A stretch of DNA of 63,811 nt, the filler included, from Perkinsus chesapeaki ATCC PRA-425 (taxonomy: Eukaryota > Protista > Perkinsozoa): the NCBI GenBank assembly GCA_013115145.1. It is 9 parts of 9 records of this genome, joined end to end, with 100 filler letters (N's around TTAATTAATTAA, not from the genome) between each part and the next. Parts side by side here need not be neighbours in the genome. Positions count along the whole stretch, not along the records: positions 32,369 to 51,177 come from JAAPAO010000652.1; positions 51,278 to 62,040 come from JAAPAO010000877.1; 7 more parts are not named here. One strand, written 5' to 3'. Positions within the stretch are counted from its first letter, which is position 1. The number at the start of each line of letters is the position of its first letter. The translations under genes were made by a program, and so were the position numbers. Under the pieces are notes generated by a model. It was not told the origin of the DNA and searched no databases. It saw nothing but the letters and a program-made list of their open reading frames with translations. Shown piece after piece: positions 1 to 63,811 of this stretch.

Positions 1-60
1 GTGTATGTGTCGCTCGCCCATGAGCCCATGAATGCTCTGGGTTGGACTTATGATGATGAT

Positions 61-82
61 ACCGTAGCCATCTTGGCTCAAG
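61..82 (+). other. Genomic copy of the 22-nt Perkinsus spliced leader, not followed by GT (relic of trans-spliced cDNA)
   Basis: ACCGTAGCCATCTTGGCTCAAG matches the known Perkinsus SL. It is followed by ATCTCAG..., so there is no donor GT and it is not an SL RNA gene. Confidence 0.9.
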
Positions 83-85
83 ATC

Positions 86-1324
86 TCAGTTGTTGTGTGT
101 TTCGTTGCACAGTATGACATCAGCCGTCAACAGCGCCACCTCGTCACATGCGGTAAATTGTGCAGTCATGCGACACGGCCCGATAGTCAGTGCCTTCGGT
201 TCGATTCCTCCTGAAGTACGTTCCGGGAAGAAGCGAAGTTGGTATACCGACTCGGGCTCCCATGTATACACAACCACTTGTGAGAATCCACATATTGTAT
301 CATCAGTGGTATAGATGGACGGGACTCTCTCGTCCGGGCCTGTCTGTTGAGGCTCAGGCCCCAGAACCTCGGCCATACGGTACGGCTTGTCCAGCAAACA
401 TAAATCCAAGTGAGAATTCCAGCACACGTATGTGCCTGGTACATTGAGCTTGAATTCGTCGGTAAGCTCGGCAACCTTGTTCAAATGTCGGTACTCCCAG
501 GCTAGTTTTCTGTATATCGCTTTGTCTGAATGGCCATACGAGTAGCAATCCGTAGCTGAATTGAATCCTGTTTTGTAAGGACCTATACTGACCGTGCGGT
601 TATTGGTGGTGAAGTTCAAGGTAAGCCAGGCGCCCCCTTGGAAATCCGCAATAACCTTTTGGAATCCGGGTATTGGGTCAACGTTATAGTAGATACCATC
701 GGGTGGAGGAGATCCATTTCCCCTTCTTAGCTCCTTAACGGCAATAGAGTGGGCTTCATAACTTCCGCTCCGAGCCATGTCATTACCCACGCGTTTGACT
801 GCCGCAGTGGCGGTACTGGACCTAGTGGCATCGCCTTTCATGCGGCTCTCAGGGGGCGAGTCCGCTACTGGCGAACTAATATTATCAGTGGTCTTTTTGA
901 GGTTGACAATAATGTTGTTCATCATGAGGACAAGACCGGAGCCTTCACCAGGGCAGACTCTTACGTTTTTCCACTCTGGAACCGCACCTATACCGAGCAC
1001 CAGTGTAAGCTTTTGGAAGGCTGAATTGAGCTGCATTTCATCATACAGCTCCCCTCGTGAATACCGAAGACACCCATTACCATCATCCTGCATCTCATGA
1101 ACCGGAGTGACAATCGCGGAGGTTCCACCGGACAGAAAGAAATTAAAAATCGCTTTTTTGTCTGCATCGATAACCAGACCGACGCTTGATAGCTTGCCGT
1201 TACCAACATTGCCGTAATACATGCCATCGCTTATTTCACCGGTACTACCACCACTACTACTGAGGATGCAAACAAGGAGGTTAGCGAGGACCATACTCAT
1301 CATGTTTGTGGTCTTCTTCATCAT
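86..1324 (-). CDS. Intronless secreted protein of a Perkinsus-type repeated-domain family; paralogue of 2288-4159, 3'-truncated
   Basis: 412-aa ORF with N-terminal hydrophobic signal (MVLANLLVCILSS) and DGxYY...IGP repeated modules. The first ~145 aa are very similar to the 623-aa neighbour; similarity stops after GPCRM near nt 160. Confidence 0.8.
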   Translation of the reverse strand: MMKKTTNMMSMVLANLLVCILSSSGGSTGEISDGMYYGNVGNGKLSSVGLVIDADKKAIFNFFLSGGTSAIVTPVHEMQDDGNGCLRYSRGELYDEMQLNSAFQKLTLVLGIGAVPEWKNVRVCPGEGSGLVLMMNNIIVNLKKTTDNISSPVADSPPESRMKGDATRSSTATAAVKRVGNDMARSGSYEAHSIAVKELRRGNGSPPPDGIYYNVDPIPGFQKVIADFQGGAWLTLNFTTNNRTVSIGPYKTGFNSATDCYSYGHSDKAIYRKLAWEYRHLNKVAELTDEFKLNVPGTYVCWNSHLDLCLLDKPYRMAEVLGPEPQQTGPDERVPSIYTTDDTICGFSQVVVYTWEPESVYQLRFFPERTSGGIEPKALTIGPCRMTAQFTACDEVALLTADVILCNETHNN

Positions 1325-2287
1325 TATAGTATAGCCAACTTACAAAAGAGACAGCCAACTTTTGAAAGAGACAGCTGTGCGCTTGCAAATCTGCTGCGAC
1401 AGGAGACCTGCCGTCTGGTGATGCGCATGTCTCGTCTCGGAAATGCAAGTCTCTCGTCCCATATGATATGGGCCATATCCGTGCCGCAGGGTTCATTGCT
1501 GCACTCAAGCTGTATGAAAGGAATGGAGAGGAATGTGTTTCATACAGTGGACGAATTGAGGGGCCAGTGAACCTCGAGTGGAGATGACGATAATCCTCAA
1601 AGGAATCCTTAGCAGCTTGAGTACGCCATAGCTAGGGATTCCATTGAACCCGTGTTATTCATACCGCGGACAACCTCATATTGTATCAACTTATCCATTT
1701 ACCGACTTACATGACCGCGGCGAATGAATGAATCATATAACCTATTACCTAGTATTGAATCATACTAGTATTAGTAAACGTTAAGTGCAACAGACACGCA
1801 GGCATGCAGATTGAAGCGGTGACATTACCAGAATGAATAACCGTAGATCGATCAAGTGGTTGATCAGTGAGGACAAAACTGTGGAGGAGAACTTCACTTG
1901 TACTGTAACGAACAACTGTGAGGGGCAAGGGACAGCAGATGCAGATACCAACTCAGCGCTAACGAGTTGTCGTAGCATGAGATTGACGAAAGACGCTGAC
2001 GACAACGGCGACCTCTCCGAGGGGGGCTCTATAAACTACTATCAGCAGAAATATATTGGGAATACTCGAGAGCCGAGAGAACACTGCTCATGTTATCCTT
2101 GCTTAGATGCCCTATGGTAAGACTTAATCGTACAGTCACCGCGAGCCGAATAAACTCATATATTAACGGAGTGTTCACTTCTAACACCAATACTGACTGA
2201 AGAGCACACACATTATCATTATATTTGTGAAGGTTAATAAAATATTTTTAGATTAGCAAGACCCTTCTGTGGGGAAGATGTCAGTTT

Positions 2288-4159
2288 TCAGGGAGCCATA
2301 AGCCATTTTGCGTCGAAGTTGAGTAGTTCGTCTGGCAGGTTAGGCAGGTTATTGGGAGAATCATTATCATAGATGTCAAGTAGTTCGTCTGGCAGATCTC
2401 GCAGAATGTCGGGAGCCTCATTCGTCTCGTGAAACTCTCTAGCTGGCTGTTGCTCACTATAAGTGTCCTGGCTACCAGAAGCTGCCTTGGAAAGTTGCAG
2501 GGTATCAGAGACCTCAGGAGGGACTAGCGGAGCCAGCTCTTTTGATGAACCTTCTCCTTCGACAACAAGAGTTCCTGTTTGCCGTGGTATGGGTGGGTCG
2601 CTTGCCTTGGTGCTCCCACGAGTGTTGCCTGCCAATTTCTGATGTAGGGGGGACTTGACGGGAATTAACGTCTTCGGTGCCTCGCTCGCTGTATGGCCAT
2701 CGGATATACAACGGAATCTATATGCCACACCACGGATGATCAACTTCTTCTCTGATGATGGTGTACTGAGAACAGCCACTTGTTCGGGATTGATCGGTTC
2801 CATTCCCCTCAAACTCTTCGATAACAGGGCGAACTGCGATGTCAAGAATGAGCCTCCTGCAATATTGAAGCGTAGAAGCCCGTGAGCAGACTCCGCAACC
2901 ATGGGGCAAGGCCCTATCCTTACTGGCTCAGATCTAGTGTCATCCGAAGTTGGGTTAGGCCAGAAATAGAAAGCATACACAGACAGGGCTTGCCATTCGT
3001 ACATGCTCACTTGTGAAAAACCAGAGATTGGATCAACATTGTTGTAGCGATTAGTAGGCCGTAGAGCTTTAACCTCAGTGCTCAGGGCGGTAGGATTCGC
3101 TAGTTGGAATTTGCGTTTGGCAGAAATAACGATAGACTCATCTGGGGCAGGCCTTTTGCGATCGTTATCTATAGGCTTTGCTCGATGCTGCATGATGTAC
3201 GAAGCGCCCTCCAACCACAACGTCATGTGAGAATTCCAGCAAACTTTAACACTTACCGCATGAACGCGGCACTCCGTGGGGTTATCCTTATTCATAGAGC
3301 GGTATTTCCAAGCCACTTTACGATACTTGGAGATGTCGGAGTAGTCATATTCCAGACATCCAGTGAGAATAGAATGCTGAGTACGATAGGGACCAATAAC
3401 AGTCATACCACCCTTGACGGAGAAGTACATTTTTAGCATATTGTCATGTTGGATTTCCAGGGAAACCATCATAAAGCACAGCACAGGGCCTATACTTTGA
3501 TAAAACCCTTTTGGTGGAATTGAAGCACCTAACTTCGTCTTTCGGGCGTCCGTGAGTTTAGGCTGGGGGCCCTCAGCTCTACCAAAGTCTCGTGGGATTC
3601 TCTTCCCTCCAGCGGTGTTTGCGACAGTGGAAGAGTCCACTACTGGAACGGCCTCGCGCCTATGCTGCGAACCAGTGGGCACGGACATATCATCTGTTCT
3701 CTTTGTGAGATTAACAGTGATGCCGTTCATCCTAAGAACAAGGCCGGGGCCTTTACCAGGGCAGACTCTAACGTCCTCCCAGCCAGGGACCGCTCCTTGA
3801 CCGAGCTTCAGTGTGAGCTCACGAAAGGCTGAATTGAGTTGCCTCCGATCATACAACTTCCCTTGTGAATACTGAAGGCACCCATGACCATCATCCTGCA
3901 TCTGATGAACCGGAGTGACAATCGGGGAGGTTTCACCGGACAGAAAGAAATTGAAGGAGGCCTCATTGTCTGCACCGATAACCAGACTGACACTTGATAG
4001 CTTGCCGTTACCAACATTGCCGTAATACATTCCATCGCTTATTCCACCGGTACTCTCACCAACACTACTGTGGATGCAAACAAGGAGGTTAGCGAGGATC
4101 ATACAAATACTTATTATGTTTGTCGTCTTCATCATCATTATAGTATAGCCAACTTTCAA
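2288..4159 (-). CDS. Intronless secreted protein, three repeated modules plus acidic low-complexity tail
   Basis: 623-aa ORF with signal peptide (CMILANLLVCIHS) and a duplicated C-terminal L(R/P)DLPDELL motif. Upstream DNA (4142-4250, 4650-4750) is homologous to 1325-1450 and 1545-1660. The likely start is the ATG run near 4135. Confidence 0.8.
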   Translation of the reverse strand: MKVGYTIMMMKTTNIISICMILANLLVCIHSSVGESTGGISDGMYYGNVGNGKLSSVSLVIGADNEASFNFFLSGETSPIVTPVHQMQDDGHGCLQYSQGKLYDRRQLNSAFRELTLKLGQGAVPGWEDVRVCPGKGPGLVLRMNGITVNLTKRTDDMSVPTGSQHRREAVPVVDSSTVANTAGGKRIPRDFGRAEGPQPKLTDARKTKLGASIPPKGFYQSIGPVLCFMMVSLEIQHDNMLKMYFSVKGGMTVIGPYRTQHSILTGCLEYDYSDISKYRKVAWKYRSMNKDNPTECRVHAVSVKVCWNSHMTLWLEGASYIMQHRAKPIDNDRKRPAPDESIVISAKRKFQLANPTALSTEVKALRPTNRYNNVDPISGFSQVSMYEWQALSVYAFYFWPNPTSDDTRSEPVRIGPCPMVAESAHGLLRFNIAGGSFLTSQFALLSKSLRGMEPINPEQVAVLSTPSSEKKLIIRGVAYRFRCISDGHTASEAPKTLIPVKSPLHQKLAGNTRGSTKASDPPIPRQTGTLVVEGEGSSKELAPLVPPEVSDTLQLSKAASGSQDTYSEQQPAREFHETNEAPDILRDLPDELLDIYDNDSPNNLPNLPDELLNFDAKWLMAP

Positions 4160-4273
4160 AAGAGACTGCTGTATTTTCGGCCATCTCCTGCCGTGTTGTG
4201 ATGTGCGTGTCTCGTCTCCAATTGAAAGCGTCTCGTCTCATACGTGCGCGGACGCACGTATGAGGTCCGCGGG

Positions 4274-4308
4274 TATACGACGGACCTCATATATAGGTCC
4301 GTCGTATA
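4274..4308. repeat. 14-bp perfect inverted repeat (7-nt loop) abutting the minisatellite
   Basis: TATACGACGGACCT-CATATAT-AGGTCCGTCGTATA. Confidence 0.9.
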
Positions 4309-4354
4309 TATGACCTATATATATTTTATATATATAGGTCATAGGTCATAAATA

Positions 4355-4620
4355 TATATATGACTGTATATATATAAGGTATATGACTGTATATATATGA
4401 CTGTATATATATAAGGTATATGACTGTATATATATAAGGTATATGACTGTATATATATAAGGCATATGACTGTATATATATAAGGTATATGACTGTATAT
4501 ATATAAGGTATATGACTGTATATATATAAGGTATATGACTGTATATATATATATATATATGACTGTATATATATAAGGTATATGACTGTATATATATGGC
4601 TGTATATATACAAGGTTTAT
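4355..4620. repeat. AT-rich minisatellite, ~23-nt unit TATATGACTGTATATATATAAGG with 12-nt truncated variants
   Basis: Tandem units are directly visible and give rise to the spurious YIYIQS/IYSHIP ORFs. Confidence 0.95.
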
Positions 4621-5328
4621 GACTCTACGCAAGACACTTGAAAGGAGTGGAAATGAATGAGTGTCATGAAGCAGACGAATTGAGGGGCCGGAGAAACTCG
4701 GCTGCTTCTTCTGCTGTTAGCTCAAGTAAAGCCAAGGATTCCCGAATAGCCTGAAGGAACCTTTTCCAATTACCGCCGACACATCCTAGCTTACCCGATT
4801 CAATGACGAATTCCCATGGTCGCTCGGGACTTTACGATTCTCTTTTTCACTGGAGTCCACCGATGCCAGAGTAATCCTGATGATCAAAGACCAATCGCCG
4901 CATCGCATCCAGTCATTTACTTGGCTGCGACGAAGGTTAATATTCAGCAACAGCGCTGCAAGAGCTTCGGTACAGTTTCGAGGTGAAATATTCCATTTTA
5001 GTCGACATGCCTACGAACGCCTTACATGTGAAGATCGGAGTCCTCTACAGAGGGTCTTGAGGACGGTGCTTGAGCGTCGCTTAACTCAACGACACTCGAT
5101 AATTCTGAAATGTCAGCTTCAGCATCTGGACCATGTCGGTTCACTTTGACTTTCGAGGAAACTGAGCAGAAGACGGTTTTCAGCAAAGCATACCGCTGCT
5201 CATTTAGCCTTCGACTGATGCACTGTTCAGCAGCATCCCCCCCTGCTACGAGGACTACAAATCTTGAATCAGCCTGATTCAATCAGGGCCTAGGAAGTGT
5301 CGTTGGAAAGCTGCGCGATAGAGTAATA

Positions 5329-8300
5329 TTAATCCCAAAAATGGGAGCAGTTCGGCCCTGCCGAATCGGCAGACCGCCATTGTCGCAGTCTCTTTAACCC
5401 ACCCGCTGGTTTCGCATCGTTTGTCCAAGCAAGATGCCTTCTGCGCTCTCCTCGACCTGCCACGCCATAGGTGCCCTCTTGACGAGCGCGAAATAGCATT
5501 GCTGCGCCGTCGGCTCTCGCAGCTTCTTCTCGTTTTAGATCATTCAACTTGGCATGCGTCTACAAAAGACCGCATGGCTGTTTCCGCGGGGTAATGTGGT
5601 TGGAGTTCTTTGGAACGGTGTACCAATCTAGACCGGGAATTCCTTCCTAGTGCATGCCATGCGACCCTCATAAGCCTCACGGCGAGCGATCAAGAAATAC
5701 AACTGCCGATGTGATAGAGCAATAGGGAAGTATAAGTCAGTTCTGGCTCCCTGACTAAGAGGAGTCCAGTCCGATAGCGCCTCAATTGACACTTCCCACG
5801 ATTATAGGTACGCAACTGACCTTTTCGAGTCTTGTCTTTGTTGCGTCCAACTGTCTTTTCAGACGCTCAACTTCACTGCGTGCTCTTCCTTCCTTCTCCT
5901 TTGCTTCGCTCTCACTTCGAGTGGCCGTCTGCAGAACCTGAAAATAATGCAGGTCAATGAGTCCAAATCCGGAGCAATTGAACCTCCTCATTTTCAATGG
6001 CTTTCTTCTTCAGCTGTTCAGTTAGTCTTGACTGTCGCTGTAGATCGGCTTTGAGAGTTTTCACTCGGGCATCCGTTTCATTAACCTTTGCCTCAGCCTC
6101 GACCAATAGGCACCTTTTCGCCGACACCTCTTTACGGAGGTCACTTATCAATGCCTGAGAGAGACCTGCGGTCCGCGGTCCAAGAAGATTGGGGACGTAG
6201 TGGCTTGCCACATTCTGTTCAATCTCACTATCGACGCACATGGTTAAGATGCAGTCGAAGATGGAACTAGCCCTGGTTTGCCTTTGAACTAGACTGCAGC
6301 CACGCAAACTGCTCGAGGGGACCTCATCCCCTCCCGCCGGACCCTTATCGACTTTTCCGACAAGACCGAAAATTCAACTTATTTCCCACAGTTCCTACTC
6401 CTGACTTAGACTTGAGAGCGCAACCAATGTGGTATTACACAACCAGAATTCGATTATCTCTGGTTCATTCTAAGTTGAGTGGGTGATAAAATCGATACTG
6501 TAGATAGCTAATACGCAGACACGTTCACGAATGGGTGCAAGATAATCCTTATTACTAGGGCACGCCAACCAATCAACCCCATTTTCACTCTCGCGCCAGC
6601 ATACGTATCCGAAAGCACTAACAAGCCCACTGATTCGACGAACCTCTTACTTCTCGGCTCCTCAGTTCCCTTTGGCACGCCTTCAACTTGCTAACCACCT
6701 CATCCTCAGCTTCCTTCTTCCGTGCAGTATTTGCGGTCTACCACGCACATAACCGAGCGAACACTAGCCATCCAAACCTCTTCATTCGTAATGGCGAGAT
6801 CTTTCTCCTTCACCTGTTCTCGAGCCGCCCTTAGCTCCTCTCTAAGAGCGCGTATCTTGGCTTCTTGTTGGCTAACATCGCAACACTGCTATGCTTTCCA
6901 ATTTCACATCCAAAGATTTCTCCACTCATGAGCACTACTGCTGTCGCTGCATGAGCCGCCTGAATTTCTTTGGAGCCAAATATGTAGGTACGCCTAGTAA
7001 GTAGACGCCGCTCATGCGGGAACCTCAACATCACATTTTGGCAAAGGATGCCAAGTCATTCGGTCATTTACTACAAGGAGCTGAAGTTTTATAGGTATTC
7101 TGCTCGCGGTGGCGCGCTCTTTGATGAACCGCAGGCTGCTCACCAAAAGAAGGGAAGCTCTTCATGGATGGAAAATAGTTAATGGTACATAGCCCCCTCC
7201 GCACCCTCGCCTGTTAAGGTTTTACCGCAACGGAATCTGTCTTGAATTCCAGCTTAAGTTGCTCGCATGTAACATCACGAGCAACTAGGCTTCGTAATAG
7301 ACCCACTCGCCTGGACCCTCACTTTGCCCTCTGCTTTGTGTGCCTTAGCTCCTCCACAGTATCGTTCATTTCGGCCATAAGACCCGCTTTGGCATTCCTT
7401 TCTGACTCGATTGCCTGGCAGAGATGAAATGAGTGTGAAGTAGACAGGTTCATTAACACGTCACTCTCGAGGACCAAAAACATTTCCTATAGCAGTGAGT
7501 GGCATCGGATACAACAGATCTCTTTGGGGGGTGTTCCTCCACAGTAAACATCATCGGCCCTTTTAGCTTCAACCCTTCTCGAGTATCCATCCGACACCCG
7601 CTCTCAAGCTCAGAAATTTTCCCGCAAAATCATCCCATTCTGGATGCTAGTGCTGAATAGAAACCTTTGGAAATATAATTTTCCCACAACTTACTTCCCT
7701 CGCTCACTCTATACTCCACCACGGCGTTCGATCACAGCCCTTCACTGAGGGCTGTTTATTCCCCATCCAACTCACCTGGTTCAAACGGCGGAACTCAGCA
7801 TTGGCGCTTGCCAATTTCCGGCTCATATCGACCCGAGCAAGCCTCGCGTCCTCCCGACTGTCCGCCAGCTCTTTCTCCAACTGCCCAGCCCTCTCGCGCA
7901 GGCTCGCCGCTTCCTGAACACCGAAAATTCCATCACTCCTTCGCCGCCGCGTACCACTCGGAGAGCCTTCAGAGCCTCCAAATGCTTCGGCATCGGTGAC
8001 TTCGCTCTCGCCGTTGAAGGAGGCCAATTTAACGGTTCAAGTCGCTTCCGAGGAGGTGACGAAGATTGCGATCGGACGAGGTTCTCCGTCATTTTCTGAA
8101 TACAAAAATACGACAACAAAGCCGAGAAGCAATTTACTGTTAAAGGATAAAAACCAACTGCAGTTCCGTGAAATTCCGAGATGCCTTAAAACTTTCACCA
8201 ACGTGTGCATTAATTCATATTCAAATAGGAGGGAATTCATCGTTCACTCGCGTGCCTACCAAACGGTGGTCTAAATGAGACTTGAAAGATTTCTCCACAT

Positions 8301-9913
8301 TGAACAAACATGCCCTCTTGACTGCCTCTCTGTATCAAATGATTTCGCTATTGTCTGCAAAAACCTCTACTGAGATTCCATTATCCCGACTAAATCTGAG
8401 TCGAGTCTTCTCACCTCCGCCTTGCCAAGCGCCACCACCAGTCTCTCTGTCATCCATCTCTCCTCAAGATTAACACTATCAGATGGCCTTGCCGAAGGCC
8501 TCGTCGTTTGCACAGCTTTGTTGGACTGCCTCAGACGGCTCTCAGCTGCTGCCAGACTCTTTTCCAACTCCTACATAGGAATGGCCAATCATTCTGACTG
8601 TGCTTGAACATAATTTCGCTGGCCCCTTTTCTCAGAGTGAAGAGCTCCACTTTTACTCGTACAAGACTTTATTTACGGATGTTGAACTGCATGCAAGCAA
8701 ACCATCAGACGTGCTCTTTCGCTTCCACGTTCTAGCGAAAGCTCCATTGCAGCCCCTCCGCATTAGGAGCACCTTTATGTCTACGAATAACACTTCCTGT
8801 GAGGTTACATTACTCCGTGGTTGATCTCCCGCAATAGTGCTCATCAAACCTGTGTTGGCTCACCTCGATTTTCCCTTTCAGCCGGCCAATCGTCTCCCGC
8901 ATCTTCCTCTCGTTGATTCTCGTCGCAGCTAGAATCGCTTCGTGCTCACCTGCGAAAGAATGCCACTAACGTCCCCATCAAACGCCTAACCCAACAAACT
9001 TCGCAGCTTCAAATTCTCACTCTTCATCTCTGGGCAGATGGGGCACCCAGGAGGACTGCCTGAAACCACTACCAGTTGTTATCAGCTTTTCAACGGCAAG
9101 GAGCCCTGAAAGCATCAGTACACTTGCTCTCAGGCAAGTGTACTGAGAGGAACCTTGGAATAAATCAGAAAAATATTTCAGCTTTTCCAGGTCAGAAGCC
9201 GAAAAATCTGGTTTGTCCTGTTTGGAAAATAAGTCCGAAAATTCAATGGTTTCTTCGGAAGCTTCAAAGAGGGTATCTTCTATAGCGATTGAGCGAGGGA
9301 AAGCTTCTGGCTCAGCTGAAGAAGGCTGACAGATACTAAACCGTCTCTGGGAATCAAACAAGTTCACTGAGTAATTGTGACAACCGCCCGACCGGTTGGT
9401 GGCAGAAATTGATGGCTACAACTTAGACCTCAACGACTGCCTGGTATGGAATCAGTGATGACGAGTCATCACTAACAATCGAGCATGTGTCATCGAAAAG
9501 GATTTAACCGCTCTTCTCTTACCTCTCACAGAACTCCATGCCGCCACGCCTGTAAAGGCCGCCAAATGAGCTGGGTCTCCGGACCTGAACGATACAATGT
9601 ACCACAAAGGTATATTAGCTTACTGCGTGGCTTTAGCGGCACTCTCCACTGACGTCTGACAGGAAGCATCTCTCGAGCACCATGACTCCGTTTGCACCAG
9701 CTCGTCTGTAGTTGACACCTCGCTGGTCTGGGAGCAGGCATCTTCAACCTTCACAGTGTCTGATACCAGAGTTAGTTGGAGATGTCTGCTAAGCTTTAGC
9801 ATCTTCGACACCCAGAGAGCCCTCGGGACACTCCTCACGATCGCCTGTCCCGGATAAGGAATTTCGGTGGGCGAGTGATGGCGAGAGAAGCTTTCCGGGA
9901 GCGTGTAAAGCAT
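5329..9913 (-). CDS. Multi-exon coiled-coil protein (ends approximate; may extend to ~5020)
   Basis: Successive short minus-strand ORFs with heptad/charged content (EVERLKRQLDATK, RVKTLKADLQRQSRLTEQLKKK, AGQLEKELADSREDARLARVDM, EKSLAAAESRLRQ) separated by short GT-AG introns. Confidence 0.6.
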
Positions 9914-10231
9914 TGAGGCAAGGTTTTTTCGCCTTGAAAATAAGTGGTAAGATTATTGTTACATCCGATGTGGAATACTATAATACCAGTTTATATTTAT
10001 ATCCTTTTTTCTATCATTCACAATTTCACTGCGGTTCTCAGTTATTCTCTGTCTAAGTCACTTGTCACAGGCGAGCGCGATTTGAACGGAAAAGTTTGAC
10101 GGCGAAACCGTTACCTTCAATGTCTGCTTTGTCATGCTTTAAGGTCGAGAGTTCCAATCTAGCCTTACTCAGCTGCTCTGACACATCCATGTATCTAGGA
10201 GCGACTCACAGGTGAAAAAGGTTCTTTATTA

Positions 10232-10315
10232 ATATATATAATAGTATATATATTAGTATATATATTAGTATATATATTAGTATATATATTAGTATATATA
10301 TTAGTATATATAGTA
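10232..10315. repeat. 12-nt AT-rich tandem repeat (TAGTATATATAT)n
   Basis: About 6 visible copies. Confidence 0.9.
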
Positions 10316-10395
10316 TCATTACAGTTTCATTACAGTTTATTATTATATAGTATACATAATTGTATTATGAGACTATAAATGCCTTTTAATATCAC

Positions 10396-10486
10396 TAGGC
10401 CTTCTCGCAAATGGCACAGAGCCTCGGCGAATCGTCAGTAAATTGTGTTGGATGGCCCCAAGTTCGATCCCCAGGCCAGTCATTTT
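10396..10486 (+). ncRNA. Degenerate tRNA-like / SINE-head element
   Basis: B-box AGTTCGATCCCC followed by AGGCCAGTCA and a TTTTT Pol III-type terminator. Weak A-box (TCGCAAATGG) upstream; stems are imperfect. Confidence 0.45.
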
Positions 10487-10590
10487 TCTGCGGAAAAACA
10501 TTTTTGCCCGCAAGGCAGTGTTGCAGGAAGATGTGATGAGGGCTCTATCGTAGCGCGGTGACTGGCGAGCGCGCGTGAGTAGCTATGTAT

Positions 10591-10690
10591 NNNNNNNNNN
10601 NNNNNNNNNNNNNNNNNNNNNNNNNNNNNNNNNNTTAATTAATTAANNNNNNNNNNNNNNNNNNNNNNNNNNNNNNNNNNNNNNNNNNNN
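10591..10690. other. Artificial contig-joining linker (44 N + TTAATTAATTAA + 44 N); also at 16600-16699, 25021-25120, 27393-27492, 30316-30415, 32269-32368, 51178-51277, 62041-62140
   Basis: The identical 100-nt structure occurs eight times, and the 12-mer has stops in all six frames. The gap at 21884-21979 is 96 N with no linker. Confidence 0.97.
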
Positions 10691-10769
10691 GGTTACAGTG
10701 GACAATATCCCAGCAATATTCGCTGTAATTTGGAGTTTCGCTGTTTTGGCAGATTTTGAGTCTGAAAAA

Positions 10770-11085
10770 AAAAAATGCAAATGCGCAAAGGGGGTGAAGG
10801 AAAAAAAAGCACCCCCGAAGGTAAAATTCCCTTTAAGTCCCTTGCGCATTTGCAAAATTTTCAAAAATTGTTGCAAATGCGCTTTTGTTATTTGGCCGGT
10901 TCATTGGTGTCAGAAGTTGCCTGGGGTGGTTACACGATGCACGGAATTGGTTGGAAGTTGTGTGATTGAGAATTGGTCGTGTCACACAATTTTGCGCATT
11001 TGCAAAAATTCGCAAATTGGACAAAAAAGGGTCGCGCACAGTCAAATTGCGCAAATTTCACTTTGAAGTGAGTGCGCATTTGTGG
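10770..11085. repeat. Cluster of TGCGCA(TTTGCAAAA) motifs in both orientations; probable DNA-transposon/MITE subterminal repeats
   Basis: GCAAATGCGCAAA 10777, TTGCGCATTTGCAAAA 10842 and 10993, GCAAATGCGC 10873, TTGCGCAAAT 11047, GTGCGCATTTG 11072. Confidence 0.6.
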
Positions 11086-11151
11086 GGCAGAAATGTGGTG
11101 ACAGCATCGTTTTTTATAATAAATATTCTATATTTAGTATCTTTATTATAA

Positions 11152-12078
11152 TTACATTATTACAACATTCGCAACAATATAAAGATAAGGCAAGTCCAGG
11201 GGATTACGTACAGCAACATCCTCATAAGTTAATCGAAATCTATAAAAAGCTTTACCAATATCCAACGAAACCATAGCATTTTCAGCCTTGTTGTGAGTAG
11301 ATGTGCAAGTAGAGGATTGATCTGGCTGAGGTGAAATATCTGTAACTGGCGTTGCCTCAAAAGCCAGTCTCAATGCCGTTAACAAGTCTCGATGAGCTGT
11401 TCCACTGTAGCTTGCCTCATGAACACCAGTGTCATGATAGGCGTCATTTATAGGAACCGCTTGTACCACTGGTCTGACCTTAAAGCTAGTCGTTTTTGAA
11501 ATAGAGCCATCAGATGGAGTAGTATCACAGTTCTGCTTAACGGGAAAGCAAACCACCAAAGGGGCCGAGCTATCATTAGCTATCACCGAAGCATCTACAG
11601 TTTGCCAATGGTCCAGATGAACAAACTGTGCCAATGCTTCCTCATATTCAAGCTTCTCGGCTGGAGATAACTTATCAAATAGCTTAGATCCAAAATCATG
11701 TACATCTCGCCGCCACGGCTTAGATTCTATACCACCAGGATTTGATGAAGTAACTGCAACTTCTAACACATATTTTTGGTCAATGTGATCTTTGGATTCT
11801 TCAGCAGTTAGCAAACGGGCTCTAAGCGAGAATCCACGAGCAGACTCCAGAGGTACCCAATCAAACGGAAGAACTTGTTGTAGTGCTTCATCAATCTTAG
11901 ACCACGATAAGGAGTTGGTAATCGTAGATGTCGGACTTGAAGTAGCAAACTCCTTCGACGTGGCATGATTCAACAACATGTCCGCGTCGCCGGCAATCTC
12001 GCCTGAGTCTACAACACCACACGATACAACCTTCTGTCGCCCGTTAAAAACGAGCGTAAATGTTGCCTTCTTGCGCAA
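11152..12078 (-). mobile_element. BEL/Pao-like LTR retrotransposon pol: aspartic protease and N-terminal part of RT, truncated
   Basis: VVDSG protease motif; EYEEALAQFVHLDHW, CFPV...KTTSFKVRPVVQA...PINDAYHDTG and SLDIGKAFY resemble BEL/Pao RT N-terminal motifs (TTKxRxVFDAS, SLNDxLxxG, ADIxKAF). No YxDD motif before the stop. Confidence 0.65.
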
Positions 12079-13269
12079 TGACAGCAGAAGAGGGCTCGGA
12101 TTTCACCGATTCGGTCTTGTTGTCATCGCTCTTACTATTAACCTTCTCTTTAGTGTTATCCTCGGGCTTACAGGGGGCCTCTCCGTTAATCGCTTTTACG
12201 TTATCACTCGAAGATGAAACACCAATAACATGCTGGAATCGGCATTTATCCCCATACTTACAATTGCCATTTTTAAAGCCCCTGCAAACAGGAGTCTGAT
12301 TCTTCTCTTCTTTACCAAGCTTAGAGATACCCAATAAAGTATCTAGACTTGTAGGCTTATGCCTGTCAGCTAACTTAGTAAGAGTGTCTTCAAAATCAAT
12401 GAGGGAAGTAGAAGATTTAAGTTGAGTTACCAGATGATGCTTGTCAGAGGCTGCTTGAACATAGGGAAATGTATCCAGAGCTCCAATTAAGCGGTCCCGT
12501 CTATATTTCCAAGCAGTACTAGTAAAACAAATACCATCAATACGAGAACATAGGGCCTTTTCTTGGCTTGAAAACTCACTCCAAGTCAAGCCTTTGGTGG
12601 TTAGCAGACACCACTCCTTCAATACTTGAGAGGAATCAGAAGGAATAAATTCCTCCGAAATCTTATGACATATAGCAGCATAAACTTTATTACATATCGT
12701 TAACCAAGACATTACTGCAGTAGACATAGCTTGTTCACCATTTTCGTCATCACGATCAGGAATAGTTATATCTTTCCAAGCTTTGATAGTCGAAAGGTTA
12801 GCAAGACACTCTTCCTGACATAACCTACCAAGCCTAGCCGGAGCAAGATATGAAATGATTGCAATACCAAGTGGGCTAGCAACCCGAACGTTTCCAATTA
12901 CTCCTTGAATACGTAACCAAGCCGCATGACTCCAATCGTTCTCTAATAGCGGCTTTAAATCCCAAGATGAGACAAAAGCGCTAATAGCATAAACTTGTGA
13001 GCCACCCGGTTTAAGAAAACAAAAACCTTCAGCTTCATGATATAGAGCAAATCCTTCAAACCCCAAAGCTCGCATGACAATCCTGCAGGGGTCATCCAGC
13101 TTCCTCAGAGCGCTCTCGGTTAGATAGTCGTCAGATGATACTGACTTTCCGGGAGCTAGTCCATGGATAGCTTCACTCAGAAAACCAAAGCGCTTCTGGC
13201 AGAAGCCTTCTGCTGGAAGTTCTCGGATGATGCACCATTGTTAGATTGCGTGTCGTTCTTCGGGGTCAT
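12044..13269 (-). mobile_element. gag-like ORF1 with CCCH zinc finger; frameshifted near its 5' end
   Basis: CRGFKNGNCKYGDKCRFQH finger, overlapping pol by 35 nt. The ATG at 13269 (MTPKNDTQ...) is out of frame with the main ORF, which is open from ~13240. Confidence 0.65.
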
Positions 13270-13298
13270 AGATAGTTACAACACAATAAAATTAAAAC

Positions 13299-13320
13299 CT
13301 TGAGCCAAGATGGCTACGGA
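13299..13320 (-). other. Perkinsus spliced-leader sequence followed by GT, 29 nt upstream of the gag ATG
   Basis: Minus strand reads TCCGTAGCCATCTTGGCTCAAG|GTTTTAATTTTATTGTGTTGTAACTATCT-ATG. Confidence 0.9.
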
Positions 13321-13864
13321 AAACGGAAACACACAAACTCATTGGTCTAATGATTCATCACATTTATCTAGGTTAGAACAATTAATAAATAAGAACTTGT
13401 ATGTAGCACTTCACTAGCTTCAAGATATTCTAGCGCTACAGAAAATTAAGCCAGTGAGAATAGGGACATCACGACACAATTTGTGTCACACAAAATAGGA
13501 CAGTTCTAGAGGCCTCGTGACACCAACCATATGTTGAAAGGTATGCCCCAAGTATTCATATAAGGTGAGATCACAATTCTTGTTGACCGGGTATATTGTA
13601 TTCAGATGCTTCTTATGCATACCTGAAGTCGAGTTACTCAAACAACGCGATTCATAGCACGGCCGCAGAGGGAACAGATGACATCGCGAATGATACTTAC
13701 GAAGTTCGTAAGTATTGAATATGTAATTCGTAATACGAACTTATTTTAACAAGAAAAACTTTTACATCGTTTCTTAGGACATAACCACTGCTTGTGTTCT
13801 TGAAAATGTGTTGTCAAAAATGGCATTTATTCCTAGTAAGGCAATTTCAATGGAAGACGAATAA

Positions 13865-13915
13865 GAAAAAATTGAAGAGTATGATAAAACTTTTATCATA
13901 CTCTTCAATTTTTTC
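13865..13915. repeat. Perfect 51-bp palindrome (25-bp arms, 1-nt centre)
   Basis: GAAAAAATTGAAGAGTATGATAAAA-C-TTTTATCATACTCTTCAATTTTTTC. Confidence 0.95.
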
Positions 13916-15187
13916 ATAAAAGGTGATGTGGGTTAATTGTATCGACTTGACAATTCATGTTTAGGTTTTGAACCCATGGAGTTATGCAAGATGCGAGGAT
14001 AGAAGATAAAGAAATGCATCACTCAGAAGTGGATAATATCGGATAATCCGGCAAATACTTGCCGGTTAGTTATACGACATCTTCATGAAAAACAAAAATC
14101 GGGTTATAATACTAGTGGACATAGCAATAATTACACGGTAATGTATTCGCGGTTTTTCTATCAGATACTGAAAATACATGACAAACCTTCTAGGAACACA
14201 GGAAGAAACTTACTGAGTGTCAATATAGGTTCTATTATTGGCATCTTTGTTAAACAATGACTTAGACGGATAACAACAAACATAATCTGATGGATCCACC
14301 CTGAGTAAACGGTAAAAGTAACAAATCCTTCTGTGCATTAGTTTGCGGCGGACGTGGGCTGAACCATCAAGGAGCGTATCTGAACAAATTTACAACACCC
14401 AACGCAAAACCAAAGCAATACACAACAAGTTGAACAACACAACAATGTTGTGACAACAAGTTAAATACGCTGGAGCTTTTTCCTTACAGCGTCAAGTGTC
14501 CTCCGAGGAGGACACTCAACGCCGTGAGAAAGTGCCTCCAACTTTATAAAGTCGTCGTAGAGTTTAGGGGACCGGCCGGTAGCTTTAAAACGCCTAATTT
14601 GCATTTGCTCCCAGCCGGTCCACCTAACCCTGTTCCACTCGACGGAAGACTGAAAAAAATAGACGCAATATATGCAAGATTTTTAACTTACCCTCCTATG
14701 ATCTGAGGTCTGCACCGACTTTTCCTCGATGTTTACTTTTTCTGAAACCACAAATTTTCTCTATATTCTTATGTTCTCACTTTCTTTCTTTTCCCTCTTC
14801 TTTTTTTCTTGCTCCAGCACCGGAATGGCCGGGTGCAAAACTTCTTCACTTGTCGTTGAAAACATGTTATATATAACTGCAAAAATAAGAGGCTGCTGAG
14901 ACAGTAAAGGCTACAGCGACTGCTGCTAAATGAGATGCTTAAGACCACAGAGACTGCTGCTTCAGATACAGTGAGTTATCTTTTGTTTATGAGGTACTTC
15001 GTCACACTACGCTATTCACAACCATCCTGGTATCCTCTATAACATGCCAATTCCTCAGACTTTGAGAGCCTCCTCACTTTCTGAGGAGGTAGTAAACTGT
15101 TCATTGAGGGTGACGCTCAAGACCACAGAGACTTTAGGAGGTTCTCCGTCACACTACGCTATTCACGACTATTCTAGTATCCTCTAA

Positions 15188-15307
15188 TAGCAATCTCTTA
15201 ACTAGCAGTCTTTTAGATAGCAATCTCTTAACTAGCAGTCTCTCAAATAGCAGTCTCTTAAATAGCAGTCTCTTAAACTCCAGTCTCTTGAATAGCAACC
15301 CTTTTAG
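15188..15307. repeat. 15-nt tandem array (TAGCAGTCTCTTAAA consensus) x8
   Basis: Units start at 15188, 15203, 15218, 15233, 15248, 15263, 15278 and 15293. Inverted GAGACTGCT copies lie at ~14890-14960, and a diverged direct repeat spans ~14941-15030/15120-15180. Confidence 0.85.
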
Positions 15308-16699
15308 GAGATATTTGAATGTTTCCCATCTCAGTCGGAGAAATCAACATTCCGTAGCTTCTGAAAATACAATTTCATGTTCCTTAAGCTTACGTGGTTA
15401 ACGGCAAAAACACAAAAAAGAGCAAACGAGAAGGAAAAAAGGACGTAGGGGTCCAAACAATACGTGTAAGTTGGACAAGAGATTTATTATGCATTAAAAT
15501 ATGTGTGGTTTCAGGAATCGCTTAAATATGATTCAGGTGTAATCATTCCCTTGAATGATTAAATTCAGGTGGCCTGTTTGGGAACGTAAGAAAATCATTG
15601 AATTTTCTCGTTCCGGGCAGACCCCTGACGGTTATAATGACTTCATCCGCGCCAGGCCTCCACACAAAGGCCAGAGGAGACTCTTGGCTCGGCTCGTCTG
15701 CCCAGCACGAAGAGTTCGCTCGCTCGGCTCGGCTCGTCGTTTTTTGCCGAGCCGAGACGAGTCTCGATTTTTTCTCGGCGGATTTTCCACATTTTTTCTC
15801 ATTTCTCGTACGTGCGTGGCATTTTCGCTGGTTTTGTTAGTCAATTTTGCACGACGGTGTTGAGAATCTGTTCATCGGGCCAGCCCAGTAACTGGGCCCC
15901 AGTTACCACTTCGGCGGCCACGCCTGTATCTCATGAGTCATGACCCAAGCGCCTTCGAGTGCAAACACTGTTTGCCGAACTACGCCGCCAATACGTCCAA
16001 CCCCGCCAGTAGCTCGTCTAAAGACGACGTTAATGTCGGTGACAACTCCCCTATGTCTTTTGACGACCCCGAAGAAGTGTTCCATCCCCTGATCGCCCCG
16101 GTGAATCACTCCGCTTGCTCTATGAAGACTCCCCAATGCATAACCATTCCCGAGAAACGGAGAAAAAGCCTGGTCTCGACTGGAGAATGTACTAGTCCCA
16201 ACTTGCGACTCGCAAGATTCGTAAGCTATACGCTTCGTGCTTCGATGCATCTAGACGTGAACAAAATGGTGCCCAGATGGGACAAGCCCTTGAACTTTTA
16301 TCCTATGCACTGGCTGGTTGCATTCATGCAAATACGTTGCATTTATGATCATTACCTATCAATTTCATGCTATCAGGGACATATAGTACATATTATATAC
16401 TATATATTAGACCACCAACACTGTACATATTAAAGTGATAACTTGCCGCGGTATTGCTGCCTACACGTAATTCAACAGTTGAATTTCAGCTCCCATATCA
16501 CTCCGCTGACCCGGGGTCCCTGTGGTAACTTTTCTGACACCTCTAGCTGTATATTTCACAGACCTAAAGGATCGATAGGCCATGCTTTCGCAGTTTGTGN
16601 NNNNNNNNNNNNNNNNNNNNNNNNNNNNNNNNNNNNNNNNNNNTTAATTAATTAANNNNNNNNNNNNNNNNNNNNNNNNNNNNNNNNNNNNNNNNNNNN

Positions 16700-17660
16700 T
16701 CCCCACAGAGTTCCGCTACGGGCTTCTGTTCGACAGTAGGAGAAGAGCAAAAATCAGGTAGCTTGATGGAATTATCTGTGAAATCAGGCACAGCAAATCT
16801 CAAAGGATCAGTTATCGGGTCGTCCTGGTGCTCATCCAAATCCTCAAAACCGGGCGGAGGCCAATGTCTAGGCGAGAGTAGTTCCTCGGGTGCCGGCCGG
16901 GCCGAAGCCAAGGCCGAAGGCTTCAGGCCACTCAAGAGGGGTAAACCTTTGTCACGAAGCTCAGCATCCGTAAGTGGCATCACAGCTACCTTGCGACCGG
17001 CACCAGCAGGCAAATACTCAGGACATGAAAGGTCGAACGAATCGTTAAGGATCTCGTCGTTACCATCTGGCTCCTTACTAGAAGGGGCATAGACTTGCAC
17101 CCTAGAGCTCAAGTTAGCCGCCTGTACAGCCTGTACAGTACAGGATGTTCTGTGAACCATGGAATCCGAGGAGCATCTCCAGAAGGCCACTGACCAACGA
17201 TTCTCGTGGGCGATTCAGAATACCGAATATCCAATCCAAAGTGGTTGAGGAAGTCATGACCCAAAATGACGTCGTACGCTAGGGAATCCACCACTAGAGC
17301 CGAAACAGGAAAAGGGATCCTTGGATCGCTCTCGCTAGGAAGAACCCCTTTACGAGCGTCTTCAGAATCATACACTTCAACCGAAAGGGAAACCACACCG
17401 AGAATCTTACAAATCGAACGATCGATAGTCATTAGAGCAGGGCCGACCACGGGCCGAATAGTACCACCAACATGAGGGACTACCCTCTTAGCAACCATAG
17501 TAGAACAACAGCCAGTATCTACTAGGCAACGGAGTGGACCAAGACGTTCGTGGGCAGAAGTCAAATCAGAGAAAAGAAATAAACCATTGTCTCTCCCAAA
17601 AGGGATCAACTCAATAATAGGCGCTCGTGGGCTGTCAGACGAGCGCCCTAGAAGTTTCCC
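16700..17660 (-). mobile_element. Ty3/Gypsy pol 5' part: retropepsin protease and linker, broken by a 5-bp duplication, running into the contig end
   Basis: RCLVDTGCCS active site and YDVILGHDFL flap-distal motif. The ORFs 17109-17609 and 16648-17190 join in frame if one TGTAC copy (~17135-17145) is removed. Confidence 0.8.
17620..17660 (-). promoter_or_regulatory. -1 programmed ribosomal frameshift signal (gag-pol)
   Basis: In-frame G GGA AAC heptamer (17660-17654), 6-nt spacer, then hairpin GGCGCTCGT-CTGACAGCCC-ACGAGCGCC. The -1 frame is open into the protease ORF. Confidence 0.85.
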
Positions 17661-18793
17661 GACTCTGCGGTAGACTTCTTATCAGCAATGGTCTTACGGA
17701 AAGCCGACAGCCTGGAACAATCACGCAACATGTGCTCCTTAGAGCCACATATAAAGCACCCTTCCTGAAACTTCTTGTGAGGGCACTTGTAAAGATAGTG
17801 GGCACCCTCACAGAGGAAACACTTAGGAGGACCATTCTTGTGGCGATTGTTCCGGTTACGCTTCCCACCTCTCTGAGAACCTTGAGACCAACGCTTCTCC
17901 TGCTGATCGATCAACTTCTCCAACGAGCCAACCATAGCCTGCATTACCGACGAGATATCTCCTGCATTACCAGCAATCGTTCCCTGCAAATGGGCATTAG
18001 CAGCGGGCCGAGTAGTCTGCGTAGATGTACCGGACTTGTCCTTATAGTCCTCGAAGATCTCGCAAACTTCCTTCACCGTTTTAGGGGCACGTCGACGTAA
18101 GACCGATTTAGCCGCATCCGGAGCGTTCGCAATCAAACGGTCCATAATCATCTGATCCACTGTATCAGATGGCAGTTTCTTATTATCAGGTAAGGACTTG
18201 TTGTAAGCGTTCATACAGCGACGAAGAGAGGTTAGGAAAGCCACCACGCGTGTTGAACGATCCCATGTTAGACTATTGAACTTGGCCAGGATCTCGTCGG
18301 GCCGAACCGGAGAGAACATGGACAATAGAAGCAACCGATCCTCCTCGAAGTTAGTCTTTCCACAGTGCTGATGCCAGACGTCGAAGTACACATCACGGAG
18401 ATAATTACCAAGGCGTTCAGCTAGCTGTAAGTCGGACCAACCAGAACCACGACCATCGGCTTCATATCTACGTAGCCAATCTTCAAAGTCAGAGATGCCG
18501 TCATAACGCTCAGGCATAGGAGTTTGCATTAGCTGGATAACCGTGGACGAAACGGGATCAGTAGCTAACGCAGTAGTATCACGGGCCGCAGAAGACGAAG
18601 AACCACCATTCGAGCCATGGCCCATAGCCTTAAGAGCCTTTACTACCTCATTATGAGCTGTAGCACTCTCTCGGGCCGAAGCACGAGCTTTCTCCGCGAC
18701 CTCATCCGTAACTCCAAGAGCCTTGTACTCCTCAAACGCCACGTTGCCAGCCTCGTCAACATCCTTCTCGATAATAGGAAAATCACCAATCAT
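17648..18793 (-). mobile_element. gag: Ty3/Gypsy gag with two zinc knuckles
   Basis: 381-aa intact ORF; PERYDGISDFEDWLRRYE capsid-like segment; CFLCEGAHYLYKC and CFICGSKEHMLRDC (CX2CX3-4HX4C). Confidence 0.9.
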
Positions 18794-18836
18794 AATAGCT
18801 TATACCAATAAATACACTAGGTAGAAGAACAAGGAG

Positions 18837-19099
18837 CTGCTACCAATTAGATGTCAAGGTATAGGGTGTCGAGGACAATACCAAGTGTAGATATCACAGG
18901 TATAACTTGTAGAAAACGCAAATCAAAACCTTGCACCTAATACGCACTTGTACGGGGACAAGAAGCGTCAAGTTAATACGAATAAAACGTATACTTACGT
19001 ACACGATCTAGTGCACTTATACGAGTATATTGCAGCACCTAAGCTACAGCTAGCCTAGCAGAGCTGAGCTACAAAGATACGTTACTCAAAATTGTCACA
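18837..19099 (-). mobile_element. Candidate 5' LTR (19099-18852, TGT...ACA) and initiator-Met-type primer-binding site (18845-18837)
   Basis: Minus strand TGTGACAA...CTTGACA, then TCTAAT, then TGGTAGCAG, about 45 nt upstream of the gag ATG. No second LTR is available to confirm. Confidence 0.5.
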
Positions 19100-20649
19100 A
19101 TAGTTGTCTACTCAATTCGGGCCAAAGGTTTTCCAGGCGCGTGACGGAGTGTGGCGCGTGACGAACGAATTCATCCCACAACAGTACAGTACGCGACATC
19201 TAGAGAGGCGCGGTCTGGACGGGCAAAATTATCGATAAGTATGTCGAAATCCGAGCTAATTCCTTTTCTATCGAATTCTCCGCATTCGATTACCCATAAA
19301 TCGAGCTTGCCCCGCTCTAACTCGACAAAAACATTTTTAGCCATTTTTAGTGCCGAGTGGCGCGACATTTCAGCACACATTGATCCAACCAAGCAGGAAT
19401 TTATGGAAATGAAGCTAGGAGATGCACTCTTCGAATCAGCCTATTGCCACGTCTTGTAACTCAGAGGTCTTTTTCAGTGAAAAATTTTCACCAGGAAAAC
19501 GTACTTCCTCTGAAGTACTGGGTCCGACTGGGTCGGAGCGACCCAGGACTCGGCTACTTCTACCGAGTTGTCAACCTCACCGTCCATCACAAGCGTTCGC
19601 TTGCCAAAGCTAAAACCCGACAAGGCTGTACATCTTCAACTATCTCAGGGTTGACGTGGATGCGGACGCCTTACCCTACCTGTCTTTAGTCGCGTTCGCA
19701 TTGCATTTGATGCATTGGTATTGGACGCCGTGCTCCATGGAACCATGGCCTGGCGTTGTCACAAAGGCTTTGTGGGTTCTCTGTACTGGCGTCCCCTCTC
19801 ACTTCATTTCCTCTCCTCTCCGTTACCCCGAGTAATTGAGAGGGGGAAGTGAATAAACGTGAAAGTGGGACTTGAGTGGGTAGCAACCAAGTCAGGCATT
19901 CCGTAACAGAGCTTGCCGTAACAGAGCTTCGGTTTCTGTGTGGTTTTTCTCATATGAAATATTTCCACTATTCATCAGCACCTAGTCATACCTGGTGTGG
20001 CAGTTAGCATAACTGAGTCAATGCTAATCTATACCAACCCCATGTATACGTACGAACTAGCGTAAATACAAAAAAGACTACTGGAAGAGACTATAGTATA
20101 GTCACTATGCCAAGTGTTGAACAGTTACTGTTCAAAGGGTTACAACGTTGTTCTGCCCCGGGCCGGTCCAACTATCCAACGACTAGCAACTACCACGGCT
20201 CAAGCTATTACCGCAGTGACGGCAGCCTCTAGTAGAGGCCCTTTACGGTAAAGGTATATCATGGCGTGATTACGACACCATTGGTGTCACACCAACCGCG
20301 GTCACTACGAAAATAGCGGTTCAAGTGATATCTCTCAGTAGCAAATTGCTACTAGCAATCTGCCGTAGGAAGATCGGCGTGAGCGAAATTACCCAGCAGA
20401 GAGAATAAAGGACGCGCGCGAAGTTTTGATGTGCGAATAGATTATCTCAGACTCAAGCTTACCTTCCGCTACGGGCTATGACCAGGGACGCAACCCATGG
20501 ATCCTCGGTTGCCGTCTGTCCTGGTCTGCGCGAGTATCATAGGGATACTCACCGTCGCGCGCAACGCTCGTATATAGGTGTAATGATAAAATATATTTAT
20601 TGATATAGGCTCCCAAGAATTACCAAGAGCTGAGCTCTGTGGACGGCCC

Positions 20650-21650
20650 TCAGTGGCCTTCGCGAGCTCACCATCTTACCAAGCATAGATAGTTACGTTG
20701 CGTAACTTATATAAGCACGTCCATATGTTTCAGTGCACAGCACATGGTGCTGGTTTTTAACATGAGCCGTTTACCTGTGCTGGTACTTCTAGTTATACGA
20801 TAGGATATCATTATGGTATTAGCAAAATCGTATTACCGAAGACACCTATGCCGACCCGTATGCCGCGTCGAACGACAGTGCTAGCTCCTTTGCGCAAGAG
20901 TGGTAGACGCCTAGGGAGCCCTGCTTCCCGAGGTAAGCGGTCGAATAAGACTTCTACTCGCTATGTTATCAATGAAGAGCCGAATGGTGTGGTCACTATT
21001 AAGATGTATTGATCGCAACGCAGCCACTGTATTCTATCCTGTTGAACTTTTCTGTGTATGATAATGTTCAACTGATCTATATAATCCCTTGTTCTGGAAG
21101 GAATAGAAAGTACTGTAGCATACCTTCTTGATACTATGGGTTTATTACGACTTAAAGAAGTGGTGTCACTAAAGTTTAACGAAATTACCTTCAGTTCAAC
21201 AGGTGATTATGTTTCGGTTCACATAAGACAGTCGAAAACAGACCAAAGTGGAGTCGGTGCATATGTATTTATTGGATGTGTTTCTATCCCAATCATGTAT
21301 GTGCTATGCACAGATTACAGGTAATGCTGGATAGTTCAAGTATGAGTGAGAGGACCGGTTCTTTGTTCGGTGCTACTTGTGCCCAACTGCGTTCTGATAT
21401 TAACTATTTGGTGACGACAGTTTTCAGTGGTATGCTGGAAGATGGAATGGAAGTAAGTAAAAAGATTTCACATAGTATGAGGCGTACTGGCGTACGTTTA
21501 TTGGCGGATGCGAATGTCCGCCTAGAGGCTATTGCAGACTATGGGAGATGGAAAGATGTGAGAACAGTACAAAATAACTATACGAGTGACCACAGTGGGC
21601 GACTTGTGCGTGAGAAGTGTTATTGCAGTAGGATGTTACATGAAGGTTAG
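20650..21650 (+). pseudogene. Tyrosine recombinase of a DIRS/Ngaro-type retrotransposon (frameshifted)
   Basis: GLLRLKEV (catalytic R), IRQSKTDQSG (K), SHSMRRTG (HxxR), YGRWK...Y. Split across ORFs 21136-21324 and 21276-21650; the upstream part is decayed and its boundary approximate. Confidence 0.85.
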
Positions 21651-21808
21651 TTTGATAAGTTGATAGTTATTAGTAAGACCAATAAGTTACTAGTATCTTG
21701 AAAGTTTGTTTGTCCTATAGGCTATAGGCCAGCCTTGAGTTTGGATGGGTTTATGGATGGTTAAAGGTATGCTGCAGTGATTGGGAGTGAATGGAGGTAG
21801 CCTACCTC

Positions 21809-22140
21809 AGGTAGGTCGCTTGAGACTGCTGACTTGGTATGTATTGACACGGAGTCAGGCAGTACTCCAGCGTCCTATTGAACNNNNNNNNNNNNNNNNN
21901 NNNNNNNNNNNNNNNNNNNNNNNNNNNNNNNNNNNNNNNNNNNNNNNNNNNNNNNNNNNNNNNNNNNNNNNNNNNNNNNTAGGATAACCATCTGATCAGT
22001 AATGGTCGATGGTTGAGTGGTGGACGTAAAGTTTAACCCTTCCACTGCCCCCCCCCTAGATGTGGAGGTAGGTCGCTTGAGACTGCTGACTTGGTATGTA
22101 TTGACACGGAGTCAGGCAGTACTCCAGCGTCCTATTGAAC
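21809..22140 (+). repeat. 75-bp exact direct repeat (21809-21883 and 22066-22140) flanking a scaffold gap just downstream of the recombinase
   Basis: AGGTAGGTCGCTTGAG...CGTCCTATTGAAC occurs twice. Confidence 0.9.
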
Positions 22141-22455
22141 ACAAGAAGGTTGATAGCAAGCATGTGACCAGTGGTCACTGACCATAATAATAAGTTATTT
22201 TTGCTTGCTAGTTCTGGCATTTATGGTAACAAACGCCAGAGCTTAACCACTCTTGTGTTCACACTCCCAACCTCTGCATCATGGGAATTTCGGATTATCA
22301 TTTGTTCGTAACGAACTCTGCCAACAGTAAAAGACATACTAATAGTATGTCTTTATAGTATGATACTATAAACCATACAACTCCCACGTCTGGGCTACTT
22401 ATTTTGAGTGAATCATTTATTCATAATATTTAGCTGTGGTGGGAATCCAGAGAAT

Positions 22456-22534
22456 GTCCGTCGTTGGGGATCGAACCGGCGACGTGTACTGCACACTGTG
22501 CAGGCATGCACTGCACGCATACGGCGAGACGGGT
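22456..22534 (-). ncRNA. Degenerate tRNA-like / SINE-head element
   Basis: Minus strand CCCGTCTCGCCGTATG...GCCGGTTCGATCCCCAACGACGGAC: B-box plus partial acceptor stem CCGTC/GACGG. Confidence 0.5.
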
Positions 22535-22570
22535 CGTACCATATTAAGAACAGCGTTGTGCCATAGAGAT

Positions 22571-22629
22571 TGGATTTAGGGTATCTTTGTAGATCTGGAT
22601 TCCAGATCTACAAAGATACCCTAAATCCA
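22571..22629. repeat. Perfect 59-bp palindrome (29-bp arms, 1-nt centre)
   Basis: TGGATTTAGGGTATCTTTGTAGATCTGGA-T-TCCAGATCTACAAAGATACCCTAAATCCA. Confidence 0.95.
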
Positions 22630-22719
22630 GATTCTGGAATTACTGGATGGAACTTGCATAATTTAAAGGCGACACACAACCACGGTATCACACGCTGTGA
22701 CTCACACTGTGACTTTCAT

Positions 22720-22765
22720 GTCCCACTATGCTACACTGTGAGTCTCACATGCAGCATAGTGGGAC
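22720..22765. repeat. Compound hairpin (13-bp outer stem, 6-bp inner stem)
   Basis: GTCCCACTATGCT-ACAC-TGTGAG-T-CTCACA-TGC-AGCATAGTGGGAC. Confidence 0.85.
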
Positions 22766-23671
22766 GCAAAAGTCGTGTCGCGCCCGCAGACCTACAGTAG
22801 GTAGGCAGCCCCAGTAACTTACTGGCAATAAGCGGGGCCGACCTAGAGAGGGGCGTCGGAGTTATCGATCTAATGGCCGCGTATTCGATAACTGTCCGTG
22901 CCCGGGCGCTCCTGACTCTCCCCTGTCAAGTTGACGAGGAGTGATTTTCGCCTGTCGGTCCTCCCTTTGTGAATATCGCACTCTCTGTCACGGTCCGTTA
23001 AACAACTAAATCGACCAAGGTATATTCAACATTCTCCATTAGGCCTCACCGTCAACAGGAACATCGTGATAGGCCAAAGAGAAGTTGATAAGAGGAAGAT
23101 GATGGTCAGAGATATGGTGCAAATATTGTGAACGAACTATATCACAAACTTGAGCATGTTGTCGAGCCCGCGTGACAAGTTAATAAAGACTATTATAAGC
23201 AATATATAGAATAAATTAATATATTACCAGCTGTATAATAATTAATAGAGTGATATAGCATTACTGTAGTAGTAGCTAATTAGTAATTAACCAACTACAT
23301 GAGAGAGTTGTGCGCAACCAGATGTGATTACATAACCAGTCGTCATCAATCACATTATCACATTTGCGCCAGGAGAGAGGTTCATAGGTGAACGATTAAC
23401 AGTTAAGAGTAGTTTATTTTACTGTTGAAGGTTTCTGGATCACCCGGAGTAGTTCCCTCGGTAGTATTGAAACGACTTCATATTTCCTGCTCAATTCACT
23501 TTACAAACCCAACTCCGACGAACAACTGAAGCTAGCATCACCGTTCCAATAGTTGGCGGCAGTTCGGTATCAGGTATAACCCACTCGGTCGTAGGCTACG
23601 AGTCGCAGCTAATGGTTCGCTGAGATTGGCTCAGTCGAACTGCTCCTTAATACAACGGAGAATCTACAAAA

Positions 23672-24124
23672 CTAATGAGATAGCGAGGGGGGCCATGGAA
23701 ACGGGGAACGTGATACACGTTGTGCGTGCTCGAGTACGAACGCGAGGGAGCCATCGTACTCCACTTGAAACTCGTCGTCGAAGTAATCAAAATACACACG
23801 GAGCTTCTCCTGAACCTCCGGCTCCAAGCCAATTTCAGTCAAGAACGCTCTGCCGCTCTCGGTAGCCTGGAAATTGTACAAATGTCGAGGGTCATCCTCA
23901 GGAGGGCTCTCCAGTTTGAACTCGACATTAGTGAACTTTTGGGACTTGGCGCCTTTAGAAAGAGTAACCGTAACAGTGCTGTTGTCCGCGTTGAGCTCCA
24001 CGATGATTGGGGCAAAGTCCTAAGGGTCATTGAGGATCAGCAGATAGATAGATGCGTTGCTAAGTTGTAACGCCAAGGATACATTTAACACCACAAGCGA
24101 AATTAACAGCGATCTTGGCATCAT
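23672..24124 (-). pseudogene. Intronless secreted-protein gene with one in-frame TAG (24022-24020)
   Basis: ATG at 24124 gives the signal peptide MMPRSLLISLVVLNVSLA, in frame through NDP*DFAPIIV into the 109-aa ORF. Confidence 0.6.
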
Positions 24125-26454
24125 AGTTGAAGGGGTTCACGGTAATAATAAGTGAAGGATTTCAAGCTGATTAGTTTGCTTAAGCTTTGTTGTACGTATG
24201 TACAGTTTGTAGCTACTAATATCGCGTCTCTGTGACGCCTCCACCTCGTTCCGGTAACAATGCATATGGTTCATTTACAGAGAGTTAGACTCATTGCCAA
24301 TGAGTCATTGGCTCAATCGGCAATCTGGCCTAACTTACTGACACTGTCACAGTATAGCTTTGTACAACCGGCACGACCAAACTATGAAACGTGAGCTTCT
24401 CGCGCGTCGCCCGTACGATTCACAAGTATTAAAATGCGAGTCCAGTGGAATCCGGCTGTAGTGAGGGGTACTTAATGGAGGCTCTGCTTAAAAGTAAGGA
24501 ACCGACGTAAGCTATTTTTACCTGGAAAGGGAGGAAAATGCAGGAGCTCTACCGTGGTGGCAACATATATCCATGCCAACACGTTTTAGAGGGAAAATTT
24601 GTAGCGTTTGTTTGAACTCGGGCTACAATTCAATATTCAGGCTGTATCGATTTGGCACGCCAAATGGACAGATATTCGTGCCGTTAAGATGATGCTGTAG
24701 GATACATATTGTAGAGGCATGCATTACCATCGCCTAGAAATTAAATACTATGGATTCCGCGTATTACAACTACTCGTTGATATATACGTGCGGCGTGAGA
24801 TTCTCTCGTGCATGCTAGAGCAATAACTTTATGAAGCTAGCCACCTATAAGTCTCATATGTTTATAAATGTTGAGATCTTGGGAATGACTGGAAGTATCG
24901 AAGATTATTAATTGATGAACCGATATCGCACTTACTTCCTGCAGACTTATTAGCAGATGCACTCGCACTGGTTGACTCAACAACTGGATTGGGCATAATT
25001 GGATTAAGTACAAACAATATNNNNNNNNNNNNNNNNNNNNNNNNNNNNNNNNNNNNNNNNNNNNTTAATTAATTAANNNNNNNNNNNNNNNNNNNNNNNN
25101 NNNNNNNNNNNNNNNNNNNNATCGTCCATCGGCAATTGGGACTTCCATGGTATATGCCATCAGCTGGAGGCCTACGCCTTTCATGGTACAATGTACCGTT
25201 GCACTTGTCACTGGGCGGGCGAGTAAACTGTGGTAGTGTGGCTGTGACTAATGGTAGTGTGGCTGTGACTGGCGACTTGCTCCTCGCTGCAGTGCCAATC
25301 AGTGAAGATGAGTTACTCGGCGGCTCGAGGATCGGACGATCAGTGACATGAAGTTCTTCAAACGTGATCGCTTCTTGAGGACTTCCCGGTGAGCTTAACC
25401 TAACTGCTGGCCGAGAGTTCCTCGATAGCGTTTCATAAGTGGGCTTTTGGGAGCTTGTGGGCTACAGCATGATGGGCATCAGTCGACGCTTCCTGAATTG
25501 AAGCAAATGCTTCCTCAAGACCAGAAAGCGAGACAATCGTAGGCGTGCATGCCTCAAATAACCGAGAGACGGTGTCGTTCTGAAGCATCGGGTACCAAAT
25601 ATAGCAACACACTTACTATTGAGTTAACGCGAGGATAATATCAATGGAAGGGATCTAATTATTAAATGTACAACTTAAACTCACTACTAGCCTAGCTAGC
25701 TAAGATATCGCTAAGGGGACAGGGCGTCACAGCAGTTGGATAAAGGTCACGAGGAGTTCTCGAAAACGAGCATCTCCTCATCATGCGTAATGTTTGTTAA
25801 CTGGCGGAACACAACCCAAACTCTGGCGAGCAAGGGTATTAATATTATCCGAGGTTCGTAGTGTGAACTATCGTTGATCGTAGAATGACTTTTCTTAAAT
25901 TATATCATAATAGGTCTATAGAAGGATTGAGTATCAGATGGATAGGTTAGCTAACGTAGTCACCGAGTAATATACTGTAACCATTCAAGGTCTTTAAACT
26001 AAAGATTATTGTCTGTGAAGGATCGCCGTTGGGAATGGCTTATTAGAACCACCCCTTTGACCGCTTGAACCTTTAACAGTTCTCTAACGGTTACCCCCTA
26101 TACTTCACATGGCAGCTTCACCACACCTACTATAGAGGTGACATTATATGTCTTTCTCGCTCGCCAATAAGCATGTAGATCTCCTAATGTAACGGTTCTG
26201 ACTCAGAACTTCTGAGACGGTTCGGTTCTGAGAAACCAGCCTTTTAATTAAGTATAATTATTATCTGTATTCAGTCAGTAATCATGCCTAACGATCCATC
26301 CCCACGTGTTGACTCTACTAGTTCGGGGGTTCTTGCGAACAGGACTGTTCACAAGCTCGTGACATTGTCTGGACTGTCTAATCCGCTGTCACAGTGTCAC
26401 GAAAAGACAATGAACAACCACACCGTGATTCGCGGTTCCAAGCTGACAACGAGA

Positions 26455-27134
26455 ATGTTCAAGTTGCTCAACTTCATCGCTGGTACTCACTATATTGCAT
26501 GTGGGCAGAAGTCTACCCTTGAGGGGTATTATATTGCTGATATTGGTACTTACGACAACGACTTACTCTTCTATCATAACAACCTCTCTATACATCTACG
26601 AGCTCAGTACGTCGGACTAAGGGCTTCGACGGTTTATACATATGATGAGGCGACGGGCTCAATCAACATAGATTCCAAGTATCTCAATGCTAGTGCAGAA
26701 ACGTTCCCCTACGTTGGTTATCGTTGGAAGTCGAGGTATAACAGCAGCATGATCGCCGACGCCGACAGCCTACAAAGCCTATGGAGCTTGCCCTCTTGGG
26801 GGTGGTCCTTGACCAGGATTCCTGGTCCAGGAAGTCACGGAGGCCTTGCGTTCAATGAGAGCAGCTTGACTGGCTCCTTGATAAGCGATCATGGTCTCGT
26901 CTTATTTTTTTTGGATTGGACTTTACCGTGAAGCGAGACTATGCCACAAACTTTCTTGATGTCATACCAGTGTTACCTAGCCCTTCTGAATATCCATATG
27001 TTGGTTTCGGTTTTGAAGTGCAATTGGACGCACTTAGGGATGCCGTGGTGATCAACGCGTTGAATCGTGTTGCAGGACATCGCACTGTGTTCAAAGGCAT
27101 AGTTTGCAATCGGACCCTGCCTAGGCTAATCTAG
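26455..27134 (+). pseudogene. Two-module secreted-type protein, frameshifted near a T homopolymer (~26905-26912)
   Basis: MFKLLNFIAG... start, EGYY motif, and repeated FPYVGY / YPYVGF in overlapping ORFs 26284-26931 and 26916-27134. Confidence 0.5.
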
Positions 27135-28852
27135 GTTAGATACTGTACGCCATTCCCGCCGTCTAAAGACGTATTAAGTCTTGTCCTGATATAGTCTCCA
27201 GGACACAATAGTCTGGGCAATCATTGCCCACATGAATAGAAAAGTAGACAATGAAGTAGACAACCCGAATAGACGGACTGGTAGCCTTCGGATGCCCCCC
27301 GGTAATACTGGGTTGGGGTTACATTAGAGTCTCGGGCGGTTGTGTTCGGGGCTTGGACGAATCTTGCGACCTCCGAATAGACGGACTGGTAGNNNNNNNN
27401 NNNNNNNNNNNNNNNNNNNNNNNNNNNNNNNNNNNNTTAATTAATTAANNNNNNNNNNNNNNNNNNNNNNNNNNNNNNNNNNNNNNNNNNNNTTGTCAAT
27501 CAAGGCCTTCAGTGGGGGTCGCTTTGCGGAATGGATGCTTGGAAGATCTTTGATCCTCAGTGAGAATTTCTCACAGCAATTGATGTTAAACGGATATTCT
27601 CAGCGCGTCTACCAGCGCTCATCATTTGGCCTGAGCTGCCACATACGAGATTTATACATGCACCTTGTGCACTCGCGGCTGGTCTGTTCGAGGAGCTTAT
27701 CATATTGAATGCGAATACTGTTCACCAAACTACAGATCGGTTCGCGGTCTTTCCTCACCATTGATGATTTGGCAAATCACAGGAGCTCATAACTTCTCAG
27801 ATTGTCTTCTCTAGGGCGAACCCAATACCACTCGCTCAAAGCAAGTCCTCAGAACGGGGACTCGTCCAGAGATCACATGGGCCCACTTTGAGCGCTTCTC
27901 GCCAGTAGTTTTTATCGCGTTCGTGAAGCTTCGTTTCATTACAGGCGAAGTCAGAATAGATTCGACGACTCCTCGCAGGACAGAGTGTATCGGTAGCTCC
28001 AGAAGGGTGGATAACTTTGGATGCCAGCTCAGAGGGCCGAGCAATAGATGATTGTACACCGTGTATTGTCCTCACCACTGCGCTATAACTAACGCAACGA
28101 GAATCTCGGTATGACAGCGAACTACGCCATTGCATGCGTCCCCCGTGTAATGATACATCCCCGAGGGTAGTAAAATCGTTCAGCACATCGCCTCACATCA
28201 ACATCGGTAAACCCTGCGGTATATCTTCACTGTCAGGAGTTGATGAGATTCTTACAGTGGCGAGGTTTAAGTGCCTCGGGAGAGTTCTCATCGCAGTAGA
28301 AGTCCAGTAAGGCGAGAATTTTGTTCTCTTGCTCAGCGATGATATTGGCTAGACTAGCTCCGTCACGTAGTGGATGATTCATCCAGGATGAATGAATTTA
28401 TCTTGAAGAGTTTTGCAATCTCCGTCGGAGACATATAAAAGTAGAAGTTCATGAAAAGTCGCGTCATTCGTCTTTCACGATAGCGGAGGTAATACTTTAC
28501 CAAGGAATACGAACACCGGACTAGTAGTATGGCACTACTGGACAGTGGATCACTGTCTGTGATAAATGCTAATGCTTTCACAGTTTGTTTGTTACTAACA
28601 AGCTGTTAGCATCTTGGCTGAATTTTGTTATCAGTCTGAAGTTCAGACTCTGAACTGAGTGCCTTTCGCACACCAGTAAAAGTCTCTCAGAGAGATAAGG
28701 AATAATGCTGACTAGCATCACAGAGAAGAGCAGCGTTTTGTAGCTTACTCAAAGAACACCGACGCCTTCATCCTACCATTCAACATGTAAAATTTGAATC
28801 AGTCTTCGGAATTCTCGTTAGTTTACGAAATCAGTCGGTGGATAAAATGAAA

Positions 28853-28997
28853 GTGTATGACATTTCGGTGTATGAAGTTGAAGTGTATGACTTCACATGT
28901 GTACGGGCATACAGTGTATGAACTATGGGAGAGTGGAGGCTAAGTGTATGAACTTACAGAGTATGACCATATGGTGTATGAACATTTAGTGTATGAC
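28853..28997. repeat. 15-nt-period array of a conserved GTGTATGA core with variable 7-nt spacers
   Basis: Cores at 28853, 28868, 28883, 28899, 28914, 28944, 28959, 28974 and 28989. Confidence 0.85.
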
Positions 28998-29215
28998 CTT
29001 GATGGGACGCACTTGGTCACCAAGTCAAGGTCAGTGACCTTATCGATCGATATGGCCATCGATACGTCATGCCTCAAAAGTTTGCCTGCTCTATCATCGA
29101 GGACGTTCATAATTTGAACTTCATGTATTCCTTGGACATTCTCCTATCAAGCAAACTCGTGATAACATCGTGAAGGCCTTCTACATCCCCGACGTCTCAG
29201 CAAGTTTAGCATGTA

Positions 29216-29989
29216 GTGTCTCGATGTGTCTGCCAGTTCTCAGCTGGTCGACGTTGCAACATCAGCCCTATTGGCCCACCACTTACAAGTTCTGCACGGT
29301 CTATGAAGATTCTCGATTGCTGCTTCTTGGATGTGGCAGGCGCATTACCAATATCGACCAGCTTCTCTCATCCCTTCAAGTACATCATATCATGTATGGA
29401 CTGCTGCGGTGGCTATTGTTGGTTCTGGCCCACACCCGACATTTCCAGCAGGACCATCAGTGGTATTTTGGAGACTAGATTGGTCGACCAGGTTGGAGTC
29501 CCGAGAGCGTTTGTTGTTGACAATGCCCGCTACTTTAGTGGCGTGTTCTTCGAAAGTTGGATCGCTAGTTTCGGTGATACGCTGCGCTTTATTCCTGTAG
29601 CTAGCCCGCATCGCAATGCCTCACACGAACGACGACTCTGGTCTGATTCAGACCGTCTGAAGAAGAGTCTCAAGGCACTTTGCGCTAAGAATCCGGAGAC
29701 GTGGCCGTCCTATGTTACTAAGGCTCAACGCCGAGTTAAAACCCCCACCACCTACGGCTACAGCCCCCAGGAGCTATTTTATGGATTTTATAGCACGACC
29801 CCGTTCAATCGAAGGTTCGAGGATGTCAACGACGCCATCGATGAAGACAGTGTCCGCTCTGAAGCTCGCCGCCGTGTTCGTGAACGTCAGAAGATGATTG
29901 ACAGCACCCTCAACATGATGGAAAAGCTGCGCGCTCTCGTGTTGATCCAGCAACATATTCTCGGCAAGTATCACGACGACGCGCTCTAA
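29216..29989 (+). mobile_element. Retrotransposon integrase catalytic core (rve-like), degenerate
   Basis: FLDVAG...YIISCMD...GVPRAFVVDNARYF...SPHRNASHER...GYSPQELFYG resembles the D,D(35)E core of LTR-retrotransposon integrases. Confidence 0.75.
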
Positions 29990-30415
29990 AAGTTTGTGAC
30001 TCTGTGATGGAATGGGTCCGCAATGCTGATCCCCTGACGCCCTCGTGGAGCAAGCACTTGGTGATTCTACCTACAGTATATCCTATCTGATGGCACAGTT
30101 CAAGACTCCAGGCACATGAGAAGATATTATAGCAGTAATTAATGATGATTTAGTACATTTATGCCTTTTTTATGATTCATTCTGATGACGATGACAATCT
30201 TATGGGGAGGGGAGATGATAAGATTCTGTACTTTGTCCCATTTGCTGCTTGTCGTCAGATGCCAGAGTCTTCGGTGCAAAGAATAGTCCGGGAGCTCGAG
30301 TCCGAGGGCGATAGANNNNNNNNNNNNNNNNNNNNNNNNNNNNNNNNNNNNNNNNNNNNTTAATTAATTAANNNNNNNNNNNNNNNNNNNNNNNNNNNNN
30401 NNNNNNNNNNNNNNN

Positions 30416-32268
30416 ACCGGCGTCTGAATGCTATAACTCGCTTTGATAGCTTTCCGCTCCCTCAGATAAATACTCTACTATCCAAACTGACCGGAAAGCG
30501 ATACTTTTCAAAGCTAGATATGTATTCCGGGTTTTGGCATCTGGCTGTACACAAAAGCCATATCTGTAAAACGTCCTTTACTACGCCCTATGGCATTTAT
30601 GAATATCTTAGGCTCCCATTCGGACTCGTGGGAGCACCGGCTTCGTTCATGCGCATGGTGTCCAGCGTCTTTGCTGATATGTTGTGTGAGACAGATTCTC
30701 AAGGAGACATTAGCTTAGCGGCCTATATGGACGATTTATTGGTGAGTAGTAGGACGTGGTCAGATCATTTGGCTCATCTTTCCCGAGTCTTTGAGCGTTG
30801 TCTCGAGAAAGGGGTTCGGCTAAAGCCGTCCAAGTGCTATTTTGGCTTGCCTCAGATTGATTATGTAGGCTACAGGGTGTCAAAAGATGGCGTTTCGCCA
30901 GATCCAACTAAGGCTCGGGAGATAGCCTCTATTACTACTCCAACTAGTAAGACTAGTCTCCAGGCCTTCTTAGGTTTGAGTGGATATTACAGAGACCACA
31001 TCTCAGGCTACGCGTCGCGTACGTGCCATCTGCGGCGTTTAACCCATGATAATGTGCCTTGGAGGTGGTCCGAGAGAGAACAGCGTGAATTTGAAGACAT
31101 CAAGGGATCTCTCTCTAACTCTGTATTAATACACCCTAACTTCAGTAAGGCTTTCGTTGTGCAAGCTGATGGGAGTAGCTGTGGTCTAGGTGCGGCTCTC
31201 TGTCAAGTGGATTCTAACGGCATTGAAAGGCCAGTGAAATTTGCTAGCCGAGCTTTGACTTCGGCAGAGAGTAAGTGGCCTACAGAGCAAATTGAGTTGC
31301 TCGCAATCCTTTGGGCTATTGAACACTGGCACTATTACTTATATGGTCGTCATTTTACTGTAGTGAGTGACCATGACAATCTACGCTGGTTGTTAAACGT
31401 CTCTCCTAGGAAACCACGTTTGTGCCGTTGGATTCTGCGTCTTTGTGAGTATGATTTCGATATTGTACATCGCAAGGGATCTGAGCATTCAAATGTGGAC
31501 TACTTCAGTCGATATCCTCCGGCCTCAGGTCATGCTGACGATCATCGACTAAGACAATCCTCTGGCCCTGGTGAAACTCGATCACATTGTGCCGCTCTGT
31601 GTAATCATACCGGCTGCAAGAGGCGACGGACGACAGCTTGCGACCAAAATGCTTCATCGCTATCCTCAACGTCGCTTTACTCTAAAGTCCACGTAGCGGT
31701 ATCTACAGAGGAGGTACCCCCACTTCGACTGCCTAGTCGGCAAGAAGTGATTGCTGCACAGCGACGTGACCCCAGTCTCAGCCAGGTTATCCAAGACCTG
31801 CCGCGAGTTGGTGATGATAACTTTTATAAGTTGGATCCTCTTGATGGCGCCTTGTTAATGGTTGCCCCGTACCCTGATAGTTGGGATATTCCACAGGACG
31901 TGGAAAAGTTAGTGATACCTGATGAGTACCACCTGAGTCAGGTGACCTGACGTTCTTACGATATTTTCATATTCAGCCTGATAGTGCCCACCAAGGCCGT
32001 GAAGCTACATTATCCAGTGTTGGTCGTTCTTTTTGGTGGTGTAATATGGCTAAGAGCGTCAAGAAGTTCTGTAAGCGTTGTCTAGGATGTCAACTACGCA
32101 AGAAATCGGCAAATCCGCATGTAGGTAAACTTAGAACTTCGATTTACACTAAGCCGTTCTCTGCAATTGGCGTTGACTTGATCGAAATGCCTCCTGGTGA
32201 AAGTGATTCCGAAGGTAAAACTTATCATTATATTTTCCATGCGGTGTGCCTCTTCTCCAACTATGTAA
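30416..32268 (+). mobile_element. pol: Ty3/Gypsy pol: RT, RNase H, integrase zinc finger and start of core; frameshift near 31940; truncated by contig ends
   Basis: LPFGLVGAP, AYMDD, VQADGS, IELLAILWAIEHW, VSDH, LCRWILRLCEYDF; then in another frame H...HQG...FWW...CKRCLGC and FSAIGVDL. Confidence 0.93.
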
Positions 32269-34166
32269 NNNNNNNNNNNNNNNNNNNNNNNNNNNNNNNN
32301 NNNNNNNNNNNNTTAATTAATTAANNNNNNNNNNNNNNNNNNNNNNNNNNNNNNNNNNNNNNNNNNNNCACTACAAATATTCAAGTAACACGCTCCGGAC
32401 GGTAATCCCCGAGTAAACTGGGTCAACTACGTTAACCTGTATTCCCATTTTGGTAAGCATAGACTCCGTCGTAGGGCTCTCCGAGGATACCAGGTGAGTA
32501 GAACACCTGAGGCAGGAGTATGATAGAGGTGAGGGTCATAGTGTCCTCGCGTGGCGTGCTACAGAGAACCAGAGGTTAATGCATTCACGTAGCTGTTTCA
32601 ATTCCCGTAGCTAATCACAAAGCTACATGAATCACTGCAAAGTATTTCGTACGACTTGATCGAAAACCGTAGCCACACGTGAGCCCCTCATATCCTCCAC
32701 AGCAGAAGTACGTATACTGCGAATGACCAACCTCCGTTACTCTTTCTAGCTCATCGGCATAACAACCGCTGACTCCCCCCCATATACGGATTGGCGCCAT
32801 GTCTTTCGAGCTCAGATCATTCCCACATCTCGGACGGTCTACAGTGGACACCAAAAAGCTTATGTATAGCACTTCTACGCTTTGTTGACATATCCGGCCA
32901 ATAAATTTGCTCTGCATGGAGCCCCGTGCACCGAAGGGTATATTTTCTCGGGCTTGAAGAAGCTCGGCAATGGCGACTCCATTACCGCGGGGTCACCAGC
33001 TTGTTCTTGCGTGCGCAGTTGCCAGCCGGCGAGTCATAGGTGTGTAATTCGTAGATCAAAAACCTTTCAGCGCAAATGCACCTCGAGCGTCGGTTGTTTC
33101 TCAGCTCGAAACGCCTTCGTCGGTCTGATAACGGGTCGGACCTCTCCGCCTACTTCTTCCCCACCCCTCAGCATACTTGGTCTGGCCCCCACAATTGGCA
33201 GTGATTTTCGTTCTCTGGTGAAACAGCGAGAAGCCCATGCATCCCGGTCGCGTGAGCAGTGAAACCTTGGCCTCATTCCTGAAGCCGTCAACAGCGACAA
33301 CCTTCGTCTGGTGCATTGATTCTCGGGAGTGGTGAACCTAGATCATTTCAACGAGATAGAAAGGAGCGCAAATGAGAAATGATAAGTGCAATTAACAACG
33401 CGACAGATATACGATACTCTGCCTACAAAGTAGAAAAGCGTTGGTTGTATCGTGGAGACAGACTAGTGTGGAGATGATACATATTGTAGTCACTGGGCCG
33501 GAAATGTTCGTCGTGAACAAACGACGAATCAAAAAAGACTTGGGAGAAAGTTTCATAATCATTGTTCCTCACTAAGGACTTCACTAGACGGTAGTCAGTA
33601 TCGGGGCCCTCTAGTAGATTGTGGACTAAGGAAACTATAAAGACAAGGGATATTCTAGTATACAAAAGGCAGGGGGGCATAAGATCATGAACTACCCCAG
33701 ATAGCCCAATGTTTATATTTACCAGTGTGACTGAATATTCAAGTTGAGAGTAGTATGCAATGAATATCATATAGCAGAACAATTTTTTATTAGGCAAGAG
33801 AGAATGACGTCAGACCAGTGAGGTGTCCAAATAGTGTTAACAACACTAGGAAGACTATAAAAATTCTCGATGATAGCACTGGAGGTATTCACAATGATCC
33901 TGCAACGAAGGTTCAAGCGCTCTCTCGCTCCATTGAAAGTTTCAATTTGAAACGATGGTAGAAAGACCCTTCCTTGCTAAATTCACAACTTCATATCTCG
34001 AAGGTTTCTAATAAACTGGGAAAAAGCTCACGACGACTGCTCATTTTCACTAAGAACGTTAACTGTCAACGCAACCCTGCTAGCGTTCCGGCAGATTTTA
34101 GTATAAGTACAACAACATTCATGGTGAAAACATCTAAGGGACACCTCGAGCAATCGCGCACGACCT

Positions 34167-35234
34167 TCAATGGAGCGCCAACCCCACTGTTTGATCTATC
34201 CCGTTGAATCGAATTGCTCGGCCTAGGAAGAAAGGAGTCCCCAGCAGCCATCGTTTGCTATATTTCAAACGAAGCTTGCATAGGCCATCCACGGTGCCCG
34301 GATCTAGGTCATAAACATAATGGCGTGGTTTGATGGTAGTTGACATCGTGGTCCCATCTTCTAGTTTGAAATGCAGTTTAAGATCAGGGAAATATTTCAC
34401 ATCATCGCACTGAACATATATGGAAATTCCTTGACCAACCCACACCTGATGTTTCTTCATTCTTGTCGCAGTTGTCTGGATGAGCAATATCAATTCCGCA
34501 ATCGATTCTTCTGGACATCCTATGCTCCAAGCACCACTATCCAAAAGAGCAGGAGCGTTGATGACTATATCGTTGCCAAAATATGTCAAAGATGAGTGTC
34601 CGTTACTTATTTTCGCAAGGTACACTCGCCACTTCAAATTATAATGCCCATTGAAAAGCGGCAAATAAACCAGTGTGCCAACCTCTCGTGTCTCTTGTGG
34701 TTTGAGTTGGCCGAGGAGCAACTCACCATTCCCTTCGTTATCCACCACAATTGTAAAGACATTGTGTTTGATAACTCCGTGAGTGATCAGTTGTTGTAGG
34801 AAGGATCCTGATTGCTTCCGCGGGAATCCCAAGCCCAATAGTGATATTCCTTCAGAGATCTCCCTTTCTTCCCCATTTGCAATGCTCGCGCTAATACCCA
34901 CGCCGAGTTCCATTTTTAATGATGTTCTAGCCGGGAGTAATGCAACTGCACCGCCAATAGGAAGCAAGTCTATCTGTACTCTTCCGTATTTCTTTACTGT
35001 AAGCGCCTCTTCATTGATTGCTTCTGCAAAACTGGCGGTATCCATTCCCAAATCGGAGAGCATCACATGGAAGCTTATCGATCCAGTGTCGATTACCAGT
35101 TGTATTAACTGGTTAAATATCCGTAGTTCTGTCTTCAGCACTCTGTCAACGGTTCTTATTGGTAGATTCACAACTCCCTCGCTTCTATTCACCAAAACTA
35201 ACGCGGCAGGCGCATTTATTAGAACTCGCCGCAT
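34167..35234 (-). CDS. Intronless pepsin-family (A1) aspartic protease
   Basis: Two catalytic motifs VIDTGS and LLDSGA, GLLGLG-like SLLGLGF, and WLLGTPFF near the C-terminus. Confidence 0.9.
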   Translation of the reverse strand: MRRVLINAPAALVLVNRSEGVVNLPIRTVDRVLKTELRIFNQLIQLVIDTGSISFHVMLSDLGMDTASFAEAINEEALTVKKYGRVQIDLLPIGGAVALLPARTSLKMELGVGISASIANGEEREISEGISLLGLGFPRKQSGSFLQQLITHGVIKHNVFTIVVDNEGNGELLLGQLKPQETREVGTLVYLPLFNGHYNLKWRVYLAKISNGHSSLTYFGNDIVINAPALLDSGAWSIGCPEESIAELILLIQTTATRMKKHQVWVGQGISIYVQCDDVKYFPDLKLHFKLEDGTTMSTTIKPRHYVYDLDPGTVDGLCKLRLKYSKRWLLGTPFFLGRAIRFNGIDQTVGLALH

Positions 35235-35424
35235 GGTTAGGTAATGTTCTGAAGTGTCTTTCTTTGAGCAACACTGCTCAATTCCGGGCGTCCAAGTATC
35301 CTTCTTGCAATTTCTTCAATGCACTCTTTGGAAACACAACATGCTCAAACAATGGATGATGAAACGACCAGCGTCATGCACTTAAAATTAAAACAAAAAG
35401 AGGCGATTAGAATAACTTCAAACT

Positions 35425-36600
35425 TTATGGGTTACCCGACGATAGAGCGTTATCACATATACTGGGATTACATGGCTGATCACCGTGCTTACAGACAGGC
35501 ACTTTCAACCACCACTTGCAGTATGTACTCAAATTCTCTGCCAGGGAGGGGTTCTGTGCAACACAGAAAGCATCACAATTAGCGTTCGGGGCACTATGAG
35601 TGTCACCCTCAGTCTCCGCAGGGATCGCTGGCGTTCTGAAGGATATAGATGGGGTAGTCGATGCACATTCTCCAACTCCACAAGACTGATCTCCTCCCTT
35701 GCAAACAGCGGCTGCCTTCCACCATTTACAATAGGAACCATCACCATTAAGACCAGCACAGTAAGCATCACATTCTTGAGAAGGTCCAGGATGAGCACCA
35801 GGCGCCGGTGTTGGGGTCTTCGGCTCCGGCCACTCTTGAGAACTACACACACTTACATCACCACACGGCTGATCGCCTCCTTGGCAAACAGGAGTGTCCA
35901 TCCACCACTTGCAATAGGAGAGAACGTCGTTCAAACTCTTGCACATATAGTCACACTCGGGATGGTGCAGACCATCCGCACTAGATACTGTAGGAGTAAC
36001 CGAATCAGAGGAAGACTTGGAGGGCGTCGATACGGAGCTTACGGAGCAGAGATCAGCGGTTCCACAAGGCTGATCAGCACCCTTACAAACAGGGTCAGTG
36101 AACCACCATTTACAGTACGAATTAACATCATTAACACTTTTACAGAAGGCATCACAAGCGAAACGCACATCGTTCGGGTCAGCAACAACACTAACGGTGG
36201 TATCAGGAACCATACCAACAGTAGTGTCAGGATATATCCCTGTAGTTGTATCAACATAGGACCCTGTAGTAGTGTACATACTATTAGTAGTGGTAGCATA
36301 TGGTTGACTGGTAGAGGGTGCCGACTCCGTCATTGGTACCGATTGCAAAGTAACCGTCGTTACTTCAATTGCAATAGATGGGACCGGGCCTTCACCACAG
36401 GGCTGATCGCCCCCTTGACAGAGCATAGGTGCTAGTTCGTACTTGCAATAGCTATCAGGACCGTTCTTGTACTTGCAGAAGTCGTCCCATTCGAGAATGT
36501 TACTCGGTGGTGATAATGCATTAGAGAATGGGGGTTGCTCACCCTCTTCATCCTCATAACCAAGAGCGTTCGCAAAGACAAGACCAAATAATAATAACAT
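35425..36600 (-). CDS. Secreted Cys-rich protein with five CxxxC...SYCKWW...VCxGGDQPC modules and a Thr-rich linker
   Basis: Signal peptide MLLLFGLVFANALG; five repeats visible in the translation; intronless. Confidence 0.85.
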   Translation of the reverse strand: MLLLFGLVFANALGYEDEEGEQPPFSNALSPPSNILEWDDFCKYKNGPDSYCKYELAPMLCQGGDQPCGEGPVPSIAIEVTTVTLQSVPMTESAPSTSQPYATTTNSMYTTTGSYVDTTTGIYPDTTVGMVPDTTVSVVADPNDVRFACDAFCKSVNDVNSYCKWWFTDPVCKGADQPCGTADLCSVSSVSTPSKSSSDSVTPTVSSADGLHHPECDYMCKSLNDVLSYCKWWMDTPVCQGGDQPCGDVSVCSSQEWPEPKTPTPAPGAHPGPSQECDAYCAGLNGDGSYCKWWKAAAVCKGGDQSCGVGECASTTPSISFRTPAIPAETEGDTHSAPNANCDAFCVAQNPSLAENLSTYCKWWLKVPVCKHGDQPCNPSICDNALSSGNP

Positions 36601-36817
36601 ATATAGACAATAATATTAATTAATAAAAGATGCAAACTGGAGGAATCTAACGGTTTCACGAATGCCTTATCGGGCGGGCGAGTATCTTTGTAACGGTCCA
36701 CCTCCACCATTTGAATCTTACTAGGAGTTGCCCTTACCAGACTTATCGTTACTAACACAACCATTCAACAGTGTTGTAAGGAAAGGTTACGTGAGTATCT
36801 GTCGGTTGATAACATCC

Positions 36818-37318
36818 CTATGGATCTTGCATTAGCTCCTCAACCTTCCAATCCTCGTACCTAAAAACCTTCTACGCCAAACACTACCAGCGAATCTTAC
36901 GTTCCATCGGGCAGAAACCTTCGTACAATAAACGGAATAACTTTGGCGACCAATTCCTTCTCGGCGATTGCCATTGGATCTGTCTCGCCTTCTGTATCCA
37001 CCATCACAGGAGCGTTCATTGATATCTGCAACGCTCGGGTGCCGATTATCCGAGCTCGTTCGTATCTAAGATACTCACATACCAAATACCCAACCACTGA
37101 GCGTACTTGGTCATATACGGTGAGGTTCTTCGGGGCCCTTCAGCCTCCCGGGCAACAAACTCATCGTCCTTGGGTTGGGTCGGGACCCTGCCAGTTGTAA
37201 TAACTTCGGCACCGCCGGCTACTTCCTCATCGGCGTTAAGATCGGGCATGAGATCATCCTCATCGACCTCTAAGTCACCGTCATCTTCGGGATGGTTGCC
37301 ACCACCTAGATCTGCCAT
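36818..37318 (-). CDS. RPB6: DNA-directed RNA polymerases I/II/III subunit RPABC2 (3 exons)
   Basis: Acidic N-terminus, [10 protein letters not shown]|[18 protein letters not shown]...[13 protein letters not shown]|YEDWKVEEL. Confidence 0.95.
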
Positions 37319-37784
37319 TACTAATAGTACTAAACGTGCATACCATTACAGAATACTTATATACTTCCCTTTCAATAAACGGTTGATTTATGTTACCAAA
37401 TAATAAGTGTTATTGAAAGACACCTGTTGTTCGTCGTTATTATTATGTACATCTTAACTGTTAATAAATTCACCAACGTTCCATCATTTACATTACCGGA
37501 AATGGCAGCAGAACGTCTCGTTTGGTAAGAAAGTGCCCGTTTTGGAAATCCTTCGAAGGAGCGAACACGCAGCCAAAGACATTCCTAGAATGAGCAAAGT
37601 TGTTATTGTTCGATATTAGCATTTTACGCAGTGTATAGTTTTACGGACGGTCCGTTGGGACGCGAAGTCAAATCGATTATAATGGCACGCGCGAGAGATT
37701 CGAGTTCGGAAAAGGTATTAGACATATTGTGGTGACAAATTGGCGCGTTGTTGTTGTTGTTGTAAAGTGTAGTAGTATTGTCTA

Positions 37785-40298
37785 ATGGCTACTACAGGAT
37801 TGGTGAAGTCGATCCATAGCGATGTTGCTGTCTACGACTTGGCAGCGGGAAAATCTACACCTCAATTTATGGAGGAGGCCAGGAAGACTAATAAATCATT
37901 ACGATATGATAATGATTATAGAAGGAGGCTTGAACTATTACAGGACTTTGAGTTCCCTACTACTAGCACTACGTAGTATCTTGGGGTTGAGTCTGCAAGA
38001 TGCACAAAAGGTCGGTTTAGGGTCCGCGTATCGCCCGACGGAACGTGTATTCTGGCTACTGGAGTATATCCGCCAGAGATACGTCTCTATGAAACTGCTG
38101 AGCTCGGATTGAAGTGTGCTAGAAGGCTCGACCAGGAAGCTATCGATGCCATATTCCTTGGAGAAGACTACAAGAAGTTGGCGATCCTCGGATCTGATAG
38201 GACCATTGAGTTCCATGCCCAATATGGAAAGCACCATACACTTAGAGTAGTAAGGGAAGTTATAATGCTTATAAGGTATAAGGCATTAATAGTGTATAGA
38301 AAACCTTATAACAGTTAAATCTCTCAATCGTATTTCCTATTTGAACATTACTCAGGCGAACACTGCGGGTGTCCCAAAGGCTACTGCTCCTCTCTCCCTC
38401 TCGTGCCTTATAACCTACTTTTATTCTGTACACTCTCCGCCTGTCTGTTAGCAAGTACATCCACTTGGTGGGATCAATGTTTCGGCACTGGAAAGGAAAC
38501 TGTAAAAATTGATTCCTCTATGTGGTACTCGTAACCTCACCCCATTCCCGAAGGCCATGCTAAAATGTAATTATGTTTCATCAGATTCCAAAGTTCGGTA
38601 GAAACCTTCAATACGATAGGCAGACGTGTCTTCTTTATATAACATCATCAACCTCGGAGATATTCCGTCTGGATCTGGAGGAAGGCATTTTCGCTGCTCC
38701 TCTGGTCGCAAGAGATATGGAGTTTGTCAGTAAGTATCCTCTTAATTATTCTGACACCTCTAGCTGTCCCATTTCAGACGCCTCAGCATTAGCTCCTAAT
38801 GGTGCCCCACTTCTCCTGTTTGGTGGCTCAGACGGGCATGTCCAGATTACCGACACGAGGGAGGGCCCGAGTGCGATCGCCTCGGGAGTAGTTGCTCCGG
38901 CTGAGGTTCGCTCAGTAGCTTGGAGTCTGCCTGACTGCATGCAAGTCGCCGCCGGTGATATTTCCGGGCGCGTGACGGTTTGGGATGTCCGTTCTAGTCA
39001 CCCATTAGCCGAAAGGGACCATCGGAATGGTGTACCAGTTCACACTGTGCAGTGGCAGTCTCGCGGTGTACTGTGCTCCTCGGACTCGCGAACGATCACC
39101 TTCTGGAGGCCGGATGTGAACCGTGGAGAAGTCGTCACATCAATACCCTCGAAAACTACTATCAACAACGTGGCATTGTGGCCGGGCTCTGGCGTGGTTT
39201 TTGCGGCGCGTGACGAACCTAGAATTGGGACTTATTTCATTCCCGAGTTGGGAGTGGCTCCCGAATGGTGCGGGTTTCTGGACGGTCTTACTGAGGAGAT
39301 GGAAGAGACCAATACAGGGGCTGTCACTAGCGTTTATGATGACTATGTATTCGTCACGAAGAAAGATCTGCAGCAGCTCAGTGGTGCTGATAGTCTTATT
39401 GGCACTAACCTGCTTAAGGCTTATATGCATGGTTATTGGATGGACAGGAGACTGCATGATAAGCTTGTTAGGGTAATAGGGAGGGGGTATGGTTGGAAAT
39501 ATATAAGGGCATGCTGTTAGTGACAGGAATGACTAGTGAGATGCTTCTAGAAACTGTCTCTGTACGATATCCCAAATTGGCTATCTGAAGAATATGCTTT
39601 AGGTGTTTGGAATGATTGCGCCATTTTTCATTTACTTCGAGATCATATATGTTCCAACTTTCAGTTGTCCGACACCACATTCTCACTAGAGGAGCACGAG
39701 AAGGAGCGTATTGAGCAGGCAGTGGATGCCAAGCGACCGATGAGGCGACCGGCACCGAAACACGTCGACAAACCGAAGGTAGTAGGGAAGGGTGTGGAAT
39801 TTAATCTCGCCTTTGTTGTCACTGGAAATCGGTGAGTACAGTACGGGTAAGGTGGGGGGCCAAACAAAGACGCTGGTGATGTGTTTAGGTTAACGCACGG
39901 TTCATGGAGAAGGCAGCGAGCGAGTCGGCCAAACAAGTGTTGGAGGATGATAGATTCGCCAAGTTGTTCAGCAATAAGGACTTTGAGATTGAGGAGGTTA
40001 GGGGAGGTACTACTAGAGGGAGGGCCCGTGGTTTGGATATCCCATACCAACTTTTCGTCCCGTCCCGGTTTATGTTACGTGTCGATCTAGGCTTTGTATT
40101 AGCACCTGATGGATTTCAGATGAAGTTGAGGCTGCTCTTAACGATGCACCGGCTACTACCACTACTAGCACTCTGTCCGCGGATATACTGACAGCAAAGG
40201 GAGATGAGGCGACAAGTCATAGTGGACGGGGGAAGGGTAAAGGAAAGGGAAAAGGGAAGGGAAAGGGGAAAGGAAAGGGTGGTCGAAGGAGATTCTAA
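37785..40298 (+). CDS. NOL10: Nucleolar protein 10 / Enp2 (WD40, NUC153), multi-exon
   Basis: [80 protein letters not shown]; ends in (GK)n-GGRRRF. Confidence 0.92.
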
Positions 40299-40588
40299 TA
40301 ATACCAATACGTCAATAACTTGTTCATTAAATCATTACGTTTCTACTGCTAATCGATATAAGGAGATGGGTTAAGTGGTATAATGGTGGGGGCACTAGAT
40401 TGGGGTACAGTAAGAAGGGAAATGAGCACTTGCGGCAGCATGAAGGGAAGTTCGAGCAGGTGTTCTTATATCCAAATGGTAAAGGCCTTAGGATTAGTGC
40501 ATGAAAAGCTGCCTCTCACCAACTTGTCAGATTCACGAATCTGTGATTTGTTTTTGTTAGTGGCTTTGTTGCTGCTGTAACTAGTTGA

Positions 40589-43500
40589 ATGGACCATCAA
40601 CATAAATCGAGTTCTGGTCTCCGGCAGACCAATAAGCCTCATAGTGGCAAGAAGGTGTTGGACAAGGGAAGGAGGACGCCGGTGAAGGCGACTGCAGTTG
40701 GATATAGTAAAGATATAAGTAAACAGGATAGGAGGAATCAGGCTAAGCAATTAAGGGATAATAGAAGGCAATCGTTGATAGCGAAGAAGCGAGGGCCGTT
40801 GGGGAAGGAGGGCAGTAAAGGGCCGATTAATGTGGCATTGGTTGCCTTTAATGGCGATGTTGATATGCGGAGACTGTGGGGATGCTTTGGGAATGAGATG
40901 GATTGGAAGGAGGACTCTGTTAATGTGGCAACGCTTGAAGGAGTTAGGGTGATAGTGTCACCGTTGCGGACGATTCACAGTTGCTTGGATACGGTGCTGG
41001 CGTGTGATGTGATGGTAGCTGTATTTGTGGGGGACAGATTGTGTGACCATGAGCATAGTGCTTTTGATGAGCTTGGATATGATATACTTACCAACCTTAA
41101 AATGAATGTAAGTTGGTAATCGAAAGGTCCCGGGTTCGATCCTCGGTTGGGGTATTTTCAGGGTTTACCGGGTGAGGTTATTGGTATAACAGCTCCGTCC
41201 AAGAGTAATGGAGAGGATCTGCTATCTGATAAGCAATTGGATGGAAGTCTTAAGACTGTTCAAAGGTAGGGCCTACGATTGAGGGGGCAATCTGAGCAGT
41301 ATAGGGTATGCTGAGTAGTTCGATGAAGTTAATACTTATTCGTTGATGAGGGTGTCCTTGTAGTAATACTTCTCAGGGCAATGATACTGCATATAGTGGC
41401 CCTATAATAGTGTGGAGTCAGGCAGTGATGTTATAACAGTTGGAGGGACAGCTTTCAAAGCATCATCATCATCAAGCTTCCGATTAAGCTCTTCATGTCG
41501 AAGGTTTTATACTTAGTTTTATTATTATATTATCTCGAGGTTTTGTCAGACGATTATTTATTAAAGTCGCCTGTTTCTACATATCACATGTTCAAGTGTT
41601 ACCTTATAACTTGCTGTATTCTCTTGTCAAGGTACCTGCGATCTGAGTTGCCTCGTGCAGAGAGTAAAATGTATAACTTGCCTAAGGATTGTGAAGGTCT
41701 GCTTAAATGTCTACAGGCATGTGGCATTGGGGCTAGTAGTGAAGGGATGAAATGGAGAGAGGAAAGGGTAAGTGAAGTATTCAGTCAGTCAAAGAGTCGT
41801 ATGTACAAATTTATTAATGTTCTCGTAGTTGGATTAGTATAGGGGATGTCATACTGTATTCATAGTCTAGCAGGCACACACAGCTATATTTAGTCGCTTT
41901 CATGGATAGTAGAATGTATCAGATGAGTTTGGAAAGTGTATAATAGTATCATCGGCTTAGGTGGATTGGTAGAGCGTTTCGTCTGTATCCGGATGGTCGT
42001 AAGTTCGAATCCCTGCATCCATGTGTAGGGTTATATGATAGTGGACCGTATCCAGCCCGAAGCCGACAGCAGTGAGCCAGGCCATTGGGCAATCTCTGGA
42101 TGGGTTAAGGGAGCTGGCTTCGCTTGCAACTATGGCAATGATGATGATGGTGAAGGGGCATGTGTACATATCACCGGTTATGGAGATGCTGTGTTGGAGG
42201 GGATTACTAGCAAGGATGGTGAATTGGTAAGGGGCATTTGGGGGGGGGGAGGGTTGGAGGATTATGTACCGAGTTTGAAAGAGCTAATTGTTGTTAATAT
42301 TTTTCGTGTACCCAAGCTGGCACTGCCTGTATCATTAACATTTCTATAATAGTAAGTGTGTCCACATATTTTCAAAACGTGTTGGCTAAACTTCAACTCG
42401 CTCCTCTCAGACAGCTTCCCTTTTTTGGGTTTCTACATGAACGCGAGTTGAATATTTTTGTCGCACTGTTGTTGCCGTTGTTGCTTTTTACACTGTGCCT
42501 CCTCCTCATGTGCTGCCCGTTCGGTCAATGGGTGTACTAGTGTCAGCCTTTGTGCCACTTTGTTGTTGGATGTTTGCTTCTGCCACTTGGCGAGGCAGCC
42601 GCTATTATTTTCATGTGTAGATTGATCGACGGTTGTATCCTGTAGCGGAGAGGTTGAGACCATATGACCCAAGTGAAGAGGAACAGACATGGCCAACTGA
42701 GGAGGAGTTAAATGAGGCTAGCAGAAAAATGATTAAAATGCCTCAAGGTGTTAAGGGGGTGGTCTGTGCTGCTGATGGTTGTGGGTTCCATTCTTGGTGG
42801 GGGCATTTAGTGAGCGAAAACTGCCTATTAGCCAGCCACGCGCATGCGTGCAAGTTGCAAGTGTCACCTTGGAGATAGTTTACCCGCTCGAACCTCGGAT
42901 ATTTGATTTTGTATTCAGGAGCTGGTCTTAGTGACTTTGAATTAGCATGGTTAGGCGAGGAGGCTGATGGGGATGATGGGGATGATATGATGGTTGATAC
43001 TGAGGTCAGGGGGGGGTCTGGAGGTTGGAGGATGTACATTTCTGCATTATATTTATATTGAAAGTTGGAGACATATTGATAGTTCTGGTGACTTTTGGGG
43101 GGGAATGAGTGTCACCTTGGGCATTAACTCGGCCATCTTGTTGAGTGGGAAGGTATGTCTGTGGCGTTATCATAATACAGATAAGATTGATAATAATGAA
43201 GTAATACTTCATTACTTGAAGACTATATGAATTTGTTATTACCAAATTCAACTCTACTCTTCTACTACCAATACAATGACCGACAGTTGGATCTTGGTAT
43301 TGTGCCGTTTACTACTAATAATGCTCTGTCTTGCGTCACTCGCCCCGAAATTGTGTGTATTTTATAGGGAGCAGCGGATAAGACTACCGAAGAGCAGGTT
43401 GAAGTGAAGCATAAGATAGAGATGGAAATGAGATCGAAGGAGGAAATGGATTTCCCAGATGAGGTTGATACACCATGTGATCAGCCAGCAAGGCAAAGGT

Positions 43501-45266
43501 GCCGAGGGTGGGGATCGAACCTGCGACCATAGGCTTCCGAGATTTGTCAATCGCATTTTTGGAGTACCTCGGCGCTCTTTCTGTTTGCAATATGCTACTG
43601 TAGGAGGCTGTTGATATATGTATATCTTCAACAGGCACCAGGCAACTGTGGTGGATGAAATTCTTCGATGTCCGAGACTTCCTACATACCATCTTTTTGT
43701 TTTCAGATTCCAGAAGTACCGCGGTATGCAGTCTCTCCGAACCAGCGTTTGGGACCCCTATGAGAGCCTCCCGACCGAGTACAGTAGGATCTGGGAGTTT
43801 GAGAGTTTCCAAGCGACAGCGAAGGCGTCAAAGACGGAGTACAGGAACGGTGTTAAAAGCGAAGCGAAGGAGGGAAAGTAAGTGTTCTGGCGGTTGGCCC
43901 GTTTTTACGGTTTTTCTATCAGTTATGTGACTTTGCACGTATCCGGTATGGAAGGCCTGTCGTTCGATAACCGAGTACCGTTAATTGTATCCTCGTTGTT
44001 CCGCCATGAAACCAGAGTCACGGTTATGCACGCAAGTCTCAGCAGGACGCCAGAGTAGGGGATGTTGAGGAATTTCGTGGCGAGTGACGTTTTCAGAACT
44101 GATGATGTTGTTATCAAGTCGAAGGAGATGGTGCTGATGAGGTGTGGGTTCAGGAGTCTGCCGGTGAAGCCCACATATGCTAGTGTAAGTTGCCGGCTGG
44201 TTTGATGGCGGTTTACACTGTTCGCTGTAATGAAATAGAATAATTTAATTAAGCGAGTTATAGTAACCAACTTGGTGCTAGGATGGGATTGGTCTTTGTT
44301 TCTACACCAAAAGCAAACGTCGAATGGATTCCTCCGGGGCCTAGCATCCGACGCTCTTCTATGAAGCTCCTCCCTGGCTGTGACGTGACGCCGCTGTATT
44401 GTTGTTATTGTGTGTATATTTGTTATCATTTGTCCCTTCAGACTATCAGAGGTTCTGGAGGCTCTGGTGGGTCGGCTAATGAGAAGGGTAGGATGTTGAG
44501 ATTCTTCCACCCTAATGCCAAGTCAACAACACTTGCTTGGTAGGAGAGGTTAGAGATTTCCGAATCATGTGGTCGATGTGTCTTGGCCGATTGGATATTC
44601 TAATGTAAACTACTAGCGATTTAATTAGGGTCGTTAATTGAAGTGATCGTTAAGTAATATTACACCTTATACCACTTAAGGGGAGTTTTGCGGAATTTCC
44701 ATCCGATATACTGTTTTCCTCTTGCATTCATCAGCTCTATTCAGACGTCTACTTTAGAGTGTCTACTTTACTCGAGGAAGGCACCTTGCGCTGTTGTGTC
44801 AGTTTCTACTCGCCAGTGATGTTCCCTCCGGCACCCTGTCTGATGTACACGGCTGATGGGCAGAGGCTCACGGCATGGGGTAGCATCGAGGGATCTTTCC
44901 CTGCTAAAGTGCTTATAAAGAGAATTGTTCTCACAGGGTGAGCTTTCAACTCGACCGTTTTCATATCTTGCACGGTTCGACCTTAGATACCCTTATCGCG
45001 CACACAAGACAAAGTCCGTAGTTCGATTTATGTTCTTCAACCCCGAGGATATCAATTGGTTCAAGCCAGTCGAGCTTCAATCCAAGAAGGGCCTCCGCGG
45101 TCACATCACCGAAGCACTGGGAACTCACGGTTATATGAAGTGTCGATTCAACGGGCAAGTGACTCAAGATGACACCATAATGATGCCCCTTTACAAGAGG
45201 GCCTTCCCTAAGTGGTACCCTCCAGCGTGGGGGATGCCTGAGACGTACAAATCCACTGATGAGTAG
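40589..45266 (+). CDS. TSR1: Pre-rRNA-processing protein TSR1, multi-exon
   Basis: [20 protein letters not shown]...[43 protein letters not shown]...[15 protein letters not shown]. Confidence 0.93.
41108..41161 (+). ncRNA. 54-nt TSR1 intron consisting almost entirely of a tRNA 3' half (Thr-like, GGT loop) plus T4
   Basis: GTAAG-TTGGTAA-TCGAAAGGTC-CCGGG-TTCGATC-CTCGG-TTGGGGTA-TTTT-CAG; the T-stem pairs fully; splicing restores KMN|GLPG. Confidence 0.7.
41951..42022 (+). ncRNA. Degenerate full-length tRNA-like element at the 3' end of a TSR1 intron (acceptor AG at 42027-42028)
   Basis: A-box-like TAGGTGGATTGGTAGAGC and B-box AGTTCGAATCCC. Confidence 0.55.
43499..43545 (-). ncRNA. Antisense tRNA 3' half (Phe-like) forming the 5' end of TSR1 intron 43499-43706
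   Basis: Reverse complement reads CGGAAGCCTATGGTCGCAGGTTCGATCCCCACCCTCGGCAC(C). The donor GT is the antisense of the discriminator A plus the first C. Confidence 0.55.
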
Positions 45267-45399
45267 TTACAGCTGGACATATAGGAAGATTTGCCGAACA
45301 ACAACAACAACAACAACACCAACTACCAACGTCGTTTCTCTACCAACGAGAGGGTGTTGATTTCATTGCTTTAATTTTGGTGGTGGTAGTTTTTCCGTA

Positions 45400-48122
45400 A
45401 TGGTTGAGCGGAGCGAAGCAGATGATATTGATGATGAGGAGTTTATGAGAATGGCGTTGGAGGAGTCTGAGAAGGGAAGGCTCACTGCACCACCGAGTAG
45501 GCAGTGGTGGAAGAAAAGATTACTTATAGAGGGCACTTTTGCTTGGACAATATCTCGCTTTGACTCGAAGTATAAAAATATTTAACAGTCAAAGTTTCTG
45601 AGTGTTTAATATGTTTTGCTGCTGTATACAAGTACTGCAGGTTAGCGGTGTTCAGGCGGTCACATGTTATCCTACATCTTTAAAAGTGTATTGGTATAAA
45701 TGGAAATGTCGATGAAAGGTGTTCCAAATTTAGCAGTGGGATCTTCGTGGGTTGTATAATACACAGTGCATTGCAAAAAATATAGTAATTGAATCTGGTC
45801 TGGGTCTTCCGTCCATCACTCTCAGCTATCAGATGAGGCTATCGGGTCAGGTGGTAGAGCAAGTGTCATAGTATGAAAGTAAACTTGATAGTTCATATAG
45901 CTTTTGGGATTCACATATATTTTTGGATTATTCTATGCAGCAAAAAAGTAGATTATCTCGTATCTCCACTCAATACTGAGTGTCATCGAGTGGAATTCCT
46001 AACATGGGTAGTATAATGAAAATCGAAAACATGACACTAAATCGATCAACCGTTTCATGCCTATCTATTGATATCTCGGCGCGCGAATTTTCCAGCGTTT
46101 CTAGTGTTATATTTCTCTTTTGTTCAGATCCTTGGGTTGGCTGTGTAATAGTATATAATGGTAAAGTGGTTGGTAAAGGGTATCATATTAGGAAGGGAGG
46201 ACCACATGCTGAAGTAAATGCATTGAGAGATGTACAGCAGAATAGTGAGTTACAAGAAGGGAGATACGTTTCATAGGTCCAATATTATCATTTATAGGAA
46301 AGCTAGAGTGGCGAATCAATATCTATATTTTTCAAATGTCTGGGAAATCTTGTGGAAAAGTATTGAAGTCGCCTGGAAAAATTAAATCATCGTCGAAGAA
46401 TCTATTAGTTTTCAAGAAAAGAATTTCTTGAGTGAATCGGTTTGGAAAAGTTAGTTAAAAGTGGGTAAGGTCGGCAGAACTTTTAAAGTGCTTCCCCTGT
46501 GAAATATCATTTAGAACTTGCAGATCAGATATTGATACGGATGGTAAGCTGACGGCCTATGTTACTCTAGAGCCCTGCTCACATTACGGCACCACTCCTC
46601 CGTGCTGTAATGCTTTAATAGATGGGAAAGTTAATAGGGTTGTGGTTGGTATCGAAGACCCTGATACTAAAGTGTCTGGAGAAGGCCTTAAACGGTTAAG
46701 GGATGCTGGGGTAAGGAAACGGAGTGCGGCGGGTAGTTGGATAGTTTGACGGCAAATGACCAGTTATCACGTGCAAGTGGTCTACTGTTGGATTGTTGCC
46801 GTTATTTCTGGAACTGCGTATCGCCTATTAGGCGTACTATACAACACCTTGATGTTGGTTGTATCCAGCACAGTTTAACAACTTCACCAGTTTTGGCTGG
46901 ATCACGACGCGCCCTTCGCTCTCCCACACGAATGCTCGTTCCATTGGACATAGTCTTCCATGTCAGATTGACGTTAAAGTCGGTTGCCTGGCTGATGATA
47001 TCACAGAGTCCCTCCGCCCATATATCAAGCATCGCCGTTACGGTCTGCCACTAGTAATCGGTAAAGTTGCTGCGTCACTCAACGGTATGGTATGTTGTGA
47101 AGATGGAACAAGTCAGTGGATAACAGGCAGCAAGGCGAGGGAAAACAGCCATTTAACTTTGCGCGCGCCCTCGCAATCGATTTTGGTTGGCGTGGGAACG
47201 GTGGTTGCTGATGACTGCTCTTTGACGGTGAGGGGAGTGGAGGGTGTGGAGAAGCAGCCATTGAGAGTTGTGTTGGATCCGAGAGGGCGTATCTTGCGCA
47301 CTGCGAAGATTTTGAGGACGGAGGATGCGCCGACGTTGGTGGTGGTCGGCAGGGGAGCTGATACAAGTGGGCTCGAAGGAGTGGATATTTTGGAGGTCGA
47401 TTGGGATGCCCACGGCGGGCTGGATTTGGTGGCTGTTCTAAGGCATCTGGCAGACCGTGGAGTTTTTCAAGTGCTAGTTGAAGGCGGAGCGAAGACGATG
47501 ACAAAATTTATCGAAAAGGATCTGGTAGATGAACTCATGGTGAGTTATGGTTGTTGATCTGGGGGCGCAATCATTCCCGTTTGTAGTGTAGAGATACGGT
47601 AGAGGATTTGATGGGTAAGGCTCGGAAATATACAGATGTTGTGATAGAATTCCTATTATGATACTCGTATATCTCCGAGTTTTATTACTACACTTTCTAT
47701 TATTAAAGTGGTAATTATATAATTAGAAAGGAATATGTTTTCCGGTTATTGGTTTGACCTGAAATGGTTGTAGTTGCGGGGATACTGAATAGTATCGGTA
47801 TTTGATACAGAAGGATATTCAGCCAAAAATATTCTGCTCCGAAGATCGATGTTACCATCTTCATACATTGCATATCAAACTGGCGCTGAAGTAGAAATTC
47901 ATGGAAAGTTTCAAGCTCCGAGCGGAAGGAAACAAGTTAACTGTCTCGCCTTTGACATAGTTCTTTATGCAGGTTTATTATGGTCCTGTTTTACTCGGTC
48001 GCGGGGGTTCTCCTTTTTACATTTCACAAGACCCTCTCACTATTACCGATGCCAGACCGTGGCGCCTTCGAGGAGTCATTCAACTCGGTGATGATGTTCG
48101 CTGCGAATATCGAAGAGGATGA
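45400..48122 (+). CDS. ribD: Bifunctional riboflavin deaminase/reductase RibD (5 exons)
   Basis: TAPP|NPWVGCVIV...HAEVNAL...AYVTLEPCSHYGTTPPC...KVAASLNG...SQWITG...ILVGVGTVVADD...VLVEGG...DELM|VYYGPVLLG...QLGDDVRCEY; GT-AG junctions restore the frame. Confidence 0.95.
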
Positions 48123-48210
48123 AAACGCAGCGATTAACATGCTGTTGGTTTCCTTATAGAACTTGACTTGTGTTATAAAGTTGGAAGGATATACTAGTAA
48201 GGTTTGGGGA

Positions 48211-49740
48211 ATGATGCAAAGTCTGCCAAATGACACCGTGAGCACGGTATACGGTAAAGTGATTGATAGAGCTATGAGTAGATTCCAGACGGAATTGAGA
48301 AGAGATGATGAAGAGGGGAGAGGCAGAGCTATACGTACGTTACCACTTCCAGGGTTGATATGTACATCTGTTTTGGAAGACTTTTCTAATGCTAGAATTT
48401 ACTCAAGCACTGGTAGGCAATGTAGAAAAATAGTAGAGTGATTGATGGAAAATGGGTTACTGCTGAAAAGAGACATTCACTTCTTCGGGAGTATATAGCA
48501 TATCGCTTGGCTTTGAAATATAACCGATGAAACTAACGTTAATCGCTATAGTTGTCTGGTGGAAATATCTCCCAGTTTTGGCACTCTAGACTACTCTACG
48601 GCGGAAGATGAATAAAAGCTGCTTCGTTGTATAAAGGATGAAACACTTTGTTCATCTGTCTGCGAGTAGAGAAAATTTTGGTAGAGCCTCCATCAGAATC
48701 GTCGTCAGCGCTTGTTGCATAATCTTCCACCATCTATTTCGTCTGCCGAGTCTACGTGATACGCTCAGCTGGGCAAGAACTATAGGAACTCCAAACGTTG
48801 TGTCAGGTGCGGACGTGTTGGGGGCTATTAAGAGTCGATGGATGCATTTAACTAGTGAGTGCTATGTTAATGGTGGTCATCTACCCGCTGGAATCAAACG
48901 GCCGATTAGTGCAAAGTAGGCTGAGTTGGTGGCCTGCGAAGTTTCTTAATTCGAAATCATGTAGCAGCGAAAAGGACGACGCTAAACGAGCAAGGATAGA
49001 CTTGGTTGAAGAAGAGGAGAAGGTCGAGGCAAATGGATCTGATGATGATGAAGAGGAAGATGATGAGTTTGCCGATGAATTCGATGACGCCGAGTTCGTG
49101 CACGCTACTGCGGCGGGACAGAAGGCATCTGATGAAGAGCATCAGCGAGTTGCTGCAGCTGAGGCGAGGGAGCATGAAAGGGAGGAGAGGCAGAAAGAGA
49201 TAGAAAGGAAAGAGGTAAAGTTATGTAAAGTGATGAGGCTTTACATTCATTTGGTAGTTGGAAGAATGGTCCAAAATAAAAGGAGAATTAATCGATGAGG
49301 AGCGCTTGCTGGCTGAGGAGGACTCTATGTGGAAACAAGTGCGGTTGAAATGTTAACGCTATGGCGAATTTATTGGCTAGATCCCCGATCCTGTTAACTG
49401 CCCAGTGAAAATGTACGCCAATGTGGAAGTGACGGAGATGGGTTCGAATAAGAGAAGTAAATGGAATGTCTCAGCTGACCGAATTCTCTTATCTACACCT
49501 CGTGGTGAATGGTTAGCATCGAGCATGGAAGTAAGCCGAAAACAGCCAGCCCGCGGAGCTTCACGTGCTCCAATGGAAATGTGCTCCTCAAAATCATTTA
49601 CAGTGCGGCGATAGAAAACATTTTTCTCAGTGGGATACATGCCGTCACGGAATATTCTATATCAATGGCAATTTTGTTAATTCACGCATGCCTGTTCTTT
49701 CAGGGTTCGTTTCTTCATCTCGGCGCGGAGACGGCCGAAT
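48211..49740 (+). CDS. Probable TFIIA large subunit (TOA1/GTF2A1-like), multi-exon; 3' end approximate
   Basis: N-terminal VSTVYGKVIDRAMSRF...DVLGAIKSRW, acidic middle (DDDEEEDDEF), C-terminal ...KRSKWNVSADRILL...GEWLA... Order and spacing resemble TFIIA alpha/beta; recognised by eye only. Confidence 0.45.
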
Positions 49741-50128
49741 AACGTTTCTCGTTCAATGAGATGCGTGTTGTGTTTCGTAAATTGATAACGAGCTGTCGAG
49801 GCCTGTGGGCTCGGGTAGTCTGCTTCCTTGCTTAGCGGATTCGATCTCGTACCGCTTCGACGGGAGAGGCCGTCCGTCATGAGAAGATTCAATCGTGTAT
49901 AACACTATTGCATTAACGCGGGAGAGTAGGGTTGAAGATGACAATATTGTTTGCGAGCTTCTCCTCCCCTTAATGTTCACAGAAACACGTGACCAGTGGT
50001 AGTGTGCTTTTGAGACTGTGTCTACCAACTAGTGGCATAACGATCGGAACTCACCCCGCTTGACATTGACTAAACTACGAACTAAAGAAGGGCAAGCAAC
50101 ATCATCACCATCATCATCATCATCATCA

Positions 50129-51079
50129 TTACATCCGATACATCACCAGCTCCTTCGCAGGTTCGCCATGTACAGACCTCCCTAGGCAAAGCGAAATAAA
50201 ACCGTCTCCTTCAGTTTTGATAGTAATAGACTCGAGCGTGAGGTTGTCAATACTAATAGCCGTTCCAAACACCTTTATCTTGTTCTCGTTGAGCCTTCTA
50301 GACAATTTGCTCATCTTGTCAAGGTCTATTTTCATGTCACCCTCTCCTTTTAACTTGATGTATGGTATTTCCAATTTTCTGCCATCGCTCGAGTATAATT
50401 CAAATCGGGCTTCCAAATCCTGACCATCACCTTTCATGTCGATAGCAGCTTCAGTTACAACGCCGAAGAAATCAAACATATAATACCGACCGTCTCTAAG
50501 CGTGCTTCCTGAGAGCGTCGGTCGTCGATTACTTACCTTCACAGGTATATTTTGTGGTTTGTCGAGTGCCGTGTGTTTCCCCTTCTTGGCCGCATGATGA
50601 CCTTCCTCGCTGGTTTTACGCTTCCTTTTCGACGACGGTATCTTATCCAGTACCAAGTTCATGTTTCCTAGTTCGAGGGTGAGGCGACCGTCTTGACTTG
50701 GAATGATTTTGAGAGAATCCTGGGAAGCGTATTCGAAGCCTGGTAGTTGATTGAGCTGATTGAACCAGCCAGACAGACCATCCAATACCCCCCAGGGACT
50801 TATCCTGTACACATCTTCCTTGAACGATTGACGCTCCTCTCTTCTCTCTTCAAGAAGTATCTCGCAAGTTTCAATCCACTTATGAGGTTCAGTTGGTGTA
50901 GAATAACGAAGGTGTAAGACCGGTTTATCTTCCCATCTTTCTATATCGGCGCAGAATTCATGGAAGGGGAGGTTAGGGAAGGTGAACAGCTTTTTGTTGT
51001 GGCAGTAGGTACCCCACAATTCACCAGCGAAAGCCTTGACAATGGCTAAGGGCAAAACCAGGGTTTTAAGGGTGGGCAT
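50129..51079 (-). CDS. Intronless secreted protein with two GxY-initiated modules and a basic linker
   Basis: 316-aa ORF with signal MPTLKTLVLPLAIVKAFAG; WGTYC and DGRYY modules; KRKRK linker. Confidence 0.8.
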   Translation of the reverse strand: MPTLKTLVLPLAIVKAFAGELWGTYCHNKKLFTFPNLPFHEFCADIERWEDKPVLHLRYSTPTEPHKWIETCEILLEERREERQSFKEDVYRISPWGVLDGLSGWFNQLNQLPGFEYASQDSLKIIPSQDGRLTLELGNMNLVLDKIPSSKRKRKTSEEGHHAAKKGKHTALDKPQNIPVKVSNRRPTLSGSTLRDGRYYMFDFFGVVTEAAIDMKGDGQDLEARFELYSSDGRKLEIPYIKLKGEGDMKIDLDKMSKLSRRLNENKIKVFGTAISIDNLTLESITIKTEGDGFISLCLGRSVHGEPAKELVMYRM

Positions 51080-51401
51080 TCAGCACGGTGAGAGTACACG
51101 AACAAATCTATATCTAAATAGCGTGCCCCGACAAAAACGTCCACAAATTAAATGGGTAAAAACGTCACATCCTCCAANNNNNNNNNNNNNNNNNNNNNNN
51201 NNNNNNNNNNNNNNNNNNNNNTTAATTAATTAANNNNNNNNNNNNNNNNNNNNNNNNNNNNNNNNNNNNNNNNNNNNGCACTCTTTGAACTGAAAAAGGG
51301 CTTATACCAGCAGCTCGTTGGTAGGTGTGATGATGAGGCTTCGGAATGCATCAAGGTGGGGGAAAATTGTTTCAGATTTGCAATATAAGAAATACCAGAA
51401 T

Positions 51402-54400
51402 TCAGATTTGCCGATGATGGGGAGAGATGGGGGAGCAGCCCAGAAAGTAACTCAAACATCTCCTACACTTCCCATCAAGAGCTAATCGGTTCCGGAATTT
51501 GCCTCCCGTTAAAACAGAAAGACACAGGAAGGTTGACGCGCGGATTTTTCAACTCACCAAGATTCCTCTGATGCCTTGAATCGGTTTGACACGATTGTCC
51601 GAGGTAGGGTCCTCCAGTAACATATCATCCCATCCTATCAGCTCCTTTAACCAGTCGATCGTACAATGCTTGGAGGCGAGCTGAGGCAGCGATGATAACA
51701 TCACATAGTGCTCAACCAGGATGAACCAAACCGCCTACCTGATCCACGGAGAGTCGCCCTCGGGTCAGGAGACCAGTGACGCCGACTGGCCTGCTCAATT
51801 GACTAGCAGTGGCTCCGTCGGCGTTTGGAGCTTGCAAATGTCGATGCTTCTCCCGAGACTGTGTGTCCTTTATCACAGGCACTAGCCGTTTCATAGCGTC
51901 AAGATACCTGAGGGAATTGCAACCTGAGAAATATCTTCCCCCTTACTTCTGCCATCCTGACTCGCCGTTCTTCCCTCCAGTAGTGACGAAGAGTGTCGAC
52001 TCTAACTCTGTGGCCCACCGACGGCATCGTTCGCTCTTGCTCCTAAAGGGTTCCCCGATATGGGCAGGGTCCGCCTGTTGGTTCATCACTCACCCCTCGC
52101 CAGTAGCGGCAGCCTCCTCGGTGACATCACCAGCCTCGAAGAGCTTTCTGAAGCCTTCGGTGGCCTTCTCTCTATACAGCTTCCTGGGGTTCACATGTGG
52201 CGCTGTGGTGATGTCTCCGCTGGGACTGAGAGGCTTCACTCCACGAAAATCAAAGTACACAGCACCTACCTGAAGAGCCCACTGGGTGACTTGGGCTCCT
52301 CCGTCCGCGGTGCTCGAGATGGGCTTGAAACGGACTGAAAAGGACAGTGACGGGACAACAGAGTCAAGTCGCTTACACTGCGCCGCTTCGATCCACCACC
52401 TGGTGCCGCCTGCTGCTGCTGCCCTCGCCTTCGTTTAGTCCTAAAACCATACGGCTTGTCATCTACAGGGACCCTATCCTCTGCCCTAGCCTACTTTGAC
52501 GAACCGGCATCCTCCGCTGCCACCGCCGCTGAGCGTTTGATCCCTCGGGACTTCCGGCCGACACTTACTATATCTGCAAGCAGCAGCGTGATCAGCTCCT
52601 ATCATCATCGCAGCAAGCGGTGGCTTACCATCTTCATAGTCACTTCCATCATCATCCTCCTCATCAACACTAGCTTCGCTCTCCAGGGCCTCAGCATCAT
52701 CCATGGCCACACTGCACGGGGTTGGTGGCGGCTCACTGGGGGACTGATACAAAGCATCAAGCTTCGGGCTTCAAGCCAGGCAAGCTCTTACTGGTTCGTC
52801 GACGGCCTTCGCAGCCTCCTCAGCCGCTTGTGCAATGCCATCTGGTGCCACTGCAGTCGCCTACAGCAACGTCAAGCCCCACTGGCATCGTTCGCTCACC
52901 TTGGGCGTCTCCGATGGCGACGGTACAACCGAGGAGTTCGCCGGGCTTGGCTTGACTCTAATTCTGATGATGCCAGATGCCGCATCTCTCTGAAAATAAC
53001 CGTCAGCTGTAGCTTCTTCCCAGCTTCTGCCGCCCTACACTATCAGCTGCTGCTGCTGCTGCCGCCGGCCCCTTGCCTCCCTGTTCCATATGCAATACTT
53101 GCTCAACTATCCTCTCCTGTACCAACACCATCAACCGACGTCACAACGAGATGTCGAGGCCTACCTGTTCCTTCCGTTGGGCCTGTGCCGCTAGCTCTGC
53201 CTTCAGCCTTGCTTTCTCCTTCTGCTTCTCCCTCAGTTCTCTCTTTTTCTCCTCTATCTCCCTCTCCTGTGCCTTCCTCGCCTCCTCGTCCCCATCAGCC
53301 TCCCCCACTGGAGCTTCTTCCTCCTTTTCCGCAGCTGCCTTAGCGGCCGCATGCCTCGCCTTCGCCGCAGCCGACCGTGCCTCGCTCTTCAATCGGCGCT
53401 CGAGACGAATCTGTTCGATCTCAACCTGACCAAACTCCTCACCCCCTCCATCCCTCTACACTCACCTCCTCCTGCTCCTTCCTGGCCTGCTGTGCCTCCG
53501 CGGAATCATGCGCCTATCCAGCCGTCATCAACCCAAACCGGTAGCTACATCAAGCCTACCCATTTATCGTAGGGGTTCGCATCCACAAGGCCCTGACAGG
53601 CCGCCAGCCTGTAGGCCTCGGCAGCGTCCATGTGGCCTCTTCGCCTCCTACTATGCCTTCTACCATCCTCATCGCTCTCTCCAGGTGTCGACGGCTGCGC
53701 CCCACTACCAGTGCTGCTCGACTCTGGTGTTCCCGGTAGGTTGCCTGAGCATTGCGATAGCTGCTGACCTATTACCCCAAAGTGCTTACTTCCTTCAGCA
53801 GCCTCTTCTGGCTTAACCCCATCCACATCCTCCCCGGTCGGAGGAGGTGTCCCACTCCTCTTCCGCTTCACCGGCGTAGCGCTCTTCGGTGGTCGTCCCC
53901 GCTTCCTCCGTGCCGGCGTCTCAGGAGACGACGCTGGCGATGCCGCCTCGGGCGTCGCCACAGGCTTTGGTGATGCCGCAGGAGTCGCCTCCAGCACTGG
54001 CGTCGATGACCCTGAGCAATCGACCTGCCACTGCCGCCTTCGCCCCCGCCGGCTTACCTTCAACCGTTTTCTCTCCCACCCGTTTCTTTCTGGCCTCACT
54101 CTTCTGTTTTTGCATTTCCTGCCGAAGCTTCCTCGTCAGCTCCTTATGCTGCGCCTCCAACTGCATCCGCTCCTCCGCTTCTATAACCGAATTGCGCTTT
54201 CGTCGCCCACTGGCTGGTGTCTGGAACAGCAGGTCACAGGTTCGATCCCCAGTCACGGCATTTTCACTACCTCTGTATCCCCATCCCCCCGAGCAGCCTG
54301 TTTGCCCAGCTCCTCCGCCATCTTGAAGGTATCAAATGTGATTGTCGGATGATGATTGACCATGCTGGCTCCGCTCAGCGGCGTTGCTGCCCCCGACGGG

Positions 54401-55496
54401 TTCCCTGAAGCCAAGACTGATGGAACGAAGAACCGTCGCACCGCCGCAGTACTCGACTTCGGCTTCGGTTCGGGCTCTATCTCCTCTCGCGTATCCAGCC
54501 ACTGCCTGTAGACTCTAGGGTCAACCTGAGCTCGGAAGAATCTTTTGCGCGGCTGAAAAGCACGCGTAACCTACCGCTTTAATTTCCTTCTTTTTCTTGA
54601 ACCAATCGTCCAGAATAATATACGAATCGCGACGGCTCTTATTAAAGCCTAAAAGACGCCACGAAGCTCTCCTAGCTCCGCCACGCACACTCAGGAGCTC
54701 ACCGATCCACACGCCGCCTTCAGCCTGCTGCAAGTCACCGTTTTTTGCCACAACTTCCTCCAGGACTTTATTGTCCTCGAAACGCAGTAATAGAAAATAT
54801 ATGTTCCGGCTCTTGCTCTGTGTTCGCAACACAGTGGCAACCTCCCTGACAGGAGGACCGCTGAAATCGGCTCCCGGCCGGTTGTCGACCTACCATATGG
54901 ATTTATCATCATCAGCTGCCTTCAGCAAGCCGTTCATGCGGCAACCTATACGGTCCCCTTGCCGGGCCTTCGCCTTCTCTATCTTACCTGAACGAGTAAC
55001 ACTGTGAATCTCTTACTGCAGCCAGCAGTTCGAACGCTGTCCTACCGCTCCAATAGCTGAATGCAAATTCAATCATATCTCTGTCCCATTCGTCATCGTA
55101 TCTCCGGAGCATCTCGGCCAAATCAGGAGCCCATTCCAGGGCTAAAACACCGAGCTCGGGATCGAGGGGTGGCAGAGGCTCCTCGGCTCCCGCACTAGGA
55201 GGTGGAGCCTGACAAGAAAGATACTCCGGAAAATTGAAGCCAACCGTATTGGGCCCGGGGATTGAACCTGAGTTGCCCGATGGAGAAATGCAAACCGTTT
55301 ATGCTAGACGCAGTGTACTGTCAAAGAGCCACGAAGACGAACGAAAATGAGGAAAGAAGAAACAGTCGAGCGACAGAAAACAATCGAAGGTAAAGAGCGA
55401 ATAAAGCAAACCGGTAGGTCTCAAAACGCAAAAACGGACGAGCTCGGCGGGATGTCCTACCGGTGGTTGGGGTGGTTGTTTCCCAACGGACGCCAT
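51402..55496 (-). CDS. Multi-exon nuclear/chromatin-associated protein with AT-hook and coiled coils (3' end approximate)
   Basis: MASVGKQPPQPP|APPPSAG..., RRKRGRPPK AT-hook, charged helices (EAQEREIEEKKRELREKQKEK) and acidic patches; introns join in frame where checked. Confidence 0.6.
54221..54270 (+). ncRNA. 50-nt intron (gene on minus strand) made of an antisense tRNA-His-like 3' end plus T4
   Basis: Plus strand AGGTCACAGGTTCGATCCCCAGTCACGGCATTTT. Removing the minus-strand GTAGTG...TTCCAG joins GDTE to TPASGRRK in frame. Confidence 0.65.
55243..55320 (-). ncRNA. Degenerate tRNA-like element in intron 1 (55209-55460) of the AT-hook gene
   Basis: Minus strand TAGCATAAACGGTTTGC (D-arm-like) ... 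CAGGTTCAATCCCCGGGCCCAATA. Confidence 0.45.
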
Positions 55497-56418
55497 TGAG
55501 ATTTGCAATCAATTAGTAGGAGAACGACAGGATAAAATAAGAGCCTGAGAGAGGAAGTCTGAACCGCTACATCAGAGGACAATCGAAACCTCGCGCACGC
55601 AACAATCGTCAATTTTACGCCCAACTCGAAAAATTTGTCAAATTTTTCCGCGATTTTTTCCACAGTGTCAAAGATGATACGACGAGTAGACTAGTGGAGA
55701 AATCAAGCGCTGGTACGATGGTGGTGACCAATAATCCGGCTCGGTTGAGGTGGGGGCGGGTCCCGGCTTGGGAAGAAGTGCCTTACTTGCTCTCTTGCTG
55801 TTCCTTCACGGCGGAGCGGCGCATGAATTCGAACCACCACTTTACGAAAAATGCCAAACATGACACGCTTCGCTCCGCTAGCGCGCGCAATGCGGCTGAC
55901 GGTTTTGGATCGGTGGTCATTACGGTATGATGGTTGTTGCTGCTGCTGCCAAAGCCTCTCTAATGGATCCCCATCGGCATCTTCCTAGCCCTCAATGAAA
56001 CGAAGCCATTGTTAAAGATGATCACACCCGCCACGCCGCAAGAACTCTTTAACGCAACACTGTCGCAGTTTGCCCCACACCTGCCCCTCCTCTTCCTGTA
56101 CGCTCCCCTATGAACAGCACTGTATGTCCCCCTTAGACGCAACAAGGAAAAGGTTAGAGAAGACAGAATTGAATCAACAGTGTTGCTGTACTGATCGAAG
56201 ACAGACTTTATGGATTAGTCACATCCTCCAGGCCGCCGCCGGGGTCAACGCAAGCAGGTCCCTCATTCCTCATCAAAATCGCCGAACTTCCTGACAGTAT
56301 CATCAAGTGCAATCAACCTAAGATACGCTGTCCTCTGTGACGACCAGATGGCCGGCTCACGTGGGACATCCCGGGTACCGTGATGGGATTGCTATCTCTG
56401 GTTCGCTTCCAGTGTCCT

Positions 56419-57705
56419 CTAGGCGAAGCTGCAGTTGTATTCGGAGAGCACCCTCCTAGAGCGGACGCTCACTTCGGGCCGTCGTTGATGACCTACGTCC
56501 TGTGGGTTCAATGGGAGCCGCTCTATAAGGCTGAGGAGGCGTTGAGCGTAGCGCTTGCCGCTGGTGCCGCTCTCGGCAAGCGGCTTGTCGAGGGTGTTCG
56601 CCTGTGATAAAGCGAAATAAGCAAGCTTCGCTGGGAGGCCTACACTGGCCGCCGATGGGTAGGCGAGGGCCTGGTAATGAGCAATGCAAACGCTGACAAC
56701 ATGGGCCAGCTCGCGGGTCTGCGCGCCATAAAAGCGAGTCAAGAGTGGGACAGCATTGACGCCACGTAGGTCTGATAGGCGAAATCTCAAAGCGTATGAG
56801 GCGGCAAGGGCTACTCAATAGGAGATCGTGGACAGGGTCGGCCTCGTCGGCTGGCCAGTCGATACCTAACCGAACGAAGGTGCCCAGGAAGCTGTCATGG
56901 GGTAACACTCGACTGTGCTGGTACAGCAGAACCGATCGGGGCAGGTCGAACCTATCAACGCTGAGATAGGGGACATTCCAAAGAGGACTGAGGCACCGTC
57001 TGAGCTCGTCCCCGACTTCCACGGTGAGCAGGCACGGCGAGAACCGCTCCTCTACAGACGTACAACGAGTAACTATCTCTTGGAATTCCTACAAGCAAAC
57101 TCTCCACCGAGCCAGTGACCTAGGGGCCTACCTCGCGGCGGTCGGCCTGTCTGGACACCCAACGAATGAGCATGACCGTCTCGAACGCCGTAAGCCTCTG
57201 GTCGCCGACTCTGAACCTCTCAAACCGTTCATGAAGCACGACGCCGATGGGGTCAGGGACGCGCCTGAGCCGAAAATGATCGAGTGGCGACACTGTACGA
57301 GGCAGCAGCCTACAGCCCGTCCCGGACCCTCTGGCGTTCGGTCTCCTCCCAATCTGATGTGAAAAGGTCAGCGTAGGCCTCGAAGAGCATCCTGTAGACA
57401 GCCACACTCGTCACAGGATTACTAATAGTGAACAGGAATGCCGCTATAGACCAAGAAAGACGCCGCGTTACATTTGGGCCCTCCAGCTCTTCAGAGGCTC
57501 GCAAGAATTGGTCAACCGTAACTAACGGATATAACGCCTGCCGAGCTAACATGCAATAGGGACACACGTTTTTAAGAGCCCGATCCATCATATGGATGGC
57601 AACGTCGAACTGAGTCTGCGTTGTTATGCGGCAAGCAGGCAGCCATGGACCTTCTGCCGGGAGGTCGTACTCCAGGCTCATGAGAACTCGGTCGTACCTG
57701 CCCAC
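56419..57705 (-). CDS. Multi-exon hypothetical protein (may be a separate gene or a 3' extension of the F-box gene)
   Basis: Protein-like minus-strand ORFs 57310-57705 and 56419-56790 with intervening GT-AG introns. Confidence 0.45.
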
Positions 57706-57736
57706 CAGGTGGCCACCGAGAACGGTGAAACGGAGC

Positions 57737-59579
57737 TCACTCGCTGTGTCGAGGCGGGTGCTGTCCCGCCGACCCTGAAGATATCAGTGACTTTAATATC
57801 GGATATCTTCGGCCAAAATAGGTCGACGACAACGGCACTCCGACGGCTCGGGCATAGCGGACGCACACGTACCTGTCCAGTAGAGCTATAACAGAACAGC
57901 CGTTGCGACGCCTTACCATTGGCCGTCTTCCTGCTGCGTTTGCTGGCGACCGTATAGCTCAATTCGTACGGAACTGGCAATCACGATCTTCGGCGCCAAA
58001 CTGAAACAGAGCTTCAGCGCGCCAGGCGGATTCCACTCACTGAATGCAGAACCTCTCTGGGGAGTTGATCGTCTCGATATAACCAGTGGCCGGTTCCCAG
58101 GCCCCCTCAGGCCCATCTCTGACGAAGACCCTGACCTAGAAGCAGCATGCCTTAAACTGATGGCTGGCGGAGGTGGGTCTACTGCTCTGGGGGCATAGGT
58201 GGGCCGTCCGGCTTGGTAATCGGCACGGTAGAAGTTGAGCTCGATTTTGGTGATCTGAGGAAGCACACGGTGGTGGAGCAGAGTGGGAATACAGACGCCC
58301 CGTGGCCAGAGGCTCAAGCACACTTATGAGAGTATCATACAGCTCGGAGGGGGCTACCATCACCCATCCTCAACACCATTATAGGTGTGCCTATTTGACA
58401 GCGGTATGCCACTGTTGCTATCTCTACTGTGATGGAATCAATATACAATACTAGTGATAGAGTGTAGGATAGCATACGACAAGGAGATAATCTGTAACGT
58501 GGAGCGATGAAGCGAAGATGATTTAGTAGCATGCCAGAAGGTGATGGTCGAGTCTACCAAGTAGAGCACTTAGTAATACTAATAGTGTTAAGTGGTGAGC
58601 ACAGCGCATCACCACTTAAGGTGTTGCCTATAGCGATTGTGAGACAATCTCTAACCCGTCAAAGCACTCGGGCAATTGCCGCTACCGTACACGTGATCTC
58701 AGCAAAGACACAAAGGCGTTCGAAACAGACGATAAAGTGCTAGTATTTCCACGAGGCCAGGAACGCAGCAAAGAAGGAGGCAAGCATTGTGGACGAACCA
58801 CTCACCAGGCTTCTATCACACAGACCGTACACCAGACACTGAGGGTCACAAATGCATGTCGGAATATCAGTTCGATCGCAGCAGTCTGGCAAAGGGTCGA
58901 TGATGCCGCAGCGATACACTACGGGCCTCACTTTGGTGACAAGCCATATAGGCCTTGCCACTGCTGCTCCAGAAATCATCGTCATTGGTGATGCTCTTGG
59001 AGATGCCTTGAATTGGATCGTCCTGGCTTGTGGCTGAGATGCCCTCTGAACAAAGCGGGATAGCGCTTGTTGTGAAGCAAGAAGGAAAGCTCACCAATAA
59101 TGAGGTTGTAAAAAACAGACGAGAACGCGCTGAAGTCGGCAACCTCCGCCAAGACTTCCCTCGACCCACGACAGAACTGACTATAGGCCAACAAATCCTG
59201 ATAAGACCAACATTGAGGTTAGGAATGCGTCGGGCAACTCCGGCCTACCGGACCCGCTATGGCGTCTTGTCTCTGCGGCCACGGGATCAGACGGTGCTCG
59301 TTCGATAAGATAAGATCACGTATTCGCAGTGTGTCGACTAGTAAGGAGTAAACCTGGTGCGAAGTAAGGCTGGCATCCCTTGAAGGCTCTTACTGCTCGA
59401 TTCAAAGTAAGGTCCCGTTTGAAAATCTCAGAAACGGTATCAAAACTGTAGATGGTGAGCAGGACGGCGCTCGGCAGGGAAAAGTACGGCGAGCACGGTC
59501 GAGTGTCAACAGCCGCGGCGGGACATTGGGGCTCGCTTTCTTGAGAGCTGCTTTTCAGATGGTCATGGAGAGGTGCCAT
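57737..59579 (-). CDS. F-box protein with At4g00755-like beta-sandwich domain, multi-exon
   Basis: FSLPSAVLLTIYSF F-box-like motif; SATSQDDPIQGI...FWSSSG, ITKIELNFYRADYQAGRPTYAPRAV and VRIELYGRQQTQQEDGQW|YVCVRYARAVGVPL parallel the plant family motifs as recalled. Confidence 0.7.
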
Positions 59580-60281
59580 TAGAAGACATCTACATTGAGG
59601 GGTTTATAGGCAACAATGACAAATGGGACTCGGCAGTGGCTGAGCACAGGCTTGTCACTCAACAGTCGCCCTGGTACAGGGTCTCTTGCACTTAGGCCAT
59701 GAGCCGCCCGATAACAAATGTGTACATCAGCGAGAGCACTAAATGTGAATAGAACGTAGAACGGGCAGCAACCCACACTGAACAATGCGATTGGGGTTCA
59801 CATCGACTACTGTGATGACGAGTGACAGTTTGATACGGAGAACTTCCACCAAAGGGCAGGGATGGGTGCTGAAGGGATAAGAGAGAAGCGTCTTCCCACC
59901 ATGAAACTCCAGTCAAACTCAAGCACCAGTGTATATCATAACGCTTATCCTAGTAGTTCGTTCGAGAAGAGCGACGACTGAAGTGCGGCGGCCGAGGTTG
60001 TTGCTATGCAAGCCACGGGCCAACACGACAGTGAGTAGGAGGAGGAGAGACAGGTAAGTGGCGATTTTGATAACACACACAAACCGCAGCTTCCCGTCTA
60101 GAGTAGTTTCATGGGCACAATAGTGAAATTAACGATGGGTACGTGATGACAAAGCAGTATGGGCCATGACCGCCACTGTAGTATGCCCGGGAATTTTGGA
60201 CCAAGTCAAATCGGCTTAACCACGGGCTGTGGCCTCAACAACAACAGCAGCAGCAGCAGTGGCGGTCGAGAATGATAGTAA

Positions 60282-61057
60282 TTATCTGTAGGAAGGCTCA
60301 GCGCCGATGTGCTTTAGATTGACACATAGCTGATCACCGCAGACCTGAGTGAGGGGCGTGTATGCCGGGCAACAAGATGATGGCTCACCATCTTAAACGG
60401 TTCCTTGGGGAGGCGCATGAGCTTCTCGAAACTCTCATCAGTTGCGAAAATGAAAGCAAGCAGACGGTTCACGTACGTCACAGATTCCGTGTCCTGAAGC
60501 AAAGCAGCTTTCACCAATAGAAGCCTCCTCCTCCTTCTTACCTCGCCGGGCTTCACCAACCTGAGAGCAGCTTGCTCTGGTATGTCCTTTGTCACATCAC
60601 CATACCAGTACACACAGGAGTCGCCGCCCTAAGAGAAGCACCTTAAAGACAGTCTCAACGCAATTATCTTACCAGAATTGGATCATCGGTGTACTGGATA
60701 CTCCTTGCTATCGACATCAGCGACTCCGTCAGCCTGTCGTGGGTTTGAAAGAACTCTCTTGCCCGGGGATGCACGTATTGCTCCCACGATCTGAAAGTAT
60801 CCTTTCGTTACGCTAGTTCAACGAGCTGGACGAGCTACTTCACAAGACCTTTCAGAGCCTCGTCATCTCGCGGTTGAAAATTCTGCACCGTGCGCCTTTC
60901 GCTGCGGCCACCCCGCTGGTCCGGACGTCTGTCGAGCAATAACTTACAAGGCTCTCGGTGGCAGCGCCTACTTCGGGGTTTCCTTTCCTGCGCCGCCACG
61001 TTTCCCAAATAGCGCCGCACAGGGATCTTCACTACACATCCGACATTTGAACACCAT
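60282..61057 (-). CDS. Small multi-exon protein with His-Me finger / homing-endonuclease zinc-binding-loop-like domain
   Basis: Spliced: MVFKCRMCSEDPC...SWEQYVHPRAREFF...GGDSCVYWYG...TYVNRLLAFIF...KM|VCGDQLCVNLKHI, resembling CWxWxG...HRL...HxCxxxxCxNPxH. Confidence 0.6.
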
Positions 61058-61325
61058 AATTGTGGCCGAAATGACTGAGTAGGTTCCATAGGCGAGAAAT
61101 CGACCAACTTCGTATCCTCGTTTTCCAGAGCAGTGAATTTTATACGGAACTTTACCAAGGTAAGCCGGAGCGCTTTGAGTGACGGCGTTGGTATGCTTGG
61201 ATGGTAGCGACAAGAAGGGTGACAAAGATATTTCTTTATCATTCGAACACAACAAGAAGACGTGTAAAAATACACAAGGAAACCGAGAAATTGATTGGTG
61301 AATAGCATTTACAACAGGACCTCCC

Positions 61326-62040
61326 TCACTCTGGTGGGAGTTGGGGCTGAAAGGAAAAGCTGTTCGTATCATAGGAGGTATCGAGCTGCTTACTGACGAG
61401 TTCAGTTCGCTCTCACCGCCGTCGTCTGGCTTCCCAGTCTTCTCTATGCTCGTTTGTGTCGGGCTTGTCCCTCCCAGTGGAGCTTCTGCATCGGACCTCC
61501 CTTGCGACGCTTCCGCACCAGATGCCTTCTGTACCGCAGCATTAGTATTTGCCTCGACCGTCGACGCCGCCTTTGTCGGTTCGACCTCGTTGCCCATCTG
61601 CACTGTTGCTGTCCCAGCAGCAGCTAGCTCCGCGCTGGCATCCTGCGCCTGCGGCACGGTCTCTTTCGACGGTGCCTCTTGCCGACTCTGTGCCATTTGG
61701 TCAGGGCCTCTGGTACTCTCCGAAGAGGTCGGTGGTAGATCAGATCGACTTGCGTCTGTCACGTACTGTGATTGCTCAGTCTGGGGAGCTCCCATAGCCG
61801 CTGGTGACCCTTGGGCCAATCCCGGCTGGAGCCCTTGAGTAACAGTCGCTTGGGCCATACCCGGTTGTTGACCTGCTTGAGGCATTCCCGGTTGTTGACC
61901 TGCTTGAGGCATTCCCGGTTGTTGACCTGCTTGAGGCATTCCCGGTTGTTGACCTGCTTGAGGCATTCCCGGTTGTTGACCTGCTTGAGGCATTCCCGGT
62001 TGTTGATCTGCTTGAGGCATTCCCGGTTGTTGACCTGCTT
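61326..62040 (-). CDS. C-terminal part of a Q/P/A-rich protein with MPQAGQQPG repeats; 5' end lost in the gap
   Basis: A short GTAAG...TTTCAG intron gives the ending NSS|PQLPPE*. Confidence 0.6.
61853..62040 (-). repeat. 27-nt coding tandem repeat (ATGCCTCAAGCAGGTCAACAACCGGGA), at least 7 copies
   Basis: Directly visible; near-identical copies continue into the gap. Confidence 0.95.
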
Positions 62041-63811
62041 NNNNNNNNNNNNNNNNNNNNNNNNNNNNNNNNNNNNNNNNNNNNTTAATTAATTAANNNN
62101 NNNNNNNNNNNNNNNNNNNNNNNNNNNNNNNNNNNNNNNNGTACGAAGAATGACTGCATGACCTAAACGACGATTACGTGTATGAAACATGAACCCCCTT
62201 TGTGCAAATGAAAACCAAAATCAACTGAGCCTCAACTATCGCATGACAATGCGACAAAAGAAATGCTCGTCTCCCGTTGCCAGGCGAGTCGCGACCTACA
62301 TGCGGTGGGCTACGTGTTCGGCAAAGTCTCGAAGTGACCGAGTTAGAACATGTTTCAGCACTTGCGATCAGCATGATGGTTGGGTAGTCGAACTTGGGTT
62401 AGCAAAAGATTGCAATGAAAATATAAGATCGAGATCTCGACCTCTCGCCGGGAGGCTCCTGAGCGCATTATCTCGCGCAGAGCTCTTATAAGGGCTGGAT
62501 GATGGTATGAAACTAAATGAGTGCCAGATCTGAAAATGGTGTTGCTGCAAAATTATTACGCAAACCCTGGGCTATATTATAGCCTGTTTTCTACAGCGCC
62601 TACCATGAGTTGATTGGCGGAATGACCGTTGCGGTAACACTCTTAGAGGAGCCCAAGCTAGGTTTTTAAAGCCCCAAAATTTAGGACTTGCAATGATATC
62701 GTGAATATTGAACCTTAAAAATCCTCAGTCTGAGCCTACTGGCAATCTAGCGTATCTCATGGACTTTAGTAGAATCACCCTGTCATACTTCACTATGGTC
62801 ACTAGTACGGATAGTCAGTGCACCTACTACCTATGGGTGAGTATACGATGTTCACCGAAGCGCTCATCGGAGTTTTTGACCGTTCATAACTAAACGGGAA
62901 CACACCTTCAATGATTGAAGTTCAGTCCAGGTCCTCGTGGCGAGAAAAGTTCTTAAAGAACATCCAACAATGATCGACGATAACCCCGAGTGGTAAAACC
63001 CGACACTGAAGAATGGGAGGGGTGGACACTGTCTAGCCAGCTGCTGCCGCAGAGGCCTGGACCTTCGGTCTCCGAATGCCTTTCTCCCTACGGTGTTGAG
63101 TGCCAGAAAGAACTGCCAACTTAAGGCTCACTAAGGCCGCAGAAACCCCTGCGTGCAACATAGCTAATGGCACGAGAGCTAATAGCTATAACTAAAACGA
63201 ACAACTACAGAAGATAGTGCAGACATACCCATTCTCAGATTCCTACTTCAAGTGAGTTATACTGGAGTCATAGCACAGCTAAACTCAAACAGGTACACAC
63301 AGAATGACCTAGCCTTTGATAACAAATACTCTAACATCTCAGTATCTACTTCTTTACGAGGGTGAACTTAGTACGCTGAGCTATGATAAACCAGCGGGTG
63401 GGAACTTCCCACTGGAAGGGCATGCTTTCCATTTCAGAGGCCGCTTGAAATGCGAGAACTACTATCGTTTTACATGCTCCACTACTAATTTGAACCTAAC
63501 TATTAACCATACAGTACTGGAACTGGCAATTGGAACTTTCTAGCTATAGGTGTATAGTAGTATTCAGCAAGCCTGGCCAAGATACTCTATTAAGGCCTTG
63601 CTCTTTGAATCATCTACTTCGATGGCTTCTCTGGGGGTTCCGAAGGGTCCTATACTTGTCATAGTATCACCGTTTGCAAAAGTCGTAGGCCTGAGTACTA
63701 CATTAGTCCTACAACTCGTAGGTTTGCCCCAGATCACAGTAGACGTATTATTCAAGCTTGTTGGCGTTCTTGCGCACGTATTTTAGGTCCTTAAGGAATG
63801 GGAGCCAAAAC

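What the first reader, a model, noticed from the sequence alone, without database searches (positions are those of the whole stretch)
13269..13540. Retrotransposon carrying a host spliced leader in its own leader region
Seen: an exact SL 21-mer (13319-13299) followed by GT sits 29 nt upstream of the gag ATG of a BEL/Pao-like element. About 210 nt further upstream is a candidate LTR end plus PBS-like start (...TTTCAACA-TA-TGG at 13532-13527), which would place the SL inside the element. Known: Perkinsus and dinoflagellate mRNAs are SL trans-spliced, SL relics arise by mRNA retroposition, and non-LTR elements (CRE/SLACS, NeSL) target SL genes. Inference: the element may encode its own SL (translation mimicry, or a re-usable trans-splice acceptor via the terminal AG), may use SL|GT as a splice donor for a subgenomic pol mRNA, or may be inserted at an SL RNA gene. 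I do not know of a cis-encoded SL in an LTR element.
Basis: partly seen in the sequence, partly recalled or inferred. Interest (0 to 1): 0.85.

Follow-up and report, generated by a model that had tools for sequence, protein, structure and literature searches.

The report
Spliced-leader relic on a retrotransposon fossil
A perfect copy of the Perkinsus mRNA spliced leader lies in the genome just ahead of a broken, single-copy LTR-retrotransposon fragment, most likely because a trans-spliced transcript of the element was copied back into DNA, which is a known kind of relic on an unusual cargo.

Summary
An exact 21-nt Perkinsus spliced leader (SL; 13319-13299, minus strand) is preceded by T, followed by GT, and lies 29 nt before an ATG. 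The piece is a Perkinsus chesapeaki contig.

The downstream ORFs belong to a divergent LTR-retrotransposon family. Relatives in P. olseni have LTRs, a primer-binding site (PBS), a polypurine tract, protease, RT, RNase H and integrase. This copy is defective, with a frameshift, the protease catalytic half missing and RT cut off. No second copy at 80% identity or more was found in contigs of two independent samples.

The family's PBS motif, TGGTGCAYCRTCC, lies at 13237-13225. That is downstream of both the SL and the ATG, not at 13527. So the SL sits where R/U5 of a 5' LTR should be. The two relatives whose LTRs can be read have no SL.

The SL lacks SL-RNA-gene features. It does match the intron-less, T-starting SL-like sequences already reported in P. 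marinus.

Best reading (about 0.45): it is the fossil of an SL-trans-spliced element mRNA that was reverse-transcribed and integrated. An SL captured inside a true LTR (about 0.2) is not excluded. There is no evidence of expression.

The parts
13299..13320 (-). Genomic spliced leader: T followed by the exact 21-mer CCGTAGCCATCTTGGCTCAAG.
   Evidence: one match, 0 expected. The T start matches the class of intron-less SL-like sequences in P. marinus (PMC3101222).
13238..13298 (-). A 61-nt segment between the SL and the PBS motif. By position it corresponds to R/U5 of the element. It contains the candidate gag ATG (13269-13267).
   Evidence: Sequence. The end ...CTAACAA|TGG aligns with the L002 LTR end ...CAACACCA|TGG (5 of 500 shuffles score as high). 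The 84-nt stretch 13320-13237, which spans this segment and the SL, has no significant RNA structure (z = -1.16).
13225..13237 (-). PBS-like motif TGGTGCATCATCC. The family consensus is TGGTGCACCGTCC, and this copy differs by two transitions.
   Evidence: The motif TGGTGCAYCRTCC occurs exactly once in each of L001, L002 (right after the 5' LTR) and L004 (contig positions 4-16, right before the gag homology). (0 expected by chance).
12044..13269 (-). Gag-like ORF1 with one CCCH zinc finger (about 12227-12292). It is frameshifted somewhere between 13240 and 13181. The ATG frame stops at 13178. The long frame is open from 13240 to 12047.
   Evidence: Pfam zf-CCCH_4, E = 1e-6. tblastn to the L004 gag region gives 29% identity, E = 7e-34. 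The KRFGFLSEA motif matches KRFAFLKDT just after the PBS in L004.
11152..12078 (-). ORF2: the C-terminal remnant of the protease plus the N-terminal part of RT. The catalytic D(T/S)G half of the protease is missing. RT ends soon after the LDIGKAFYRF motif.
   Evidence: Exhaustive HMMER search: 9 relatives, all from Perkinsus assemblies, at 27-41% identity. Alignment A1 shows the missing protease half and the cut after DLPYLYI.
10691..11153 (.). Very high-copy repeat that abuts and truncates the RT. The contig ends inside it.
   Evidence: Summed contig depth is about 4e5, against about 1e2 for the unique part. Repeat contigs leave our sequence at 11153. Palindromic TTTGCGCATTTGCAAA motifs.
13321..14454 (-). 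Unique sequence upstream of the SL. It cannot be decided here whether it is host flank or U3.
Evidence: Single-contig depth with no second copy. Similarity to the L004 LTR is only marginal (15-mer at 13797-13783, 19 of 500 shuffles; 19-mer at 13500-13481, 16 of 500).
14455..14866 (-). Upstream intron-containing gene on the same strand. The NCBI model P0001 fuses it to ORF1 and ORF2.
   Evidence: No Pfam family.

Best explanation
The SL is a relic. It marks the 5' end of a DNA copy made from an SL-trans-spliced transcript of an LTR retrotransposon.

Inferred sequence of events:
1. The element's RNA was trans-spliced at an acceptor inside its 5' LTR (R/U5), 29 nt before the gag start codon and 61 nt before the PBS.
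2. That mRNA was SL, rest of U5, PBS, then gag-pol. It was reverse-transcribed and integrated without a U3, so it could not transpose as an LTR element.
3. The copy now lies as a single, defective fragment. It has a frameshift, its protease catalytic half is lost, and its RT is cut by a high-copy repeat.

Shown here: the exact SL, its position upstream of the family PBS, the LTR-type nature of the family, the defects, the single-copy status, and the absence of the SL from relatives' LTRs.

Inferred only: the trans-splicing event, the retroposition route, and that the DNA upstream of the SL is flank rather than U3.
For: - Exact SL, not chance.
- It lacks what defines Perkinsus SL RNA genes. It does have what defines the more than 100 intron-less SL-like genomic sequences of P. 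marinus: 'most started with T', variable downstream sequence, not expressed (PMC3101222).
- An environmental parallel: L007 has a T-start SL 62 nt before an actin-like ORF.
- The family PBS motif lies 61 nt downstream of the SL and just before the conserved gag N-terminus, as in L004. The SL is therefore joined to U5-like sequence exactly as a trans-spliced exon would be, with a short 29-nt 5' UTR.
- The intact relative L002 has a 3'-splice-site-like CTCTCCTGCCTTAG 25 nt before its gag ATG.
- L002 (LTRs 99% identical) and L004 (3' LTR of 148 nt) carry no SL.
- The locus is single copy, as expected for a dead-on-arrival retrocopy.
- At least one RNA contig of the species has A, not T, before CCGTAG (loose end at 13319).
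Against: - The 3' end, where a poly(A) tail and target-site duplication would sit, is lost at the repeat junction. The hallmark of retroposition therefore cannot be checked.
- No parent element at 80% identity or more exists in the contigs. Yet the two long ORFs have no internal stops, which suggests little decay.
- It cannot be shown that 13321 and upstream is not U3. There are two marginal similarities to the L004 LTR (p about 0.03-0.04).
- No RNA evidence shows that Perkinsus LTR-element transcripts are trans-spliced.
- The SL RNA intron of P. chesapeaki is not available for comparison. It is reported to differ from that of P. marinus.
Confidence: 0.45

Rival explanations
1. The SL lies inside a true 5' LTR, between U3 and the rest of R/U5. 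It was captured once when a trans-spliced, PBS-containing RNA went through the element's own reverse transcription, or when RT switched template onto the free SL exon. The element RNA would then carry a cis-encoded SL, which is the reader's 'own SL' idea with corrected anatomy.
For: - The SL sits 83 nt (13320-13238) before the PBS, a plausible R+U5 length.
- The family motif TATTG(C)TGTTA, found in the L002 and L004 LTRs, recurs 11 nt after the SL.
- The upstream DNA has marginal similarity to the 5' part of the L004 LTR at 13797-13783 and to its 3' end at 13500-13481.
- The ORFs are little decayed.
Against: - The relatives' LTRs (148 and 219 nt) have no SL.
- The implied LTR would be 235-590 nt, with no recognisable TG start.
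- No second LTR, solo LTR or sibling copy exists. The X3 contig runs unbranched for 4583 nt, so no other identical stretch of 31 nt or more occurs in that genome.
- A T is an unusual transcription start.
- An SL-complement flap should block canonical first-strand transfer (established retroviral mechanism; inference).
Confidence: 0.2
2. DNA-level juxtaposition. A 5'-truncated element lies next to, or was inserted into, an SL RNA gene, pseudogene or SL-like array, analogous to SL-gene-targeting elements.
For: - Perkinsus genomes hold many SL genes and SL-like arrays (PMC3101222).
- The SL is followed by GT, as in a donor site.
- One RNA-run contig has an internal SL preceded by 14 nt that match ours at 10 positions (record 24).
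- The P. chesapeaki intron sequence is unknown.
Against: - The SL starts with T, not A. There is no Gguag. TTTT runs begin 2 nt after the donor instead of a terminator at about 80 nt. The fold is not significant.
- There is no similarity to the SL RNA-like genes L008 and L009 beyond the exon plus GT or GTA.
- It would need a deletion end-point that falls exactly at the SL 3' end and, by coincidence, 29 nt before the gag ATG.
- The proteins are LTR-type, not the non-LTR RT/endonuclease of CRE/SLACS/NeSL.
- Only one SL is present, with no array.
Confidence: 0.1
3. A domesticated gag-like gene. ORF1 (a CCCH protein) is a host gene derived from the element. The retained SL, with its TTTCCGTTTTCCGTAG tract, serves as a reusable trans-splice acceptor.
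For: - Long open frames of 398 and 308 codons, although the locus is single copy and no parent exists.
- The SL is perfectly preserved.
- A pyrimidine tract followed by YAG lies at the SL 5' part. Reuse of relic SLs as acceptors is described for dinoflagellates (cited in PMC3942190).
Against: - No RNA covers the ORFs in the two RNA runs.
- There is a frameshift right after the only upstream ATG.
- No orthologue was found in other Perkinsus proteomes.
- ORF2 is a catalytically useless remnant, yet it is equally open.
Confidence: 0.08

Closest known systems
Intron-less SL-like genomic sequences of Perkinsus marinus (Zhang et al. 2011, PMC3101222), and the relic-SL retrogenes of dinoflagellates (Slamovits & Keeling 2008, as cited in PMC3101222, PMC3942190 and PMC6050394)
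   Same: A full SL exon in genomic DNA without an SL RNA intron. It starts with T, has an unrelated downstream sequence, lies directly 5' of a coding region and shows no expression as an SL RNA.
   Different: The cargo is a retrotransposon transcript that still contains its PBS, not a host mRNA. There is a single SL rather than a tandem array. The 3' poly(A) end cannot be seen.
Perkinsus olseni LTR retrotransposons L002 (JABANP010000058.1) and L004 (JABANP010000258.1)
   Same: The same protein family (ORF1 29%, ORF2 30-36% identity). The same PBS motif, TGGTGCAYCRTCC. In L004, gag homology also begins right after the PBS. L004 has a CCCH-type Gag finger like ours, while L002 has a CCHC knuckle.
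   Different: They have LTRs (219 and 148 nt), a polypurine tract, protease, RNase H and integrase, and no SL anywhere. Our copy has an SL, no demonstrable LTR, and lacks the protease catalytic half, most of RT, RNase H and integrase.
Bona fide SL RNA genes of Perkinsus, and the SL RNA-like gene L009 from a metagenome
   Same: An identical 21-nt exon followed by GT.
   Different: Real genes start with A. They have Gguag (P. marinus) or GTACAAG (L009) after the exon, a T-run terminator after about 60-83 nt, a two-hairpin fold, and small-RNA gene neighbours such as U2/U4 or tRNAs. None of this is present here.
SL-gene-specific non-LTR retrotransposons (CRE1/SLACS/CZAR of trypanosomatids, NeSL-1 of nematodes); from general knowledge
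   Same: A retroelement physically joined to SL sequence.
   Different: Those are non-LTR elements with a restriction-like endonuclease. They insert at a fixed position inside SL exons of functional gene arrays. Here the proteins are LTR-type, the exon is complete and the SL is not in an SL RNA gene.
Yeast Ty1 (general knowledge): gag starts in U5 and the PBS lies inside the gag reading frame
   Same: In ours and in L004 the reading frame runs through the PBS, and the candidate ATG lies upstream of it.
   Different: Ty1 is a copia-type element, and no SL is involved.

Membership tests
Perkinsus SL RNA gene | Exon identical to the mRNA leader and beginning with A | tested here: not met
   The 21-mer is exact, but the first base is T. 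P. marinus genes and mRNAs have A (PMC9399869). One RNA contig of this species has A.
Perkinsus SL RNA gene | Conserved intron start (G|guag) and a conserved first 82-83 nt | tested here: inconclusive
   Ours is G|GTTTTAATTTT, unlike P. marinus. However, the P. chesapeaki intron is reported to differ and was not available.
Perkinsus SL RNA gene | T-tract terminator at about 80-83 nt and a two-hairpin fold | tested here: not met
   TTTT runs lie at +2 and +8 after the donor, and none lies at about +60. The fold is -14.7 kcal/mol with z = -1.16.
SL relic / SL-tagged retrocopy | SL exon in genomic DNA directly 5' of a coding sequence, without an SL intron | tested here: met
   29 nt lie between the SL and the ATG.
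SL relic / SL-tagged retrocopy | Poly(A) remnant and target-site duplication bounding the unit | not testable with these tools
   The 3' end is cut at 11153 by a high-copy repeat, and the contig ends there.
SL relic / SL-tagged retrocopy | An identifiable parent gene or element elsewhere in the genome | tested here: not met
   No contig at 80% identity or more lies on 11282-12857 in X1 or X3. The nearest proteins are 38-41% identical.
LTR retrotransposon (gag-PR-RT-RH-IN order) | Gag with a zinc finger, then protease, RT, RNase H and integrase | tested here: inconclusive
   This copy has a gag-like ORF with a CCCH finger, only the protease C-terminal remnant and the RT N-terminus, and no RNase H or integrase. 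Relatives have protease DSG/DTG, RNase H, and integrase H2C2 plus rve.
LTR retrotransposon (gag-PR-RT-RH-IN order) | Flanking LTRs, a PBS after the 5' LTR and a polypurine tract before the 3' LTR | tested here: inconclusive
   The PBS motif is present. No LTR pair can be shown here. L002 has 219-nt LTRs at 99% identity, a PBS, a polypurine tract and a 4-bp ACCT duplication.
BEL/Pao superfamily | Matches to Peptidase_A17 / DUF1759 / DUF1758, or RT phylogeny | tested here: not met
   No such Pfam hit at E <= 0.1-1 for this copy or its relatives. There is only a feature-based lead at 0.90. No phylogeny was made.
SL-gene-targeting non-LTR elements (CRE/SLACS/NeSL) | Non-LTR RT plus endonuclease, and insertion at a fixed site within the SL exon of functional SL genes | tested here: not met
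   The proteins are LTR-type. The exon is complete and not part of an SL RNA gene.

The most novel reading that the evidence does not exclude
An LTR retrotransposon lineage of Perkinsus has incorporated the host spliced leader into the R region of its LTR. Its genomic RNA would then carry a DNA-encoded SL upstream of the PBS. That could mimic trans-spliced host mRNAs, or offer a reusable acceptor, without losing R-U5-PBS.
Probability: 0.18. Interest if true: 0.75.

Novelty: new member of a known kind. Interest (0 to 1): 0.4.

Why it matters
If the best reading holds, this fossil is indirect evidence for two things. Perkinsus LTR-retrotransposon transcripts are SL trans-spliced inside the LTR, upstream of the PBS and about 29 nt before gag. 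Such mRNAs can also be copied back into the genome.

This bears on how retroelements cope in organisms where mRNAs need a spliced leader. A trans-spliced RNA can be translated but has lost part of R, so mRNA and genomic RNA roles may be split.

It also adds a retroelement to the cargo of SL-tagged retroposition. It flags an NCBI gene model (763 aa) that hides the SL in a predicted intron.

If the minority reading is right (an SL built into an LTR), it would be a new way for a mobile element to imitate host mRNAs.

Tried and rejected
- Word-indexed protein search with ORF1 found no hit. The profile search with alignment A1 found only 4 proteins, none with a 5' region.
- The viral-contig scans for the SL and for relatives were blank.
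- The metagenome scan gave 3 SL loci, none of them a retroelement.
- Ten contig look-ups were made. Only L002 and L004 carry a PBS or LTR. L004 starts 3 nt before its PBS, so its 5' LTR is off the contig.
- LTR homology between our upstream region and the L002 and L004 LTRs is marginal or absent. The alignment that places the L004 TTAAG opposite the SL 3' end is not significant (364 of 1000 shuffles), so I do not use it.
- PBS-to-tRNA matching could not be done. There are no tRNA genes in the Perkinsus loci, and the four tRNAs of L009 do not match.
- In the RNA runs X6 and X7, only SL-bearing k-mers and contigs of other mRNAs lie on 13284-13333. Nothing lies on the ORFs. This is not proof of silence, because the runs are small.
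The only 'intron' here is a predicted one that skips the SL.
- Rfam found nothing at the SL.
- For one alignment inside a script I placed the L004 3' LTR in front of its contig start.

Full report
**What is there**

The piece (10691-16599) is the whole of NCBI contig JAAPAO010001119.1 of assembly GCA_013115145.1. Another protein of that assembly is labelled Perkinsus chesapeaki.

On the minus strand the exact 21-mer CCGTAGCCATCTTGGCTCAAG lies at 13319-13299. It is preceded by T and followed by GTTTTAATTTTATTG. An ATG follows at 13269, 29 nt after the leader. One match is found and none is expected, even with three mismatches. This is the 22-nt Perkinsus leader (ACCGTAGCCATCTTGGCTCAAG; PMC9399869) apart from the first base.

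Contigs built with 31-mers from two independent samples cross the leader without a difference. The junctions are therefore not an assembly artefact of a repeated 22-mer.

**The retroelement**

- The ATG-13269 frame stops after 30 codons.
- A second frame is open from 13240 to 12047. It carries one CCCH zinc finger.
- A third frame, ORF2 (12078-11155), follows.
- ORF1 found nothing in the word-indexed search.
- An exhaustive HMMER search with ORF2 found only nine proteins. The best is the NCBI model of this very locus (P0001). The eight others are 27-41% identical, and each of the seven whose contigs were fetched comes from a Perkinsus assembly.

Two P. olseni loci show what the family is.

- L002 is an intact LTR retrotransposon. 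It has 219-nt LTRs that are 99% identical, and a polypurine tract GGCTGGGGGGCG before the 3' LTR. TGGTGCACCGTCCGGAC follows the 5' LTR directly, and a 4-bp ACCT duplication flanks the element. Its gag has a CCHC knuckle, and it encodes RNase H and an H2C2 + rve integrase.
- L004 has the polypurine tract CCTGGGGGGCG followed by a 148-nt 3' LTR ending ...ACACAATGA. Its contig begins TGA + TGGTGCACCGTCC, directly followed by KRFAFLKD. That is the homologue of our KRFGFLSEA.

The family is thus LTR-type with PR-RT-RH-IN order. 'BEL/Pao' is only a lead. No BEL/Pao Pfam family matches, and a feature-based search ranks DUF1759/Peptidase_A17 clusters first at 0.90.

**State of this copy**

Alignment with relatives shows three defects.

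- The N-terminal, catalytic half of the protease is missing. Relatives have DSG or DTG there. ORF2 begins at the last protease strands.
- ORF1 is frameshifted between 13240 and 13181.
- RT ends at ...DLPYLYI, where relatives continue.

The RT break coincides with the start of a very high-copy repeat (10691-11153). Its summed depth is about 4e5, against about 1e2 for the unique part.

Across 11282-12857 the only contig laid at 80% identity or more is the locus itself. This holds in both DNA samples. In X3 one unbranched 4583-nt contig spans 11124-15706. The element fragment, the leader and the upstream DNA are therefore single copy as far as contigs can show.

**Where the leader lies in the element**

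The motif TGGTGCAYCRTCC occurs exactly once in each of L002, L004 and our locus. In ours it lies at 13237-13225, with none expected by chance. It sits directly upstream of the conserved gag N-terminus, as in L004.

The L002 LTR end plus PBS aligns to 13258-13216, and 5 of 500 shuffles score as high.

The leader therefore lies 61 nt upstream of the PBS, where R/U5 of a 5' LTR should be, and the candidate gag ATG lies between them. A reading frame that runs through the PBS is unusual but known from yeast Ty1 (general knowledge).

None of the eleven other loci held contains the leader, even with four mismatches, apart from the three fetched by the leader itself. The L002 LTRs and the L004 3' LTR are among those without it.

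**Is it an SL RNA gene?**

P. marinus SL RNA genes begin with A and have G|guag at the donor. They are conserved over 82-83 nt and end in a T-tract (PMC3101222).

Here the first base is T. The donor context is G|GTTTT, and T-runs start two bases after the donor. The 84 nt up to the PBS fold no better than shuffles (z = -1.16).

Two metagenomic SL RNA-like genes with the identical exon (L008 and L009, the latter among tRNA genes) share nothing with our locus beyond the exon plus GT or GTA.

One caveat: the P. chesapeaki intron is said to differ from P. marinus and I could not obtain it.

**What it resembles**

Zhang et al. described more than 100 genomic SL-like sequences in P. marinus with no recognisable intron. 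[quoted passage not shown] The authors linked them to reverse-transcribed SL-bearing mRNAs.

Our leader has these properties.

A metagenomic contig (L007) shows the same thing before an actin-like ORF. It has T + SL, 62 nt, then MAGNGVPAIACDNGSG....

**Most likely mechanism**

The inferred mechanism is as follows. An element transcript was trans-spliced at an acceptor in R/U5, 29 nt before gag. That SL-mRNA was then reverse-transcribed and integrated without a U3.

This explains several things:
- the exact exon/UTR-type junction and the short 5' UTR;
- the T start, which is shared with the other relics (its cause is unknown);
- the absence of the leader from relatives' LTRs;
- the lack of any sibling copy.

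The intact relative L002 has a pyrimidine tract plus TTAG 25 nt before its gag ATG. That is compatible with trans-splicing just upstream of gag in this family, but it is sequence inspection only.

Weak points:
- The 3' end, with any poly(A) tail and duplication, is lost.
- No parent copy exists, although the long ORFs look little decayed.
- I cannot prove that the upstream DNA is not U3.

**Rivals**

1. The leader is embedded in a genuine LTR (about 0.2). This is possible if a PBS-containing trans-spliced RNA once completed reverse transcription. Two marginal similarities of the upstream DNA to the L004 LTR (p about 0.03-0.04) and the short distance to the PBS fit. The absence of any second LTR, solo LTR or sibling copy, and of the leader in relatives, argues against.
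2. Juxtaposition with an SL gene or array at the DNA level (about 0.1). This needs a coincidental breakpoint exactly at the exon end and 29 nt before gag.
3. A domesticated gag-like gene that reuses the relic as an acceptor (under 0.1). No RNA supports this.

The only 'intron' is in the NCBI model P0001. That model joins an upstream intron-containing gene (14866-14455) to ORF1 and ORF2 and skips the leader.

**Expression**

The two small RNA runs of the species give contigs only on 13284-13333. These are leader-bearing pieces of other transcripts, with unrelated continuations. Nothing lies on the ORFs. That is absence of evidence only.

**Verdict**

The interpretation 'element carrying its own SL between PBS and gag' is not supported as stated.

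The feature is best filed with the known SL relics of Perkinsus and dinoflagellates. The twist is that the retroposed RNA was a retrotransposon transcript that kept its PBS.

Interest is moderate (0.4). The more novel reading, an SL captured in an LTR, keeps a probability of about 0.18.

Noticed in passing
16513-16599 (minus strand): A fragment of 28S rRNA (Rfam LSU_rRNA_eukarya, E = 1.6e-14). Its identity stops after ...GTTACCACAGGGA, inside the peptidyl-transferase-centre region. The contig ends in it, and depth there is about 1e5.
   Followed up: partly
10691-11153: A very high-copy repeat. Its summed contig depth is about 4e5, which is higher than the rDNA fragment. It is rich in TTTGCGCATTTGCAAA palindromes. 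It truncates the RT, and its nature is unknown.
   Followed up: partly
13862-13918: A near-perfect hairpin with 28-nt arms (96% complementary) and a 1-nt loop, about 540 nt upstream of the SL. It gives only weak sub-threshold miRNA-family matches.
   Followed up: no
15167-15312: A tandem array of a 15-nt unit (about 7 or more copies, CTTAACTAGCAGTCT-like), plus an 87%-identical 54-nt direct repeat at 14986 and 15133.
   Followed up: no
11152-14866 (NCBI model P0001): The deposited 763-aa gene model fuses an upstream intron-containing gene with the retroelement ORF1 and ORF2. It does so through a predicted intron of about 1.3 kb that contains the SL and the PBS motif. It is probably an annotation artefact.
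   Followed up: partly
13321-13339; L007:825-837: A GT-rich run lies directly 5' of the T-start SL, both here (GTTTGTGTGTTTCCGTTTT) and in a metagenomic SL relic before an actin-like ORF (GCTTGTGTGTGTGAT). blastn gives 85% over 40 nt. This may be chance, or a target or acceptor preference.
   Followed up: no
13025-14891 versus its flanks: In sample X1 this 1.87-kb contig has depth 271.6, against 123.6 and 100.2 on either side. Sample X3 has one unbranched contig at 76.5. Region 16027-16318 has several diverged variant contigs. This suggests haplotype-specific structure in a polyploid genome, but it is unexplained.
   Followed up: no
L009:1361-1423: A metagenomic contig with an A-start SL exon, a GTACAAG intron start and a T5 run at +38. 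It lies between tRNA-Pro and tRNA-Asn genes and looks like a bona fide perkinsid SL RNA gene in a small-RNA gene cluster.
   Followed up: partly
L002:9564-15652: An apparently intact, recently active LTR retrotransposon of P. olseni. Its LTRs are 99% identical and it has a 4-bp ACCT duplication. A 3'-splice-site-like CTCTCCTGCCTTAG lies 25 nt before the gag ATG.
   Followed up: partly

What the first reader, a model, noticed from the sequence alone, without database searches (positions are those of the whole stretch)
41108..55320. tRNA-3'-half elements that form or bound introns (possible tRNA-derived intron-generating elements)
Seen: five introns in two genes contain B-box (GTTCRATCC) tRNA-like sequence. 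Two tiny introns (41108-41161, 54 nt, sense, Thr-like; 54221-54270, 50 nt, antisense, His-like) are almost entirely a tRNA 3' half plus T4 terminator. In 41108 the T4 doubles as the polypyrimidine tract. At 43499 the donor GT is the antisense tRNA 3' end, and the element at 41951-42022 ends about 6 nt before the acceptor. The fragments resemble different isotypes, so this is not simply one SINE. Inference: tRNA fragments may be captured at breaks or reverse transcribed and become new introns, a route distinct from DNA-transposon introners.
Basis: partly seen in the sequence, partly recalled or inferred. Interest (0 to 1): 0.8.

Follow-up and report, generated by a model that had tools for sequence, protein, structure and literature searches.

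The report
Old tRNA-tail introns in Perkinsus
Several introns of a shellfish parasite (Perkinsus) hold decayed tail ends of tRNA genes; one 54-base intron is almost nothing else, is spliced out, has look-alikes at many other places in the genome and appears to be shared with a sister species, so such fragments are likely an old, still unproven source of introns.

Summary
Observation largely confirmed. Seven tRNA-3'-end look-alikes score above 16 bits against 0.17 expected; 6 of 44 annotated introns hold one, including a new one at 42764. Intron 41108-41161 of TSR1 is spliced in RNA-type contigs. Its tRNA part matches 16 other records of one DNA run; most end at the T-run, 5' ends are staggered, flanks differ, and a few run from GTAA to TTTTCAG like whole introns. 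Against a recent gain: the same intron site, with the same read-through (V-S-W-stop), is in a P. marinus-type sequence, and a diverged second TSR1 copy keeps it with at most 8 changes while fourfold sites differ by 41%. No target-site duplications; 50-54 nt is the normal intron size here; isotype labels are not established. Verdict: an old, dispersed family of tRNA-gene tails that hug splice sites. Some probably created introns, others entered old ones; creation is not shown. The scan found this pattern before on other Perkinsus DNA; the age and sequence-constraint evidence is what this window adds. Two introner surveys list no Perkinsus family in the rows seen.

The parts
41108..41161 (+). 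TSR1 intron 1, 54 nt, phase 0; positions 41113-41158 are a tRNA 3' half (anticodon loop, variable loop, intact T-arm, acceptor strand, T4)
   Evidence: Skipped GT..AG in X6 and X7; spliced in transcript protein P0024; T-stem 5 of 5; 16 other partly matching records in X1, 30 in X3; same site and V-S-W-stop read-through in P0025
41951..42023 (+). Full-length decayed tRNA relic (A box and B box) ending 5 nt before the acceptor of TSR1 intron 3 (41768-42028)
   Evidence: 22.9 bits; 5' half beats 40 of 40 shuffles; intron skipped in X6; not aligned in the second TSR1 copy
42764..42808 (+).
   Evidence: 19.8 bits, T-stem 4 of 5; intron skipped in X6; P. olseni models read G-V-K-G into the same intron start
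43500..43573 (-). tRNA-sized relic, antisense, whose 3' end abuts the donor of TSR1 intron 7 (43499-43706); acceptor stem 7 of 7, interior 5' half not recognisable
   Evidence: 28.5 bits, best hit; acceptor helix in the fold; intron from homology only, no RNA cover
54221..54270 (-). Intron 7 of the minus-strand gene, 50 nt; 54221-54264 on the + strand is a tRNA 3' half with T4 (antisense to the gene)
   Evidence: 23.7 bits; junction D-T-E | T-P-A in P0021 and collinear P. olseni proteins; intron by spliced alignment; no RNA test
55247..55320 (-). Weak tRNA-like relic in intron 1 (55209-55460) of the minus-strand gene, 38 nt from the acceptor
   Evidence: T-stem 4 of 5; T-arm beats 60 of 60 intron shuffles; below 8 bits in the unbiased profile
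10441..10487 (+). tRNA 3' fragment with T5 at position 74, outside the annotated genes (possibly in an unverified intron)
   Evidence: 13.4 bits; in register with 41126 and 54232 as repeat family D15
22456..22497 (-). tRNA 3' fragment outside the annotated genes
   Evidence: 17.5 bits; 22 of 30 letters shared with 54240 and with 43520
40589..45263 (+). Host gene TSR1 (40S biogenesis factor), 12 introns, 4 with a tRNA relic
   Evidence: Pfam RIBIOP_C and AARP2CN; homologues; spliced alignment
51558..55496 (-). Host gene 2, no Pfam family, 22 introns (21 of 39-58 nt), 2 with a tRNA relic; runs on beyond the contig end
   Evidence: P0021 exons near-identical; spliced alignment; Pfam blank

Best explanation
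These are decayed copies of tRNA-gene 3' ends that lie inside spliced introns and belong to a dispersed family, and they were likely pasted into genes long ago, a subset probably becoming whole new introns and the rest probably landing in introns that already existed. Shown: the tRNA-like sequence, its place in introns, splicing of three host introns, many other genomic copies anchored at the T-run, and presence in both TSR1 copies. Inferred: the donors were terminator-bearing Pol III sequences (pre-tRNA copied by a reverse transcriptase that fell off around the anticodon loop, or DNA pieces of tRNA genes), patched into breaks without target duplication. Inferred: an insert in coding DNA survives only if it is spliced, and tRNA tails carry latent signals for this: anticodon-loop GTAA (donor) and the T-run (pyrimidine tract) in sense; the antisense of positions 32-33 (AG) and of 74-73 (GT) in reverse. 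Inferred: intron 41108 predates the split from P. marinus and its sequence has since been held near the tRNA state, by selection or by conversion among copies.
For: Enrichment: 7 hits above 16 bits against 0.17; 6 of 44 introns beat all 60 shuffles, about 0.7 expected; 5 of 5 strong hits in the four annotated genes are intronic, P 0.014. T-run exactly at position 74 in 4 of the 8 best hits. Copies elsewhere: depth plateau over 41127-41144, most run to 41157-41158, starts staggered 41113-41129, flank agreement only 0.44-0.78. Whole-intron look-alikes: of 7 other-locus pieces shown for X1, 3 run through CAG; pieces starting at 41116 (the G of GTAA) and ending at 41162-41163 are X1 record 4 (= X3 record 15) and X3 record 14; the consensus behind the T-run begins T-N-T-T-A-G in both runs. 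Two introns are almost only the fragment, which refilling of an old intron explains less simply. tRNA 3' ends lie 1 and 5 nt from intron ends in two of four long introns, Fisher P 0.0095 (side chosen after seeing the data). Source is plentiful: over 500 tRNA genes in five types in P. marinus (PMC3706591).
Against: No intron position was shown to be absent anywhere. Intron 41108 is at the same site in P0025 (P. marinus type), in the P. olseni partial model P0016 and in the second TSR1 copy. Its donor GTAAG is not tRNA-derived, and TTTTCAG ends 4 of the other 43 introns too. No target-site duplication: 1-3 nt at the six element introns against a mean of 1.8 in 38 others. Most other copies (13 records in X3, 5 in X1 at 41158) leave the alignment right after the T-run, so they do not share the CAG. 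The relics at 41951, 42764 and 43500 are not aligned in the second TSR1 copy although intron 3 is there. The remaining 38 introns show no clear shift towards tRNA likeness (median P 0.385; 14 of 38 below 0.25). Only 16 of 59 pieces and 12 of 43 loose-end rows were shown, each whole-intron look-alike has 7-8 other letters, and none was tested for splicing.
Confidence: 0.5

Rival explanations
1. No intron was created: tRNA pseudogene debris or retrocopies inserted into, or patched breaks inside, introns that were already there; exons are simply purged of them, and the usual 50-nt size limit trimmed the rest.
For: The datable positions are old; non-tRNA donor at 41108; no target duplication; four of six elements in long introns; three relics unaligned in the second copy; two or three elements outside annotated genes; 0 introner families for P. 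chesapeaki and P. marinus in a survey of 8,716 genomes.
Against: Two introns, and apparently others elsewhere, consist of little but the fragment; ends coincide with splice sites (43499, 41116-type starts); plain debris should not stay at 15% or less divergence where fourfold sites reach 41%.
Confidence: 0.3
2. Whatever their origin, the fragments are kept as working DNA elements, most plausibly intragenic B boxes that bind TFIIIC (ETC-like sites).
For: Intron 41108: at most 8 changes in 82 nt between TSR1 copies against 18 of 44 fourfold sites, P 0.0006; W-stop read-through kept in the P. marinus type, chance 0.0011 and 0 of 43 other introns; B box intact in 6 of the 8 best hits while T-stem pairing is 1-3 of 5 in most; both orientations; no RNA fold better than shuffles in 0 of 8.
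Against: Against all third positions (30 of 116) the same test gives P 0.12. The conserved letters seen in P0025 are in the anticodon loop, not the B box. The search itself selects for B boxes. Three other TSR1 relics are not conserved in the second copy. Conversion among copies could mimic constraint.
Confidence: 0.12
3. They are heads of one or two old tRNA-derived SINE-like families rather than independent captures from many tRNAs.
For: 54240 shares 25 of 30 letters with 43520 and 22 of 30 with 10462, 22476 and 41134; the same non-pairing T-stem (CAGG before, CCCA after the loop) recurs; 16 or more copies 82-100% alike.
Against: No shared body, tail or A-run after the T-run and no shared 5' head (flank agreement 0.44-0.78); acceptor strands and anticodon arms differ; most lack an A box (1 of 8 has a recognisable 5' half).
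Confidence: 0.08

Closest known systems
Introners (intron-generating transposable elements; PMC9860276, PMC12130899; repeated introns of Amoebophrya, PMC7789003)
   Same: Repeated sequence that makes up whole spliced introns and carries or co-opts splice signals; found in a related alveolate lineage.
   Different: Here the repeat is a host tRNA tail, copies do not share both ends, there are no direct or terminal inverted repeats, and the dated case is old. The main texts of three introner papers hold no 'tRNA', 'SINE' or 'Perkinsus'; the survey rows seen give 0 families for P. chesapeaki, P. marinus and P. olseni. One Polarella family was auto-labelled tRNA but finally classed as DIRS-like.
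tRNA retropseudogenes and tRNA-derived SINEs (family traits recalled, not from a call)
   Same: Dispersed, decayed tRNA-related copies with B box, fixed 3' end and variable 5' truncation.
   Different: End in a T-run at position 74 rather than CCA or an A-tail; no tRNA-unrelated body; no target duplication; strong tie to splice sites.
Dada DNA transposons of Perkinsus marinus (PMC3706591)
   Same: Same genus; split tRNA genes and can rejoin one end to other DNA, so a possible source of tRNA pieces.
   Different: Three of the five tRNA-targeting P. marinus families are reported to cut in the A box with 6-7 bp duplications; the fragments here start at the anticodon or variable loop and show no transposon ends.
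ETC (extra-TFIIIC) B-box sites (recalled; also named in an earlier scan note)
   Same: Isolated B boxes, orientation-free, sometimes conserved.
   Different: These keep variable loop, acceptor strand and terminator spacing, so they are copied tRNA ends; occupancy is untested.

Membership tests
Introners | Family of near-identical whole introns with shared ends | tested here: inconclusive
   16 other records in X1 match the body; 3 of 7 shown run through CAG; none of the pieces shown reaches the 41108 donor
Introners | Target-site duplication or terminal repeats | tested here: not met
   Boundary repeats 1-3 nt, same as other introns; only 43500-43573 has a 7-bp end pairing, the acceptor stem
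Introners | Recent gain: position empty in close relatives | tested here: not met
   Intron 41108 present in P. marinus-type P0025, P. olseni P0016 and the second copy; intron 42748 read through in P. olseni models; 43499 and 54221 not datable
Introners | Spliced by the spliceosome at GT..AG | tested here: met
   41108, 41768 and 42748 skipped GT..AG in RNA-type contigs; the other three host introns untested
tRNA-derived SINE | tRNA-related head with A and B box | tested here: not met
   Only 41951 has a recognisable 5' half, 1 of 8
tRNA-derived SINE | Shared tRNA-unrelated body or tail | tested here: not met
   Flank agreement behind the T-run 0.44-0.65
tRNA retropseudogene | Fixed 3' end, staggered 5' ends | tested here: met
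   3' ends at 41157-41158, 5' ends 41113-41129; 5' limit is partly set by the query's own extent
tRNA retropseudogene | Mature-RNA marks (CCA, A-tail) or target duplication | tested here: not met
   T-run at 74 in 4 of 8; only 43500 ends in A-C-C, which is exon-side sequence
Functional tRNA gene | Complete cloverleaf | tested here: not met
   ARAGORN 0, Rfam below gathering, folds no better than shuffles
Dada transposon products | Break in the A box with 6-7 bp duplication | tested here: not met
   Breaks lie at positions 32-48; no duplication
Dada transposon products | Dada transposase or termini nearby | not tested
   Only 8 proteins or ORFs were scanned with Pfam
ETC sites | TFIIIC occupancy without Pol III | not testable with these tools
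   No occupancy data
ETC sites | B box conserved above neutral rate | tested here: inconclusive
   Intron 41108 as a whole is conserved (P 0.0006 or 0.12 by the yardstick); per-position changes were not shown

The most novel reading that the evidence does not exclude
Perkinsus makes spliceosomal introns from host tRNA-gene tails without any transposon: the anticodon loop, terminator and 3' end supply splice signals in either orientation, the process has run genus-wide since before the species split, and some of these introns are kept near the tRNA sequence because they acquired a role, such as an intragenic B box.
Probability: 0.33. Interest if true: 0.85.

Novelty: new variant of a known kind. 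Interest (0 to 1): 0.62.

Why it matters
The source of new spliceosomal introns is known mainly where transposons leave many identical copies. A tRNA tail is a recognisable, datable label with a known donor, so if whole-fragment introns prove to be gains, Perkinsus offers hundreds of traceable intron births by a non-transposon route, which present introner screens would miss because copies are short, diverged and of mixed source. The constraint on intron 41108 also raises a testable question on gene regulation in a lineage next to dinoflagellates. If they are only debris in old introns, the value is modest: a repeat class that misleads gene predictors (two public-model donors here fall inside elements).

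Tried and rejected
No whole genome is held, so no genome-wide count by script. ARAGORN and Rfam found no tRNA gene. Viral scan for the 41117-41139 stretch: 0 matches. A first profile (250 tRNAs) included tRNAs fetched with patterns from these elements and was replaced by one from 117 that lack them; of 445 ARAGORN calls, 377 were distinct, 127 were dropped for other loop lengths and 133 for holding a pattern. The 17.4-bit hit at 10151 lies in what reads as coding sequence of a minus-strand gene and has no TTCG; I treat it as a false positive but left it in the count of 7. The joint 41159 to 41121 is two copies on one contig with unknown spacing, not a shown tandem array. Exon-to-intron pairing of 41094-41100 with 41147-41153 has two G-U pairs and the wrong spacing; rejected as chance. 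RNA structure as the conserved trait: 0 of 8 folds beat shuffles. 2,051 TSR1 relatives (150 listed, not read) carry no gene structure, so positions in distant alveolates stayed untested. No RNA cover beyond 43005 in TSR1; this is absence of data only. Earlier-finding look-ups by place and by sequence were empty, as was.
Full report
Setting. The window is nine contigs joined by N spacers; no whole genome is held. Named homologues place it at or near Perkinsus chesapeaki: exons of P0021 are near-identical to gene 2 and P0028 matches TSR1. Spliced alignment of stored proteins gave 44 introns in four genes (intron 5 of TSR1 corrected to the RNA joint): median 50.5 nt, 30 of 44 at 60 nt or less. 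This fits the passage in PMC3101222 that most Perkinsus introns are under 100 bp (passages only). So 50 and 54 nt are ordinary lengths.

Is the tRNA likeness real? No tRNA gene is called. The B-box motif alone is marginal. A position profile of tRNA positions 44-73, from 117 tRNAs that lack my query patterns, gives 7 hits above 16 bits against a shuffled mean of 0.17, 0 of 200 shuffles: 43520, 54240, 42003, 41134, 42785, 22476 and 10151; 10462 follows at 13.4, and 55267 is below 8. I read 10151 as a coding false positive. A T-run starts exactly at position 74 in 41134 and 54240 (T4), 10462 (T5) and 42785 (T3). By intron, 6 of 44 beat all 60 shuffles, about 0.7 expected; the other 38 show no clear shift. 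Five of the seven strong hits are in annotated introns, 8% of the window (P 7e-5), but the rest is unannotated and two of the four genes were picked for holding elements; within the four genes 5 of 5 are intronic (P 0.014).

Anatomy. 41113-41158 is a 3' half with the only fully paired T-stem; the intron adds 5-8 nt with the donor in front and CAG behind. 54221-54264 is a 3' half antisense to its gene and fills the 50-nt intron but for 6 nt. 41951-42023 is a full-length relic with A box. 43500-43573 keeps 7 of 7 acceptor pairs and abuts the donor. T-stems are otherwise broken, and 0 of 8 folds beat shuffles. Isotypes could not be fixed: the reference set is mostly prokaryotic and partly fetched with these patterns; the His, Tyr and Gly labels rest on recall. 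54240 shares 22-25 of 30 letters with four others, above real different-isotype pairs, so sources are fewer than elements.

Splicing. Contigs of X6 and X7 (RNA by guess; they skip GT..AG segments) remove 41108-41161; X6 also removes 41768-42028 and 42748-42918. P0024, a transcript protein, is spliced at intron 1. Four of nine listed runs were laid and two. The 43499, 54221 and 55209 introns rest on homology only; P0028 uses a later donor at 43499, the orthologues do not.

A genome-wide family. On 41094-41176, X1 laid 17 records (16 partly) and X3 33 (30 partly) at 82% or more. These runs may be the source of the window, so they show copy number, not independent occurrence. Depth is flat over 41127-41144, holds to the T-run and falls after it; starts are staggered from the anticodon loop to the variable loop; flanks agree at 0.44-0.78 and are neither a tRNA 5' half nor a shared tail. 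One X1 copy is listed with 0 other letters over 45 nt, though the run table has only one record at 99% or more. Most copies leave after the T-run, but 3 of 7 X1 pieces shown run through CAG, and two loci start at the G of the anticodon-loop GTAA and end past CAG, like whole 46-nt introns. Only 16 of 59 pieces were shown, the longest first, and none was tested for splicing. The relics at 41951 and 43500 are not repeated at 88% (depth bins).

Age and constraint. P0025, an unnamed genomic ORF whose sequence equals the named P. marinus TSR1, ends L-K-M-N-V-S-W, the read-through of window intron 1 up to its stop; P0029, from a contig of the same length, holds the C-terminus, so I infer that the ORF ends at a stop and not at a contig end. 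W then stop has a chance of 0.0011 from intron composition and occurs in 0 of the other 43 introns. The P. olseni partial model P0016 ends at the same residue; 4 of 5 3'-partial TSR1 models end at window exon ends. A second TSR1 copy in X3 spans the intron with 8 other letters in 82 and no gap, while its introns 2, 3 and 4 do not align and 18 of 44 fourfold sites differ: P 0.0006 taking all 8 as intronic, but P 0.12 against all third positions. So intron and tRNA-like opening are older than the species split, and the sequence is probably constrained or homogenised. Boundary repeats are no longer than in other introns.

Mechanism. T-runs at position 74 point to the gene or the primary transcript, not mature tRNA. 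A fixed 3' end with ragged 5' ends fits reverse transcription from the 3' U-run; DNA capture from tRNA genes fits too, and P. marinus has over 500 tRNA genes in five types and tRNA-cutting Dada transposons (PMC3706591; parts 1-3 of 4 read). Both are inference. tRNA tails carry latent splice signals in both orientations, which explains why survivors in genes hug splice sites. I give 0.5 to 'a subset created introns in an ancestor', 0.3 to 'all entered old introns', 0.12 to a kept B-box role as the main story, 0.08 to a SINE head.

Prior knowledge. Nine paper searches listed no report of tRNA-derived spliceosomal introns or of this Perkinsus repeat; most subscription papers are outside the library. 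Term searches of three introner papers gave 0 for tRNA, SINE and Perkinsus in the main text. Supplements: PMC12130899 gives 0 families for P. chesapeaki and P. marinus (2 of 9 Perkinsus rows seen, files 13-14 not searched); PMC9860276 gives 0 for P. olseni and P. marinus (2 of 11 rows, file cut); the preprint's supplements were not seen. PMC11282704, PMC7789003 and PMC13685798 were seen as passages only. The scan's own notes hold the same pattern in other Perkinsus DNA (106 notes match the words, 8 shown; 3 more); these are unchecked leads. They gave me the Dada lead and the ETC comparison; the GTAA-donor idea was in my notes before I saw the matching note.

Verdict. A real, apparently undescribed, old family of tRNA-gene tails tied to splice sites. 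It works like a weak, transposon-free introner at best and fails the introner tests for recency and target duplication. Interest 0.62; new variant of a known kind.

Noticed in passing
window 40551-42698, run X3 record 2: A second, expressed TSR1 copy about 10% different in exons (41% at fourfold sites) at similar depth, with long introns that do not align: a deeply diverged allele, homeologue or second species. Its changes also appear in X6 and X8.
   Followed up: partly
window 54988-55045 (-): Intron 2 of gene 2 holds an antisense T-loop-like 17-mer, borderline (P 0.033); possibly a seventh intronic relic.
   Followed up: partly
window 10462, 43520, 54240, 55267: T-stem mismatches in four elements would be mended by reading CA as CG on the tRNA strand; this suggests shared ancestry or a strand-biased change. 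By eye, not tested.
   Followed up: no
window 42748-42760: Weak donor GTGT; P. olseni models read the same G-V-K-G here, so the first 10 intron bases look conserved between species.
   Followed up: partly
window 10591, 16600, 25021, 27393, 30316, 32269, 51178, 62041: The window is nine contigs joined by N spacers; the two host genes are on different contigs, so their closeness is an artefact.
   Followed up: yes
window 22573-22627: Perfect palindrome of about 55 nt, 80 nt from the fragment at 22476.
   Followed up: no
window 37782-50000: Gene run NOL10, TSR1, a RibD-type gene and a 250-aa gene, in the same order in P. olseni fused models; strong G skew on the coding strand.
   Followed up: partly
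run X8, loose ends at 40571 and 45388: Spliced-leader-like 5' ends on TSR1 and RibD transcripts (label recalled); may be primer sequence.
   Followed up: no
PMC12130899 supplement file 8, row 695: A 1,709-copy Polarella glacialis introner family was auto-labelled tRNA though finally classed as DIRS-like; worth checking for a tRNA tail.
   Followed up: no
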